Program-made: the position numbers and the translations under genes
Notes under the pieces: model-generated
The model's database searches: none
What the model saw: the letters and a program-made list of their open reading frames with translations, nothing else
Told to the model about the DNA's origin: nothing
Shown: positions 1 through 64,000 of the stretch, piece by piece
How the letters are laid out: each line of letters begins with the position of its first letter
Position numbering within the stretch: position 1 is the stretch's first letter
From: Clostridiaceae bacterium
Lineage (GTDB): Bacteria; Bacillota; Clostridia; Lachnospirales; Lachnospiraceae
NCBI GenBank assembly: GCA_021200535.1
Contig: JAJQGL010000114.1
Span: forward strand, 1,171 to 65,170
Direction: 5' to 3'
Length of the DNA: 64,000 nt

Positions 1-621
1 TGCCCTCGGAAACTCTATGGCATGCGGATTGCCCTGTTTTGAGACACGGTCAATCTTCGGCCCGCCCGGATACCCTAGTCCAATCGCCCTTGCGACCTTA
101 TCAAACGCTTCCCCCGCCGCATCATCATGCGTACAGCCGATAACTTCAAACTCCGTATATGTTTTTACCTGTATCAGATGAGTATGTCCTCCTGAGACAA
201 CAAGACATAAAAACGGCGGCTCTAAATCCGGATGCTCAATGTAATTTGCGGCAATATGCCCTTGAATATGATGTACTCCTACCAGCGGCTTGCCCGCAGC
301 ATAGGCCAGTGCTTTCGCCTCACCGACACCGACAAGCAGAGCCCCCACCAGACCAGGGCCATAGGTAACGCTGACCGCATCAATCTCTGCAAGCGTCACA
401 TCCGCCTGTTCCAGCGCTTCTTCAATCACCTGATTGATTTTTTCAATATGCTTTCTCGAAGCAATCTCCGGCACTACCCCTCCATATAACGTGTGAATAT
501 CAATCTGAGAGGAAATCACATTTGACAAAACTTCCCTTCCCCCTCGGACCACTGCAGCGGCAGTTTCATCACAGGAACTCTCTATTCCTAATATCAATAT
601 ATCTTCTGCTGCTTTTTTCAT
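1..621 (-). CDS. tsaD: tRNA N6-threonylcarbamoyladenosine synthesis protein TsaD (runs off the window edge)
   Basis: Not in the ORF track because it has no stop in the window. My translation from ATG 621 gives [25 protein letters not shown]...[13 protein letters not shown]...[11 protein letters not shown]...HHIQGH...VSGGHT...[23 protein letters not shown], the canonical TsaD/Kae1 motifs. Confidence 0.97.
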
Positions 622-1227
622 TTATTCTACACCAACCGTTTCCGCTTCTTCTTCATCCGATTCCTGCCAGCCAAGGATCTTCCATTTCCCGTCACTGTCT
701 TTCCGGCAGGTAAATTTCTCGTATACCTTTGTTGTCTCGTTTTTCGCCTTGAGCAGAATAGAAGAAATTACTGTCGCACATTCCCTGTCATCCAGTGTTT
801 CTACTTCTACTGTGGAATTTTTCTGCACAACATATGCGCTGAAGGTCTGGTCCTCACGTTCTTCTTTATCCTTTTTTAGGTTTTCACTCATCGTATCAAA
901 AGAATTTTTTGTTTCTGCAAGCAGTTCGTCATCATAGAGCTTTCGCATCTGTGTCAATAAGGCATCAAAATCTTCATCGGAGAGATCTTCATTGTAAATG
1001 CAGCAATTCATCCTCCAGTAAAGCTTAACCACCTCCGTTGGAGTGCCCGGATATTTTGAATCCAGATCCTTTGCCAGAAGCTTTCCGATCTCCGTATCCG
1101 GCAGCACCTCCTCCTGTGCTTTTTGTTCCGCCTGCCTGTTAATCAAAATATACCCTGCCAGTACCAGTACCGCCAGCACAATAATCGCTGCAAAAGCTAT
1201 AACCGTTCTCTTTTTCGTCTTGTCCAT
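622..1227 (-). CDS. Hypothetical membrane-anchored protein (N-terminal TM helix; resembles DUF6715-type Lachnospiraceae proteins)
   Basis: 201-aa ORF with a hydrophobic N-terminus (VIAFAAIIVLAVLVLAGYILI). Its stop codon abuts the tsaD ATG. Confidence 0.75.
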   Translation of the reverse strand: MDKTKKRTVIAFAAIIVLAVLVLAGYILINRQAEQKAQEEVLPDTEIGKLLAKDLDSKYPGTPTEVVKLYWRMNCCIYNEDLSDEDFDALLTQMRKLYDDELLAETKNSFDTMSENLKKDKEEREDQTFSAYVVQKNSTVEVETLDDRECATVISSILLKAKNETTKVYEKFTCRKDSDGKWKILGWQESDEEEAETVGVE

Positions 1228-1343
1228 ACACTATCTCCTTATCCAGATTAACATCTCATAATTCATTTCGTCTATCCTGTCAGATAACTTTATATCCGTA
1301 TTAAAAAGCGATGCATTTTTATAGATTACTGTGATCACCCAAA

Positions 1344-2255
1344 TCAATCCTCCGGATAATCCAGGCAGATACTCTTTCCGTCCTTGCCCGGAAAGGCATT
1401 TGAAAAAATCTTTCGAACCGGCTTCATGTAATCCTCCGGCCGTATCAGCGATGGACTGTAATGCGTCAGCCAAAGCTCTTTTGCATTTGCACTTCTGGCA
1501 ACCTTTGCCGCCTCGCAAAACGTCATATGCTTTTTCTCTTCCGCCTTGCTCTGTTTTTCCTGCTCGCCATACATTCCCTCACAAATCAGCAGATCGGCGG
1601 CATCCGCATTGTCCACCAGGCTCTGCACCGGTCTGGTATCCGTGCAATACGTCAGTTTAATACCCTGTCTTGGCGGACCAATCACCATATCCGGCGTATA
1701 AACCTTCCCCTCGTGCTCCAGCGTTTCTCCCTTTTGCAAACGGTTCCACAGCCTGATCGGCACATTATTTTGCTGTGCCTTTTCTACAAAAAACTTTCCA
1801 CCACGCGGAACATAAATCGTATATCCATAACAGATAACGTTGTGCTGTACCCGAAACGCCCTGATATGATACCCATTGACCTCCAGCTCCTCCTCCTGCT
1901 GGTTCAGCTCGATAAACCGCAGTGGGAACGGAAGCCCCGGCGCAATAATACGAAGGCTGTTTACAACTTTTTCTAAGCCCTTTGGCCCAATCAGCGTTAC
2001 CGGTTCTTTTCTGTCCGAATTCCCCATTGACAAAAGCAAACCCGGCAATCCGCTGATATGGTCGCCGTGATAGTGTGTAAAACAAATCGTATCAATCGGA
2101 TTTACACTCCAGCCTTTCTCACGGATAGCAATCTGCGTCCCCTCACCGCAGTCAATCAAAAGACTGCTTCCTTCAAGCCTTGTCATCAGAGATGTCAGCC
2201 ATCTTCCCGGCAAAGGCATCATCCCGCTGGTTCCCAGCAAACAAACATCTAACAT
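1344..2255 (-). CDS. rnz: Ribonuclease Z (metallo-beta-lactamase fold)
   Basis: LGTSGMMP, LIDCGEG, THYHGDHISG (HxHxDH), YCTDT, CEGMY, H-MT and LTHYS motifs. Confidence 0.95.
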   Translation of the reverse strand: MLDVCLLGTSGMMPLPGRWLTSLMTRLEGSSLLIDCGEGTQIAIREKGWSVNPIDTICFTHYHGDHISGLPGLLLSMGNSDRKEPVTLIGPKGLEKVVNSLRIIAPGLPFPLRFIELNQQEEELEVNGYHIRAFRVQHNVICYGYTIYVPRGGKFFVEKAQQNNVPIRLWNRLQKGETLEHEGKVYTPDMVIGPPRQGIKLTYCTDTRPVQSLVDNADAADLLICEGMYGEQEKQSKAEEKKHMTFCEAAKVARSANAKELWLTHYSPSLIRPEDYMKPVRKIFSNAFPGKDGKSICLDYPED

Positions 2256-2372
2256 AAATAAAAAAAATATCCTTTCGCATTTTAAAACATAATGTTAATT
2301 ATAGCATAAAAAGAATATTTTTCCAAATCAGCAATTTTCCAGACGCCGCAATTTTCGAATTGTATTTTCAGA

Positions 2373-2594
2373 TTATAATTCCGTAACCTCCCGAACCTCC
2401 GGAGGAATGGCAAACCCCTCTACCATCTTGTCATAGCAGCTTTCACAGATCACAAAAGAATGGATCAGAGCATCCTTCTGCGAAAAATATCCCCATTGTT
2501 TCTTCGCTTCAAATGCATCTTCTTTTAAAATATCATTTTCCATTTTTAATTTTTTCCCACATACATTGCAGTAAATTTCATTCGTTTTTTTCAT
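2373..2594 (-). CDS. Small hypothetical protein with CxxC...CxxC (putative zinc ribbon)
   Basis: The ORF track starts at 2720, but GGAAAGGGG lies just before ATG 2594 (MKKTNEIYCNVCGKK...ICESCYD), giving 73 aa. Confidence 0.7.
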   Translation of the reverse strand: MKKTNEIYCNVCGKKLKMENDILKEDAFEAKKQWGYFSQKDALIHSFVICESCYDKMVEGFAIPPEVREVTEL

Positions 2595-2839
2595 TATTGT
2601 CCCCTTTCCGTGCGCACTTTGTTTTTCCGTATTTCTCAAACTATCCCTCATTTCTGCGCACACTCTCTGTACGTAGCGAGTTTGTGTCTGCAATTCAATT
2701 TGTAACGCTTCTGCCTGCATGATGCGCTTTCTGCTTCGATGCCCCGCATATCTTTCCTGTCATAGAAAAGTATACGCAGAAACAACTGTTTTGTATAGTG
2801 GCAATGTCTGGCATCCCACGTTCCGGCACAATGTGCTGT

Positions 2840-3271
2840 TCAAAAAATGCGTTCCATCAAAACAGCGTGTTCTGTCGGTTTTGAATAATAATTTTTCCGG
2901 ATGCCAATCTGTTGAAAATTATTTTTTTTATAAAAACAAAGCGCGGGAATGTTACTCTCCCGAACCTCCAACAAAAGCCTTTCCACCTTCCTTTTTTGCA
3001 GCGCAGCAACCGCCTCCTGCAGCAGCCCCTGCGCAAAAAGGTGTTTCCGATACTGCTCCGCTACTGCCAGATTGCATAGATCTGCAGTTTCAAAAAAAGT
3101 CCAGATGCCGATATAGCCAACAATCGCCCCCTGCTCTTCTGCTACAAAATACAGATTATCCTCCGATGCCTGTGCATCCAGAAAGCTTTTTTCACTCCAG
3201 GGCGATGAAAAAATTTGTTTCTCCAGCAAGGCAATCTCCGGCACATCTTTTTTTTGCATATAACGAATCAT
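2840..3271 (-). CDS. rimI: Ribosomal-protein-alanine N-acetyltransferase RimI (GNAT)
   Basis: LEKQIFSSPWS, NLAVAEQYRK, LLLEVRESNIPA, RKNYY. It overlaps the tsaB stop, the usual arrangement. Confidence 0.9.
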   Translation of the reverse strand: MIRYMQKKDVPEIALLEKQIFSSPWSEKSFLDAQASEDNLYFVAEEQGAIVGYIGIWTFFETADLCNLAVAEQYRKHLFAQGLLQEAVAALQKRKVERLLLEVRESNIPALCFYKKNNFQQIGIRKNYYSKPTEHAVLMERIF

Positions 3272-3987
3272 TTACGCGCTCCCACTCCTGCACGCTCCCT
3301 CTCTGCCTGGGACTGGCGCAGATAAACCGGCTTATGCTCTCTTCCGGTTTCTGTCTTGCCCTGTTCAAAATAAATTTTGCCAAGAGCCGCAACTGCACCT
3401 GCACTTTGGCGGTTCATATGAACCGGGGCAAACTGGTACGACACGGTCAGCTGTTCCCTGATTGCTGGTTCGTATACCGGTACTCCGTCTCCCAAAAAAA
3501 GGACCTCTTCCCCCAGTTCATTCAGCTGCTGCAGGAAAAGAGGAACAGCAGCTGCCTGCTGTCCGGCGACACAGTCCAGCTGTCCCGGCTTTACCCGGTA
3601 AACCCCTGTATACACCTGATTTCTCCTGGCGTCCATCAGCGGACAGACTACCCCTTTCCAATCTGTAATCCGATACGCCAGCCCCTCTAAAGTCGGCACC
3701 GAAACAATTGGAATTTCCAATGCAAGCGCCATGCCTTTTGCCGTTGAAGAACCAATCCGCAAACCGGTAAAAGAACCCGGCCCGGCCGCCACAGCAATCG
3801 CATCCAGCTCCCTCAGCCCGATTCCCGACATCTTCATCACCTGATCCACCATTGGCAAAAGCGTCTGGGAATGTGTTTTTTTATTGTTTACCGTAAATTC
3901 AGCAACAAGTGTATCATCTGCCAGAACAGCGGCTGATGCCACCAATCCTGAGCTGTCGATCGCCAATATCTTCGTGACTTTTCCCAT
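3268..3987 (-). CDS. tsaB: tRNA threonylcarbamoyladenosine biosynthesis protein TsaB
   Basis: ILAIDSS, HSQTLLPMVD, GPGSFTGLRIG, MDARRNQVY, KPVYLRQSQAERE. Confidence 0.96.
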   Translation of the reverse strand: MGKVTKILAIDSSGLVASAAVLADDTLVAEFTVNNKKTHSQTLLPMVDQVMKMSGIGLRELDAIAVAAGPGSFTGLRIGSSTAKGMALALEIPIVSVPTLEGLAYRITDWKGVVCPLMDARRNQVYTGVYRVKPGQLDCVAGQQAAAVPLFLQQLNELGEEVLFLGDGVPVYEPAIREQLTVSYQFAPVHMNRQSAGAVAALGKIYFEQGKTETGREHKPVYLRQSQAERERAGVGARK

Positions 3988-4008
3988 CTCTTTATTCCCT
4001 TTCCTTTT

Positions 4009-4470
4009 CTATTCCATAGCAGGAATCCCTGCTTTACCCGCACTTTCTAACGTAATTTCACGATAATCCATGCCCTGTTTCAGATCTTTTTTGATAGACA
4101 CGGAAATCCAGTCCTCTGGCAGGATTTCCTGAATCAGATCTGCCCATTCAATCAAACAGACTCCGCCCCCATAAAAATAATCCTCATAACCAATTTCATC
4201 CATTTCCTCAATATCTGCAATCCTATACACATCAAAATGATAAAATGGCAGCCTTCCGGATTCATAAACCTGCAGTATAGTAAAAGTCGGACTGGAAATT
4301 GGCTCATCAATTCCCAGTCCTTTCCCAAGGCCCTTCGAAAATACAGTTTTCCCTACTCCAAGATCTCCATATAATAATATCACGGCACCCGGCTGGCAGC
4401 TTTTCCCTATCTGCTCCCCCAGGGCAAAGGTAGCCTCTGCCGAATCACTGGAAAATACCTGTTTATGCAT
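4009..4470 (-). CDS. tsaE: tRNA threonylcarbamoyladenosine biosynthesis ATPase TsaE
   Basis: Walker A GDLGVGKT, SSPTFTI, YHFDVYRI, LIEWA. Confidence 0.96.
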   Translation of the reverse strand: MHKQVFSSDSAEATFALGEQIGKSCQPGAVILLYGDLGVGKTVFSKGLGKGLGIDEPISSPTFTILQVYESGRLPFYHFDVYRIADIEEMDEIGYEDYFYGGGVCLIEWADLIQEILPEDWISVSIKKDLKQGMDYREITLESAGKAGIPAME

Positions 4471-5020
4471 CTTCCTTTTCCCCTTTCACCTCTTCCGGAT
4501 CGTTCTCCCGGTCATAATCGAACGCATCATAATCCTTATATTTTCGAACCTGCTCCTTTACAAGCGTACATACCGTGTCAAACTGTCCGCCGCATTGTTC
4601 CTTCGGAAAAATAAACGCGCGCATAGCAGACATATACAAATACAGGCTTTTCTTTGTGGCCACTACCTTTCGGATATCATACCACTTCACCTCTGCTTCC
4701 TGCTCGTCCTGCCGGACTGTGATGCCTTCCTCCATCAGAATATAATGCAGAGACGCGTTGATATTTTCATTTTTCCGAACCTGTGCCCGACATTTAAAAT
4801 ACAGAATCAACGGCTGCACAACCGGAAACAATACTCCGACAAACGCCAACAGCAGCAGCGTTGACGGTTCATACCCATCCCGGTTCACCACCGCCAGGAC
4901 GATGGCGGCAAAACTGAAAAGCAGCCCAAAAATCCCTGACAGGCTAAAATACGCATGCCGCATGGTAAATCGGTATAATTCAGAAACTTTTAGTTTCACA
5001 TCAAATTCAATCGGTTTCAT
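4463..5020 (-). CDS. YcxB-family membrane protein
   Basis: Two TM helices followed by VKWYDI...LYLY...AFIFPK, a YcxB-like C-terminus. ATG 5020 is preceded by AAAGGA (ORF track start 5047). Confidence 0.7.
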   Translation of the reverse strand: MKPIEFDVKLKVSELYRFTMRHAYFSLSGIFGLLFSFAAIVLAVVNRDGYEPSTLLLLAFVGVLFPVVQPLILYFKCRAQVRKNENINASLHYILMEEGITVRQDEQEAEVKWYDIRKVVATKKSLYLYMSAMRAFIFPKEQCGGQFDTVCTLVKEQVRKYKDYDAFDYDRENDPEEVKGEKEDA

Positions 5021-5125
5021 ATATCTCCATCCTTTTCTTTGCGTCAAATGCAGGGCAAAACACCCCTAATCCTCATCCCATTATATCAAAAGACACAAAA
5101 AAAACAATATACCGGACGCCCCGTT

Positions 5126-5320
5126 TGTGATACAATAAACGCATGCGAGGGTGCAACAAGATCATGAAGCGTCAGATTCATGATATAATGAGCGTTAGCG
5201 AGCGGGAGCAGGCAGAGCCTATTCATCGCGAGCGGCGAATGACGATCATGAACAGCTGCGCAAGCAGCGATAGAGCGCGAAAGCGCGGGTTCATGATACA
5301 ATAAGTATTAGCGAACGGCA
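5126..5320 (+). repeat. Modular structured repeat: three degenerate 25-bp direct repeats plus nested hairpins with GNRA tetraloops (candidate ncRNA or REP/MITE-like element)
   Basis: TGATACAATAAACGCATGCGAGGGT (5128), TGATATAATGAGCGTTAGCGAGCGG (5181), TGATACAATAAGTATTAGCGAACGG (5294). Stems: ATCATGAA/TTCATGAT (5161-5184) and ATCATGAAC/GTTCATGAT (5245-5297), the latter enclosing GCTGC-GCAA-GCAGC and GCGC-GAAA-GCGC. Confidence 0.7.
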
Positions 5321-5351
5321 AATGACGATGAAAATTTTAAGAGGTAGCAGC

Positions 5352-7196
5352 ATGAATAAATTAAAAGAACAAATTGAACAGGAGCTGAATTTTAATACAA
5401 TCACAGCAATCTGCGAACATCTGACCGATGCGGTTCAGGAAATGCTGGACTCATGCGGCATGTATTTCCGCATTTTTTCCCGCGTCAAATCAGTCGATTC
5501 CATTGCTGAAAAAATTGAACGCGGCCGTTATGGAACAGAATACAATCCCAAAAAAATCCAGGATCTTGTCGGGCTTCGCGTCGTGCTTTACTATTATGAT
5601 GACCTCAGTATCTGCCGGGACATCATGGAAAGCACATTCCAGATGATTGATGACTGGTCCAGGCCAAAATATAACGCAGATGAATTTCGCGCCACCAAGA
5701 TAAACGGCGTCTTCCGCTTTCCAAGCGAATATTTCAGTCTGTATAAAAGCCCGCTTTGGACGCTTCCGATTGACACCACCTTTGAGATCCAGTTCCGTAC
5801 CGTCTTTTTTGAGGGCTGGCATGAGATCGAACACGATATGCGCTATAAAAGCATCCTGTCTGACAGAGATTTCTGGCAGGGCAGCGAAGAGCTTTCCCGT
5901 ATTTTAAACTGTATTCTGGCAAATCTGGAGCTGAGCGACTGGTCGCTGGTGCAGCTGTTTGAAGAGCTGTCCTATAACCATTACAAACTGGCAAATTGGG
6001 AAATGATGCTGAAAAGCAAATATCGCATCAAAATGCAGCCAAACGAAACGCTCGATCCACGTATTATTGCTGTTTTTGACCGCGACAGAGAAATTGCCAA
6101 ACCGTTTTTTAAGGCATCCCGGAAAACTTTGATTAAGGAGCTTCTCAAGCTGGATCATCCGCATCTAAGCTACGACCTGATCATCCGCCTGATGAATGAC
6201 CGTGTTGTACACAATGAAGAGCTGGCAGCTATCTGCGAGGAAGTTTCCCTTTCAAGCATCGAGCGTTCCTACCAGAAAAGCACACTGGCACGTCTGGAGT
6301 CCAATGTTTTATTTCATCTGGAGCTGCCGCTGCTGCACAAAGAAACCAGATCCTTTCAATCCGAATTTCACAATGCGGCAGCCATCTTATATAAATGGGC
6401 ACGCTTCAAATTAAACCCGGTATTTGAATATATTCCCGCAGAGCTGTCAAATTACGATGCCATATTGCCGGGATACCAGCTAAAAACAAGCTATGACTGC
6501 GAAAACCTGTCGTTTTCCATGAAATTACAATATATTGACAGTGAAACCCCGGGAACACTCTGGCACGTTCACTCCTCGCTGGAATATCTCGAGGACGGAC
6601 AGCTGCATTTTTATCATATGACATCCCGCGACATGCCAAAAAGCGTCACCCAGAAAACGACCTTCCTAAAGCCGTCCTTCCTCCACGATTTATCCAAACG
6701 AATCGGCATTATGGATGTCGTGCGCATCGGAAGCAAGGTAAGCTATGTCCGAAACCAGAAAGAACTGGAACAGCTCGCCTGCCTGATCCGGCATTCCAAA
6801 AGGAAACTTCCGGTTGTCGCTATTATACAAAATACGGGCAAGCCATCAGACGGCCGCTCCCAGGAAAAATACGGTGAATATGATATGACAACCTTTACAA
6901 TCAACGGCACCCGGCTTTCAAAAGTTGTCGGACACTATTGTCATGTTTATATGGTTGATTATGAGATGGCAGAAGCATTTGCCTCTGTATTTGATCTCCC
7001 TGCGCCGGATACGATTGGCAGCATCTGTGTCTATTGGCCAAAAGCCACGCGCAAGGAAATGGATTTTTTTACCAGAAAAATGGTAATTGATACACAGTTT
7101 GATTTTAATAAGCTTGCTTTTCATGATGATAACATTTATGAAAAAGCATTCCGGCATAAACTGGTTCAAATGATGAAGCAATTTAATGTAATGTAA
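5352..7196 (+). CDS. RelA/SpoT-type (SAS-like) nucleotidyltransferase domain fused to a large C-terminal region of unknown function
   Basis: RVKSVDSIAEK (RxKxxxSxxxK), DLVGLRVV, FEIQFRT and WHEIEHDMRYK. No HD hydrolase, TGS or ACT domain recognised. AGAGGT precedes ATG 5352 (ORF track start 5322). Confidence 0.85.
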   Translation: MNKLKEQIEQELNFNTITAICEHLTDAVQEMLDSCGMYFRIFSRVKSVDSIAEKIERGRYGTEYNPKKIQDLVGLRVVLYYYDDLSICRDIMESTFQMIDDWSRPKYNADEFRATKINGVFRFPSEYFSLYKSPLWTLPIDTTFEIQFRTVFFEGWHEIEHDMRYKSILSDRDFWQGSEELSRILNCILANLELSDWSLVQLFEELSYNHYKLANWEMMLKSKYRIKMQPNETLDPRIIAVFDRDREIAKPFFKASRKTLIKELLKLDHPHLSYDLIIRLMNDRVVHNEELAAICEEVSLSSIERSYQKSTLARLESNVLFHLELPLLHKETRSFQSEFHNAAAILYKWARFKLNPVFEYIPAELSNYDAILPGYQLKTSYDCENLSFSMKLQYIDSETPGTLWHVHSSLEYLEDGQLHFYHMTSRDMPKSVTQKTTFLKPSFLHDLSKRIGIMDVVRIGSKVSYVRNQKELEQLACLIRHSKRKLPVVAIIQNTGKPSDGRSQEKYGEYDMTTFTINGTRLSKVVGHYCHVYMVDYEMAEAFASVFDLPAPDTIGSICVYWPKATRKEMDFFTRKMVIDTQFDFNKLAFHDDNIYEKAFRHKLVQMMKQFNVM

Positions 7197-7971
7197 ACAG
7201 GGTTCCCACTTTTTTATCTTCAAAAAGGTCATACAGCCTTTTTGGACGGTTCCCATTCATCAGCACAACGTCAATTCCAGATTCATAGGCAATTTCCACC
7301 GCATCAATCTTTGTTTTCATGCCGCCTGTGCCAAATCTGGTTCTTGCCCCTCCTGCAAGATTCCGAATCCGGTCATCTATCTCATGCACAACCGGAATGA
7401 GGCTGGCATTCGGATCTTTGTACGGATCTGCACTGTACAGGCCATCAATATCAGATAAAATAACCAGCAAATCTGCTTTTGCCAGAGTTGCAACCAGTGC
7501 GGCCAGAGAATCATTTTCCCCAACCTCAAGCTCCAATTCATCAATCGCTACCGTATCATTTTCATTGACGACAGGAATTGTCCCAAGCCTGAGCAGCCGC
7601 TCCAGTGCATTTTCCACATTTCGCCGTCTGTCCTCCAAAAGGCTGTATTTTGTCAAAAGCATCTGTGCAACAGAAATACTGTATTCACCAAATAATTTAT
7701 CATACAAATACATTAACTCACACTGTCCTACTGCAGCACAGGCCTGTTTCCCCGGTGTATCCTTCGGGCGCTCCATCAGCCCCAGTTTTCCCATACCCAG
7801 GCCAATCGCGCCGCTGGAAACTAAAATAACCTCATGTCCGCAATTATGAATATCAGACAGGGTTTTTACCAGCTGCTCTATCCTCCGGATGTTCAGCCTG
7901 CCCGTCTTATGCGTCAGCGTCGACGTTCCAACTTTAAATACAATTCGTTTGCACTCGCTTACTTTTTTCAT
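7183..7971 (-). CDS. proB: Glutamate 5-kinase (short form without PUA domain)
   Basis: RIVFKVGTSTLT, VSSGAIGLG, AAVGQ, VNENDTV, ENDSLAA, LSDIDGLY, GTGGMKTK. The ORF track starts at 8049; ATG 7971 or 7983 is more likely. Confidence 0.95.
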   Translation of the reverse strand: MKKVSECKRIVFKVGTSTLTHKTGRLNIRRIEQLVKTLSDIHNCGHEVILVSSGAIGLGMGKLGLMERPKDTPGKQACAAVGQCELMYLYDKLFGEYSISVAQMLLTKYSLLEDRRRNVENALERLLRLGTIPVVNENDTVAIDELELEVGENDSLAALVATLAKADLLVILSDIDGLYSADPYKDPNASLIPVVHEIDDRIRNLAGGARTRFGTGGMKTKIDAVEIAYESGIDVVLMNGNRPKRLYDLFEDKKVGTLFTLH

Positions 7972-8075
7972 ACTAATCCCCATTCCGGAGCGTTTCACGC
8001 GGCGGGATGCCGTCAAAACTATTTGTAACGCTCCAGCACAAATAGTCAAATCCTCTTTCGGAGGATTTTGAAAAA

Positions 8076-9512
8076 TCAGCAGTTTTCGCCTTTCATAGCC
8101 AGCTGCAGCTTTTTCTGGTAATTTGTATCCAGCTTCAATGTGGAGCGGTCTTTCAAAGACTCATATACCTTCGGCGTCATAATGCTCTGGTACGCCGGAC
8201 GGATAATTTTGTCCACATTGATCAGTTCTTCCAGACGATGCGCACTCCAACCGACAATTCTCGCCATGGCAAAGATCGGAGTAAACAGCTCTCTTGGAAT
8301 CCCCAGCATATTATACACAAATCCGCTGTAGAAGTCTACATTTGCACTGACACCTTTATAAATTGCACATTCCTCGCCAATTACCTCCGGTGCCAGACGT
8401 TCAATCATAGAATACAGCTCAAACTCTTTTTTCTCGTGCTTTTCGTTCGCAAGAAGCTCAACAAACCGTTTAAATATCACTGCCCTCGGATCAGAAATCG
8501 AATATACTGCATGCCCCATCCCATAGATCAGGCCTCTCTTGTCAAACGCCTCCTTGCGCACGAGCTTACGAAGATAATCCCTCACCTGATCCTCATCTGT
8601 CGTATCCGATACATTCTGTTTCAAATCATGGATCATCTCAACTACTTTAATGTTAGCTCCGCCATGCTTCGGTCCTTTCAGGGAAGACAGCGCTGCAGCA
8701 ATAACAGAATATGTGTCTGAACCGGCAGAAGTAACCACACGGGTTGTAAAGGTAGAATTATTTCCGCCTCCATGCTCCATATGAAGTACCAGCGCCAGAT
8801 CAAGAACTTTCGCTTCCACATCCGTGTATTCTTTGTCCGGGCGAAGCATGCGCAGAATATTTTCCGCCGGGGACAATTCGTCCAGCGGACGGTGAATATA
8901 AAAGCTTTCATCGCATTCATAGTGGTTGTATGCATGATAACCGTATACCGCAAGCATCGGGAATACACTGATCAGCATAATACACTGTGAAAGCACATTT
9001 TCCAAAGAATTATCTGTCACCTTGTCATCATATGACGCTAAAGTCAATACACTTTTGGTCAGGGAATTCATGATATCCTTGCTCGGCGCTTTCATAATAA
9101 CGTCCCTGACAAAGTTGGTTGGCAATCTCCGGTTTCTGCCTAACACCTTAGAAAACTCCTGCAGCTCCTCTTTTGTCGGCAGCTCGCCAAACAGCAAAAG
9201 ATATGCCGCCTCTTCAAACCCAAAACGGTTGTCAGTGCGAAAACCTGCTGTCAGGTCAAAAATATTGTACCCTCTGTAATACAGCTGTCCCTCACACGGA
9301 ATCACTTTTCCATCCTTTGTGTCGCTCGCCTTGATCAGGGAAATATTTGTAATGCCAGACAAAACGCCTTTCCCATTTTTATCGCGGAGCCCGCGCTTAA
9401 CGCCGTATTCATCAAAAAGCGATGCATCAATCTGATTGTTTTCTACACATACCTTTGTGTATCTGTTGGCATAATCCGCCATCATTTTTTCGAAATTTTC
9501 ACTCATAATCAC
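8076..9512 (-). CDS. gltA: Citrate synthase (citrate/2-methylcitrate synthase family)
   Basis: GQLYYRGY, HMEHGGGNNSTF, GPKHGGAN, GMGHAVY, ANVDFYSG, IFAMARIVGWSAH, IIRP. Confidence 0.95.
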   Translation of the reverse strand: MIMSENFEKMMADYANRYTKVCVENNQIDASLFDEYGVKRGLRDKNGKGVLSGITNISLIKASDTKDGKVIPCEGQLYYRGYNIFDLTAGFRTDNRFGFEEAAYLLLFGELPTKEELQEFSKVLGRNRRLPTNFVRDVIMKAPSKDIMNSLTKSVLTLASYDDKVTDNSLENVLSQCIMLISVFPMLAVYGYHAYNHYECDESFYIHRPLDELSPAENILRMLRPDKEYTDVEAKVLDLALVLHMEHGGGNNSTFTTRVVTSAGSDTYSVIAAALSSLKGPKHGGANIKVVEMIHDLKQNVSDTTDEDQVRDYLRKLVRKEAFDKRGLIYGMGHAVYSISDPRAVIFKRFVELLANEKHEKKEFELYSMIERLAPEVIGEECAIYKGVSANVDFYSGFVYNMLGIPRELFTPIFAMARIVGWSAHRLEELINVDKIIRPAYQSIMTPKVYESLKDRSTLKLDTNYQKKLQLAMKGENC

Positions 9513-9527
9513 ATAACCCTCCTTATT

Positions 9528-10013
9528 TTACAGTTTCCCCTGTTCCTGTTCAAAACATCCGTCACGCAAAACCGCAGAAATATTCCGGCTCAGCTTTGTG
9601 GCAATATCGCCCAGCACTGCAGTCTGTTCTTCCGTAACTCCCTGAAACAAAGCCCTCATCATCTTTTGCCGCTGTGTGTGAACCGCCTGTATAATCGGCA
9701 GCGCTTCCTCCTCAATGATCAAATGGATATAACGCCTGTCATTTTTCATGTGTTTTGTAGAAAGAAAGCCCCGATCAATTAATTTCTCCAGTGATTTTGA
9801 TACATAGGATTTCGTCAAATAGCGCTCCGAAACAATATCCTTCGCCGTATCAAACCGTTTGTGCTCATATAAAAACAAAAGCACCCTGACATCTACCATA
9901 TTGAGATTATATTTCTTTAATACCACACTGCAAAAATGTTCCTGAAATTTTTTGTATACCTGACCGTTCAGCAACAAATCAAGACTGTCGTCCAACTCCT
10001 CACTTCCTTCCAT
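9528..10013 (-). CDS. MarR-family transcriptional regulator
   Basis: Winged HTH (TKSYVSKSLEKLIDRGFL...NDRRYIHL), directly upstream of citrate synthase. Confidence 0.88.
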   Translation of the reverse strand: MEGSEELDDSLDLLLNGQVYKKFQEHFCSVVLKKYNLNMVDVRVLLFLYEHKRFDTAKDIVSERYLTKSYVSKSLEKLIDRGFLSTKHMKNDRRYIHLIIEEEALPIIQAVHTQRQKMMRALFQGVTEEQTAVLGDIATKLSRNISAVLRDGCFEQEQGKL

Positions 10014-10086
10014 CCACAGCCGTACCAGCCTGTTTCCTGAATCCCTCCGTCAATTAGTATCTTTTTGAACGGTTCACAATGAAACT

Positions 10087-10115
10087 ATTATACCGTGGGA
10101 GCCTGTTTTTGTCAA
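10087..10115 (-). promoter_or_regulatory. Consensus sigma-A promoter for the MarR-citrate synthase unit
   Basis: Minus strand reads TTGACA-17 nt-TATAAT, an exact consensus. Confidence 0.85.
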
Positions 10116-10331
10116 ATTCCGGTCCTTTTATTCGAGGTGCCGGACAAAATTTTTTCATACATCCGGTTTTGCAGACAGGCACTGGCAGTTCTATCTTAAA
10201 TATGATATTATTATAATTTAAAGAGAACTTATTTTCTGAAAAGCTTTGACAAGCAAAAAGATTCCAGTACCAGTACATCAAAAATTAAGTCTTTGATAGT
10301 ATGACTTGCCAATTACTTAATATTCGATGTA

Positions 10332-10497
10332 CTAGTATAGCGGTTTCTTAATAACTGGACTTTTTACGCTGAATGTTTTTATCAGAGTGCTGCTCAAAAA
10401 ACGCAGGCGTAGCGGGCTGCGCTGAGGATTTTTGAGCAGTGCTGTCGTGAAAACAGGCAAGTAATAAAGTGTAGTTAATTAAAAAACGCTATACTAG
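10332..10497. mobile_element. 166-bp end-to-end imperfect palindrome bounded by CTAG (MITE/REPIN-like, non-autonomous)
   Basis: Perfect 11-bp terminal inverted repeats CTAGTATAGCG/CGCTATACTAG. Inner TGCTCAAAAA/TTTTTGAGCA and apex CGCAG-GCGTAGCGGG-CTGCG, with partial pairing between them. Mobility is inferred. Confidence 0.55.
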
Positions 10498-10529
10498 CAT
10501 CTGTAAATGAAGAAATTAGGGGGATAGCT

Positions 10530-11444
10530 ATGTTTTCAAAAGAAATATTACAGGATATTGTAGGCGAAATGACACGAAATTATCAGCAGGATGCATTTTT
10601 TACATCCCATGCCGGAAAACAAATGCCAAATCGAAATACGATGATCCATATTATACTTGGAATCCGGCAAATTTTATTTCCCGGATTTTTTGATGAGGAA
10701 AACCTGAGCCGGACGATACCGGATTATTTTTTAGGACACAATGTAACAAGGCTGTATGAGAGCTTATCCGGGCAGATCTTAGCAGCTCTTTCCCACACTG
10801 CGGACAGCTCTTCCGGCGATACCGCGCTTACAGAGAAAGCAGAGCAGATCTGCACCAGCTTTTTTTCCTCTCTGCCATCCATACAGTCTCTGCTTTTAAA
10901 AGATGTATCTGCTGCCTATAACGGCGATCCGGCAGCACACTCAAAAGAAGAAATCGTTTTCTGCTATCCTGGTTTTTTTGCGATTTTTGTTTATCGCCTT
11001 GCGCATCAATTATATCAGTTAAATGTTCCGTTTCTCCCGAGAATTATGACAGAATACGCCCATGACCACAGCGGGGTGGATATCAATCCCGGAGCAGTCA
11101 TAGGCGAACATTTTTTCATTGACCACGGAACCGGCGTAGTAATCGGCGAAACCACGGAAATCGGCAACAATGTTAAAATTTATCAGGGAGTGACGCTGGG
11201 CGCTCTCTCTACACGCAGCGGACAGCTTTTACGCGACGTAAAACGCCACCCGACGATCGAAGACAATGTAACCGTATATTCCAATGCCTCCATACTGGGC
11301 GGTGAAACCGTTGTTGGAAAAGGCTCTGTAATTGGCGGTAACTGTTTTATTACAGAATCTGTTCCGGCAGGTTCCCGTGTAAGCATAAAAAACCCGGAGC
11401 TGACGATCACCGAGAAGAAAAAGACTGGCGACCTGTTTGATTAG
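10530..11444 (+). CDS. cysE: Serine O-acetyltransferase (EpsC/CysE type)
   Basis: GDPAAHSKEEIVFCYPG, VDINPGAVIG, FIDHGTGVVIGET, IYQGVTLGA, KRHPTIEDNV. Confidence 0.93.
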   Translation: MFSKEILQDIVGEMTRNYQQDAFFTSHAGKQMPNRNTMIHIILGIRQILFPGFFDEENLSRTIPDYFLGHNVTRLYESLSGQILAALSHTADSSSGDTALTEKAEQICTSFFSSLPSIQSLLLKDVSAAYNGDPAAHSKEEIVFCYPGFFAIFVYRLAHQLYQLNVPFLPRIMTEYAHDHSGVDINPGAVIGEHFFIDHGTGVVIGETTEIGNNVKIYQGVTLGALSTRSGQLLRDVKRHPTIEDNVTVYSNASILGGETVVGKGSVIGGNCFITESVPAGSRVSIKNPELTITEKKKTGDLFD

Positions 11445-11481
11445 CTCCGGGCTCCGTATGATACTTTTTTAATATTTGTTT

Positions 11482-13389
11482 TTAATATTTACTGTAACTG
11501 TTGTCCTCCAGCGAAATGATCTGCTCATTTGCCTCACTGTTCGTAACCGACACAAAATCAGATGCATCCGGTATGGTATATCCCGTGTTTGCGGTATCCG
11601 TACTGCCTGCACGGTAACCAAAGGAGTCCTGCTGCCGAGAAGAATCCATACTCTGTGTTGTATGGATTCCCGAAGCTGCGATGGCTCCTTTGGCCGTTTC
11701 TGCACCGGAAAATCCACGCAGCCTGTATTTCTGAACCAGCTCTTCCAGACCCTTCGCCTGGCCGGAAAGCTGCTCGCTGGCCGCTGCACACTGCTGGCTT
11801 GTCGCTGAATTTGTCTGGACAACCTGTGACACCTGTTCTACCGCAATATCAACCTGCGACAGCCCATTCGCCTGGTTGGCGGATGCCTCTGCAATATCAT
11901 CTAACAGCTTTGCGGTCTTCTCTACTGCACTGACAATTTCAGACAGCTTGTTTTGCGTCCTTTCTGCAAGCTCTGATCCATTCTGTACTTTCTGTATGGA
12001 ATCTTCAATCATTTCCGCCGTCTCACTGGCCGCCGCTGCACTTTTTTCAGCCAGGCTGCGCACTTCCTCTGCAACAACAGCAAAACCTTTTCCGTGTTCT
12101 CCTGCCCTCGCTGCCTCCACAGCTGCATTCAGCGCTAAAATATTGGTCTGAAATGCAATGTCATCAATCGTCTTAATAATCTTAAAGATATTTTCAGAAG
12201 ATTCGTTAATCTCTCCCATCGCCGCAACCATATTATCCATTTCCTGGCTGCCTGCCGCTGCGTTATCTTTTGTCTCACGCACCAGGTTATCCGCCTCTTT
12301 TGCAAACTCTGCATTTGCCTTGGTCTGTTTTGTGATATCATCCAGAGACGCCGTCAGCTGCTCCAGTGAGCTTGCCTGCTGCGTGGAACCCTGTGCCAGA
12401 GACTGGCTGGCAATCGCAATCTGTGCGGAACCGGATTTTACCTGTGCAGCCGCCTCCCTGATATTGGTCATCGTAATATTATTTTCATCAACAAGCAGTT
12501 TAATGGAATTGCCCAATACATCCTCTTCGGATTCCGGATTTACCAGCATAGACAAATCACCGTCTGAAACCTGTTCTGCAATTCTGGCAGCTCTCATATT
12601 TTTGGCCGCCAATGCATTGACTGCATCCGTCAGAACGCCAATCTCATCATTGTTGACTTTCTCTGCCTTCACGTTGATATCACCCTTCGAAAGCTTTTTC
12701 ACCGTATCCACAAGAGAATACATTGGTTTTACAATACTGCGTACAGTCACAATACAAAATGCAATTATAAGAACTGCCAGCACTACAAGAAATATTGTAG
12801 ATCTGATATCATTGGCACTCTGGCTTGCAAAAGCGTCCTCCGCCTCTGTCTCTGACAGGCCGGTACATTTCTCAAGCATCTCTTCAATCTGGTCATTGGT
12901 TTGTGAAATGACCTGCTGATATTCCGAATTATATGCCTCCAAAGCTTCCGAACGCTTATTGGACTGAAGCAGCGCTACAACATTGCCCGCGGCATCTTTC
13001 CCCAGGTCAAGGTTTTCCGTGATCTCCTCAAAATCACTTTTCAGGTCTGCATCACTGATAGCATCCTGAATAATTCCGATATATTTTTCCAACTGTGCAG
13101 AAGTCTCTTCAATTTCAGTCTCATTCTGAGCCGCCTCTTCCTCTGTAACAGATTCCGTCAGAAGCAGCGAGGCAAGCTTGTTCTGCGACTGCGCATATGT
13201 CGTATTTAACCTTGCCAGATTTATGCTGACGACATCATACTGGCTAATCACAGTCTGATATTGATTCCGCACAGCAACCCCCTGCTGGTTACGGTATGCA
13301 AAAAACAAAAACACCATCAAAATAACTAAAATAAATGTACCATATATTCTTGCGCTGATTTTAATATTTTTTAACATATTTCCCTCCAT
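11482..13389 (-). CDS. Methyl-accepting chemotaxis protein (TM-helical sensor-TM-HAMP-signalling)
   Basis: Two TM helices, HAMP (NDEIGVL), hairpin tip [37 protein letters not shown]. The C-terminus ends SYSKY. Confidence 0.95.
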
Positions 13390-13418
13390 TCCGAAGCGAT
13401 TCCAAAAGTAACGTGTAT

Positions 13419-13937
13419 TTATTCTGCCGCCTGTTCCTGCTCTTCCTGCGGATCATGCAGCAATTTATAGGGATCCAGTAACAGTTTTACCTCTTCTCCC
13501 TCCCGGCCGATCCCAAAGACATATTTCCGTGCCTGGGCAGTCAGATTGCTGACACTTGGCGGCGGCAGAATCTCATCTCTGGCAATATTCACAACACCCT
13601 CTATCCCATCGACAATCAGCCCGACTACCTCGTCCTGGAGCTGAATGACGATCACACTGGTACGGTCGTTGTACTCTAACGGTTCTTTTCCAAAGCGGAT
13701 TCTTACATCCACAATCGGTATCACCTTGCCCCGCAGATTGATCAGTCCCATAATATAATCTTCTGTTTCCGGTATGCTTGTGTACTGCCCCAGCCCTATA
13801 ATCTCATTTACATTTTCCAATGAAAGGCCATAAATCTCATCACAGCACCGAAATGTCATATACTGTTGTTTCTGTTCCGGCTGTTCATTCTCATCATTCA
13901 AAACCTGTACTTTTTCTTCTTCCATAGCCACCTCCAA
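13419..13937 (-). CDS. cheW: Chemotaxis coupling protein CheW
   Basis: [34 protein letters not shown]. Confidence 0.95.
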
Positions 13938-13944
13938 TTAACCA

Positions 13945-16119
13945 TTACTTCAGCAAATCACCTGTATCCAATATCAGGCTGATGCTTCCGTCACCCAGCT
14001 GGGTGCAGCCCGAAATCCCTTTCACCTTTTTGATATAAGCAGGAATCGGTTTTACTACAATCTCCTGCTCGCCAATTAACTCATCTGCAAAAATGGCAAT
14101 CTGGCGCTCTTCATGGCTCAGGATAATTACAATTCCCTCTTCGATATTTTCCTTGCCATTTTTCAGGTGATAATAACGGTTTAAGCGGATTAACGGATAA
14201 CATTCCTCCCGAATCATAACGTATTCTTCACCGTCCGGTTCAACAATAAGCTGTTTGCTGCTGACACGGATAAATTCTTTGACGGAATTGGTTGCTGTCA
14301 CGAAACTGGTTCCCGATACAGAGAAAATCATGCCGTCGCTGATAGCAAGCGTCAGCGGGATTTTCATTGTCATCGTAGAGCCTGCGCCCTCCTCACTCTC
14401 AATGTCAAGTACGCCGCCGACATCCTGAATGTTTTTCACAACAACGTCCATGCCAACGCCCCTTCCGGAATACTCTGTAACCTGTTTTTTGGTAGAAAAG
14501 CCCGGAAGCGTTATAAAATTAAAAATTTCCTTTTCGGTAAAATCCTTTTCGGAACGATTTCCCAAAAGCCCGTTTGCTTTTGCCTTTTCTAAGATATCGG
14601 CCTTTCTCAGGCCCTTGCCATTATCTGACACACTAATCCATACCTGTCCGCCTTCATTTTTGGCTTCTAAGGTAATTTTGCCTTTTTCTAATTTGCCAAG
14701 CTCTGCCCTTTTTTCGTTGCTCTCAATTCCATGGTCAACCGAGTTTCGAATCAGGTGCATCAGCGGATCCGAGATATGCTCAATAATATTCTTATCTACC
14801 TCCGTATCCTCGCCAATTACCTCAAGCTCAATATCCTTCCCCAGCTTTTTCGAGGTATCGTACACGATACGGTTCATCTTTTGAAATGTGTTTTTCAATG
14901 GCATCATACGCATTGCCATAATCGCATCCTGAAGCTCTGATGTGATTTTTGACAGCTGTGCGGCTGATTTCTGGAAATTGGTAAGATCCAGCCCCGGCAC
15001 CTTTAAATCCGGGTTCTGCAGCACAACCGCCTCGGCAATAACCAGCTCGCCGATCAGATCCATTAAAAGATCCATCTTTTTAATATTAACGCTGATAAAG
15101 CTTTGCGTCTCTCCCTTTTTGGCTGCCGGTTTTTTCTTCGCCGCCGGTTTGGACGCCGGTTTTTCGGGCTGCTTTTCCTCAGAGGCCTTTTCATTACTCT
15201 TTTGGGCTTCCTCTTCATTGGTCAGCGCAATCGCCTGCGGCTTCTGATCTTTCACCAGTATGGTCGGCTGCTCAACTGGTGCTGTCAGCACCTCACCCGC
15301 ACTCGACACCGGGCTTTGCGCCTCCATACAAAATGCAATAAAATCATCGCTGGTGCATTCATGGATTTCCACATTCTCAATCCCTGCACTGGCATTGACA
15401 AGTTCCATAATATGATTGGCATCTTCAACCGTCTGAAGCGCTATGCGGAACCCAAACTCCAGCACGACATTTGCACTGTCCGGATTTGAAATAATATCGG
15501 ATGGGGTAAACAAAATGTCTTCGGCAATCCCCTTTAAGGCATTGACGGCAATATATGCTTTGATATTAGCCATATCGGTGTCATTGGCATATGTAATATA
15601 AATCAGATAAAATTTGCTGTCATCCGATGCTACCGGCGCAATATAATACCGCTGCTTTTCCTGCGGGGCCGGAGCAGGCGCCGCAGGTTTCTCCCCTGCC
15701 TTTGCCTTTCCCCCCTGAATCTTCTTTAAATATTTGTCTAACTGTTCGATCAGATCGTCTGCATTGCCGTCCGTTTCGCTGCCTTCTTTAATTTTTTCCA
15801 GCTCTCCTGTAATAAAGTCAGACACTTCAAAAATATAATCCAGCAGCTCTGCGTGAGGAATTTTTTCCGGTTTGCTCTCCCGGATAAAATAAAATACATC
15901 CTCTAATTTGTGAGACAATGTAGTAATATTCTGATACATCATAACCGCTGACGCGCCTTTGATCGTATGCATGATACGAAAGATTTCATTGACATGGTCA
16001 TCATCAAATTCACCGACGTCCTTACTTTCCAGACAAATGTTTTCCAGATTTTCCAGACCCTGCTCTGTCTCAAAAATAAACATATCAAGCATGCCGTCTG
16101 TAATCATATCGTCTCCCAT
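13945..16119 (-). CDS. cheA: Chemotaxis histidine kinase CheA
   Basis: Hpt IFRIMHTIKG, dimerisation DLLMDLIGELVI, HLIRNSVDHGIE, GRGVGMDVV, C-terminal CheW-like domain. Confidence 0.97.
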   Translation of the reverse strand: MGDDMITDGMLDMFIFETEQGLENLENICLESKDVGEFDDDHVNEIFRIMHTIKGASAVMMYQNITTLSHKLEDVFYFIRESKPEKIPHAELLDYIFEVSDFITGELEKIKEGSETDGNADDLIEQLDKYLKKIQGGKAKAGEKPAAPAPAPQEKQRYYIAPVASDDSKFYLIYITYANDTDMANIKAYIAVNALKGIAEDILFTPSDIISNPDSANVVLEFGFRIALQTVEDANHIMELVNASAGIENVEIHECTSDDFIAFCMEAQSPVSSAGEVLTAPVEQPTILVKDQKPQAIALTNEEEAQKSNEKASEEKQPEKPASKPAAKKKPAAKKGETQSFISVNIKKMDLLMDLIGELVIAEAVVLQNPDLKVPGLDLTNFQKSAAQLSKITSELQDAIMAMRMMPLKNTFQKMNRIVYDTSKKLGKDIELEVIGEDTEVDKNIIEHISDPLMHLIRNSVDHGIESNEKRAELGKLEKGKITLEAKNEGGQVWISVSDNGKGLRKADILEKAKANGLLGNRSEKDFTEKEIFNFITLPGFSTKKQVTEYSGRGVGMDVVVKNIQDVGGVLDIESEEGAGSTMTMKIPLTLAISDGMIFSVSGTSFVTATNSVKEFIRVSSKQLIVEPDGEEYVMIREECYPLIRLNRYYHLKNGKENIEEGIVIILSHEERQIAIFADELIGEQEIVVKPIPAYIKKVKGISGCTQLGDGSISLILDTGDLLK

Positions 16120-16211
16120 AACTTCCTCCTTCCTGTTTTATTACTGTGTCAGTCCGCTAAAATCAATTCGTATTCGCTGTACTGGTACAACGAATCCATG
16201 GTAATTAGCAG

Positions 16212-16604
16212 TTAAATCAGCCCCAGGTTTCTCAGTACCTTTTCAAACTTCACCTGATCAATCGGCTTTCCTGCATAGGCAACACAGCCCAGCTCAAATG
16301 CTTTATTGACGTTTGCCCCCTCGTTAAGCGCAGTCGTCATAATAATCTTTGACTGTTCATCCTCTGGAATATTTCTGGATTCCTCAATATCACGAATCGC
16401 CTTTAACGCCTGATAGCCATCCAGAGTCGGCATCATAATATCCAGGCACACCAAATCATATGGCATGTCTGCATCCAGCGCCATCAAAAAGGCATCCACT
16501 GCCTCCATTCCGTCAACCGTGACATCACATTCGCCATACTTTGAAAGAAATTTTAACATAAATTTTCTGCTGGCAAAATCATCCTCTGCAATTAATATCC
16601 TCAT
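16212..16604 (-). CDS. cheY: Single-domain response regulator (CheY-like)
   Basis: ILIAEDD, LDIMMP, MTTA, AGKPI. GAGG precedes ATG 16604 (the ORF track start at 16709 runs through a repeat element). Confidence 0.8.
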   Translation of the reverse strand: MRILIAEDDFASRKFMLKFLSKYGECDVTVDGMEAVDAFLMALDADMPYDLVCLDIMMPTLDGYQALKAIRDIEESRNIPEDEQSKIIMTTALNEGANVNKAFELGCVAYAGKPIDQVKFEKVLRNLGLI

Positions 16605-16611
16605 ACTGAAC

Positions 16612-16676
16612 CTCATTTCTGCACACATTCTTTGCGCATAACGGACTTGTGTCAAGTGCGCACAGACACAAATCCC
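16612..16676. repeat. REP-like hairpin element, most complete copy of a dispersed family (others at 2646-2690 and 18668-18699)
   Basis: Stem GACTTGTGTC/GACACAAATC with an 11-nt loop. It matches 2646-2688 at 33/43 positions, all mismatches being transitions. Confidence 0.55.
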
Positions 16677-16759
16677 GCGTGTGATGACTTCGTTCCTTTT
16701 GCTGAACAAAAAACTGCTGTTTTACTGCGTTTATAACGATACCAGTCCGTAATTTCCGG

Positions 16760-17818
16760 CTATGGCATTGTATTAAATGTATAATAAATTTTTTCTGAAA
16801 TCTGATGCAGGGGAACCTGATGCTCCACTGCGCCTATGTCATACGCTACCTTTGGCATGCCATACACAACACAGCTTTTTTCATCCTGTCCAATGGTTTT
16901 GGCCCCAGCCTTCCGCATGGCCAGAAGTCCCTTTGCCCCATCTGCGCCCATACCGGTCAGAATCACACCGACTGAGTCACTTGCCGCCGCCTGTGCCACT
17001 GATTGAAATAATACATCCACCGACGGACAATGTCCACTGACTTTCTCTCCTTTTTTCACCTCTACCCGGTAGATACCGCCCTGGCGGACAAGCCGCATCT
17101 GCCTGTCGCCCGGAGCAACTAAAACCTTTCCCGGCTCAACCAGATCACCATCCTGTGCTTCCTTCGCCACAATATTGCACTGATTGTTCAGGCGATCTGC
17201 ATACATTTTTGTAAAACCCGGCGGCATATGCTGTACAATCACCGTGCCGGGGATATCGGGATGAAACCGCTTTACAACATCAAAAATTGCCTCCGTCCCG
17301 CCTGTTGAAGCGCCAATCGCCAGCACCTTGTTCAACAGGGTTCTCCCCCTTGCGTTCATTTTGGGAATGACGGGTTCTTTTTCTGTACTGTTCCTTGCCT
17401 GTCTGACCTGAACCTTTGCTGCAATATGGATTTTCGGTATCAGCTCTTCCTGCAGCCACTGATTCAGATTCTCCCCCTGTTCATCTGACGGTTTACTGAC
17501 AAAATCCACCGCACCCGCGTTCATTGCGTCAAACACTGCGTCATTTAATGAACTTAGCATCACAGTGGGAACCGGATACTGCGGCATAAGCTTTCTCAAA
17601 AAATCGATTCCATTCATCCTCGGCATCTCAATGTCCAGTGTCATAACATCCGGCTCAAACCGCAGAATCATATCCCGCGCCTGAAACGGATCTGCTGCGG
17701 TTGCAACCACATGAATCCCCGGATAGGAATCCAGGCCTTTCGATATCATCTGCCGGTACAAAATAGAATCATCCACTACTAAAACTTTAATTTCTTTCAT
17801 GTCTATTCCCTCTTTCAT
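16760..17818 (-). CDS. cheB: Chemotaxis response regulator protein-glutamate methylesterase CheB
   Basis: Receiver (VVDDS, TLDIEMP) plus GASTGG, VQHMP, HCPSVDVLF and LTGMGADGA. Confidence 0.97.
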   Translation of the reverse strand: MKEGIDMKEIKVLVVDDSILYRQMISKGLDSYPGIHVVATAADPFQARDMILRFEPDVMTLDIEMPRMNGIDFLRKLMPQYPVPTVMLSSLNDAVFDAMNAGAVDFVSKPSDEQGENLNQWLQEELIPKIHIAAKVQVRQARNSTEKEPVIPKMNARGRTLLNKVLAIGASTGGTEAIFDVVKRFHPDIPGTVIVQHMPPGFTKMYADRLNNQCNIVAKEAQDGDLVEPGKVLVAPGDRQMRLVRQGGIYRVEVKKGEKVSGHCPSVDVLFQSVAQAAASDSVGVILTGMGADGAKGLLAMRKAGAKTIGQDEKSCVVYGMPKVAYDIGAVEHQVPLHQISEKIYYTFNTMP

Positions 17819-18627
17819 GCCATTTTTCTGTAGATAGACGGCTGCACATATTGAAACGGTGTAGCTGCCTTATCTATACTCTCTGTCGTTCCTATAAACA
17901 GATAACCTCCTTCTGCCATATGCTGATAGATTCGGTTTAAAAGCTTTGCTTTTGTTTCCTCATCAAAATAGATCATCACATTTCTTAAAAATACAATATG
18001 AAACAATCCCCGGAAGGGAATGTCATCCATAAGGTTAAATTGCCGGAATACAATCTTTTTCCGGATTTCTTCACAAATCTGGTATTCCTCCCGGCTGACT
18101 GCTTTAAAATAGCGCCGCTTCCATGTATCCGGCAGCGGTTCTATCTGCTCCGCCAGATAAACCCCCTTTTTCGCTTTCTGCAAAACTCTTGTAGACACAT
18201 CTGTGGCAAGAATCTGCGTATCCCAGCCGGTTTCCAGCCCGAAAAAGTCTTTTAATACCATTTGTATCGTATAAGGCTCTTCTCCAGTTGATGCCGCCGC
18301 TGACCAGATGCGCACATCCCTCTGCCCCCTGCTCTCCTTTGCTTTAATCCACGGAAGCACAGTTTTATTCATATATTCAAAATGAATAAATTCCCTCATA
18401 AAATAGGTGTGGTTTGTCGTCAATACATTAATCAGGTTTGCAGCCTCTGCTCCTCCAGAATTTTTTTCAACCTGTGTTATATATTCTTCATAACTCTGGA
18501 ATCCCTGACGAAGCAGATAATTTTCCAGCCTTCCGGAAACCAGCACCTTTTTCTGCGATAAGTCAATTCCGTACCGTCCTTTCACATAGCTTACAATATG
18601 ATAAAATTCCTGATCCGATAATATCAT
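17815..18627 (-). CDS. cheR: Chemotaxis methyltransferase CheR
   Basis: LTTNHTYFMRE, RIWSAAASTGEEPYT, ATDVS, FLRNVMIYF, GGYLFIG. Confidence 0.97.
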   Translation of the reverse strand: MILSDQEFYHIVSYVKGRYGIDLSQKKVLVSGRLENYLLRQGFQSYEEYITQVEKNSGGAEAANLINVLTTNHTYFMREFIHFEYMNKTVLPWIKAKESRGQRDVRIWSAAASTGEEPYTIQMVLKDFFGLETGWDTQILATDVSTRVLQKAKKGVYLAEQIEPLPDTWKRRYFKAVSREEYQICEEIRKKIVFRQFNLMDDIPFRGLFHIVFLRNVMIYFDEETKAKLLNRIYQHMAEGGYLFIGTTESIDKAATPFQYVQPSIYRKMA

Positions 18628-18719
18628 TTTTCGCCTCCATGTTGTGACCGCAGGGAGAAACTAATGGCGCGAATTGGTGGAGCCTGCGACACCAACTCGT
18701 ATTTTTATCTGCAAAAATG

Positions 18720-19217
18720 TTACATCTCTACCACGGAAAACTGTATACGGCCATCCTCCTCAATCGTAACAACCATGTAGGTTGGACGGTACCCAGGCTG
18801 CCTCGGGAGCGTTATGCTGCCCGGATTTAACATTTTGATCTCCGGCTGAATCTCAACCAGCGGCTGATGTGTATGACCGAAAAAAACCATAGATGCGCCA
18901 TTTGCCCTGGCAAGCCCGCGCATGGCATCTGTCCCCGCTTTACAGTTGTAGCGGTGCCCATGCGTAATCAATGCCGTCTGGTCCCCAATGGTAATCAGCT
19001 TGCTGATTGGAAGTTCCTGGTTGAAATCGCCATTTCCACGGACTGCCTCCAGCGGACAGCTGACCATATTCCGAATTTCCGAATACAGTCCTCCCATGTC
19101 TCCCAAATGAATCAGCATTTCCAGTTCTTCCCCTTTTTCCCCGAACAGTGACACTGCTTTTTGCAGATTGCCGTTCCTTCCATGGGAATCACTGACCACC
19201 AAAATTTTTCTTGCCAC
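18720..19217 (-). CDS. Metallophosphoesterase, YfcE/MJ0936 family
   Basis: VSDSHG, HLGD, RGNGD, THGH, FGHTH, NPGSI. Confidence 0.9.
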   Translation of the reverse strand: MARKILVVSDSHGRNGNLQKAVSLFGEKGEELEMLIHLGDMGGLYSEIRNMVSCPLEAVRGNGDFNQELPISKLITIGDQTALITHGHRYNCKAGTDAMRGLARANGASMVFFGHTHQPLVEIQPEIKMLNPGSITLPRQPGYRPTYMVVTIEEDGRIQFSVVEM

Positions 19218-19837
19218 TAAAGCACCTTCTCTCTGCGCAATTCCTGATACATCGCAACCAGTGCTTTCCCTCTGTGGCTCACTTTATTTTTCTCCTCGGG
19301 AGACAGCTCCGAGGTGGTACATCCAAATTCCGGCACATAGAAAATGGGATCATATCCAAAGCCGTTTGTCCCTTTTTCTTCATATCCAATGCGCCCCTCT
19401 ATTGTTCCGCGGCAGGTAATTGTCCGGCCGTCCGGAAACGCACAGGCAATCACACACACAAACCGCGCAGTCCGTTTTTCATCTGCAACCCCGTCAAGCA
19501 GGTCAATAATATGCTGATTTTTAATCGAATACGGCGTATCCTCACCCAGATATCTGGCAGAATAAATCCCCGGCGCTTTGTCCAGATAATCAACCTCCAG
19601 TCCGGAGTCATCCGCCAGAACCATCTGACCGGTGAGATCACTGATTTTTCTCGCCTTAATTACTGCATTTTCCTCAAAACTCTTTCCATCCTCAACAATT
19701 TCAACATCAAGAAGCCCTTCGTCCCTCAGCGAAGAAAACAAAATGTTTTCTCCCCGCAAAATCTCGCGGATCTCTTTCATCTTCCCCTCATTGCCCGTTG
19801 CAACAATTATTTTTTTAGTCTGTTCCTGCATATTCAT
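19217..19837 (-). CDS. rdgB: XTP/dITP diphosphatase (HAM1 family)
   Basis: ATGNEGKMKE, EDGKSFEENA, LADDSGL, PGIYSARY, GFGYDPIF, SHRGKAL. GGAGG precedes ATG 19837. Confidence 0.95.
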   Translation of the reverse strand: MNMQEQTKKIIVATGNEGKMKEIREILRGENILFSSLRDEGLLDVEIVEDGKSFEENAVIKARKISDLTGQMVLADDSGLEVDYLDKAPGIYSARYLGEDTPYSIKNQHIIDLLDGVADEKRTARFVCVIACAFPDGRTITCRGTIEGRIGYEEKGTNGFGYDPIFYVPEFGCTTSELSPEEKNKVSHRGKALVAMYQELRREKVL

Positions 19838-20969
19838 CCATTTCCTCCAAAGCCTGCACAATGCCGTTATAAACTCCAAGGGCAATCTCTTTTTGCCCCT
19901 CTTCTTTCCTGATATATTTTAAATCCTGGTCGTTTGACATATAGCCAATCTCTACAATCGCTGCCGGCACCTCTGAGTGATGCAGCAAATACAGGTCATT
20001 CCGCAGCAATGCGCCCCGGTTTCTCTGCTCTGTCACCGCAGTCAGCTGATTCACCAAAAGCTTCGCCAGACGTTCATTTGACATACCGGAATCCGCTGTC
20101 CCGCGGTCAGAATACAATGTCTCTACGCCATATGCCGTCTGGTCACCGATGCTGGATGCATTACAGTGAATGCTGACAAGGAGATCCGCATTCAGGCGGT
20201 TTGCCAGGTCAACCCTTGCTTTCTTGGTAACCGCTTCGTCTGTGGTCCGGGTATAATAAACCTGAATCCCATCTTCTTCAAGCAGCTTTCCCAGCCGCTT
20301 TGCAATCAAAAGAGTATACTGCTTTTCCAGATATTTCCCATCCTGTGAAAAAGTCCCCTCGTCCATGCCTCCGTGGCCGGCATCTATAACAACAATCTGG
20401 TCATAACGATTTTCCGGCTTTGTGAGGGCAATATAATATACATCCTCTGCCTCATACAGTTCCGGCTCGTAGATGCCCTTCATCTTAAAACTGATCTTGA
20501 CTGTCTTGTGCTGTCCGGTCTCAGTCTCTCCATCCCGAATTGTCATTTTCTTCAGCAGCGGATCGCTCTTTGCTTTCACTTCTCCACTGGCAGCGTGAAA
20601 CCCTTTTACTCTGGTAATATCATCTGCAGATATATCGTCTGCGGAAATCCCCTCTATACTTACCTGTATTCTGCAGTTTCTATAGTCCTGGCTGACATAG
20701 ATGCCGGCAGTTTCCCCAACTGCACGCTTTGCAATCCGGATATACGCATCCGATGACTCTTCCACATCAGACTTTGTCACATATTTCTCCGTCTCTTCCT
20801 GCGGCTCCTGTGTCGCCGCCGCTTCTGTTTCCCTGTGCTTGTTCCCTGCCATTGCGGTATGTTCTGATTTTAGCTCCAGCCGGCTCTGAAAGCAGAGACA
20901 CCCGACAAACACCACTGCAAAAAAAAGCACGCTCTGTACAGTAAGACGGCGCCATTCTTTTATCTCCAT
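19815..20969 (-). CDS. N-acetylmuramoyl-L-alanine amidase (Amidase_3) with N-terminal TM helix and extension
   Basis: VVIDAGHGGMD, E..YTL, VSIHCNA, AIVEIGYMSN. ATG 20969 chosen on the RBS (ORF track 21047). Confidence 0.9.
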   Translation of the reverse strand: MEIKEWRRLTVQSVLFFAVVFVGCLCFQSRLELKSEHTAMAGNKHRETEAAATQEPQEETEKYVTKSDVEESSDAYIRIAKRAVGETAGIYVSQDYRNCRIQVSIEGISADDISADDITRVKGFHAASGEVKAKSDPLLKKMTIRDGETETGQHKTVKISFKMKGIYEPELYEAEDVYYIALTKPENRYDQIVVIDAGHGGMDEGTFSQDGKYLEKQYTLLIAKRLGKLLEEDGIQVYYTRTTDEAVTKKARVDLANRLNADLLVSIHCNASSIGDQTAYGVETLYSDRGTADSGMSNERLAKLLVNQLTAVTEQRNRGALLRNDLYLLHHSEVPAAIVEIGYMSNDQDLKYIRKEEGQKEIALGVYNGIVQALEEMDEYAGTD

Positions 20970-21188
20970 CCTTCGCCTCCGTTTCAGCTTCTTCCATATG
21001 TATAGCATGTATAACGCATAATTCGCCCATACTATGAAATTATACATGAATCGGTATCGTTATGCAAGTCTGCCTTCCGGGTACAAATTGATTCTGCGCC
21101 TGTTTTTCGATTGAAAGAAAGACGATTTCATAGTATACTTAAAAAAGCTTGTTCATTTTACACATTAAAACAGGAAAGGCCGAATACG

Positions 21189-24098
21189 ATGATAAAAACA
21201 TATGATTTATCCGGCAGCTGGGACTTTGCAATGGACGCTGCCAAAAAAGGAATTACGGACAAACAGTTTCAAAATACAGAGTGGCATGACACAATTCCCC
21301 TGCCGGGAACCATCTCGCTTGCCAAAAAGGGAACCCCTTCTGACGCCAGAGAGACCGGATTTCTTACTGATCCGTACCTTTTTGAAGGCTACGCATGGTA
21401 TGCCAAAAACATTACACTGGACAAAAGCGATCTTTCGAAGGAAATCGTTCTGTATCTGGAGCGCACCCGTCTGACAAAGATCTGGATTGACGATACCTTT
21501 GCCGGCGAATATGACAGTCTGAACACGCCGCACCAGTATGATCTGACAAAATACATTACAAAAACCAGCTTTCGTCTGACCATTCTGGTTTCCAATGTAG
21601 ATTACCCGACCAAAGGCGGCCACCTTACCTCACCGGACACACAGACAAACTGGAATGGTATCATCGGTGAAATTGCACTGCATATTTATGAACCAATTCA
21701 TCTGACAAACATAAAAGTTTTTCCCGACACGGAAAGCAAATCTGCAGATGTTGCCTTTGACCTCGTCAACCACTCAGGCAGCGATGCCTCTGTAACCCTG
21801 AATGCTGCAGCGGCGCTGACAGATATAAACGGCGATACCGGTCTCCAGGCTCCGCCGGCTTCTTTTTCACTCAAGGCTCCTGCAGGCACTACAAAGCAGC
21901 GCATTACCTATTCTCTCGGTGAAAACGCTGCTTTCTGGAGCGAATATACTCCGGTGGTCTATCGGCTGGAGCTGTCCGTTGACGGCAGCGGCGAGACTTC
22001 ATCTGTCCTGTTTGGCCTGCGGAAATTCAGCACAAACGAAACTGAATTTTTGATAAACGGTACGCCTGTCTTTCTGCGCGGAAAGCACGATGGGCTTATT
22101 TTCCCGCTGACCGGTGCCGTTCCAACCACCGTTGCGGAATGGATTCGCGTAATGAAAATAGCAAAATCTTATGGAATTAACCACTACCGTTTCCACACCT
22201 GCTGTCCGCCAGAGGCTGCATTTACCGCAGCAGATTACCTTGGCATCTATATGGAGCCGCAGCTTCCGTTTTGGGGTACGCTGACTGCCCCGGGCGATAA
22301 AAACCATAACGAAGAAGAACAGCAGTATCTGATTACAGAGGGCTACCGCATGATGGATGCTTTTGGCAGCCATGCGTCATATTGCCTGATGTCGCTCGGC
22401 AATGAGCTTTGGGGAAGCAAAGAACGCATGGCTGAAATTATCCGCGGCTATAAGGCAGTTGACCAGAGGCATTTGTATACGCAGGGTTCAAACAATTTCC
22501 AGCACACGCCTGTGCTTTTGCCAGAGGATGATTTTTATGTCGGTGTGCGCTTTAGCAAAAACCGCCTGATTCGCGGTTCGTATGGCATGTGTGACGCTCC
22601 TCTGGGACATATCCAGTGGGATGAACCGTCTACCATGCACAATTATGACGAGGAAATTTTCCCGACGAAAACGGAGTCAGCCGATGCCGATGCAGCCGAA
22701 GAAATCGAAATCCAGTATGGCACCGGAGTCAAAAAGGTGAAAGCCGCTCAGGCAGAGGGGACACTTGTACCGCACATCCCGGTAGTATCCCATGAGATTG
22801 GACAATTTGCTGTCTATCCGAATTTTCAGGAAATCGACAAATATACCGGCGTGCTAAAAGCAAGAAACTTTGAAGTATTCCGGGAACGTCTGGAAGAAAA
22901 GGGAATGCTTGATCAGGCAGAGGATTTTTTCTATACCTCCGGAAAGCTTTCCGTACAGTGCTATAAGGAAGAGCTGGAGGCTGCGGCACGCACAAAGCGC
23001 CTGGCCGGCTACCAGATTCTGGATATTCAGGATTTTACCGGACAGGGAACTGCCCTTGTCGGCATTTTAGATGCTTTTATGGACAGCAAGGGACATGTCA
23101 CACCGGAGGAATGGTCCGGGTTCTGTTCTGACGGCATTTTGCTGGCGCAGTTCGCTTCATATATCCATACCAGCGGAGAAACATTTCCGGCGGACATGGC
23201 CATCCGTTACTACAATCCGGAACCCCTGACAAATAAAAAACTGCATTGGAGCGTATCTGCGAAAGATACCTGCGAGGATGCGGATGACAGCGGCATTCTG
23301 ACGGCAGCTCACGCTGTTGCCGAAGGCGATGTGGCAATTCCAGACCACGCTTTTGGTCTGGTACAGCTTGACACAGTCGAAATACCTCTTCCTGAGGAAA
23401 AGGAACCAAAGGTTTATACCCTTACGCTGACAGTAGAAAATACTCCTATGAAAAACACCTATGAATTTTACAGCTACCCGGCGAGCCGCAGCAGCCTGCC
23501 GATCAATGCGGTTTCACACATAAACGAAAACGGCTGCCATTTGTTTCTGACAACCGATTTTGACGAGGCTGATGCCATGCTCCGGCAGGGAAAACGCGTC
23601 CTTTATCTGCCGGAAGAGGTCCCGGAAAGCATTGAAGGCTTCTACTGCACCGACTTCTGGTGTTACCCAATGTTCCGCGATATCTGTGAGTGGATGAAAA
23701 AACCGGTTGCTGTAGGCACAATGGGGCTTCTCATACAGAGAGAACACCCGGCGCTAAGCAGTTTTCCGACGCATAAATATGCAACTCCACAGTGGTATCA
23801 GATCGTATCGCACAGTGACTGCGCTATTTTAGATGATGTGACGGAAAAGGATTACCGCCCAATCCTGCAGATGGTAGATAATTTTGACCGGAATCATAAG
23901 CTTGGAATCCTGTTTGAAGGAAAAGCCGGCAACGGCAGCCTGATGATCTGTACCTGCCGCCTGAGTGAAATTTCCAGCCGTCCGGAGGTGAAACAGTTTA
24001 CCAAATCCCTGATTGCCTATCTGACCTCGGAACAATTTGCGCCGCAGCAAACATTGGATATGGATAAACTTCGGAAAATATTTGTCCAGCCGTCCTAA
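21189..24098 (+). CDS. Glycoside hydrolase family 2 (beta-galactosidase/glucuronidase-like)
   Basis: FGLRKF...INGTPVFLRG, GINHYRFH, SLGNEL (acid/base) and VVSHEIG (nucleophile). AGGAAAGG precedes ATG 21189. Confidence 0.88.
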   Translation: MIKTYDLSGSWDFAMDAAKKGITDKQFQNTEWHDTIPLPGTISLAKKGTPSDARETGFLTDPYLFEGYAWYAKNITLDKSDLSKEIVLYLERTRLTKIWIDDTFAGEYDSLNTPHQYDLTKYITKTSFRLTILVSNVDYPTKGGHLTSPDTQTNWNGIIGEIALHIYEPIHLTNIKVFPDTESKSADVAFDLVNHSGSDASVTLNAAAALTDINGDTGLQAPPASFSLKAPAGTTKQRITYSLGENAAFWSEYTPVVYRLELSVDGSGETSSVLFGLRKFSTNETEFLINGTPVFLRGKHDGLIFPLTGAVPTTVAEWIRVMKIAKSYGINHYRFHTCCPPEAAFTAADYLGIYMEPQLPFWGTLTAPGDKNHNEEEQQYLITEGYRMMDAFGSHASYCLMSLGNELWGSKERMAEIIRGYKAVDQRHLYTQGSNNFQHTPVLLPEDDFYVGVRFSKNRLIRGSYGMCDAPLGHIQWDEPSTMHNYDEEIFPTKTESADADAAEEIEIQYGTGVKKVKAAQAEGTLVPHIPVVSHEIGQFAVYPNFQEIDKYTGVLKARNFEVFRERLEEKGMLDQAEDFFYTSGKLSVQCYKEELEAAARTKRLAGYQILDIQDFTGQGTALVGILDAFMDSKGHVTPEEWSGFCSDGILLAQFASYIHTSGETFPADMAIRYYNPEPLTNKKLHWSVSAKDTCEDADDSGILTAAHAVAEGDVAIPDHAFGLVQLDTVEIPLPEEKEPKVYTLTLTVENTPMKNTYEFYSYPASRSSLPINAVSHINENGCHLFLTTDFDEADAMLRQGKRVLYLPEEVPESIEGFYCTDFWCYPMFRDICEWMKKPVAVGTMGLLIQREHPALSSFPTHKYATPQWYQIVSHSDCAILDDVTEKDYRPILQMVDNFDRNHKLGILFEGKAGNGSLMICTCRLSEISSRPEVKQFTKSLIAYLTSEQFAPQQTLDMDKLRKIFVQPS

Positions 24099-25930
24099 GT
24101 AGCGCTATCTGGAAAAACAGGCAAGTCAAACTGGCTCTCGTATAGGTTTGCATAAAAGCCCTGTTTTTCCAGAAGCGTTTTATGATTTCCCTGCTCAACG
24201 ATCTTTCCGTCCTTCATGACAAGAATCATATCTGCATTCTGAATCGTGGACAGCCGGTGTGCTACAATAAAACTGGTTCTTCCCTCCATTAATTTCTTAA
24301 AGGCACTCTGTATTTTCATTTCCGTTCTGGTATCAATCGATGAAGTTGCCTCATCCAAAATAAGAATAGACGGCCTGCACAAAATTACTCTGGCAATGCA
24401 TAGCAGCTGTCTCTGCCCCTGAGACAGATTGTCCCCATTTTCTTTTATGACCGTATCATATCCATTGGGCAGACGTTTGATAAAACTGTGCGCATGCGAA
24501 AGCTTTGCTGCCTGTATCGCCTCTTCTCTGCCGGCATCCTCTCTGCCAAACAGGATATTTTCCAGAATGGTGCCATCTTTGAGCCAGGTTTCCTGCAAAA
24601 CCATGCCATAACGGCTTCGCAGCGCCTCCCTGGAATATGCGCGGATATCCTTTCCATCCACCAGAATCGCCCCGCCTGTCACGTCGTAAAAACGCATCAT
24701 TAAATTAATAATCGTCGTCTTGCCGCAGCCGGTAGGGCCGACAATCGCAATGCGCTGGCCGGGTTTTGCCTCCAGGTTTAAATTTTGAATCAGCGGTTTA
24801 TCTGCCGCATAAGAAAAATCCACATGGTCAAACTGCACACTGCCTGCAGCCTGCACTTTTTTCCCAGTCTGCGCATCTTTCCCCGCCAGTGTTCCTTCCG
24901 GTTTCTTTTCTGCCGTCTCAGCCTCTTCCGATTCCTTTTCTGCCGTCTCAGCCTCTTCCGGCTCTTCTATCAGTTCAAAGACACGACCGGCACAGGTAAT
25001 CGCATTCTGCAGCTCAGTAATTACACCGGAAATTTCATTAAACGGCTTCGTATATTGGTTCGCATAGCTTAAAAAGCAAGAAAGGCTTCCCACGCTAAGC
25101 TGCCCCTGAATCGCAAAAAATGCCCCGGTTATCCCAACGCCTGCATATACCAGATTGTTGACAAATCTGGTCGCCGGGTTGGTAATTGAAGAAAAAAAGG
25201 TAGCCCTTAACGAATATTTTTCCAGTCTTACATTGATTTGGGCAAAACGGTCCAGCACCTTTTTTTCCTGGCCATATGCCTGCACCACCTGCTGGTTTCC
25301 AATCATCTCATCAATCAGTCCGGTCTGCTCTCCGCGAACCTCAGACTGCTTCTGAAACATAAAATGTGTCCTTTTTGCTATAAATGCTGCGACAAAAAAG
25401 GAAAGCGGCGTGACTACAACTACCACCAGCGTAATCCAGACATTAATCCGCAGCATGAAAACCAGAGTCCCAAGAATAGTCAAAATACCTGTAAACGCCT
25501 GCGTAAACCCCATCAAAAGCCCATCTGCAAACTGATCGACATCTGCGATGATGCGGCTGACCACGTCCCCCACCGGATGCGCATCCAGATATTTGACCGG
25601 AAGCTTTTGTATTTTGTGAAAAGCATCCCTACGGATGTCCCGAACCACCGAATACGTAATCCGATTGTTCAATACATTCATAACCCATTGGGAAACGCCG
25701 GTAACAGCAATCACAACCACCATGCGCGCCAAAATGTCTTTCAGGCCTGTAAAATCTACCTTTCCCTTTTCTATCATCCGGTCTACCGCATCGCCAGTCA
25801 AAATCGGCAGATACAGGGTGAACACAACTGACACCGCTGCAAACAGCAGAGAAAGCAGAATCAGCCACCAATATTGCCGGATATAGAGAAGCACCTTTCT
25901 TATCGTCTTTTTTTGATTCTGTTTGCTCAT
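24095..25930 (-). CDS. ABC exporter, fused permease/ATPase (heterodimer subunit)
   Basis: TM domain, GPTGCGKT, LSQGQRQ, LILDEATS, IVAHRLST. Confidence 0.95.
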   Translation of the reverse strand: MSKQNQKKTIRKVLLYIRQYWWLILLSLLFAAVSVVFTLYLPILTGDAVDRMIEKGKVDFTGLKDILARMVVVIAVTGVSQWVMNVLNNRITYSVVRDIRRDAFHKIQKLPVKYLDAHPVGDVVSRIIADVDQFADGLLMGFTQAFTGILTILGTLVFMLRINVWITLVVVVVTPLSFFVAAFIAKRTHFMFQKQSEVRGEQTGLIDEMIGNQQVVQAYGQEKKVLDRFAQINVRLEKYSLRATFFSSITNPATRFVNNLVYAGVGITGAFFAIQGQLSVGSLSCFLSYANQYTKPFNEISGVITELQNAITCAGRVFELIEEPEEAETAEKESEEAETAEKKPEGTLAGKDAQTGKKVQAAGSVQFDHVDFSYAADKPLIQNLNLEAKPGQRIAIVGPTGCGKTTIINLMMRFYDVTGGAILVDGKDIRAYSREALRSRYGMVLQETWLKDGTILENILFGREDAGREEAIQAAKLSHAHSFIKRLPNGYDTVIKENGDNLSQGQRQLLCIARVILCRPSILILDEATSSIDTRTEMKIQSAFKKLMEGRTSFIVAHRLSTIQNADMILVMKDGKIVEQGNHKTLLEKQGFYANLYESQFDLPVFPDSAT

Positions 25931-27723
25931 GCCCGTTCCCCTTTCTCCTGAAACTGTGAATAATGAATTTCCTGATAGACCTGACAGCGGCTTAACAATT
26001 CATCATGCGTTCCCATCCCGATGACCTTTCCGTCCTCCAGCACCAGAATTTTATCTGCATGGAGCAGGGAAGATGTCCGCTGCGACACGATAAAGATTGT
26101 CGGATGATAGGACAATTTCTTCAATCCGCTGCGCAGCTTTGCATCTGTCGCATAATCCAACGCAGACGTACTGTCATCCAAAATCAGTATTTCCGGCCGG
26201 CGCACCAGCGCCCTCGCAATGCTCAGCCTCTGCCTTTGTCCGCCGGACAGATTTCTGCCGCCCTGCTCTACATGCGCATCGATTCCTTTCTCTTTTTTTT
26301 CAACAAATTCCATGGCCTGCGAAAGCTCCAATGCTTCCCGAAGCTCTTCCGGCGTGGCAGTTTCCTTGCCCCACAGAAGGTTTTCGCGTATTGTTCCCTG
26401 AAACAAAACTGCCTTCTGCATCACAATGCCGATTTTACTGCGCAGCTCTTCCAGCGGAAACTCTTTCACATTGATGCCGTCAACCAAAACATTCCCCTCT
26501 GTCGCATCATAAAATCTCGGAATCAAATGAACCAGAGAACTTTTTCCTGAGCCTGTCCCGCCAATGATTCCAATGGTTTCTCCCGGCTCCGCAGTAAAGT
26601 CAAGCCCCTCCACAGACGGCTCTGAAGCACCCTGATAGCAAAGCGCTGCATGCTGAAAGATAACCTGTCCGGAAATCCCTGTGTTGTCCGATCTTTGCTT
26701 TACCGTTTTGCTATCCGCTTTTTTCCCCGCTGCACCATCTTTTTCAAGATACTTTTCCATCTCCAGAGACGATTTTACCGCCAGAATGCTTTCCACCCGC
26801 CCGGCACATGCCAGCGCCTTATTGGATAGGACAATCGTATTCGCTAATTTCACAAGCTCCACCAGGATCTGCGACATATAGTTAATCAAAGCGACCACCT
26901 GCCCCTGACTAAGCGCTCCCGCATGAATGCGCAGCCCGCCTACCCATAGAAGCACAACAAGCGCAAGATTAATCATTACATAGGTCAGCGGATTCGTCAG
27001 TGCAGAAATTTTACCGACAAACAGCTGCGATTTTGCCAGAAGCGCATTTTCCTGTTCAAATTCCTGTTCCTCCGCGCGCTCCCGCATAAATGCACGGATT
27101 ACCCGGACGCCGGTCAGATTTTCACGTGTGCTGCCAAGAACCTGATCCAGCGCCGCCTGTACTTTTCTGTACAGCGGCATACTGATACCCATGATTCCAA
27201 ACACGACAAGCGCAAGCAGCGGAATCACCACAACAAATACCAGCGCCGCCTGTACATCCATAAAAAAGGACAGCACCATCGCCCCCAGCACAATAAACGG
27301 CGACCGCAGAAATAACCGAAGCGCCATATTGACACCAGACTGAACCTGATTGATGTCACTTGTCATCCGCGTGATCAGGGTTGACGTCCCGATCTGATCC
27401 ATTTCCGAAAAAGACAGGGACTCAATATGCGCAAACAAGGCGTAACGCAGCTTTGCAGCAAATCCAACCGCCGCCTTCGCCGCGTAATACTGTGCAGTGA
27501 CAGAACAGGACAGCCCTACCAGAGCAAGCAGCAGCAGGAGAGCTCCGTAACGAAAAATATATGCCCTGTCCTCTGAGGCAATTCCATAATCAATAATTGC
27601 CGCCGTCACCAGCGGCACCGTGAGGTCAAACCCCGCCTCCAGCAATTTAAAAAGCGGGCCCAAAATACATTCTTTTTTATAATCCTTTAAATATACCAAT
27701 AAGCTTTTCATGTCATTCTCCAA
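25927..27723 (-). CDS. ABC exporter, fused permease/ATPase (heterodimer subunit, degenerate site)
   Basis: TM domain, GGTGSGKS, LSGGQRQR, ILDDSTSALD (E to D) and VSQR (H to Q). This is the typical degenerate partner of heterodimeric exporters. Confidence 0.95.
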   Translation of the reverse strand: MENDMKSLLVYLKDYKKECILGPLFKLLEAGFDLTVPLVTAAIIDYGIASEDRAYIFRYGALLLLLALVGLSCSVTAQYYAAKAAVGFAAKLRYALFAHIESLSFSEMDQIGTSTLITRMTSDINQVQSGVNMALRLFLRSPFIVLGAMVLSFFMDVQAALVFVVVIPLLALVVFGIMGISMPLYRKVQAALDQVLGSTRENLTGVRVIRAFMRERAEEQEFEQENALLAKSQLFVGKISALTNPLTYVMINLALVVLLWVGGLRIHAGALSQGQVVALINYMSQILVELVKLANTIVLSNKALACAGRVESILAVKSSLEMEKYLEKDGAAGKKADSKTVKQRSDNTGISGQVIFQHAALCYQGASEPSVEGLDFTAEPGETIGIIGGTGSGKSSLVHLIPRFYDATEGNVLVDGINVKEFPLEELRSKIGIVMQKAVLFQGTIRENLLWGKETATPEELREALELSQAMEFVEKKEKGIDAHVEQGGRNLSGGQRQRLSIARALVRRPEILILDDSTSALDYATDAKLRSGLKKLSYHPTIFIVSQRTSSLLHADKILVLEDGKVIGMGTHDELLSRCQVYQEIHYSQFQEKGERA

Positions 27724-27914
27724 TCCCGCTGATGCGCCGTCTCATTGACCTTTCGCATCAGAGCGCAGAATATTCTTATATTTTTTCTTTACAGATTGTA
27801 CAGGAAAAAAAGCAAGGATTCAATCCTTTCTTTAAATATTAATTTGCCATATTGCTTTTTTTTATCTATAATAAAATAAAAATCAAACAATTCACAGCAA
27901 TTAGGAGGTCTGTC

Positions 27915-29099
27915 TTGGAAACATTTGAGTTAATTGCGCCCTGCCATTTTGGTTTAGAGGCTGTTTTAAAAAGAGAAATCGTTGCACTTGGCTATGACAT
28001 CATAAAAGTAGAAGACGGCAAAGTTACATTTACCGGAGATGCTGCCGCTATCGCACGGGCAAATATGTTTCTGCGCACCACCGAACGTATTCTGATTAAA
28101 GTAGGCAGCTTCCAGGCGACCACCTTTGATGAGCTGTTTGAAGGAACAAAAGCACTGCCATGGGAAAAATATATTCCGGAGGACGGCAGGTTCTGGGTCA
28201 CAAAAGCCACCTCCATTAAGAGTAAGCTTTTCAGTCCCTCTGATATCCAGTCTATCATGAAAAAAGCAATGGTAGACCGGCTGAAAAAAAAGTATAACCG
28301 AAACTGGTTTGAAGAGGATGGCGCAGATTTTCCAGTCCGTGTAACGCTGATGAAGGATGAGGTAACTGTCGGTCTGGATACTTCCGGCGTTTCCCTGCAC
28401 AAACGGGGATACCGCCGGGCTACCGTAAAAGCCCCGATTACCGAAACCCTTGCCGCCGCGCTCATTCTGCTCACTCCCTGGAAAAGGGACCGCATTCTGG
28501 TAGACCCATTCTGCGGCAGCGGAACCTTCCCGATTGAAGCAGCCATGATTGGCGCAAACATTGCCCCGGGGAGAAACCGCTCTTTTACAGCAGAAACCTG
28601 GGGGCATCTGCTCCCGAAAAAAATCTGGTACCACGCTGTCGATGAAGCAGACGACCTGATCATCCGAAACCCGGAAATGGACATCCAGGGATATGATATC
28701 GACCCGGATGCGATCCGCGCTGCCATGGAAAATGCAAGACATGCCGAGGTGGAACACCTGCTTCATCTCCAGCAAAGACCGCTATGTGAAATGAGCCACC
28801 GCAAGAAATACGGATTTATTATTACAAATCCTCCATATGGCGAGCGGTTAAGTGAAAAGAAAGAACTTCCTGCACTGTATCGTGAAATCGGAAAAATCTA
28901 TCGGAGTTTAGACAGCTGGTCTATGTTTTTGATTAGTGCATATAAGGATGCACAAAAAGATATTGGAAAAAAAGCAGACAAAAACAGAAAAATTTATAAT
29001 GGCATGATGAAAACCTGGTTTTATCAATACATGGGGCCAAAGCCTCCAAAAAGAAAACATCCGGAAAACGAAGCACTGCTGTCAGAAAGGCCCTTCTGA
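27915..29099 (+). CDS. THUMP-domain class I SAM-dependent RNA methyltransferase (RlmL/YpsC-like)
   Basis: LDTSGVSLHKRGYR, APITETLAAA, DPFCGSGT, ITNPPYGER. AGGAGG precedes TTG 27915. Confidence 0.92.
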   Translation: METFELIAPCHFGLEAVLKREIVALGYDIIKVEDGKVTFTGDAAAIARANMFLRTTERILIKVGSFQATTFDELFEGTKALPWEKYIPEDGRFWVTKATSIKSKLFSPSDIQSIMKKAMVDRLKKKYNRNWFEEDGADFPVRVTLMKDEVTVGLDTSGVSLHKRGYRRATVKAPITETLAAALILLTPWKRDRILVDPFCGSGTFPIEAAMIGANIAPGRNRSFTAETWGHLLPKKIWYHAVDEADDLIIRNPEMDIQGYDIDPDAIRAAMENARHAEVEHLLHLQQRPLCEMSHRKKYGFIITNPPYGERLSEKKELPALYREIGKIYRSLDSWSMFLISAYKDAQKDIGKKADKNRKIYNGMMKTWFYQYMGPKPPKRKHPENEALLSERPF

Positions 29100-29435
29100 C
29101 ATTGCATACAAAAAATCCACAATCTGCTTGATATTTGCGACGGTGTCCCTCTGGTACGCCGTCTCTTTTTCTAATTCATGTGATACATTGTTCACCGTAA
29201 AAGCCGTGACCAGCAAATCCTGAAGCAGCTTCAAAATCACCTCAACCACGATCTCCCGTTCCGGCTCCGGACAGTCTTTTAACTGCATCACGCACGTTCG
29301 TATCTCATTAATCCCTGTGACCAGTTTATCTGTAACATTAATAGAATCAAATGACATCTGTTCCAGGGAGTCAAGAGAATTTTCCATTCTTTCCAGTACC
29401 ATACTCGTCCTGTCTTCGGTTTGTGAATAGTCCAT
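29082..29435 (-). CDS. Hypothetical helical protein
   Basis: 117 aa. Its start overlaps the radA stop (shared base 29435), suggesting translational coupling. No family recognised. Confidence 0.65.
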   Translation of the reverse strand: MDYSQTEDRTSMVLERMENSLDSLEQMSFDSINVTDKLVTGINEIRTCVMQLKDCPEPEREIVVEVILKLLQDLLVTAFTVNNVSHELEKETAYQRDTVANIKQIVDFLYAMSEGPF

Positions 29436-30808
29436 TAAAACACCCCCAACAATTCGTGAATCGTGTCAATCCCAACTAATTCCATGTCTCCCAGGTTTTT
29501 TTTTGCAATGTCCATCTGCCGTTTGTTGCCCTGCGGTAAAAGGCAGCGCTTAAACCCCAGCTTTGCCGCCTCAAGCACACGCTGCTCTGCCATTGCAACG
29601 GCACGCACTTCTCCAACCAGCCCTACCTCGCCAAAGCAAATCGTGCTGCTGTCGAATGACTGGTTGCGGTAACTGGAAAGCACGGCGGCAATAATTCCCA
29701 GATCAAGCGCCGGTTCATGAATCCGCAGGCCGCCCGCAACATTGATATATGCATCGCAGTCCCCCATACGCAGTCCAAGCCGTTTCTCAATCACAGCCAT
29801 CAACAGATTTACACGGTTATAATCCGTTCCTGCCGCCGTCCGCCGCGGCATATTAAAATTCGTCTGGCAGACCAGCGCCTGAACTTCAATTAAAATCGGA
29901 CGCGTTCCTTCCATCGAACAGGTAACCACGGACCCAGACTCATTTTCCGGCTTCCCCTGAAGCATATACTCCGACGGATTCGTAACCTCCACCAGACCAC
30001 AACCGCGCATCTCAAAAACACCAATCTCATTGGTAGAGCCGAAACGGTTTTTTACCCCGCGTAAAAAACGGTAAGACGCACTGCCCTCCCCTTCAAAATA
30101 AAGCACGGTATCTACCATGTGCTCCAAAATACGCGGGCCGGCAACTACGCCTTCTTTTGTCACATGTCCTATCACAAAAACAGAAATCGCCATGCTCTTT
30201 GCAAGGTGCAGCAGTACGCTTGTCGTCTCCCTGATCTGGCTGACGCTTCCCGGCATAGAACCAATTTCTTCCCGATACATGGTCTGAATAGAATCAATAA
30301 CCACAACGTCCGGCTTCATCCTGCTGATCACATCGACAACCCGGTCGAGATCTGTCTCGCTCAGCAAAAAAAGCTCTTTTTTAAATTCTCCCAGACGATC
30401 CGCGCGCATCTTAATCTGTTTTACGGATTCCTCACCGGAAACATACAGAACTTTTTTTTCTGTATTTACCAGCTGCTGGCACATCTGCAGCAACAGCGTA
30501 GACTTTCCAATGCCCGGATCGCCCCCGACCAGCACAAGCGACCCGGTAACGATTCCGCCTCCCAGCACTCTGTCAAGTTCCCCAATGCCTGTCAGTGTGC
30601 GCACTTCTTCTGTCACACGGACTTCAGAGAGCCTGGAAGGCTCGGCTGCTGCAGTCCGTGAAATCTCTTTTCCGGCAGCCGTTTTGATAACCGGCTCCTC
30701 CACAAAGGTATTCCACTCTTTACAGCCAGGACACTGCCCAAGCCATTTTGCACTCTCATATCCGCATTCTTTACAAAAAAAGACTGTCTTATTTTTTCCT
30801 TTTGCCAT
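29435..30808 (-). CDS. radA: DNA repair protein RadA/Sms
   Basis: CKECG...CPGC zinc finger, GDPGIGKSTL, KNRFG and a Lon-like C-terminus. Confidence 0.98.
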   Translation of the reverse strand: MAKGKNKTVFFCKECGYESAKWLGQCPGCKEWNTFVEEPVIKTAAGKEISRTAAAEPSRLSEVRVTEEVRTLTGIGELDRVLGGGIVTGSLVLVGGDPGIGKSTLLLQMCQQLVNTEKKVLYVSGEESVKQIKMRADRLGEFKKELFLLSETDLDRVVDVISRMKPDVVVIDSIQTMYREEIGSMPGSVSQIRETTSVLLHLAKSMAISVFVIGHVTKEGVVAGPRILEHMVDTVLYFEGEGSASYRFLRGVKNRFGSTNEIGVFEMRGCGLVEVTNPSEYMLQGKPENESGSVVTCSMEGTRPILIEVQALVCQTNFNMPRRTAAGTDYNRVNLLMAVIEKRLGLRMGDCDAYINVAGGLRIHEPALDLGIIAAVLSSYRNQSFDSSTICFGEVGLVGEVRAVAMAEQRVLEAAKLGFKRCLLPQGNKRQMDIAKKNLGDMELVGIDTIHELLGVF

Positions 30809-30811
30809 AGA

Positions 30812-31225
30812 CTACAATTTCACAACACGGATTTTTGAAATCTGTCCCGCATTGATTTCCAGACTCAGTATCAGCTTTCCGCCCAGATTTGTTTTCATCT
30901 TGCCGATATTGGTATCGTCCACATATACCTTATATTCTGTCTCCGGCTCCAGCTCCAGGGTAATAGAAGCATCCTCCAGTCCCTCAACAGAAAACATCAT
31001 TTCATCCTCTGTCACTTTTAACCCGGTAACAACAGTTCCCGGTACGGATTCATATACAAACAGACCGTTTTTTTCCAGTTTGGTTATTTCCTTAAACGTT
31101 TTTACCTTATACAGATCTCCTTCAAATTCAAAATCAGATAACTTCTGCTTCGTATCAAACTCATAATTTCCAAAGCTTAATGTTCCATCGCTCTCTTTGC
31201 GGATTAACTCCTTAATTACTGCCAT
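30812..31225 (-). CDS. Conserved hypothetical beta-rich protein between clpC and radA
   Basis: AGGAGG precedes ATG 31225 (MAVIKELIR...). I recall similar proteins being auto-annotated as endosialidase, but I see no catalytic motif to support that. Confidence 0.7.
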   Translation of the reverse strand: MAVIKELIRKESDGTLSFGNYEFDTKQKLSDFEFEGDLYKVKTFKEITKLEKNGLFVYESVPGTVVTGLKVTEDEMMFSVEGLEDASITLELEPETEYKVYVDDTNIGKMKTNLGGKLILSLEINAGQISKIRVVKL

Positions 31226-31370
31226 GATTCTTCCTCCTAAGTTCTTTATTTGCGCTTTCTGAGCCAAAACTCTGCCGATCAATCCATGACATCGTATCTA
31301 CGCTGCATCACCAGAACGCATGTTATCTAAGTAAGCTAATTATAGCACAAGCGCGGCATCTTTTCCACTA

Positions 31371-33812
31371 CTACAATTTACAAAATGTGATCTTTTCGTC
31401 ACCGTATTCCGCCCGGATATGATCTCCCGGCATGATCTTTTCTGCCAGAATCTGATCCGCCAGCTCATCCTCCAGCTTTGACTGAATACTGCGCCGGATT
31501 GGACGGGCGCCATAATTTTTGTCAAACCCGCTCTTCGCCAGCCAGGCGACCACCTCATCCGACACCTCTATTGTAATGCTCATTTGTGCCGACAGGCGCT
31601 TCTGCAGCACCCCAAGCATAATCTTTACGATTTCCTGAATATTTTCCTGCGTCAATGTATGGAAAACAAGCATTTCATCAATACGGTTAATAAATTCCGG
31701 CTTAAAGATCTTCTTAACCTCCTCCATAACGCTCTCTTTCATTTTCTGATAATCGGCTTCCTGATCCTCCTTTGTGCCGAATCCAAGGTGCTTCGGAGAA
31801 ATGATCTGCTGTGCGCCGGCGTTAGACGTCATAATAATAATCGTATTTTTAAAACTGACCTTCCTTCCCTGTGCATCTGTAACATGGCCATCTTCCAAAA
31901 TCTGCAGCAAAATATTAAATACATCCAGATGTGCCTTTTCAATCTCATCAAACAAAATGACAGAATAAGGATGACGGCGTACCTTTTCACTCAGCTGTCC
32001 CCCATCCTCATAGCCAACATAGCCCGGAGGCGAACCGATCATCTTTGACACACTGTGCTTTTCCATATATTCGGACATATCAACGCGGATAATATCCTCT
32101 TCCTTGCCAAACACTGCCTCTGCCAGCGCCTTTGACAGCTCGGTCTTTCCCACTCCGGTCGGTCCCAGAAACAGGAATGAACCAATCGGACGGTTTGGGT
32201 CTTTCAGCCCCACCCTGCCTCTGCGCACTGCCTTTGCCACTGCAGAAACCGCTTCGTCCTGCCCGATCACACGGCGGTGAAGCTCCTCCTCCAGCTTACG
32301 AAGCCGCATGGTCTCTTCTTCCTGAAGCTTCTGCACCGGAATCTTAGTCCAGTCGGCTATCACATTTGCCACGTCAGCATCCGTTACAGTCAATTTCCTT
32401 CCATCCCGTTCTTTTTCAAGGTTATTCCGGCAGGAATTTAACTTTTCCCGGCACGCAAGCTGCTTCTTTTTTAACTCGCTGGCAAGCGAAAAGTCCTCCT
32501 GCAGAATGGCATCTTCTTTTTCCTTCTCTAACGCAACCTGTTCTTCCTCCAAAGCACGAAGCTCAGCAGAAGGCAGGAACAGGCTGAGGCTGATTTTAGC
32601 CGCCGCCTCATCAATGGCATCAATCGCCTTGTCCGGCAAAAAACGGTCATTAACGTATCTCTGTGTCATCTTAACCGCCGTTACAATGGCAGATTCTGAA
32701 ATCTCAACATGATGATGCTGTTCGTAACGCTCCCGGAGGCCTTTTAGAATCTGCATCGCCTCTTCCTCATCCGGCTCCTCGACAGCAACCGGCTGAAACC
32801 TCCGTTCCAGCGCGGCATCCTTTTCAATGTATTTGCGGTATTCTTCTCTTGTTGTCGCCCCGATCAGCTGGATTTCCCCGCGCGCCAGCGCCGGTTTTAA
32901 AATATTGGCGGCATCAATCGCTCCCTCTGCACCGCCCGCGCCGATAATCGTGTGAATCTCATCAATAAAAAGCATAATATTCCCAGACTGGGTTGTTTCG
33001 CGCAAGGCACGCTTAATGCGTTCCTCAAACTCGCCGCGGTACTTTGACCCGGCTACCATACCCGACAAATCCAGCATCAGCACCTTTTTATCCTGCAGTG
33101 TTTCCGGAATATCACCCTGTACAATCTTTTGTGCAAGCCCCTCTACAACTGCAGTTTTTCCCACACCCGGCTCGCCGATCAGGCACGGGTTGTTTTTTGT
33201 CCTTCTTCCTAAAATCTGTACCAGACGGCGGATTTCCGAATCCCTGCCGATAACCGGATCAAGCCGGCCCTCCTTCGCATACGCAGTCAGGTCACGGCTA
33301 TACTGGTCAAGCATTGGCGTCGCAGACTTTCCGCTTCTGCCTTTCTGCATCATATATTCATTTTTTGCACTGGTGATGTCCTGTCCGGTCGCAGTCAGCA
33401 CATCAATATACAGCTTCTGTACATTAATTCCCTTTGTATTAAGCAGACGCACTGCAATGCAGTCAACTTCCTTAAGCAGCGCAATCAAAATATGCTCTGT
33501 GCCGGCGCTTGGCGCACCCATGCGCTCCGCCTCTGCCAGACTGTTTGCCTTTACCTTCCCGGCCCTCGGCGTCAGCTCTCCGGTTCCGATCGTCATAACT
33601 GCGGCATCGGAAGAAAAATTTTCTTCGATTAATTCATAAATTCTGTCATATTCCACACCGTTTTCCTTTAAAACTTCACCGGCGACTCCCTTTGCCGTTA
33701 AAAGCCCTAACAGCAAATGCTCCGTGCCAATGTATCCATGGCCCAGGGCTTGCGCCTCTTTTCCTGCATTTTCAAATACCTTCTGTGCACTTTTCGTATA
33801 ACGCTTCTGCAT
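31371..33812 (-). CDS. clpC: ATP-dependent Clp protease ATP-binding subunit ClpC
   Basis: Clp-N repeats (IGTEHLL), [14 protein letters not shown], a UVR-like middle region, GPTGVGKT and [12 protein letters not shown] precedes ATG 33812 (ORF track 33845). Confidence 0.95.
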
Positions 33813-33887
33813 TACTATCCTCATTTCTGCACTGCTTTTTTTCATCCTCTATTCCTTGTGCCGGGCAGTGCGCGGGCACTATAAAAA

Positions 33888-35099
33888 CTAATTTCTCCTT
33901 CGAATCAAACGGGCGAGAACAAGCACCAGCAGACAGAATACTGCCATAATCGCAATGATATATTTCAGTCCTGTAATCTGCTTTTCATATGCTTCAGCCG
34001 CAAAGGAGGCATCCTCCTGATAGCGGTACCAGGCTTTTACTTTTTCATAGGGGAAAATCATATCTGCTTCCCCGTCATACAGATAAAAGCCCTCTTCTCC
34101 ATCCCCATCTTTGCCATAGAGTAACACAATCTGATCGTTTTTTCCAGCCTCAAGCGTCCAGGATGCAACCGTCACACCGTCAATCTCTGTATCCGATGCC
34201 GCAAAGCCATCCGGAATTTCTACATCCTCTCCCGGTTCAGTCAATGTAATCTTTGTCTTCCCGCTGACAACCGTCACACCCTTTTTTTCTGTCACCGTCA
34301 CATTTCCCTTTTCACCGGAGTCTGTCTCTGCTCCTTCCTCCTGTGCCGCATCCGGCGCAGCGCTTGCAGGCGCTCCCTGTTCCGGCGCCTCACCTGCCTC
34401 ACCCGCTGCTGCCTCGCCTGACGGTGTCTCTCCCGGCTCACCCGCCGGCGCCTCACCTGTCTCACCTTTCTCACCTGACGGTACCCCGCCAGGCTCTCCC
34501 GCGGCAGCCGAAGGAGCCGCTGACGCCTCCGCAGGCGCCTGTGTTGCTGCTGCCGCTTTGTTCTGCTGCTTTTCCCAGGCCTTTTTTCCCATGATAACCA
34601 GATTTAAATCACTGTGGGACACCGACATCTTTGTGTCTGAATCATCATCGGCAATCACATTATACGGCTGTTTTAACGCGATCGTACAGCTTCCCTTTTT
34701 TCTCGCCTTAAATTTAATAGAATATTTTATCTTGGTAGCGCTGCTGTCACGGTCCATATCTTCAATCTCAAATTCATCATCATTCCCATGGACAACACTG
34801 CCGCCTGTCACAAAACGCAGATAACGGTTATCATACGAAAAATACCCCTGAAAACCCTGAATGGCTTCCGTCGACTCCACAGTAATCACCACATAGAGCG
34901 TGTCTCCTTTGACCACCGTTTTGCTCTTCGTATCAATATCAACACTGGCTCCCGCCGCCTCTGCTTTTTTTCCGCCTGCAGCAAAAGCAAACAGAAAAAC
35001 ACAGAAAAGCAGTATACCAAAAACCCTTTTTCTCCTATGCAGGGCCAAAGCCTGCCTGTTCTGTTTTTGTATTTGCCCGCTTTTCTGCTTTATTATCAT
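33888..35099 (-). CDS. Cell-surface protein: cohesin-like domain, Gly/Glu/Ala/Pro-rich linker, C-terminal TM anchor
   Basis: Signal/TM segment, VVITVES...GFQGYFSYD..YLRFV (cohesin-like), low-complexity GEPG/GETG linker, C-terminal hydrophobic helix followed by RRRN. Confidence 0.7.
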   Translation of the reverse strand: MIIKQKSGQIQKQNRQALALHRRKRVFGILLFCVFLFAFAAGGKKAEAAGASVDIDTKSKTVVKGDTLYVVITVESTEAIQGFQGYFSYDNRYLRFVTGGSVVHGNDDEFEIEDMDRDSSATKIKYSIKFKARKKGSCTIALKQPYNVIADDDSDTKMSVSHSDLNLVIMGKKAWEKQQNKAAAATQAPAEASAAPSAAAGEPGGVPSGEKGETGEAPAGEPGETPSGEAAAGEAGEAPEQGAPASAAPDAAQEEGAETDSGEKGNVTVTEKKGVTVVSGKTKITLTEPGEDVEIPDGFAASDTEIDGVTVASWTLEAGKNDQIVLLYGKDGDGEEGFYLYDGEADMIFPYEKVKAWYRYQEDASFAAEAYEKQITGLKYIIAIMAVFCLLVLVLARLIRRRN

Positions 35100-35181
35100 A
35101 TTATGCTGTTCCTTCCTGCTTCTGATACATTCAAAGACGCATTTTCCCGACAGCGCAATGCATCTGAAGCATACCTGCATG

Positions 35182-37371
35182 CTATTTTGCTTTTCTTGTA
35201 ACTTTTATCTTGTACTTTCGCACCGACCCGCTTTCTGATGTTACCTTAACGGTATATGTTTTTGTTCCCACCGACAGGTTTTTGGTTCCGGTCCCCGAAA
35301 TCGTCGCTGACGAATTTACACTCTTCGCACAGATTTCGATTGACTTAACGCTATTTGCTACCGTCAGCTTATAAACGGTACTGCCGTCGTCTCCAAGCTT
35401 AAATTTTGTAGTAAAGGTCTGGTCTGTCACATACAGCTTTTTCAGATAGTTGTTCGGGTTCTTTCCGCCGGACGGCACAGCGCATGCAGAGGACGGCATA
35501 TTTTTGTATACCGGAATAGAAAATACCAGCGGCATATCTGCCTTGTCAGAGCCGTATGCGGTATTTGTTTTGGTCGCCTCGCTGTTTGGCGCTTCAATGT
35601 TTGCCATATACTGATGGCTGTACCGGTTTTTAGATGTCACGTTAAATTTCTGCAGGTACAGGGTATTTTGCCCCACATTAATATAATTTTTGCCAATATA
35701 GGACGCTCCGCCCACAATCGATTTATACGGTGTATTCCAAGGACGGAGATAGGTAGTCCCTGAGCTTGCCCAACTCAGCCCGTTTGCAATAGCCCCTCCT
35801 GACGTTGTACTGTTATTGGCGCCAATATTATAAAAATTATAAATGCCTGTGTAACCGCTGACGTTTCCGGAAACCGAACTGCTCATCAGCGTTGAACTAA
35901 TGACAACCTCCTGTTTTACCCTGGCTGCCAGATGATATGGGCTGACCTGGGAATATTCTGCAGCATCCATAAATGCCTTTGAATATTTGATACTCTGCGT
36001 TGTGCCCTCATCATCGGTATAGGAAAACTTCGTGTTGTACATCGGCGTATTTTTCAAAATATTTTCCACGCCCGACTGACTGTGGAAATCAGACTGGTAC
36101 TCCAGACTCTCAAACTGAAAAATTCCTCTCTCATCCAAAAAATTTCTTGGATCCATATAATACTTCACCGCTTTTTTTGATGCGGTAACCCATGTGCTCC
36201 CATCAAACGGGACATACGTATCTGTCGTCCAGTCATACGCACCGTCGTCTGTTGATTTCCATGCATATGATTTGTTGACGCTTAACAGATTCAGCCCTAC
36301 TTTACTTTCATTTTTAATTACTGTTGACCATTTCAGACCTGTCACATATGGCGTAAATTCCCAATTCGGATATTCCTGATGCAGCGCCCATAGGCTGCTC
36401 AGATAAGAATCCGGAAAACCAGCCTTCTTTAACGCCGCTTTATATTCCTCTTCTGTCTCCGTCACGGCAGCAGTGCCTGTCGAGGAGGCAGATGCTGTTG
36501 CAGCCGGGGATGCCGTTGCAGTCGGAGATGCTGTTGCAGCCGTACTGGTCTTTTCACTTTTTACAATCTGCAAAAAAACAACTGCATCTTCCAGATATCC
36601 TTTGACTGTCTTTTTATTATATTTTACTTTCACATACAGATATTTTTGGGAAGAAATGGTCACTTGTCCCAGTATTGTCATCTGTTTGCCATTTTTAAGG
36701 GAAACTGTTTTCTGACCGGACTTCACTGCCGTGTCGCCGCCTGCTGTTTTTTTCAGCGTGACCGCAGCAGATGATTTTAAGATTGCCGGCAAGCCCGTAC
36801 CACAGGTTGGGGCAACCCCAGCCGACGGCACATATCCCTTACAGGTTGTTTTATTGTATGTAAAGGAAATACGGTACCACTTTTCTCCCTTTACAAGGCT
36901 TTCTGAAAGAATGCGGACCTTTTGGTTCTTTTCCAGGGAAACTGCTTTTTTGCTGACCTTTAAACTAGCGGCAGAAGAAGACGCTTTTTTCCGCACGGTT
37001 GTCTTATCTGTCACTGTCAGCCCATATATTTTTGTCCTGACTGTTCCGGTCTGCACTGTGACATAGGATTTATAGACATAGCCTGTGATTGTTTTACTGT
37101 TCTGCTGAAACTTAACATGATACCACTCGCCATTTTTCCCGGTGATGGTCACCTTTGTGCCATTGGACAATGTGACATTGGAACCGCCTGATGTCACATT
37201 GCTGTAGCCGGTTCCCGGCCCTGTGCGCACATTCAGCGAGCCTTCCACCTTTACAATCCCCACCGCTGACGCCTCTGCCACCTGATCCCTTTTCCCGCTA
37301 ATCAGGAAAAAAAGCGTTGCCGCAAACACTATGATACCGGCAGAAAGAAAAAGTTTTTTCCTCTCTTTCAT
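35182..37371 (-). CDS. SH3b-repeat peptidoglycan hydrolase (glucosaminidase-like) with C-terminal cadherin-like beta-sandwich
   Basis: LNVRTGPGTGY..GEWYHV (SH3b), YYMDPRNFL, YNFYNIGA, QNTLYLQKFNV, HQYMAN, VKVTSESG..RKY. Confidence 0.8.
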   Translation of the reverse strand: MKERKKLFLSAGIIVFAATLFFLISGKRDQVAEASAVGIVKVEGSLNVRTGPGTGYSNVTSGGSNVTLSNGTKVTITGKNGEWYHVKFQQNSKTITGYVYKSYVTVQTGTVRTKIYGLTVTDKTTVRKKASSSAASLKVSKKAVSLEKNQKVRILSESLVKGEKWYRISFTYNKTTCKGYVPSAGVAPTCGTGLPAILKSSAAVTLKKTAGGDTAVKSGQKTVSLKNGKQMTILGQVTISSQKYLYVKVKYNKKTVKGYLEDAVVFLQIVKSEKTSTAATASPTATASPAATASASSTGTAAVTETEEEYKAALKKAGFPDSYLSSLWALHQEYPNWEFTPYVTGLKWSTVIKNESKVGLNLLSVNKSYAWKSTDDGAYDWTTDTYVPFDGSTWVTASKKAVKYYMDPRNFLDERGIFQFESLEYQSDFHSQSGVENILKNTPMYNTKFSYTDDEGTTQSIKYSKAFMDAAEYSQVSPYHLAARVKQEVVISSTLMSSSVSGNVSGYTGIYNFYNIGANNSTTSGGAIANGLSWASSGTTYLRPWNTPYKSIVGGASYIGKNYINVGQNTLYLQKFNVTSKNRYSHQYMANIEAPNSEATKTNTAYGSDKADMPLVFSIPVYKNMPSSACAVPSGGKNPNNYLKKLYVTDQTFTTKFKLGDDGSTVYKLTVANSVKSIEICAKSVNSSATISGTGTKNLSVGTKTYTVKVTSESGSVRKYKIKVTRKAK

Positions 37372-37384
37372 CCAAACACTCTCC

Positions 37385-38272
37385 TTATTTTAAAAATTCC
37401 TTCAGCTCGTCCGGGGTAAAATAATAATGTGAACCGCAAAAATGGCAATTTACCTCTATCGTTTCGCCGGCTTCAATCATTTCCTGCAAGTCTTTTTTTC
37501 CAACACTTGCCACCGCACGGGAAACCCGCTCCCTAGAACAGTCACAATGATAATTCACAGGAATCCGGTCTAAAATCTCAACCGGAAGATCTCCCATCAA
37601 ATGATGTATCATATCCTCCGGCGTCATGCCCTGTTCCTGTAAATCCGTTACAGAGTGTATCTGCGCAATCGTTTCTTCTACTTTGGCAATCACCGGTTCT
37701 TCGGCAAAGGGCATCACCTGGATGATAAATCCGCCCGCCTGTTTTACGTGATTGTCCCTGCCCAGCAAAACACCCAGCCCAACGGAAGAAGGTACTTGTT
37801 CAGATGTAGCAAAATAATATGTCAAATCCTCGGCAATTTCACCGGATACCAGATGCGTCTGTCCATTGTATGGCTCTTTCATGCCAATATCCCGGATTAC
37901 ATTTAAAAAACCGGGTCCTACCGCTCCTGCCACATCCAGTTTTCCCTTGTCGTTTGGCGGCAAAATCACCATTGGCTGTTTGACGTATCCCTTCACGTTT
38001 GCCTTTGAATCAGAGGTAACCGTCAGTCCGCCGATCGGGCCGGAACACTGAATCTGCAGTGTCAGAATATCGTTGTCCCCTTTCATCATGCTGCCCATCA
38101 TGCCGGCTGCTGTCAAAAGCCGCCCCAGCGCTGCAGTAGCAACGGGACTGGTGTTGTGAATCTGCCTTCCCCTCTCCACAAGCCCTGCTGAAGTTGAGGC
38201 AAATATGCGGAGCTGGCAATCCGCCGCAGTTGCTCTGACAATATAATCCGTACTCATCCTTTCCATCCTCAT
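37385..38272 (-). CDS. hslO: Hsp33 redox-regulated chaperone
   Basis: AALGRLLTA, SGEIAEDL..YF..SEQVPS, CDCS...CHFC zinc motif. Confidence 0.95.
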   Translation of the reverse strand: MRMERMSTDYIVRATAADCQLRIFASTSAGLVERGRQIHNTSPVATAALGRLLTAAGMMGSMMKGDNDILTLQIQCSGPIGGLTVTSDSKANVKGYVKQPMVILPPNDKGKLDVAGAVGPGFLNVIRDIGMKEPYNGQTHLVSGEIAEDLTYYFATSEQVPSSVGLGVLLGRDNHVKQAGGFIIQVMPFAEEPVIAKVEETIAQIHSVTDLQEQGMTPEDMIHHLMGDLPVEILDRIPVNYHCDCSRERVSRAVASVGKKDLQEMIEAGETIEVNCHFCGSHYYFTPDELKEFLK

Positions 38273-39099
38273 TTCTGTTTTTTATATTTTTTTGCCACAA
38301 AATAAATTCTTTCTGTGTTTTCTGATGCCGCGCCGTTTTTCTCCGACGCGTTCTCCTTGGCAGCCGCACCGTTTTTCTCCGACGCACACTCCTTGACAGC
38401 TGCGCCGGAAGCATCCAGCACCTCAATGCAGGAAAGTCCCTGCCTTTCCATGGCCTCCCTGACCTGACAAACCGAATACGCCCTCTGCCGGTGAATCTCC
38501 TCTGCACGGCGAAACAAACCGCGGCGTTCATCTTCCAGTTCATAAACCGTCAGAAAATATTCGTTTATCTTCGACTCCCGGTCATACACATTCTCCCAGA
38601 TATAACTGGCGTCTTCCCTGTTCTCAGCAAAAACAGAATCCCCCAGTATCTCTCTGTAAAAATAGTCTGTTTTCATATCAAAAATAAATACGCCATCCGA
38701 ATCCAAAAAAAGAGAAGCTTTCGAAAAAACCTGCTCCAGCTGCTGTTCACTGCACAGATAATTCATGCCGTCACAAAGGCAGACCATCGCCGCCACAGAG
38801 CCGTACAGGTCCAACTCCCGGATATCCTGGCAGAGCAGTAAAACATCTGCGCCGCATTTTTCCCTGGCAAAATTTAACATCTCCTGCGACAGGTCCACTC
38901 CGATCATATCGTATCCCAGCGTTTCCAGACGCCTTGTAATCTCACCGGTGCCGCATGCAAGATCTGCTACAATCCCATCCTCCACGCCATATTTTTTCAG
39001 AAGCCGGTGCAGAAACTGCACCCATTCATCATATGGAATGTTATCCATAAAACGGTCATATACCGAAGCGAACCCCCCGTAAATCTCACCATGATCCAT
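38269..39099 (-). CDS. Class I SAM-dependent methyltransferase
   Basis: FASVYD, DLACGTGE, GVDLS.EML, CDGMNY, GVFIFD. Carries a 12-aa internal duplication near the C-terminus. Confidence 0.9.
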   Translation of the reverse strand: MDHGEIYGGFASVYDRFMDNIPYDEWVQFLHRLLKKYGVEDGIVADLACGTGEITRRLETLGYDMIGVDLSQEMLNFAREKCGADVLLLCQDIRELDLYGSVAAMVCLCDGMNYLCSEQQLEQVFSKASLFLDSDGVFIFDMKTDYFYREILGDSVFAENREDASYIWENVYDRESKINEYFLTVYELEDERRGLFRRAEEIHRQRAYSVCQVREAMERQGLSCIEVLDASGAAVKECASEKNGAAAKENASEKNGAASENTERIYFVAKKYKKQK

Positions 39100-39138
39100 A
39101 GCCTTTCCTCCAAAGCCCTGCAGGACAGGGCAAAAACG

Positions 39139-41058
39139 TTATCTGGTCCGGGAGTGATAGCGAACCTTATCCTCATACATTTTCTCGTCTGCCTCTTTAA
39201 TAAATTCGTCCAGTGTAATCTGTTCATTCGGAACAGCGGCGACATATCCAATGCTTGCAGTTACTTTATACGGTTTTTGTGTTTTTTTGTTGAAATCATC
39301 CAGAAAATCCTGAATTTTACGGCAATATTCCAATCCATCCTCCGCCTTCCCAATTTTCCCGGCGGCAACAAATTCATCACCTCCAAAACAGGCACAGGTG
39401 ATATCCTCCGGCGAAACGACATGCAGTGCCCGCCCAATGGTAGAAATGGCAATATCGCCGTCTGCATGCCCATAAGTATCGTTAATCTGCTTTAGTCCGT
39501 TCAAATCCACTGACACGACCAGTAATACCGCATTGTCCCGGACGCAGGACTCATATACCGGAGTGAGCCGCTGATAAAATCCTCTTCTGTTAAACAGTCC
39601 GGTCATTGGGTCATGAACATATTTAATTTCCAGATTATTGATAATTGCCTGCTGGCGCTGCCGGATTTTAGTTGCCTCCATCGCATTGCTGATATTCATA
39701 AAAAACGGATAGGTAAATTTCATTCTCATAACATCCGGTTCATATACAAGCGCCACATAACCGATTGTCTGCTCAAGGACATGCAGCGGCAAAAACATCA
39801 CGTTGTTATTTGTCTCAAACACCTCCGGCAGATTCGGCAGCAGAGCAGATGTATTAAAGTCCATAATGCCCATCCATTCTCCGTCATACCGGGAAAGCAT
39901 AATATCCATTTTTCCGGAATACCCCATCCGTTTAAACCCGGCTTCCTCAATAATGTCTGTCAGCGCCTCTTTTTCAATCAAAAAATCATCTACCACACAA
40001 AGCCAGAATTTCCGCGCATAGAAATCTTCTGAATATTTCTGCATGATGTCCGCAAACAATCCCTGAAATGTATCATTATCCATCAGATCAGCCGTCATGG
40101 CAATCTGGTTCCGGTTAAATTTATCATACGCATTGATCTGCTCATACAGATCTCTCGCTAACGCTTTATACTGATGCACCCCCGTATCTGTACAGCCGCA
40201 GGAGGAACCATAAATAATCTTAGAATCCACCCAGATCTGTGTCTCCGGTTCTTCTCCCTGAAATACCCTGTCCAAAATTTCAAACGCAATCCTCGCCGTC
40301 TTCTGAAAATCCTGTTTTGCCGTCGTAATAGACGGAGAGTGTTCCAATGCCTCCTCAATCCCGTCAAAACCCGTTACCGCAACATCCTCCGGAATATGAT
40401 AGCCCGCTTCCGAAAGATATTTATACGCAGTCAAAGCCATCGTATCATTTGCACAGACAATCGCTTCCGGAAAAGCAAGGTCACTCTGGATAAACTCCCG
40501 GACTACCTGTTCGGTAGGCACACTCCAAAAACCTCCATAGCCAATGCGCCCCTCTTCTACCGGAATATGGTGGCGTTCCAGCACTCTTTTATATGCATTG
40601 AGCCGGTCGTCTGAAAAAGCATTGTCTTTCAGTCCGGCAATAAAATTTATACGCTTATAGTGATGCTTTTCTACAAGATGTGTGACAATTTCTTCCATTG
40701 CCCTGCTGTAACGGAAATTAATGTTATAGCAGCCTTCTAAATACTGATCCAGTGAAACGACCGGAATCTTATGCTGCGACGCCCTTTCCACAATTTCCTG
40801 GCGAACGGTATCGTCCTTGATCATCTCCGTAAGCATAATGATGCCATCCAGCAAATGATAATTCATCAGATGAAAAATATTTGCCTCACCCATATCATGT
40901 TTTCCGGAATCATACAGGGAACTAAATGAATTAAAAAACAGTATCTTAAAATGGAACTGCTGTGCATACTCGCAAAAGGCTTTCCATAAAGCCTCATTAT
41001 AATTTTCATCCATCCCGGCAGAACATACCGCAATCCACTTTGTTTTCTTTTCAGACAA
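39139..41058 (-). CDS. LacI/periplasmic-binding-type sensor fused to a GGDEF domain
   Basis: DGII, RINFIAG, EAIVCANDTMA, PEDVAVTGFD, followed by DPMTGLFNRRG, DLNGLKQINDTYGH and FGGDEF. TTG start with RBS. Confidence 0.9.
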   Translation of the reverse strand: MSEKKTKWIAVCSAGMDENYNEALWKAFCEYAQQFHFKILFFNSFSSLYDSGKHDMGEANIFHLMNYHLLDGIIMLTEMIKDDTVRQEIVERASQHKIPVVSLDQYLEGCYNINFRYSRAMEEIVTHLVEKHHYKRINFIAGLKDNAFSDDRLNAYKRVLERHHIPVEEGRIGYGGFWSVPTEQVVREFIQSDLAFPEAIVCANDTMALTAYKYLSEAGYHIPEDVAVTGFDGIEEALEHSPSITTAKQDFQKTARIAFEILDRVFQGEEPETQIWVDSKIIYGSSCGCTDTGVHQYKALARDLYEQINAYDKFNRNQIAMTADLMDNDTFQGLFADIMQKYSEDFYARKFWLCVVDDFLIEKEALTDIIEEAGFKRMGYSGKMDIMLSRYDGEWMGIMDFNTSALLPNLPEVFETNNNVMFLPLHVLEQTIGYVALVYEPDVMRMKFTYPFFMNISNAMEATKIRQRQQAIINNLEIKYVHDPMTGLFNRRGFYQRLTPVYESCVRDNAVLLVVSVDLNGLKQINDTYGHADGDIAISTIGRALHVVSPEDITCACFGGDEFVAAGKIGKAEDGLEYCRKIQDFLDDFNKKTQKPYKVTASIGYVAAVPNEQITLDEFIKEADEKMYEDKVRYHSRTR

Positions 41059-41096
41059 AGCTTATGTACCCCCTTATTTACTGCCTCTGTTTTCTC

Positions 41097-41166
41097 TAGT
41101 GTGTCACTTTCTAATTGTATCAGGACATGCCCGCAGGCCTTGGCGCAATTAGAAAATGACACACTA
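41097..41166. repeat. 70-bp inverted repeat (21-bp arms, 28-nt loop)
   Basis: TAGTGTGTCACTTTCTAATTG (41097-41117) matches the reverse complement of 41146-41166 at 20/21 positions. Confidence 0.8.
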
Positions 41167-41357
41167 ACAGATTGTGCGCAGAAAATGTCTGACAGATCAG
41201 ACATTTTCAATTCATATCTATATAACAAAAACCATCTCCAATGTTATAGTATACTTGATTCTTTTTTTATGTTCAAGTTTATTTTCTCCGCTTTGGAACA
41301 GTTTTCGTAATTTTTTCGTAAATTTATACTCGCTTTTTTCCAATTTGTGCCATTTTT

Positions 41358-41399
41358 CGAACATACGTACTTGCTTTGTATGCAAAATCATGTTACTAT
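41358..41399 (+). promoter_or_regulatory. uvrA promoter with adjacent LexA (SOS) box
   Basis: TTGCTT-17 nt-TACTAT with extended TG. CGAAC-ATAC-GTAC abuts the -35 and differs by one base from the Firmicute GAAC-N4-GTTC box. Confidence 0.65.
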
Positions 41400-41482
41400 A
41401 GCGAATATCAAATATTTCATAATATTGGCGGCAAAAGCCGCGCATCATAGTATACAGCATATAGCAAAAACGGAGGCCGAGA

Positions 41483-44341
41483 ATGAGCAGACACGCAGAA
41501 GCGAAAAAATATATCAAAATCAAAGGTGCCAGCGAACACAACCTGAAAAATATCGACGTTAATATTCCCCGGGACGAGTTTGTCGTAATCACCGGGCTGA
41601 GCGGCTCCGGCAAATCGTCTCTTGCCTTTGACACCATTTATGCCGAAGGGCAGCGGCGTTATATGGAATCACTATCCTCTTATGCGAGAATGTTTTTGGG
41701 GCGGATGGAAAAGCCAAAAGTGGAAAGCATCGAAGGCTTGTCTCCTGCCATCTCGATTGACCAGAAGTCAACAAACCGGAATCCGCGCTCCACGGTAGGC
41801 ACCGTGACGGAAATCTATGACTATTACCGCCTTCTTTTTGCCCGCGTTGGCATTCCCCATTGTCCAAAATGCGGAAAAGAGATCAAAAAACAGACTGTTG
41901 ATCAGATGGTCGATGAAATTATGGGCTATGAGGCAGGCACAAAGCTTCAGCTTCTCGCACCGGTTGTCCGCGGGCGCAAAGGCGAACATGCCAAAGTGCT
42001 GCAATCCGCACGGAAAAGCGGCTATGTACGCGTTATCATAGACGGACATCTGTATGAACTCTCGGAAGAAATTAAACTGGAAAAAAACAAAAAGCACACG
42101 ATTGAGATTATGGTAGACCGCCTGGTTGTCCGGGAAGGGATCGAAAAACGCCTGTCCGATTCCATTGAAAATGTGCTGCGGCTGTCTGACGGACTGATGA
42201 CCGTAGACATTCCGGGCAAAACACAGATTCATTTCAGCCAGAGCTTTTCCTGCCCGGACTGCGGCATTAGCATAGACGAAATTGAACCGCGGAATTTTTC
42301 GTTTAACAATCCGTTCGGCGCATGTGAAACCTGTCACGGCCTCGGCTTTAGCATGGAATTTTCAGAAGATCTGATCGTACCCGACCCGACAAAAAGCATT
42401 CCGGAGGGCGCCCTTACCGTGCCGGGCTGGCAGTCCGCCACAAAACCGTCAAGCTACGGCCGTTCTATTCTGGATGCAATGGCAAGGGAATATGGCTTTG
42501 ACCTGAACATGCCATATGGGGATTTATCCGCAGAAACCAAAAGGCTGATTATGTACGGCACCGGGAATAAAACGGTCCGCGTCAAATATACCGGCCAGCG
42601 CGGCACCGGCATATATGACATTGCTTTCGAGGGAGTCATCCGCAACGTAGAACGCCGCTACCGCGAAATCAGCTCAGAAACGGCAAAAAAAGAATATGAA
42701 TCTTTTATGGAGATCATTCCCTGTACCGCCTGTAAGGGAAAACGCCTGAAACCCGGCGTCCTCGCTGTCACAATCGACGGCAAAAACATATCCGAAATCA
42801 CCGAAATGCCGATCTGCGACCTGGTAAATTATATGAATTCTCTTTCCCTGACAAAACGGCAGCTTGCTATCGGCGAACAGGTACTGCGTGAAATCAACGC
42901 AAGGCTTGGCTTCTTAATGGATGTCGGGCTTGGATACCTGTCGCTTGCCAGAAACGCCGGCTCCCTATCCGGCGGCGAAGCGCAGCGCATCCGTCTTGCG
43001 ACACAGATTGGTTCCGGTCTTGTCGGCGTCGCCTATATTCTGGACGAGCCAAGCATCGGGCTTCACCAGCGGGACAATGATAAATTATTAGCTACACTAA
43101 TCCGTCTGAAAAACCTTGGAAATACGCTGCTTGTAGTCGAACACGACGAGGACACCATGCTGGCTGCAGACCATATCATTGACGTAGGTCCCGGCGCAGG
43201 CATTCACGGTGGGCACATCATTGCCGAGGGAACCGCAGAGGAAATCATGCAGCAGGAGGCATCTGTCACCGGGGCATATCTGAGCGGCAGGATTCAGATA
43301 CCAATTCCCGAAAAGCGCAGAAAACCAACCGGTTTTATCGTGGTCAAAAAGGCAGCGGAAAACAACTTAAAAAACATTGATGTTACATTTCCGCTCGGCG
43401 TACTGACCTGCGTAACAGGGGTTTCCGGCTCCGGTAAAAGCTCCCTGGTCAACGAAATTTTATACAAAAGCCTTGCCAAAAACCTGAACCATGCCCACTG
43501 TATTCCGGGCAAACACAAGGAGATTACCGGTCTGGAACAGCTGGACAAAGTGATTGCGATTGACCAGTCACCGATCGGGCGCACGCCGCGGTCTAACCCG
43601 GCAACCTATACCGGCGTATTTGACCTGATACGCGATCTGTTTACATCCACCCCGGATGCAAAGGCAAAGGGCTACAAAAAAGGCAGATTCAGCTTTAACG
43701 CAAAGGGAGGACGCTGTGAAGCATGCAGCGGAGACGGCATCAACAAAATCGAAATGAATTTCCTGCCGGATATCTATATCCCGTGCGAGGTCTGCCACGG
43801 AAAACGCTACAACCGGGATACCCTGGATGTCAGATACAAGGGAAAAAACATTGCCGATGTACTGGATATGACAGTAGAAGAGGCGCTGCATTTCTTTGAA
43901 CCGCTTCCGAAAATCCGCCGGAAAATAGAAACACTGTTTGATGTCGGATTGTCCTATGTCAAACTGGGACAGCCATCAACAACGCTTTCCGGCGGCGAAG
44001 CGCAGCGCATTAAGCTTGCAGCGGAGCTAAGCAAACGCAGCACAGGAAAAACCTTTTACGTGCTCGACGAGCCTACCACAGGGCTGCATTTTGCCGATGT
44101 ACACAAACTAATTAACATTCTTCACCGACTTGCAGAAAGCGGCAATACGGTCGTTGTCATTGAGCATAACCTTGATGTGATCAAGACTGCAGATTATATT
44201 ATTGATATCGGTCCGGAGGGCGGAGACCGCGGCGGTACGGTTGTCGCAGCCGGAACCCCGGAACAGGTGGCCGAAAACAAAAAATCCTATACCGGACTTT
44301 ATATCAAAAAAATGTTTGACAAAGCCGCCAGAAACCAATGA
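41483..44341 (+). CDS. uvrA: Excinuclease ABC subunit A
   Basis: Two ABC ATPase modules ([29 protein letters not shown]) and zinc fingers. Confidence 0.99.
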
Positions 44342-44368
44342 CAGAACAACGGAGTAAAACACTCCGGA

Positions 44369-44974
44369 ATGGAGATTGACATGAAGCCAAAAAAATATTC
44401 TTTTTATGCCATGCTGGCACGTATGAAATATATTGAGCGATGGGCTCTGATGCGCAATTCTGCTGCAGAAAATATCAGCGAACACTCGCTGGAGGTATCT
44501 GTCATTGCGCATGCTCTCGCCCTGCTTGGCAACAAACGGCTTGGGAAAAGCTATAATCCGGAGCACACTGCCATGCTCGGGATATACCACGACTGCACAG
44601 AGATTATTACCGGCGACATGCCGACCCCGATCAAATACGAAAACCCTGAAATTCAGGCGGCATATAAACAAATCGAAAAAACAGCCGCCTTTCGGCTGCT
44701 CAATATGCTTCCAGACGATCTCCGTCCGGAATACGAAGCATATTTTATCGAATCACCGGAAGATAAGGATGCATACCGGCTTGTAAAAGCTGCAGACAAA
44801 ATCTCTGCGCTGATCAAATGCATAGAAGAAGAAAAGGCCGGCAATCAGGAATTTCGCAGTGCCAGAAAAACCATTACCGCTTCCCTGGCGGACATGCACT
44901 GTCCTGAAGCCGACCTGTTTATACAGGAATTTTTACCGCTGTATCAGCTAACCTTAGACGAATTAAATGAGTGA
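44369..44974 (+). CDS. yfbR: 5'-deoxynucleotidase (HD domain)
   Basis: RMKYIERWALMRN, ENISEHS, YHDCTEIITGDMPTPIKY, VKAADK. Confidence 0.9.
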   Translation: MEIDMKPKKYSFYAMLARMKYIERWALMRNSAAENISEHSLEVSVIAHALALLGNKRLGKSYNPEHTAMLGIYHDCTEIITGDMPTPIKYENPEIQAAYKQIEKTAAFRLLNMLPDDLRPEYEAYFIESPEDKDAYRLVKAADKISALIKCIEEEKAGNQEFRSARKTITASLADMHCPEADLFIQEFLPLYQLTLDELNE

Positions 44975-45006
44975 GCCTAAAAGCAGGACGCACCAGTCTG
45001 CAGCAG

Positions 45007-45426
45007 TTAAAATCCTTTTCGGATTTCTTCCGCTACAGACTGGATGTCTATTGTAATTGGCTCACCAAATTTCATTGTCACGTTATCATCCTCATAACGC
45101 GGAATTAAATGCATATGAAAGTGAAATTCTGTCTGTCCTGCAATTTCTCCGTTATTCTGCAGCAGGTTGAGCCCGTCACAGTGAAGCACTTTTTTCAAAA
45201 CCTTACTGCATTTCTGGGCGACTAAAAGCACTCTGCTGCAATATTCCTCCGGCAGCTCATAAATATTCTCTGCATGTGTCTTTGGCAGAATAATACAATG
45301 CCCCTTCGTAATCGGCTTAAGATCCATAACCACTTTAAAATAATCATCCTCATAAATCGCATCTGTCGGAAGCTCTCCATGTGCCAGCTTGCAAAAAATA
45401 CATTCTGTTTCTTTTTTTTGTTCCAT
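45007..45426 (-). CDS. HIT family nucleotide-binding protein
   Basis: CIFCK, GHCIILPK, QNNG..AGQ, HFHMH. GGAGG precedes ATG 45426. Confidence 0.93.
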   Translation of the reverse strand: MEQKKETECIFCKLAHGELPTDAIYEDDYFKVVMDLKPITKGHCIILPKTHAENIYELPEEYCSRVLLVAQKCSKVLKKVLHCDGLNLLQNNGEIAGQTEFHFHMHLIPRYEDDNVTMKFGEPITIDIQSVAEEIRKGF

Positions 45427-45451
45427 CTTCATCCTCCATTCTTTTTTTGCC

Positions 45452-45539
45452 AGCAAACAATAATTTATTATTGTTTGCTTGATAACAATAATTTATTATT
45501 GTTTGCTTGATAACAATAACTTATTCTTGTTTGCTTGAT
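45452..45539. repeat. Three tandem 28-bp units, each with an AT-rich palindrome
   Basis: AACAATAATTTATTATTGTTTGCTTGAT at 45456 and 45484, with a 2-mismatch copy at 45512. 45452-45479 is a perfect 13-2-13 inverted repeat. Confidence 0.9.
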
Positions 45540-46558
45540 ATACCCTTTTCTGCCTGTTTCTGCTGCGCCCCAAAACGGAACAGAAGGTCAAGGGACTGGA
45601 GCAGCTTAAAATTCCCCCTTGCTGTCAGGTCACCGGACAGAAACGCCGCCTGTACAGTAGATTCTCCCCGTATAATCTTCTCAATAACCTCCTGATTTGA
45701 CCGGATTGCCACATCGACATCTTCTTTCCCGCCGTATGAGCAATGCAGCTTTTCATTATCGATTTCCACAATCAGCTTCCTGTTCTGCTCTCTGATTTCC
45801 CAGGAAAAAGAAAGAGCCAGATCCGGGACAGGACAAAACGCCTGTGTGAACACATCAATATATGGCTGCTCTGCAGCGGCGGGCACGTCACCCATCATTT
45901 CCTTAAACATCCGGGTAAGCTCCTGAATGTCCTCCTTTTGCTGTTTTACATAGGAATCATCTGAGACATAAATTGAAAGCTGTTCACTCTCCTGCGGCGT
46001 AAGGCTGATCGTTTTGGGACGAAGCACATTGTCCCTGACCGCAATACTGCTGGATGGAAAGGAGCTTAATTTTTTAGAAAATGTACGGTAAAAATTTTCC
46101 GTCTTTTTCTCAATCAAATACGCATAGTCTGCACTGGTTTCAAAAGCAACCGGATCGCTTACATAAGAACAGATTCCATCACACGGAATCCCGCCTAACA
46201 TCTCCCATGCCCTCACCAGCGTAAACTGTGCATCCTTTTCCCCGTAGGTCGTCGCCATAACAAGCGGCATCATATACAGCGACTTGATTTTCTCCTTATC
46301 CCCATACAGCCAGCAGGCATCCAAAAACTGCCACAAAAGACCGCCAATTCCCATCCATTCCACTGATGCCGCCAAAATAACTGCATCTGCCTCTTTTAGC
46401 GTCTTTGGGAGAACAGAGATCCCGCGCTTGTCCTCATATAAATTATATTTTTTCACTTTGATGTTTAATTCATCCAAAACAGTGGTAATTTTGCTGATTG
46501 CAAACAGGGATGGATCTTCAATTAATCCCCTGCCCCCATAGTAAATGTTTACTTTCAA
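45521..46558 (-). CDS. Flavodoxin-like (NAD(P)H-dependent FMN reductase-like) domain fused to a C-terminal SCP2 sterol-binding domain
   Basis: N-terminal flavodoxin-like fold (EADAVILAASVEW). C-terminus VDVAIRS...QAAFLSGDLTARGNF is SCP2-like. Confidence 0.75.
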   Translation of the reverse strand: MKVNIYYGGRGLIEDPSLFAISKITTVLDELNIKVKKYNLYEDKRGISVLPKTLKEADAVILAASVEWMGIGGLLWQFLDACWLYGDKEKIKSLYMMPLVMATTYGEKDAQFTLVRAWEMLGGIPCDGICSYVSDPVAFETSADYAYLIEKKTENFYRTFSKKLSSFPSSSIAVRDNVLRPKTISLTPQESEQLSIYVSDDSYVKQQKEDIQELTRMFKEMMGDVPAAAEQPYIDVFTQAFCPVPDLALSFSWEIREQNRKLIVEIDNEKLHCSYGGKEDVDVAIRSNQEVIEKIIRGESTVQAAFLSGDLTARGNFKLLQSLDLLFRFGAQQKQAEKGISSKQE

Positions 46559-47631
46559 TTCGGTTCTCTCCTTTTGCTCTTGATTGCCGCCTGCCTGCGT
46601 CTCAGCGCAAGGAACGGAACTGCTAAAATAAATCCGCTGATAAAACCGCCGATATGGGCGGCGTTGTCCACGCCCTGACTTGTCAAACCGCCATATAAAC
46701 TAAAAAGCGCCATAAAAGCTACCTTGCCCACAGTATACTCTCCCGTCTTTCCCCTGTAGTAAATAACGACAAACAGCATTGCGCCCACCGTGCCGAAAAT
46801 AGCGCCTGACGCGCCAGCCGAAGCGACATATTCATTTTGAATCATATTATAAACCATTGACGTACACCCTGCAAGAATTCCCGACGCGAAATATAATATA
46901 CCATACAGCACACTTCCCAGCTGACGCTCCAGATAATACCCAATAACAGCCAGCATAAGCATATTATTAAAAATATGGTCTATGCCGCTGTGCAGAAACA
47001 TACATGTCACCAGCCGGTACCACTGTCCATCCTGCAGAACAGACCACCAGCTCAGCGCGCCCGAATCCATGAGCCAGTCACCGGAAATACCCGAAAAATA
47101 TTCCGTATACAAAAATATTAACACGTTTAACAAAATAACGCCAATCGTGCAGTATGGCAGCCATGTCTTTCTTTTCGGGTTTCCCATGCCGGCATCTGCC
47201 CGGCGCACAGGCAGTTCAAAAGCCCGTTCAAGCGGCATCAGCAGAATCCCAAACATGGCATCCGTATTTTCATACGGCATGACCCTGCCCTCCTGCGGGC
47301 AAATCCTCCAAACGCCTTCATAGTGATGAAACAGCCGGGACATACTGCTGTCATCTTCTGTGATCAGAATATATAAAAAATAACTGCGGCTGCAATTCCT
47401 TTTTCGCAAAAACTCACGAAACTGTTCCGAGATGTGATAAAACTGCTCCAAAGACAGTTTCACGCCTGCCGTCTCATCCAGCGTGACAACTGCATATCCT
47501 GTCTCCCCCTCCTGACGGAGCGCCAGGTGCACGCCGGAAACATTTAATGCAATATCCTCATATAAATATTGTCTCAGAACCGATAGCACTTTTTGGTACA
47601 TTCTACACCTCAAATTCATATATTTTTTCAT
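46555..47631 (-). CDS. Rhomboid family intramembrane serine protease with N-terminal soluble domain
   Basis: WYRLVTCMFLH, HIFNNM, GASGAIFG (catalytic Ser), AHIGG (catalytic His). Confidence 0.93.
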   Translation of the reverse strand: MKKYMNLRCRMYQKVLSVLRQYLYEDIALNVSGVHLALRQEGETGYAVVTLDETAGVKLSLEQFYHISEQFREFLRKRNCSRSYFLYILITEDDSSMSRLFHHYEGVWRICPQEGRVMPYENTDAMFGILLMPLERAFELPVRRADAGMGNPKRKTWLPYCTIGVILLNVLIFLYTEYFSGISGDWLMDSGALSWWSVLQDGQWYRLVTCMFLHSGIDHIFNNMLMLAVIGYYLERQLGSVLYGILYFASGILAGCTSMVYNMIQNEYVASAGASGAIFGTVGAMLFVVIYYRGKTGEYTVGKVAFMALFSLYGGLTSQGVDNAAHIGGFISGFILAVPFLALRRRQAAIKSKRREPN

Positions 47632-47780
47632 TCATTCTATCATTATTTTCCTAAAAAGCAAGTACGGTGTCGAAAAAGAAATAAATATGAAAGCGGATAC
47701 CCCTTTACGCCCAAAGCCGCATAATACTATCATATTTTTAAGCCATTCCGGCTGCAAATAGATCGTAGGGGGTAACCAAT

Positions 47781-48542
47781 GTGAAAAATTTATTAGAAAA
47801 TTATGATCTGCTGTTTGCCATGACAATCCTGTCTGCTGCTGCAATCCTGCTCAAGTGCATCTGCGCGATTATCTATCAGGTAATTCTACGGGACAGCGAA
47901 CAGATAACGACAACAAAAAACAAATGGATCCGCAGTATGATCACCCGTTTTGAAGCATGTTACAAATTAAAGCTTCCCATCAATAATCCGGCGCGTTTTG
48001 TAGAAAATGCCCTGGAACATTACCATTTTTTAGGTATGAGCATCCGCAGCTTTGAAAATGCCGATATTTTCTGCGGCCTGATCTTAATCGAAACAACTCT
48101 GCTAAGCATCATGGGCAGTATCTATTATAACTTTTCCGCACAGTGGATTGCAATCCATGCAATCACTCTGGCGCTCTATCTCCTGCTTCTCTGTGTCGGT
48201 GAGTTTCTCTTTCAGGTGCGCCGCAAACGGAAACGCCTGCAGCTGCAGCTGGTCAATTATTTCGAAAACACCCTGCAGCCAAAGCTGGAAAATCAGTATC
48301 TTCATCCAGAAGAGCGCACCGCATATCAGAATGAATATTTTGAGGAAAATCATGCGCCAAAGCAGGCTGCTCCAACAGCTATGACCCAGGGAATCACCGA
48401 GGATATGCAGGAATTAATTGATTCCCTGATGGCAGAAAGTAAAATCACACAACAAATCGAAGAAAAAAAGGAGCAGCTTAACACTGCCGCAACCAATGAA
48501 AAAATGCGGCTGGTAGAAGAAATCATGCGGGAATATCTTTAA
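47781..48542 (+). CDS. Hypothetical membrane protein
   Basis: 253 aa with three hydrophobic segments. GTG start after AGGGGG; no family recognised. Confidence 0.7.
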   Translation: MKNLLENYDLLFAMTILSAAAILLKCICAIIYQVILRDSEQITTTKNKWIRSMITRFEACYKLKLPINNPARFVENALEHYHFLGMSIRSFENADIFCGLILIETTLLSIMGSIYYNFSAQWIAIHAITLALYLLLLCVGEFLFQVRRKRKRLQLQLVNYFENTLQPKLENQYLHPEERTAYQNEYFEENHAPKQAAPTAMTQGITEDMQELIDSLMAESKITQQIEEKKEQLNTAATNEKMRLVEEIMREYL

Positions 48543-48573
48543 ATCCCCGCAATGCCGCTTGCAATTCCGCCTG

Positions 48574-48642
48574 TAATGCCACCGGCAGATCGCTTATAAT
48601 GCCATCGGCAGAACACTTGTAATGCCACCGGCAGAATGCTTG
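48574..48642 (+). repeat. Three tandem 23-bp repeats with an internal TGCC-N3-GGCA palindrome
   Basis: TAATGCCACCGGCAGATCGCTTA / TAATGCCATCGGCAGAACACTTG / TAATGCCACCGGCAGAATGCTTG, plus degenerate flanking units. Confidence 0.85.
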
Positions 48643-48716
48643 TGATACCGTGTGCAGGGCGCTTTGCAGAGCTGATCAGATTCATGCAAAAATAAGGACA
48701 GAAATGGAGAATCAAT

Positions 48717-49439
48717 ATGGAAAAAAGATATAGTATTTCAGACGCTGCCAGACAACTTAACGTGGAAAGCCATGTGCTTCGCTACTGGGAACTGGAGCTT
48801 GGACTTCACATTGCCAGGAACAGCCAGGGACACCGTTTTTACCAGCAGGACGATATTGAGCTTCTGCGTGCAATTAAAGATTTAAAGGAGCAGGGTTTTC
48901 AGCTAAAAGCGATCAAACTGATCCTGCCAGACATAAAAAACGTCCGTCAGATGAATCCGCAAAAGCTGTACCGGCTCCGGGAAGAACTAAACCAGCAGGT
49001 GCAGATAGACGAAGCATCCTCAGGCTCCGGCAGCCACTACGGACAGGTCATGCCGCTTCATCCCCAAAACAGAAATGTCACTTCCCGTTATCCTTCAGAT
49101 AATTATGAATCCTCTGAGGACAAGCTGCGCCATTTTGAAGCCATGATGAGAAAAATGATCCGCACTACAGTGGAGGACATGGAACGGGAATCGGAAGAGC
49201 GGATCTGCGAGCGGATTACCACAAAGCTAATGAAAGAAATGGACTATCTGACGCGCCAGAAAGAGGAACTCCAGGAACGCCAGATAACCCTTCTGCAGCA
49301 GATACTTACCGAAGTACAAAATGGCGGCATTGCAGAGGCAGCTGCCAGCACAGAACAAAAAGGCAAGCTTCCCGCAGGAACCAAAAACACCAGGAAGGCC
49401 GGAGAGCACCATAAAAAATTATTTGCTAAGAAGAAGTAA
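48717..49439 (+). CDS. MerR-type HTH protein with C-terminal coiled coil
   Basis: YSISDAARQLNVESHVLRYWE...RNSQGHRFY...I..LKEQG, followed by a heptad-rich C-terminus. Confidence 0.85.
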   Translation: MEKRYSISDAARQLNVESHVLRYWELELGLHIARNSQGHRFYQQDDIELLRAIKDLKEQGFQLKAIKLILPDIKNVRQMNPQKLYRLREELNQQVQIDEASSGSGSHYGQVMPLHPQNRNVTSRYPSDNYESSEDKLRHFEAMMRKMIRTTVEDMERESEERICERITTKLMKEMDYLTRQKEELQERQITLLQQILTEVQNGGIAEAAASTEQKGKLPAGTKNTRKAGEHHKKLFAKKK

Positions 49440-49570
49440 TAATGCTATTATATGAGGTAATGACTTTATGGTGAGCACTGTGCCGGTGCCACGCGTCCGG
49501 ATTTTATTTTCAATATGGGCGGTTCGACAGGCATACCGGCATTCACTTACAATTAATGGAGGAAATTACC

Positions 49571-50134
49571 ATGGGAAATTTTGTTTTTGAAAAATGCAAT
49601 GATATTGATGGGCTTTACCTGATTCAACCGCGAGTCTTCGGCGATGAAAGAGGCTACTTTCTCGAGACTTACAACTACAAAGATTTTAAAGAAGCAGGTC
49701 TGGACATGGTGTTTGTACAGGACAACCAGTCCAGTTCTACAAAAGGCGTACTCCGCGGCCTGCACTACCAGAAGAACCATACACAGGGCAAACTGGTACG
49801 GGTACTGTCCGGCGAAGTATATGATGTTGCGGTAGATATCCGGAAAGACTCTAAGACATATGGACAATGGTTTGGCGTTACACTGAGCGCTGAAAAGAAA
49901 AATATGTTTTATATCCCGGAGGGCTTTGCACACGGATTTTATGTATTGTCCGACACTGCAGAATTTGCATACAAATGTACTGATTTTTATGACCCGGCTT
50001 CTGAGGCCGGCATCATGTGGAACGACCCGACAATCGGTGTGAAATGGCCTATCCTTTCCGGAACGGAGCCGCTTGTCTCTGAAAAGGACGGAAAACATCC
50101 GGCATTTTCAAATGCCATTTATCTGAATTATTAA
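49571..50134 (+). CDS. rmlC: dTDP-4-dehydrorhamnose 3,5-epimerase
   Basis: FGDERGYF, VQDNQSSS.KGVLRGLH, YIPEGFAHGF, WNDPTIG. GGAGG precedes ATG 49571. Confidence 0.97.
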   Translation: MGNFVFEKCNDIDGLYLIQPRVFGDERGYFLETYNYKDFKEAGLDMVFVQDNQSSSTKGVLRGLHYQKNHTQGKLVRVLSGEVYDVAVDIRKDSKTYGQWFGVTLSAEKKNMFYIPEGFAHGFYVLSDTAEFAYKCTDFYDPASEAGIMWNDPTIGVKWPILSGTEPLVSEKDGKHPAFSNAIYLNY

Positions 50135-50240
50135 TGCTAGTATAGCGAATATTAATGATTCAATGTACTCTCTTTGCTGCAGCTGCCAATGTATTGGCAC
50201 GATGTTTCGAAAAAACCACGATTACAGAAAGGAATTACCG

Positions 50241-51098
50241 ATGAAAAAAGTTCTTATTACCGGCTGCAACGGTCAGCTTGGACGTGCATTAAACCAGCTC
50301 CTTGACGGACAGCCTGTCGAAATTATAAATACCGATGTAGACACCCTCGACATCTGTGATGCAAAACAGGTGCTTACTCTCGTCCAAAAAGAAATGCCGG
50401 ATACCATTATCAACTGTGCGGCGCACACTGCCGTAGACAAATGCGAAACCGATCAGGAAAACGCCCGCCGCATCAATGCGCTGGGTCCTAAGAATTTAGC
50501 TTCTGCCGCAAAGGCGGTTAATGCGCAGATCGTACAGGTTTCCACAGATTATGTTTTTGACGGAAAGGCAGACAAACCTTATATAGAAGGTGATACGCCC
50601 TGCCCGCAGAGCGTATATGGCTCTACCAAGCTGGAGGGGGAACGTGCAGTCAGCGCAGCCACTGACAAATACTATATCGTGAGAACCGCCTGGCTCTACG
50701 GCGACGGAAACAACTTTGTCAAAACCATGCTGCGGCTGGCTTCCGAACGCGATACCATTACCGTTGTAAAAGATCAGCTCGGCTCTCCAACCTCAGCGCT
50801 GGAGCTGGCACGGATGATTCTCCATATTGTGGACAGCGGTGAATACGGTATCTATCACGGAACCTGTGAGGGAATCGCAAGCTGGTATGAATTTGCAAAA
50901 GAAATTTTCAGACTGGCAAAATCAGATGTAAACCTGATTCCGGTTACAACCGATGAATACCCTGCCACCGTGGCAAAACGGCCTGCCTATTCTGTACTGG
51001 AAAACCAAAAGCTCAATGCACAGGGCAGCTACCGCATGAAGGAATGGAAGGAAGCACTGGCAGAATACATGGCAGGAATGGGATATCAGACAGCATAG
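50241..51098 (+). CDS. rmlD: dTDP-4-dehydrorhamnose reductase
   Basis: ITGCNGQLG, NCAAHTAVD, STDYVFDG, YGSTK, DQLGSPT, KRPAYS. AAAGGA precedes ATG 50241. Confidence 0.96.
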   Translation: MKKVLITGCNGQLGRALNQLLDGQPVEIINTDVDTLDICDAKQVLTLVQKEMPDTIINCAAHTAVDKCETDQENARRINALGPKNLASAAKAVNAQIVQVSTDYVFDGKADKPYIEGDTPCPQSVYGSTKLEGERAVSAATDKYYIVRTAWLYGDGNNFVKTMLRLASERDTITVVKDQLGSPTSALELARMILHIVDSGEYGIYHGTCEGIASWYEFAKEIFRLAKSDVNLIPVTTDEYPATVAKRPAYSVLENQKLNAQGSYRMKEWKEALAEYMAGMGYQTA

Positions 51099-51136
51099 GG
51101 ACAGGAATTGTATTCTGTGCAGAAATGGGGATTTTT

Positions 51137-53242
51137 ATGGAATATCGACAGGAAATGATTGAAGAAAAAAATATTTATGGAGAACGCTTTGCACTTGCCG
51201 CACAGCGTATAAAAGAAATTTATCAGGAGACAGCCGCACAAGATGCGGCTGTGACTGTTCACGGGGAAGCATATGGCTGCTATTTCCATACCGTGTCCGG
51301 ATTTTTATTAGAGATTCATGATTTCTACCAAAAAAAGCTGCAGGGAGTTTACACAGACGCCTCCATTGCAGAGCTGCAGCAGCTAAACACTGCATTGTAC
51401 AGGGATGTAACAGGCGAAAACTACAGGCAGAGCTTCGCCAACCCTGATTTTGCCGCCGAAAAACTCGGAAAAGAATTCGCGCCTCTGCTGTGCACCTTAT
51501 ATACAGAGCTCCGCAGCAATATTGTATATGCTTTTGAGGACAGGCTTTTCTATCTGACTACATTATATGAGCTATTCATTGAAATCTATAATCTTCTGGA
51601 ACAAAAGGATGCTATGGCGGAGGAAGTCCGTTCGGCTATCTATTATTATTTTTTTGACTATGCAGATATTAATATTGAGGACAGCCTCAGAGAGCTCTTT
51701 GACCCGGAACGGAATTTTGCCACTGACATTATCTGCGGCTGCGACCTGAAAGATCTTCGGTATCTTTACTATTTTGGAGAATATATTACGGAAAACGAGT
51801 TGCAGACGGCAGCTTATTTCAATTCCCTTCCAGAACAGGACATCCGCGCTATGGCATCCACATTAACAGAAGGCTTTCGCCGCGGTTATGAGCTGTACCG
51901 CATAGACATGTCTGAAAAAAGGACGGTCAATATACGCTATCATCTTGGATTCGAACGGATGATTCGCGAAGTTATCTCCCAGTTTAAAGCCATGGGACTC
52001 AAACCATGTATCTATCGCAGCGGAATCAGCATCCGCCAGAGAAATCTGCGCGGAAAAACGGGATATTTCGGCGCTTCACCCAATAAACAGTATGAATATG
52101 ACCACCGGATGGACAATGCCCTTTTCTTTGATAAGGCATATACTGACCGGGTGTATCAGGAACAGAAGCAGGGATTGGAAAAGCTGAAAAAATATTGTGA
52201 TGCGTATGCCGGTCCTGTACTGATTGAAACCTTTGGCGAGCTGCCATTTAACCCGCAGGAAAAAAAGACTGCATTTCACTATTCCGAGAAACAACAGCGG
52301 CTGAAGCTTGCCCACCAGTCCGCCATGGGACTTCTGCAAAATGAATATATTCCGGGAGATAAGACCAGCTTTTCCATTATCGCATATCCGCTCCCGGAGA
52401 TCGGTAAACAATACCATGATATTTTCCGTGATACGATTCGCGTCAACACGCTGGACCAGAAATGTTACCTGGAAATCCAGACAAAAATAATCAATGCACT
52501 GGACGCCGGAGAAAGGGTTACCATTACCGGAAGGAACGGAAACCGGACGAATCTGACGGTCGCCCTCACCCCGCTTTCCAATCCGGAAAAACAGACAAAA
52601 TTCGAAAATTGTCTTGCTGATGTGAATATTCCGCTTGGAGAGGTATTTACCTCACCGCAGCTCAAAGAAACACAGGGAATTTTGCATGTCTCGAAGGTAT
52701 TCCTAAATGAACTGGAATACCACAACCTGGAGCTGACATTTCAGGATGGTGTCATTACCCAGTATTCCTGTGACAATTTTGAAACAGAAGCAGAAAATAA
52801 AAAATATATCAAAGAAAATGTTTTATTTCATCACGATACACTGCCAATGGGCGAATTTGCAATCGGCACAAATACAGCGGCATATGTCATGGGCAAAAAA
52901 TACGAAATCTCCCACCTGCTGCCGATTCTGATTGCCGAAAAAACCGGACCGCACTTCGCCGTCGGCGATACCTGTTTCTCCCATGAGGAAGAGCTTGCCA
53001 CCTTTAACCCGGACGGCAAACAAATGATTGCAAAAGAAAATGATTTTTCCCGTCTGCGGGACACAGACAGCGAAAAGGCTTATTTTAACTGCCATACCGA
53101 TATTACAATCCCATATGATGAATTGGGGGATATCATTGTCCATAAGGCAGACGGCACGCAGCTTCCCATTATCTGTGATGGGCGTTTTGTATTGCCGGGC
53201 ACAGAGCTTCTCAATCAGGAACTTAGGAACGTTAAGAATTAA
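51137..53242 (+). CDS. Aminopeptidase (M29-like C-terminal domain) with long N-terminal extension
   Basis: NIPLGEVFTSP, GEFAIGTN, EKTGPHFAVG and HTDIT metal-ligand pattern. Confidence 0.8.
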   Translation: MEYRQEMIEEKNIYGERFALAAQRIKEIYQETAAQDAAVTVHGEAYGCYFHTVSGFLLEIHDFYQKKLQGVYTDASIAELQQLNTALYRDVTGENYRQSFANPDFAAEKLGKEFAPLLCTLYTELRSNIVYAFEDRLFYLTTLYELFIEIYNLLEQKDAMAEEVRSAIYYYFFDYADINIEDSLRELFDPERNFATDIICGCDLKDLRYLYYFGEYITENELQTAAYFNSLPEQDIRAMASTLTEGFRRGYELYRIDMSEKRTVNIRYHLGFERMIREVISQFKAMGLKPCIYRSGISIRQRNLRGKTGYFGASPNKQYEYDHRMDNALFFDKAYTDRVYQEQKQGLEKLKKYCDAYAGPVLIETFGELPFNPQEKKTAFHYSEKQQRLKLAHQSAMGLLQNEYIPGDKTSFSIIAYPLPEIGKQYHDIFRDTIRVNTLDQKCYLEIQTKIINALDAGERVTITGRNGNRTNLTVALTPLSNPEKQTKFENCLADVNIPLGEVFTSPQLKETQGILHVSKVFLNELEYHNLELTFQDGVITQYSCDNFETEAENKKYIKENVLFHHDTLPMGEFAIGTNTAAYVMGKKYEISHLLPILIAEKTGPHFAVGDTCFSHEEELATFNPDGKQMIAKENDFSRLRDTDSEKAYFNCHTDITIPYDELGDIIVHKADGTQLPIICDGRFVLPGTELLNQELRNVKN

Positions 53243-54231
53243 TTTAATGCTTCCTCTAACACAGAAACATTTTCCTGCATCAGCTCGTAATATCCTTTGC
53301 CCGCCTCAAAATCTGTTTTACTGACATTGTGAACAGCGTTTAACTGTGCCTTTTTGGCGCCGGTTTCCTCACAAACCGTATCACACATGGCTTCACTGGA
53401 CAGCTCCACATGAAACACAACGGGAATATTTTCACTTTTTACCGTATCAATCAGGAAAGAAACCGTTTCGGCACTGGCATCCGTTTCTGTGGAGCAGCCT
53501 GGAAAGGCCGCGTAATATTCTAAACCATACGCATCTGCAAAATAACGAAACGGAAAACGGTCTGCGACAATAATGAGGTTTCTCTCTGCGTTGTTCACCA
53601 CCTCAGTGAACTGCCTGTCCAGCGACTCAAGCTTTTTTATATATGTCTCACTGTTTTCCTGGTAAATTTTTTCATTTTCTGTATCCAGTTCACACAGAAT
53701 ATCCGTCAGCCCCTGAACAATCTGAATGGCATTTTTCGGCGATGTCCAGACATGCTCGTCCAACTCTTTCTCTTCTGTATCATCGCTTTCTTCCTGCATC
53801 CCCTGAACCGTTTCTTCCTCTACAACCTCATCTACAAGGTCCATCAGGCGAACCGTTTGAAGCGTATCGCTGTCTACTGACTCTGTAATCTGCTCTGCCC
53901 ATGCATCCGATTCACCGCCAATCGTCACAAATAAATCCGCCGACTGCACGCTTGTCATATCCTTTGGCGTCGGGTCAAACGTGTGTAAATCTGCACCGGG
54001 CTTTAGAAGCATCGTCAGGTCTATCTGATCTCCCGCGATATTTTTCAGAAAATCATATTCTGCAAATACAGTCGCAACAACCTTTAGCTTTCCTTCTTCG
54101 TCCTGCTTCTCTTCTGTTTTGGTGCATCCGGTCAGACAAAACGATACTGCGCCTAACAGCAAAAAGCATACAAATAACCTATATGGCAGCACAAAGCAAA
54201 CTCTTTTTTTCCCTCTCATAACAATCTCCAT
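53239..54231 (-). CDS. Metal ABC transporter substrate-binding lipoprotein (ZnuA/TroA family)
   Basis: Lipobox LTGC, PGADLHTFDP, DEHVWTSP, FRYFADAYGL. Confidence 0.92.
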   Translation of the reverse strand: MEIVMRGKKRVCFVLPYRLFVCFLLLGAVSFCLTGCTKTEEKQDEEGKLKVVATVFAEYDFLKNIAGDQIDLTMLLKPGADLHTFDPTPKDMTSVQSADLFVTIGGESDAWAEQITESVDSDTLQTVRLMDLVDEVVEEETVQGMQEESDDTEEKELDEHVWTSPKNAIQIVQGLTDILCELDTENEKIYQENSETYIKKLESLDRQFTEVVNNAERNLIIVADRFPFRYFADAYGLEYYAAFPGCSTETDASAETVSFLIDTVKSENIPVVFHVELSSEAMCDTVCEETGAKKAQLNAVHNVSKTDFEAGKGYYELMQENVSVLEEALN

Positions 54232-54286
54232 TCCGAGGCGATTGATCGCCTGTAAATTTTCATGCCGTTTTTTTCAATGTCTTTTA

Positions 54287-54355
54287 AAACTGAAAATCGT
54301 TTTCAGTTTACTCTTGAAAATAACTTTTGTCAAGTAAAACGAAAACGATTTTCAA
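54287..54355 (-). promoter_or_regulatory. Sigma-A promoter flanked by two Fur/Zur-family operator-like boxes
   Basis: Minus strand TTGACA-17-TAAACT (54333-54305). Perfect palindrome AAACTGAAAA-TCG-TTTTCAGTTT (54287-54309) and a second copy, CGAAAACGATTTTCAA (54340-54355). Confidence 0.75.
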
Positions 54356-54408
54356 TTTATGGCATAATTTTAAGCGAAACACTTTTTATCTTATCTGCGG
54401 TAACAGAC

Positions 54409-55082
54409 TTACAGATATTTCCGGATCTCCTCTAATTCGTTTTCCGGATTCTTCCATATTTTGAGGATTTGCGACTGTTTTACAAAAATCACACAGGGAA
54501 CATTATCTATATCATAATTTTCCAGCAATTCATACATTTCCTCGCGCCGGTCTCCCTCACGGTCTTTTGAAGTGTAATAAGCTGGTATTTCTGTATAAAA
54601 TTGTTCTAAAATATCTTCAAATTTACTCTCAAATACTTTACACTCTTTGCAATCCTCTCTTCCTATATAAATCAGAAGCTCATTGTCGGAATTTATATCT
54701 TTTTGCAATTCATCTAAGGAGATGCCTCTGAAATAATCGGATGAAATATAATCTTGATTTTCCATCTCATCCAAAGGATAATTTCTTACATCTGCATAAT
54801 AATTCAAGCCAAAAGCAATATTAGCAATGACCATAGAAAAAAGGATAAGTCCTATAACTATTTTACCAATCCGTGCAACTTGTCTCTGTTGAACTAAAAT
54901 CAACAACGAAACCATAAACATGATAACTGATAAAAGTAATGATACCCAAAAAAAACCTATCTCGATTTCTTTTATTTCCACTGTAGGGTAGACATCCCTA
55001 AAAAAACAGCATGGACTAATTCTATGATGTTAAAAATTATTATGCAAAAGCCAGCCAATAGGACGTATGCTGCTTTTTTCAT
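54409..55082 (-). pseudogene. Membrane-anchored thioredoxin-like (CxxC) protein, split by an apparent frameshift in a T7 run
   Basis: A 36-aa ORF (55082-54972, strong RBS AAAGGAAAGGA) and the 190-aa ORF (54981-54409; YIGREDCKEC, VPCVIFVK) join in frame if one T is added to the T7 run (55000-55006). The region is visibly AT-rich. Confidence 0.6.
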
Positions 55083-55129
55083 TTTTATATCCTTTCCTTT
55101 TAATTGTTAGTTTAATCTATCGCGTGTTA

Positions 55130-55158
55130 ATCTTAACTAACTCTTTTGCTTTTGTCAA
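55130..55158 (-). promoter_or_regulatory. Sigma-A promoter for the thioredoxin-like locus
   Basis: Minus strand reads TTGACA-17 nt-TAAGAT. Confidence 0.7.
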
Positions 55159-55174
55159 GAGAAAATTTAGTGTA

Positions 55175-55196
55175 AAACATAAGCTCGATAGCTTAT
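55175..55196 (-). terminator. Probable intrinsic terminator downstream of clpB
   Basis: ATAAGCT-N4-AGCTTAT hairpin followed by GTTTT on the minus strand. Confidence 0.45.
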
Positions 55197-55266
55197 TTTC
55201 CATACGGCCATTTGTACAGGAGCGTCACAAATAGCTTTGACATTTGCGTCGCCCCGTCTATATCAA

Positions 55267-57867
55267 TTACCGGTTTTCACTTTCTTCAGTTCCGGCTTCT
55301 GCCAACTGACCGTTCACCACGTCAATGCGCACAGTCTGACCCATGCTTACTTCATCCGCCAAAATCTTCTTTGCCAGAAGCGTTTCCACATTTTTCTGCA
55401 AATACCGCTTTAATGGCCTGGCGCCAAATGCCGGCTCATATGCCTCCGCAGCGATAAACCGGACTGCCTGCTCCGTCAACTCCACCTGAATTTCTTTTTC
55501 CTTCATCCGCTGATTCAATTCCTTCATTAAAAGCAATATGATGCTGGAAATATTTTCCTGCGTCAGAGGCCGAAACAAAATAGTCTCATCCAGGCGGTTC
55601 AGAAACTCCGGCCGAAAACTTGCACGCAAATCTGACATTGTGCTTTCCCTTGCCTGATCACTGATATTTCCATGCTCATCCACACCCTCCAACAGGTAAT
55701 TTGAGCCAATATTGGAGGTCAAAATGATAATTGTATTTTTGAAGTCAACTGTACGCCCCTGCGAATCCGTAATGCGGCCATCATCCAGCACCTGCAGAAG
55801 GACATTGAACACATCCGGATGCGCCTTTTCAATTTCATCAAACAGCACAACAGAATATGGTTTTCTGCGGACTGCTTCTGTGAGCTGACCGCCTTCCTCA
55901 TATCCAACATATCCCGGAGGCGCTCCAATCAATCGTGCCACACTATACTTTTCCATATATTCGCTCATGTCAATGCGCACCATATTGTTCTCATCATCAA
56001 AAAGACTTGCCGCAAGTGTTTTTGCCAGCTCTGTCTTACCGACGCCAGTCGGCCCCAGAAATAAGAAAGAACCAATCGGTTTCGACGGATCCTTAATACC
56101 TGCTTTGGAACGCAGAATTGCCTCACTGACCAGCGTTACACCCTCTTCCTGTCCAATCACTCTCCTGTGAAGCTCATCCTCCAAATGCAGAGTCTTTTCC
56201 CTCTCTCCCTCTGAAAGCTTTGCCAGCGGAATCCCTGTCCAGCGCGAAATAATCTTCGCAATCTCTTCTTCCGTCACACTTTCCTGCACTAGCGTCCGGT
56301 CATCCGATTTTGCCTTTTCCTCTGCCGCCTCCAACTGCTTCTGCAGCTCCGGCAGCTTACCATACTGGATCTCTGCCAGTTTATTTAGATCATAATCCCG
56401 CTTTGCCACTTCCATCTGCGTATGCAGCTCATCCATCTGCTCTTTCAATTTATTAACCTGGTCAACTGATGCCTTTTCATTCTCCCATCTGGCACTCTGG
56501 GCATTGAAATGGTCACGGAGCTCCGCAAGCTCTTTTTGCAGATTTTCCAGACGCTCCTGCGATAAATGATCTGTCTCTTTTTTCAGCGCTGCCTCTTCAA
56601 TCTCCAACTGCATAATTTTCCGCCGCTCTTCATCCATTTCTGCCGGCATACTGTCGAGCTCTGTCTTAATCATGGCACATGCCTCGTCAACCAGATCAAT
56701 CGCCTTATCCGGAAGAAAGCGGTCTGAAATATAGCGGTTTGACAGTGTTGCCGCTGCCACCAAGGCAGCATCTGTTATTTTTACCCCATGAAAGACCTCA
56801 TAGCGGTCTTTTAATCCACGTAAAATGGAAATGGTATCCCCCACTGTCGGTTCATTTACGGTAACCGGCTGAAAACGGCGCTCCAGCGCAGGGTCTTTCT
56901 CAATATACATGCGGTATTCATCCAATGTCGTCGCACCGATACAGTGCAGCTCGCCGCGCGCAAGCATTGGCTTAAGCATGTTTCCGGCATCCATTGCCCC
57001 TTCTGTTTTACCTGCGCCTACAATCGTGTGCAGCTCGTCAATAAAAAGAATAATCTGCCCTTCACTTCTGCGGACTTCCTCCAATACCGCTTTTAAACGT
57101 TCTTCAAACTCACCCCGGTACTTTGCCCCCGCCACAAGCGCTCCCATATCCAGCGCAAAAATCTTTTTATCTTTTAATCCCTCTGGCACATCCCCGCGGA
57201 CAATACGGTGGGCAAGCCCTTCCACTGCCGCTGTCTTCCCTACGCCAGGCTCACCAATCAAAACCGGATTGTTTTTCGTTTTTCGGGAAAGAATGCGAAT
57301 CACATTACGGATTTCCTCATCCCGTCCAATCACCGGATCCAGCTTGCCATCCCTTGCACGCTCCACCAAATCAGAACCATACTTTTCCAATGTATCATAA
57401 GTGGCTTCCGGATTATCGCTAGTCACACGCTGATTCCCCCGCACGGTGGAAAGCACCTGTAAAAAGCGTTCCCTGGTAATCCGGCAATCTTTTAACAGCT
57501 GCTTTATTTCCTTACTTGGATGTGCCTGCAGACTTAAAAATAAATGCTCGACAGAAACATACTCATCTCCCATGTTTTTTGCTTCGTCTTCTGCGTAAAT
57601 CAAAGTTTCATTGAGGTATTTATCAATACGCAGCTCACCGCCGCTCACCTTAGGCCGCTTCTGCAAAAGCGCTTCTGCCTGTGCCTCAAAAACAGTTGGG
57701 TCAATGCCCATTTTTTCAATTAATTTGCGGATCAGGCTGTCCTCTACATCCAGCATGGCAATCAGCAGATGCTCCTGCCCGATTTCCTGATGGCTGTGAT
57801 CCATAGCAATCTTCTCTGTATCTTGTATAACTTCTTGTGATTTTTGTGTAAAACGGCTGATATTCAT
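55267..57867 (-). CDS. clpB: ATP-dependent chaperone ClpB
   Basis: Clp-N, GEPGVGKT, a long coiled-coil M domain ([11 protein letters not shown]), [24 protein letters not shown] precedes ATG 57867 (ORF track 57939). Confidence 0.97.
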
Positions 57868-57922
57868 AGTGCTCACCTTCCTTTTACTCTTACTATGCCC
57901 CAAAAGGTTGATTTCTTTTCTT

Positions 57923-57972
57923 GAAAGCAATCTTAGCACATTTTGTTAGCCACGTCAAGAGGTGAGTGCTAA
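57923..57972 (-). promoter_or_regulatory. CIRCE (HrcA operator) overlapping the sigma-A promoter of clpB
   Basis: Minus strand reads TTAGCACTC-ACCTCTTGA-CGTGGCTAA (57972-57946), with TTGACG-17-TAAGAT. Confidence 0.8.
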
Positions 57973-57974
57973 TT

Positions 57975-58178
57975 CGTGGCAATCCAAAAGCCACCCGCGC
58001 TGTGGGAGGCGCAAACAACAAAAACCCTATACTAATTATGGTTCCGTGCCACCGTGTGATCGGTGCAAATGGGGCACTGGTAGGTTTTGGGGCAGGCTTA
58101 AGCGCCAAAAGATATCTTTTGGCGCTTGAAAAAGAAACTGCAAACAAACTTTCACCTTGCCCTACCGGAAGGAAATAG
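57975..58178 (+). pseudogene. ogt: 3' fragment of methylated-DNA-protein-cysteine methyltransferase
   Basis: [46 protein letters not shown] contains the PCHRV active site. The N-terminal domain is absent, there is no RBS, and homology starts right after the CIRCE. Confidence 0.85.
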
Positions 58179-60897
58179 ATGAGGAAAGCACTGACTGATA
58201 AGAAGAAAGCGTGATATTTCCTCTTAACGTGCCAGCGGCATAGCTCACTCCGGCATCGTAAACATAATAATCCGTTATGCTGCCTGCAGCACTGCCCCCT
58301 GTATATACTGCATAGCTATCTCCCACTACCAAATCCGGGCTGGAATACACAACATGCGAATATGCAGCCGGCGGAGCAGCCGTCAGCACATTCTGCCCGG
58401 AACTATCCTGAATATGGAACACGCTTCCGGCACTCTGATTCGATGAGAGGGAGACAACCAGCGAATATTGCGTTGAAGAGCTATCTGGTGCGGCAGCCAT
58501 ATCAGAAGGCCCTGCCGCCAGCAGCGTGCCGCCGTTCATTTGAAATTTATAATCGTAATCCAGCGCAGCGTCTCCTCCACTGGAAGTACAATAAACATAA
58601 ACTTCCCCGTCATTCATATAAATGTTACCGTTAGCATCCAGGCCATCTCCCTGTGCCAAAACCAGATAACGGCCGCCATTGATATACAGCGCATAGTCAT
58701 CAGAACTGCTGTTATTTTGGTCAAATGAGACTGACGTATCAGAAGCAAACCGGAAACTAGGATTCGTCTGCCATGGATCACTGTTATCCGAAGAGCCGCT
58801 GTCCCCTCCGGCAATATTGATTCCGTCATCCTCTGAAATTATTTTTACTTCTCCGCCATCCAGATACATAATTGCAGACTCCAGCCCCTCATAGCAGCTG
58901 TTAATCGTAATCGTTCCATCCCGCAGCAGAATTTTGCCATCTGCATGAATCGCATCATCCGCTGCATCAATCGTAATCGTTCCGTCAGTAATCTCAATAT
59001 CACTGTTAGAATGGATCGCATCGTCCCCCGTATTTTCACTGTTTGCGGAATTGCTGCTCCCGGTATCTGATGTATCAATCGAAATGGTACCTCCTGCAAT
59101 TTTAAGCAGTCCGTAGATATAAGCACTGGAATCTGTAATTCCCGCCGGGCTGGTGACACCGGATACCTTCATGCCCTTCATGCTGTCATCTGAATCTGCC
59201 CCCGACGCAGCGCTGACCGTAATCGCAATTACCGGGCTTTCCCGGACATAAAGTGTCGTGACTGCCTGAATGCCATCTCCCTGGGCATCAATGGTAATTG
59301 TCCCGCCACTGATATCAATATAACCGTACTCTATGCCGCTTGTCTCATTTGTCGTTTTCATGCCGTCTCCGGCAGATGTAATATCGATTGTTCCTCCGCC
59401 AATGGCAATCTCATCTTTTCCCTGAAGCCCGTCACTACCGGAAACTACTGTAATATTTCCGTTGGCAATGCGCAGCGCCCCTTTTGACTGGATGGCATCT
59501 CCGCCCTGTGAAGTTACCGTCAGGGAACCTGAACCGGTAATCAGCAGGCTGCTCTGATCTTCATCATAGCCTTTTCCATGAATCGCAGAGCCGGTATCCG
59601 ATTCATACGCTCCGTCCTCTTCTACCAAATCGGCATATTCCTCCGGACCTGTCACGCAATTAACGGAATCCTTTGCCAGAATAATGGTTGTATTTGTGTT
59701 TTTATTACTCAAAACCGGAGCGGTATAGGCATTTTGCAGCGTCAAATTGTGAAACACCAGCACAACACCTGTCACGCCTTTTTTGACCTTGATCTGATAA
59801 TTGCCGTCTTCCCCATCGCCAGATACAAGATAAGTGCCGGCGGCATTGATTGTCACTGTCCCTATGGAATAGGATGTATTTGTCTGCTCATTCTCAACGG
59901 AATCGCTGTTTTTGATTTTAAGGTTTGCCGTATCTGACGCTGTCCATCCGGAAGAAGAAAGCGTTATTGTAACCGCATCTGTAAGCTGGTCCGGATCATC
60001 CACCGGATTTAATTCTTCCTCTGTAAAATCAGCTGCCTGATTGACCTCTGTAACTGATTTGTCCGTTGTATCTGCAGCGGGATCTACTGTCGCCGCGGGT
60101 TCTGCTGTCGCAGAAGGGTCTGCTGTCGCCGCAGGCGAGGCTGTCTGTGATGACGGTCCTGTCGATGATGCCGGGGTGCCGGTTGCCGCAGTCTGCGCAT
60201 CTGCAGAGGTAGCATCCGGCGTATTAGTCGGCTGCGTTTCCGCCGTTTCTGACGGCTCAGATGAAGAATCCGCCGCGTCAGCTAAAATACGGTACAAATA
60301 TTTTGCGCTGTACAGTGAAGTACCGCAATATTTTTTCATTGTCTTTAAAGACACTGACCCGCCATTTTTTACTGCATAAACAGATAATGTTGTTTTTTTG
60401 GAAATTGTGATTTTTTTGATTTTGCCAGACGAAATGACATTCTTTTTTGTGAATTTTTTGCCCGTAGTATAAAAAACCTGATACCCTTTTTTGGCTTTTA
60501 CTTTGATGGTTATCTGTCCGGAGTATTTACCGGATTTCTTACTGACAGTGAAATACGGAGATTTCTTCACCCTGACAGTAAGCGTATTCTTTTTTCCAGT
60601 GCTTTTATTTTTTATAATAATGGCTGCCTTTCCGGCTTTCTTCGCAGTAATAAGACCGGCAGAAGAAACCTTCGCCACACTGGTATTTTTGGATTGGTAT
60701 GTTACAGTCTGTTTCGCAGAAGCATTGGTTTTTAGCTGAAATACAGATCCGGTATACATTATTTTTACCGTACCGGAAACATTCGTGATAGACAGCGCTT
60801 TTGCCGCCTGCGCAGAGGAAGCCGGAATCACAGCCCCATTTACAAGCAGCGTCAGAGCCAGCAAGAGCGCCAGCCTTTTTTTTCGCGTTTTATTCAT
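58162..60897 (-). CDS. Secreted carbohydrate-binding-domain protein (Cthe_2159/DUF4353-like beta-helix) with an Ig-like N-terminal domain
   Basis: Signal peptide, Ig-like ([25 protein letters not shown]), S/T/A/P linker, repeated GGTI.I...DDAIHAD beta-helix turns, and DGLDANG. Confidence 0.8.
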
Positions 60898-61017
60898 AAC
60901 AAACCTCCTATTCTATGTGTAATTTCCTAAAATTGGCATATCCACATAGTAGAAGATAATTGTGACCGAAGTATGGCTGAAACCGGAATATGTATTGCCG
61001 CTGCTCTGGGGCAACGC

Positions 61018-61329
61018 TTACCTTTTTGCCAGCGCACGCCTGACAACCCCTTTCGGATCCCTGATTAATACCATTGCCAGCCAGATAAGCATCCCAAATG
61101 CCACAACAGAAATCCCTAAAAAGAAATCATTTAGCATATCTGCCGGCTCTGGTGTAAAATATGCCACTCCCAACTCAGCATATTCAAAAACCGCATCCAC
61201 AAACCACATCAGCGATGCTCCCCAGTAAACCAGAGCAAGCGTCCCGGTTTTCATCTGGTTTCCAGCGTCTTTCTGATACCAGATTACCGTAGAAATGATC
61301 GCTGCAATCACAGCTGTCAATAGTGTCAT
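61018..61329 (-). CDS. Small hypothetical membrane protein
   Basis: 103 aa with three hydrophobic helices; YWGASLMWFVDAVFEY motif. Confidence 0.75.
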   Translation of the reverse strand: MTLLTAVIAAIISTVIWYQKDAGNQMKTGTLALVYWGASLMWFVDAVFEYAELGVAYFTPEPADMLNDFFLGISVVAFGMLIWLAMVLIRDPKGVVRRALAKR

Positions 61330-61760
61330 ATCTGTTCCTCCTGCTTTTCTGATTCCATGGTGTGCTGTACTTCATCCGCCTTTTGCGCGCGTTTTTGTAT
61401 CGCACTGGCCGCCATAACCATTCCAAGCCATACAGCAGTGACGAGCATTGCCATAGCTACGCCGACGGTAGACATTTCATGCAGCATTCCGGCTCGGTCC
61501 GACGCATTTCCCATGGCAGTCAGAAACGGAAAATAAGGAACCACCTCACCATGCCATAAATGCTCAAAAGCCAGCAGCGCAGAACCGCCCCAGAGCATAT
61601 GGTTTAACCACTTCATTTTGTGCGAAAAAGAAAACTTGCTTTCCGCATCAGCCGCGGCAGTCTCTTCCTGTGCCAATGCCTTCTTTTCCCTTGACTCCAT
61701 TACTTTTGTTGCCACTGTTGTGACCGCTGCTTCCACAGCCGGTACAATAAAACATGCCAT
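61326..61760 (-). CDS. Small hypothetical membrane protein
   Basis: 144 aa; MACFIVP start with GGAGG RBS, and MLWGGSALLAFEHLWHGE. Overlaps the next gene by 4 bp. Confidence 0.78.
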   Translation of the reverse strand: MACFIVPAVEAAVTTVATKVMESREKKALAQEETAAADAESKFSFSHKMKWLNHMLWGGSALLAFEHLWHGEVVPYFPFLTAMGNASDRAGMLHEMSTVGVAMAMLVTAVWLGMVMAASAIQKRAQKADEVQHTMESEKQEEQI

Positions 61761-61849
61761 ACTTTTTCCCTCCTTTTTTGGAATAACAATCCCATTTCAC
61801 GTTTTCATTATCGTTTCTTTGACAGCCTATGTCAAGTGTTCTTCTCTGC

Positions 61850-62051
61850 TTTTTTCCTCCATGACGCTTCATAATTCTGTGGACAAGCGCCAGTCCTACG
61901 CCACTTCCCTTTGCAGGATGTCCAATGCCTCCTGGCCACCGGACGCAAGAATCACGGTAATGCCAAAGCTTTCCAGAATTTCTTTTTCTACCTGTAAATT
62001 CATTTCCTGATCGTCAACCAGAAGGACAGGCCCTCTCTGGCTGATATCCAT
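61850..62051 (-). pseudogene. Two-component system remnant: receiver-domain fragment fused out of frame to a histidine-kinase G2-box fragment
   Basis: 62051-61896 translates to MDISQRGPVLLVDDQEMNLQVEKEILESFGITVILASGGQEALDILQ...stop. An overlapping frame reads KGSGVGLALVHRIMKRHGG. Confidence 0.75.
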
Positions 62052-62261
62052 TGCTTCTCCCGGCTTTGCTTTTTTCAGCTGATCCCGCGACCCTGCTACT
62101 GTTCCAAAACCTGCGTCTCCTCATGCTGTCACTCCCTTATTTTTCTGATTTCTGTGTTATTGGCATTATACTATGCCCAGTTTTCTCAGGCAACCAAATT
62201 TCACCAGTAAACCTGAAAAAGAAGATGCCTTTGCCATCAATAATCTGCTAAAAATAGAAAC

Positions 62262-62482
62262 TTGACTATTTTAATTAAAATATGATAAAGTACTGTGGTG
62301 ATAGGTTCCGGCAAGATAAAACCATGCCAGTCAGGCAATGGAATATCCGGCCGAAACATATCTAAATAGAAACTAAGAAACAAAAAAACATAAACGACAC
62401 AAGTAGTGCTTTGCACGTAAATCTGATCACGGTAACTATGTAATATGATACTCAGATTTATGCAGCCTGCTTGTGTTTTTTT
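62262..62482 (+). promoter_or_regulatory. Promoter, operator-like palindrome and structured 5' leader ending in an intrinsic terminator (candidate riboswitch or attenuator)
   Basis: TTGACT-18-TAAAGT with extended TG; perfect palindrome TATTTTAATTAAAATA (62267-62282). Hairpin CCATGCC/GGCAATGG; long stem ACACAAGTA..TAAATCTGA/TCAGATTTA..TGCTTGTGT followed by T7. Confidence 0.5.
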
Positions 62483-62524
62483 ATGTGCAAAAATCGCAGG
62501 TATGCGGTAAACAGGAGGGAAAAC

Positions 62525-63709
62525 ATGCCACAAAATCAATTTCAGCGAATGACCTTCGCACTAATTACTGTTATCATCACAGTACATGCCTATGTATTCT
62601 ACAGTTTATATGTGATAAACGGCAGCTATTTTTCTTCTATCGAAGGCGCCACTGGCGTGATTGATGGAATCAATAAGCAGGGAGGCGTTTATGCATTTGG
62701 ACATTACATGCCGATATGGGCAATCATACTGATTGAGTTCTGTCTTGCCTATTTACTGGAAAACATTATGGGAAGCCCCTGTTCGTTCAAGCTCGCATTA
62801 AAAGTCTTTAACCCGGCGGAGACACACCATATGTTTTTTGAGACAGCCATCATCTGCGCAACTGTAGGGCTTATGTGCCCGGCCATGAGCTTTTTGGCTG
62901 CCTGGATGTACTATCCTTACTATGCGGGATTTAACCTATTTACTTTACTTGCTAATTGGCTAAAGCTGGTATGCTACAATTTTCCATTTGCCTATTTTTC
63001 ACAGCTGTTTTTCATCCAGCCTTTGGTAAGAACCATTTTCAAGCTTATTTTTGTCAGGGAAAAGCACGAAAAAGCAATCCCACAGACTGCAATTTCTTCT
63101 AACTGCATCATTACCGTCGGAAGAGAATTTTGCAGCGGCGGTGCGGAAACAGCGAAAAAACTGGCGGACAGACTCGGCTATCAGTTTTTAGACAAGGAGC
63201 TGATTGACCAGACGGCAAAGGAGCTTAACATGATGCCGGAATACGTAGAAGAAACAGAAGAAAAGCCGGCCGGTTTCTTTGATATACCGCCGCATTGGGT
63301 TCTTTCAGCAAATTGGTATATTGATGATTCCGAAAACGTTATGTCCAACAGCATGAAAATCATGAAAGTCCAAAAACAGATTATTCAGAAATATGCTGAA
63401 AAATCCGGCGTAGTAATTGTCGGCAGAACAGCGGACCAGATATTAAAGGATTATCCAAACGTGCTGAGTGTATTCTTCCACGCAGATAAGAAAAAAAGAA
63501 TTGCACGCTGCCAAAAACTTTCTGCATGTGATGAAGAAAAAGCAAGAAAGGCAATTAAAAAAATGGATAAGCTAAGGGCAGATTATTATAATACCAATAC
63601 CGGAAAGGTGTGGGGTTCCCAAAATACATACGATATGTATCTTGATTTAGGCGAATTGGGAACAGATGCTGCCATCGACCAAATCATTTCTCAATTAAAG
63701 GGAATGTAA
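62525..63709 (+). CDS. Membrane domain (DUF2798-like) fused to a cytidylate-kinase-like P-loop domain
   Basis: Four TM helices (WLKLVCYNFPFAYFSQLFFIQPLVR), then IITVGREFCSGG, GRTADQIL, DKLRADYYN..TG..WG...YD..L. AGGAGG precedes ATG 62525. Confidence 0.8.
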   Translation: MPQNQFQRMTFALITVIITVHAYVFYSLYVINGSYFSSIEGATGVIDGINKQGGVYAFGHYMPIWAIILIEFCLAYLLENIMGSPCSFKLALKVFNPAETHHMFFETAIICATVGLMCPAMSFLAAWMYYPYYAGFNLFTLLANWLKLVCYNFPFAYFSQLFFIQPLVRTIFKLIFVREKHEKAIPQTAISSNCIITVGREFCSGGAETAKKLADRLGYQFLDKELIDQTAKELNMMPEYVEETEEKPAGFFDIPPHWVLSANWYIDDSENVMSNSMKIMKVQKQIIQKYAEKSGVVIVGRTADQILKDYPNVLSVFFHADKKKRIARCQKLSACDEEKARKAIKKMDKLRADYYNTNTGKVWGSQNTYDMYLDLGELGTDAAIDQIISQLKGM

Positions 63710-63766
63710 GCGCTTTCTTATTTTAAAATAGTCTTTCCGGTTTTCACAGAATTTTAACAAAGCAAA

Positions 63767-63809
63767 TTAGCACTCACCTCTTGACAGTGCTAACAAAAGG
63801 TGTTATAAC
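63767..63809 (+). promoter_or_regulatory. CIRCE (HrcA operator) overlapping the sigma-A promoter of hsp20
   Basis: TTAGCACTC-ACCTCTTGA-CAGTGCTAA (63767-63793), with TTGACA-17-TATAAC. Confidence 0.9.
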
Positions 63810-63876
63810 ATAGTCAGAGCAAAGGAAAATAAGCAGGTAAACATGAAACAAGGTTTTTGAAAAGGAGTGATGACTT

Positions 63877-64000
63877 ATGTTTACACCAAGTATTTTCAGA
63901 GAAAACTTATTGGACGACTTTTTCAGATCACCATTTAGCAGTTATACATCAAATACTGCTGACATGATGAAAACCGATGTAAAGGAAGTTGATAACAACT
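63877..64000 (+). CDS. Hsp20/alpha-crystallin small heat-shock protein (5' part, truncated by the window edge)
   Basis: AAAGGAG RBS; MFTPSIFRENLLDDFFRSPF...MMKTDVKEVDN, the typical Firmicute sHSP N-terminus; CIRCE upstream. Confidence 0.88.
   Translation, partial: MFTPSIFRENLLDDFFRSPFSSYTSNTADMMKTDVKEVDNN

What the first reader, a model, noticed from the sequence alone, without database searches (positions are those of the whole stretch)
5126..5320. Modular GNRA-capped structured repeat directly upstream of the RelA/SpoT-like gene (candidate RNA antitoxin or unknown ncRNA)
Seen: three equally registered 25-nt repeats (TGATAYAATRA.....GCGARSG at 5128, 5181, 5294), each containing an extended -10-like TGnTAYAAT. 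Between them lie closed stems built from ATCATGAA/TTCATGAT; the second forms a three-way junction with GCAA and GAAA tetraloops. GNRA loops on the + strand only suggest polarity, the same as the downstream gene, and the last repeat ends about 30 nt before its RBS. Known: type III toxin-antitoxin systems (ToxIN, CptIN, TenpIN) use tandem structured RNA repeats upstream of the toxin. Inference: this could be an RNA-regulated alarmone-synthetase module, a tandem promoter array, or an unrelated REP/MITE-like insertion.
Basis: partly seen in the sequence, partly recalled or inferred. Interest (0 to 1): 0.7.

Follow-up and report, generated by a model that had tools for sequence, protein, structure and literature searches.

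The report
Dispersed promoter-docked hairpin repeat array
The structured repeat in front of the RelA/SpoT-like gene is not a private RNA antitoxin: it is one of about 57 copies of a modular hairpin repeat that usually sits just after a promoter -10 box, upstream of unrelated genes, in this and other Lachnospiraceae genomes.

Summary
The three 25-nt repeats, the ATCATGAA/TTCATGAT stems and the GNRA-capped junction are real and favour the + strand. They are the seams of a mosaic repeat, not a dedicated element. Window 5141-5333 consists of modules (a, c, hairpin H, insert L) found in 57 arrays (128 modules) in this 2.9-Mb Jutongia-like genome, upstream of unrelated genes. All 24 genus relatives searched keep the RelA/SpoT-like gene. 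The 11 orthologous upstream regions I read lack the array, and a search of the relatives found only partial copies in three genomes, none of them upstream of the gene. Where alignable, those regions keep a native -10 box at the position where the array begins here.

Arrays start directly after a -10-like ATGATAYAAT, are unidirectional, and point at the downstream gene in 40 of 50 cases. Each unit ends in a hairpin plus TATAAT, which re-creates an extended -10. The two-hairpin unit occurs in 22 of 151 Lachnospiraceae genera sampled and covaries strongly (93% paired, 19 of 20 pairs with compensatory changes). It has no Rfam match, and I found no paper describing it.

Best reading: an undescribed mobile or mosaic promoter-and-leader cassette of the BOX/Correia/REP kind.

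The parts
5079..5088 (-). CATTATATCA, which reads TGATATAATG on the - strand. It is a -10-like box facing the divergent YcxB-like gene, is native sequence and is not part of the repeat.
   Evidence: Nearly invariant ATTATA.CAA block in orthologous intergenic regions. Inverted match to 5181-5190.
5126..5136 (+). TGTGATACAAT, the native extended -10 (TRTGnTAnAAT type) of the RelA/SpoT-like gene. It marks the left docking point of the array.
   Evidence: Relatives have TATGGTATGAT or TATGGTATAAT at the same distance (24-25 nt) from the conserved AAAAAAACAATAYAC box. This stretch is unique in the genome.
5137..5159 (+). A 4-nt filler (AAAC) followed by the 3' part of module a (GCATGCGAGGGTGCAACAA, module positions 23-41). 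The 5' half of the module is missing.
   Evidence: Genome-wide coverage rises from 1 to more than 20 copies at 5141. Module definition; coordinates.
5160..5184 (+). Hairpin H, short-loop form: GATCATGAA-GCGTCAGA-TTCATGAT.
   Evidence: There are 38 short-loop H copies in the genome. The stem is kept by compensatory changes within the genus and across genera.
5181..5189 (+). Junction box TGATATAAT, a perfect extended -10 formed by the 3' arm of H plus ATAAT.
   Evidence: TTCATGATAYAAT occurs 30 times in or next to arrays and once elsewhere in the genome.
5190..5243 (+). Module c: an irregular hairpin with GA/GA internal loops flanked by G-C pairs (GCGAGCGG ... GCGAGCGG).
   Evidence: There are 11 copies in the genome. 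Homologous modules with covarying central stems occur in other genera.
5244..5297 (+). Hairpin H with the 37-nt insert L (5253-5289) in its loop. This is the three-way junction with GCAA and GAAA tetraloops.
   Evidence: There are 16 L inserts in the genome. Long-loop versions occur in other genera.
5294..5302 (+). Terminal junction box TGATACAAT, an extended -10 located 50 nt upstream of the start codon. It carries the same rare C variant as the native box at 5128-5136.
5303..5333 (+). Remnant of another module c with an internal deletion (AAGTATTAGCGAACGGCAAATGACGATGAAA). It forms the ragged 3' end of the array.
   Evidence: Direct repeat D2 (5228-5246 versus 5311-5329, 89%). Gapped alignment to module c.
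5339..5354 (+). Ribosome-binding site AAGAGG and the ATG (5352) of the 614-aa RelA_SpoT-domain gene (5352-7196).

Best explanation
Window 5141-5333 is one array of an undescribed, strand-specific, modular interspersed repeat of Lachnospiraceae. A unit is a structured leader module (types a, b, c), then hairpin H (short loop or with insert L), then ATAAT. Units are joined head to tail. The array sits immediately 3' of a pre-existing promoter -10 hexamer, here TGTGATACAAT of the RelA/SpoT-like gene. Because every unit ends in (CA)TGATAYAAT, each one re-creates an extended -10 box in front of the next unit or of the gene.

Shown: the dispersal, the modular grammar, the docking at a -10 box, co-orientation with downstream genes, that no array was found upstream of this gene in the relatives examined, conservation of the fold by compensatory changes across genera, and the + strand polarity.

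Inferred: the array is transcribed from the native -10 as a structured 5' leader, the two internal boxes act as extra promoters for the gene, and the family spreads as a non-autonomous mobile or recombining element. Its enzyme and intermediate (single-stranded DNA or RNA) are unknown. Its link to the alarmone-synthetase gene is incidental.
For: Dispersal:
- BLAST of the 233-nt stretch gives 63 pieces in the genome.
- A module library tiles 57 unidirectional arrays with 128 modules, 15 of them at contig ends.
- The downstream genes are unrelated to each other.

Docking at a -10 box:
- In 45 arrays the first module starts right after ATGATAYAAT.
- The A in TGA occurs in 31 of 45 cases, against 23% at other intergenic TGNTAYAAT sites (p = 8e-11).
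- A -35 with at least 4 of 6 matches is present in 31% of flanks, against 14% of random intergenic sites (p = 0.003).
- At this locus relatives have a native -10 at the same position and no array.

Orientation: the downstream gene is co-oriented in 40 of 50 arrays (p = 2e-5).

Structure:
- The + strand folds with z = -3.3 and the - strand with z = -0.4.
- Every module is more stable on the + strand.
- The a+H unit is 98% paired, with 6 covarying pairs and 0 of 500 shuffles reaching the observed score.
- The c+H unit in 37 distinct copies from about 20 genera is 93% paired, with 19 of 20 pairs showing double changes and a covariation score of 0.54 against at most 0.10 in slid controls.

Generality:
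- The covariance model matches 22 of 151 genera.
- The same grammar, co-oriented genes and truncated last units appear in G110, G112, G125, G164, G258 and G273.

Transcription units: promoter (11 of 12 matches, with TG), then one unit, then a terminator in G001; one array in G000 ends in a terminator.
Against: - Transcription, start sites and promoter activity of the junction boxes are inferences from sequence.
- The junction boxes have no usable -35.
- No autonomous partner was found. The IS200-type TnpA copies have unrelated end hairpins, no long element carries the ATCATGAA arms as terminal repeats, and no transposase recurs next to arrays.
- No presence/absence polymorphism between strains was seen, so mobility itself is inferred from copy number, patchy distribution and high identity between copies.
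- A second orthologous 'empty site' comparison was uninformative.
- The 80% co-orientation could partly reflect a replication-strand bias rather than promoters.
- The large covariation alignment was fitted to the model, which inflates pairing.
Confidence: 0.6

Rival explanations
1. Type III toxin-antitoxin, or another dedicated RNA partner of the RelA/SpoT-like protein. In this reading the repeats are processed into an RNA that neutralises or regulates the synthetase.
For: The repeats are structured and + strand specific, and they lie directly upstream of the gene. AU-rich AUAUAAU linkers between stable hairpins resemble processing sites (inference only).
Against: There are 57 arrays upstream of unrelated genes. 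No array was seen upstream of the orthologous gene in the 11 relatives read, and the similarity search of 24 genus genomes placed none there. There is no tandem array. The protein has only a RelA_SpoT domain and no ToxN, AbiQ or other nuclease match. The genome has no ToxN, and ToxN presence does not correlate with the repeat across 18 genomes.
Confidence: 0.02
2. A shared cis-acting RNA leader, that is, a regulon signal. The two-hairpin unit with its GA/GA internal loops would be bound by a trans factor (a protein or small RNA) that co-regulates stability or translation of the many mRNAs that carry it. In this reading, copy number reflects function rather than selfish spread.
For: Strong compensatory covariation and conserved single-stranded motifs (GAGCG..AGCGAG, GGCGARCGGCGAAUG, AUAAU) occur across about 20 genera while stem sequences drift. 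Units start at the position expected for a transcript 5' end, so hairpin 1 would be a 5'-terminal stem-loop (inference). Stand-alone promoter-unit-terminator loci look like small RNA genes.
Against: Copy number ranges from 0 to about 26 per genome across genera and is patchy within the genus: 4 of 25 genomes matched this array's sequence. The downstream genes share no function. Units are often truncated at arbitrary points. Copies within a genome are 88-100% identical, as expected for recent spread.
Confidence: 0.2
3. A purely selfish single-stranded-DNA element, similar to IS200/IS605-type palindrome-associated elements or REP/RAYT elements. It would insert 3' of the sequence ATAAT. Its resemblance to promoters would then be a by-product of an AT-rich target, with no role in transcription.
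For: The left junction is fixed 3' of a short specific sequence, there are no terminal inverted repeats, and a subterminal 3' hairpin is followed by the same pentanucleotide. Strand polarity is strict. Y1 transposase genes exist in the genome. The 80% co-orientation is close to the usual gene-strand bias of Firmicutes (from general knowledge).
Against: The TnpA-bearing elements have different end hairpins. There is no second, left-end hairpin of the same kind. The rare base variant of the -10 box tends to be the same at the left flank and at the right end of an array in this genome (7 of 8 informative arrays; Fisher p = 0.048 for C/T), which that mechanism does not predict. That match was not reproduced in G110. 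At this locus the left box is the native promoter by position.
Confidence: 0.15

Closest known systems
Correia elements (CREE/NEMIS) of Neisseria
   Same: Both are small non-coding repeats in more than 100 copies, mostly immediately upstream of genes. Both carry sigma-70-type promoter boxes, are co-transcribed into structured RNA, and can rewire expression of neighbouring genes (PMC10969869).
   Different: Correia elements have terminal inverted repeats, a TA target duplication and an IHF site, and are single units in either orientation. The present family has no terminal inverted repeats and forms head-to-tail unidirectional arrays of interchangeable modules. It starts exactly after a -10 hexamer.
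BOX elements of Streptococcus pneumoniae (boxA-boxB(n)-boxC)
   Same: Both have a modular build with variable module number, occur in a Firmicute host, lie in intergenic regions near promoters, have a stable predicted RNA structure, and form clusters and nested copies (PMC10969869; the module grammar is from memory).
   Different: There is no sequence similarity. BOX has a fixed A...C frame, whereas here any leader module can follow any junction. BOX is not reported to dock at -10 hexamers or to regenerate them.
REP/BIME/REPIN elements mobilised by RAYT (Y1 HUH) transposases
   Same: Both are short palindromic units combined into mosaics, with single-strand hairpins as the likely recognised form and species-specific expansions.
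   Different: REPs usually lie downstream of genes, occur in alternating orientation, carry a GTAG or CGTC tag and flank a RAYT gene (PMC3733652 abstract; the rest from memory). Here the arrays lie upstream, are unidirectional and have no associated RAYT.
Putative mobile promoters ('promoter reuse in prokaryotes')
   Same: Both involve highly similar promoter-bearing sequences found upstream of unrelated genes within and between genomes (PMC3575422 abstract).
   Different: That work is a statistical catalogue without a defined structured unit. Here the promoter box is the seam of a covarying two-hairpin module.
Type III antitoxin RNAs (ToxI, CptI, TenpI)
   Same: Both are repeated structured RNA units on the strand of the downstream gene. 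CptIN was described in Lachnospiraceae (from memory).
   Different: Antitoxin repeats are exact tandem copies of 34-45 nt, private to one toxin gene and cut by that toxin. None of this holds here.

Membership tests
Type III toxin-antitoxin (ToxIN/CptIN/TenpIN) | Tandem, near-identical direct repeats immediately upstream of the toxin gene | tested here: not met
   TRF finds no tandem array in 5000-5400. The three repeats are 66-83% alike and are spaced 53 and 113 nt apart.
Type III toxin-antitoxin (ToxIN/CptIN/TenpIN) | The downstream gene encodes a ToxN/AbiQ/CptN/TenpN-type endoribonuclease | tested here: not met
   Pfam gives only RelA_SpoT. PADLOC gives only weak, unrelated hits. There is no PF13958 match anywhere in the genome. 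CptN and TenpN profiles were not searched separately.
Type III toxin-antitoxin (ToxIN/CptIN/TenpIN) | The RNA repeats co-occur with the toxin gene in relatives | tested here: not met
   The gene is present in 24 of 24 genus genomes. None of the 11 upstream regions read has an array. The similarity search found only partial copies, in three genomes and at other loci.
MITE (non-autonomous DDE transposon) | Terminal inverted repeats at the two ends of the element | tested here: not met
   Arrays begin with a leader module and end with hairpin plus ATAAT or a truncated module. The only inverted repeat is the internal hairpin H.
MITE (non-autonomous DDE transposon) | Target-site duplication flanking each copy | tested here: inconclusive
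   In G000 the rare variant of the -10 hexamer matches between the left flank and the array end in 7 of 8 informative arrays. In G110 it matches in only 1-2 of 5.
MITE (non-autonomous DDE transposon) | A related autonomous element with the same ends in the genome or in relatives | tested here: not met
   No 0.3-4-kb segment bounded by the H arms holds a repeated gene. The genes downstream of arrays are unrelated. Only this genome was examined.
REP/REPIN with RAYT, or IS200/IS605-derived palindromic elements | Hairpins matching the ends of, or flanking, a Y1 (HUH) transposase gene | tested here: not met
   There are two full and one partial Y1_Tnp genes. Their flanking hairpins (CCCCAGC-AGA-GCTGGGG and similar) are unrelated to H.
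Any Rfam family | Covariance-model match | tested here: not met
   cmscan of 4900-5500 on both strands at E up to 10 returned only two chance snoRNA matches outside the element.
Interspersed transcribed structured repeats (BOX/Correia/ERIC kind) | Many dispersed intergenic copies with a conserved single-strand fold | tested here: met
   There are 57 arrays in the genome. Covariation is shown. Strand asymmetry of folding is shown.
Interspersed transcribed structured repeats (BOX/Correia/ERIC kind) | Copies are transcribed | not testable with these tools
Only the position downstream of -10 boxes and two promoter-unit-terminator loci point to transcription.

The most novel reading that the evidence does not exclude
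The family is a promoter-docking mobile cassette. It inserts, in one polarity, at the 3' edge of -10 hexamers, possibly by using the melted promoter or a single-stranded intermediate, and it duplicates or re-creates the hexamer behind a hairpin that supplies the TG of an extended -10. It thereby adds promoters and a protein-binding, GA-motif 5' stem-loop to dozens of unrelated genes. It has spread between Lachnospiraceae genera, partly on integrative elements. That would be a previously unrecognised way in which bacterial promoters are targeted and multiplied.
Probability: 0.25. Interest if true: 0.7.

Novelty: new variant of a known kind. Interest (0 to 1): 0.42.

Why it matters
For this locus the result removes a false lead. 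The RelA/SpoT-like gene has no private RNA partner, and its unusual leader is an insertion its relatives lack. Its expression in this species may therefore be driven by up to three -10 boxes, two of them imported.

More broadly, the family is widespread (about 15% of sampled Lachnospiraceae genera, up to about 26 units per genome), strongly covarying and absent from Rfam. It breaks short-read assemblies: 15 of 57 arrays lie at contig ends. It will keep being mistaken for riboswitches, small RNAs or antitoxins. If the junction boxes are active, it is a natural portable promoter-and-leader part for gut Clostridia. It would also be a case where a repeat selects promoters as its landing site.

Tried and rejected
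- Rfam found nothing in the element.
- Tandem-repeat reading: TRF found nothing.
- Plasmid origin: no match.
- Phage origin: only two unannotated gut 'Bacteriophage sp.' records at 82% over 80 nt, and one hit among 2.9 million viral contigs.
- IS200/IS605 partner: rejected because the end hairpins differ.
- Long autonomous element with H arms as terminal repeats: none found.
- Recurrent gene next to arrays: none found.
- ToxN link: none found.
- Strain-level empty site: the only other contig encoding the identical protein starts inside the repeat. The YcxB product is not on record. An exact 32-nt left flank was not found in JGI metagenomes.
- A second orthologous promoter comparison, upstream of another array-bearing gene in contig C38 (probably a sigma factor, from its N-terminal sequence only): the upstream regions are too diverged to align.
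- A MAFFT alignment of module c between G000 and G110 misaligned the central hairpin and gave no consensus. This was solved by building a covariance model from the better-aligned genera.
- The built-in promoter scan needs a -35 and so does not report the junction boxes.
- The 53-aa ORF at 5143-5304 spans module seams that differ in every array, so I do not regard it as coding.

Full report
**The locus.** Window 5021-5351 is the divergent intergenic region between a YcxB-like gene (4463-5020, - strand; Pfam PF14317) and a 614-aa gene with an N-terminal RelA_SpoT domain (5352-7196, + strand; PF04607). The arms ATCATGAA/TTCATGAT pair as described. The + strand folds into hairpin 1 and a three-way junction capped by GCAA and GAAA, with z = -3.3, whereas the - strand gives z = -0.4. 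Rfam has nothing here, and TRF sees no tandem repeat.

**It is a dispersed repeat.**
- BLAST of the stretch against the window's own genome (2.9 Mb, 118 contigs) gives 63 pieces on many contigs.
- Coverage along the query shows that 5021-5140 is unique and 5141-5304 is repeated 8-38 times.
- Reading all copies reveals a grammar. Leader modules a (41 nt), b (32 nt) or c (54 nt) are each followed by hairpin H (GATCATGAA-loop-TTCATGAT) and ATAAT. The loop is either 7-8 nt or the 37-nt insert L with two GNRA hairpins.
- A module library tiles 57 arrays with 128 modules, always on one strand within an array. Fifteen arrays lie at contig ends.
- In the window, the native box TGTGATACAAT (5126-5136) is followed by a 5'-truncated module a (5141-5159), H (5160-5184), the junction TGATATAAT, module c (5190-5243), H with L (5244-5297), the junction TGATACAAT, and an internally deleted module c remnant (5303-5333). 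The ribosome-binding site and ATG follow.

**No link to the synthetase gene.**
- Record titles of orthologues place the organism in or next to Jutongia, Lachnospiraceae.
- All 24 genus genomes searched have the gene at 55-70% identity.
- A BLAST of the array finds only partial module-a matches in three of them, none upstream of the gene.
- I aligned the upstream regions of 11 orthologues. Most keep the divergent YcxB-like gene and a conserved AAAAAAACAATAYAC box, and several have a TATGGTATGAT or TATGGTATAAT box 25 nt downstream of it. None has an array.
- In the window the native TGTGATACAAT lies at that same distance (24 nt), and the array begins 4 nt after it. The array is therefore an insertion between an ancestral -10 box and the gene.
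- Genes downstream of the other arrays are unrelated to each other.
- The genome has no ToxN-type gene. ToxN occurs in 2 of 10 carrier genomes and in 4 of 8 non-carrier genomes.

**Rules of placement.**
- In 45 arrays whose first module is intact, the module starts directly after a sequence with the consensus TTATGATAYAAT. The sequence further upstream is unique to each locus.
- This box is more specific than the genome's ordinary extended -10 sites. The A in TGA occurs in 31 of 45 cases against 23% elsewhere (p = 8e-11).
- The box is much less conserved than the modules themselves, as expected for a preferred target rather than part of the element.
- It differs from internal junctions at position -11 (T rather than C) and has a T-tract upstream, like the native boxes of relatives.
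- A -35 with at least 4 of 6 matches at 16-18 nt is found in 31% of left flanks against 14% of random intergenic sites (p = 0.003).
- The gene downstream is co-oriented in 40 of 50 arrays (p = 2e-5), typically 20-60 nt beyond the array.
- The 3' ends are ragged. Many arrays end inside a module at arbitrary points, and the same is seen in other genera. No explanation so far accounts for this asymmetry.
- In this genome the rare base variant of the hexamer (C, A, G or TCTA) tends to be the same at the left flank and at the last junction: 7 of 8 informative arrays, and Fisher p = 0.048 for C/T alone. Internal junctions are mostly T.
- That pattern would fit duplication of the target hexamer. It is not reproduced in genome G110, so I treat it as a lead only.

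**The structure is conserved.**
- Each module folds more stably on the + strand.
- For module a plus H from four Jutongia genomes, 98% of cells pair. Six pairs show changes on both sides (for example A-U/G-C at columns 8/34 and U-A/A-U at 18/25), no shuffle reaches the observed covariation, and a G-U pair fixes the polarity.
- Module c has counterparts in other genera in which the central stem differs but still pairs.
- A covariance model of c plus H matches 22 of 151 Lachnospiraceae genera, one genome sampled per genus. Several genomes have 16-26 matches, often in tandem.
- In 37 distinct matched units, 93% of cells pair and 19 of 20 pairs show compensatory changes (151 cells). The covariation score is 0.54, against 0.18 in shuffles and at most 0.10 in slid controls. 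This alignment was fitted to the model, which favours pairing, but the margin is large.
- Across genera the stem of H changes completely, whereas the single-stranded GAGCG..AGCGAG, GGCGARCGGCGAAUG and the 3' ATAAT stay.
- Modules a and c share GA/GA internal loops flanked by G-C pairs.

**Context in other genera.** The same placement is seen in G110, G112, G125, G164, G258 and G273: a -10-like box, then units, then a co-oriented gene. In G001 one unit lies between a near-consensus promoter (TTGACG-16-TGaTATAAT, 11 of 12 matches) and an intrinsic terminator. One array in G000 also ends in a terminator. In G123, a single-copy unit is the leader of what I take, from its N-terminal sequence alone, to be a tyrosine-integrase gene next to an XRE-like gene. 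Nearly identical units occur in three more genera, though I read the context only in G123. That points to transfer on integrative elements and could explain the patchy distribution.

**How it most likely works.** I take the element to be a non-autonomous mobile or recombining cassette that lands at promoter -10 boxes in one polarity.
- The native box would transcribe the array as a structured leader. With a start about 7 nt after the hexamer, the first hairpin would be 5'-terminal.
- Each junction box is a sequence-perfect extended -10 that could add -35-independent starts. At this gene the last box lies 50 nt upstream of the ATG.
- These functional steps are inferences. No reads could be examined, and the boxes lack a -35.
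- The mobilising activity is unknown. The IS200-type elements in the genome have unrelated hairpins. No long element has the H arms as ends.
- No strain polymorphism was found.
- Plasmids and phages are not the carriers.

**Comparison with known systems.** The nearest known systems are Correia elements (promoter-bearing, upstream of genes, co-transcribed; PMC10969869), pneumococcal BOX (modular) and REP/BIME mosaics. The family differs from all of them in three ways: it forms unidirectional head-to-tail arrays, lacks terminal inverted repeats, and docks at -10 hexamers that it re-creates. Searches of the paper library for its motifs and for such elements in Lachnospiraceae found nothing. Earlier notes of this scan describe several other undescribed hairpin repeats in Lachnospiraceae, one of them promoter-bearing. 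I treat these as unchecked leads, not as support.

**Verdict.** The antitoxin or dedicated-ncRNA interpretation is rejected. The element is a member of an undescribed but BOX/Correia-like class of interspersed structured repeats with an unusual promoter-docking habit. For this locus it is an ordinary insertion. The family itself is of moderate interest.

Noticed in passing
window 5079-5115, and alignment A2 of orthologous regions: The divergent promoter region between the YcxB-like gene and the RelA/SpoT-like gene contains two blocks conserved across the genus: ATTATA.CAA (a -10 box for the - strand gene) and AAAAAAACAATAYAC. The pairing of these two genes is conserved in most Jutongia genomes.
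   Followed up: partly
G000 contig C118:33033-33309 (outside the window): A long tandem array of a 20-nt unit (AATCGTCAGATTCATGATGG) derived from the loop and 3' arm of hairpin H. It is interrupted by an assembly gap and lies downstream of a module a.
   Followed up: no
G000 contigs C50:1800-2560 and C118:1-160 (outside the window): An IS605-like element (truncated tnpA plus tnpB) abuts repeat arrays at two loci, in opposite orientations, and cuts a module in each case. This looks like insertion of the IS into arrays rather than a functional link.
   Followed up: partly
L143:1488-1640 (G123); near-identical units in L144, L154 and L155: A near-identical single unit occurs in four different genera. 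In G123 it forms the leader of what appears, from its N-terminal sequence alone, to be a tyrosine-integrase gene next to an XRE-type regulator, that is, on a shared integrative element. The flanks in the other three genera were not read.
   Followed up: partly
L101-L110 (G110), alignment A3: A second repeated module in G110 (AAGCGCAAAAGAAAAACAAGCGGCGCGAAGCGGC...GCAGTCTGCGAAGCAGAC...GCACCGAAGGTGC...GAGTATGATACAAT) is rich in GCGAAGC-type mini-hairpins. It also ends in ATGATACAAT and alternates with the c-type units.
   Followed up: no
window 5352-7196: The RelA_SpoT-domain protein has about 450 residues after the synthetase domain with no Pfam match, and only weak PADLOC hits (PDC-S33, HEC-07). 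It is conserved well beyond the genus, in Butyribacter and Eubacterium-like genomes.
   Followed up: no
G000 C47:14519-14780 and L137 (G001 C20:18560-18820): These are promoter-array-terminator units with no downstream gene, so they are candidate stand-alone small RNA genes made of the same modules.
   Followed up: partly
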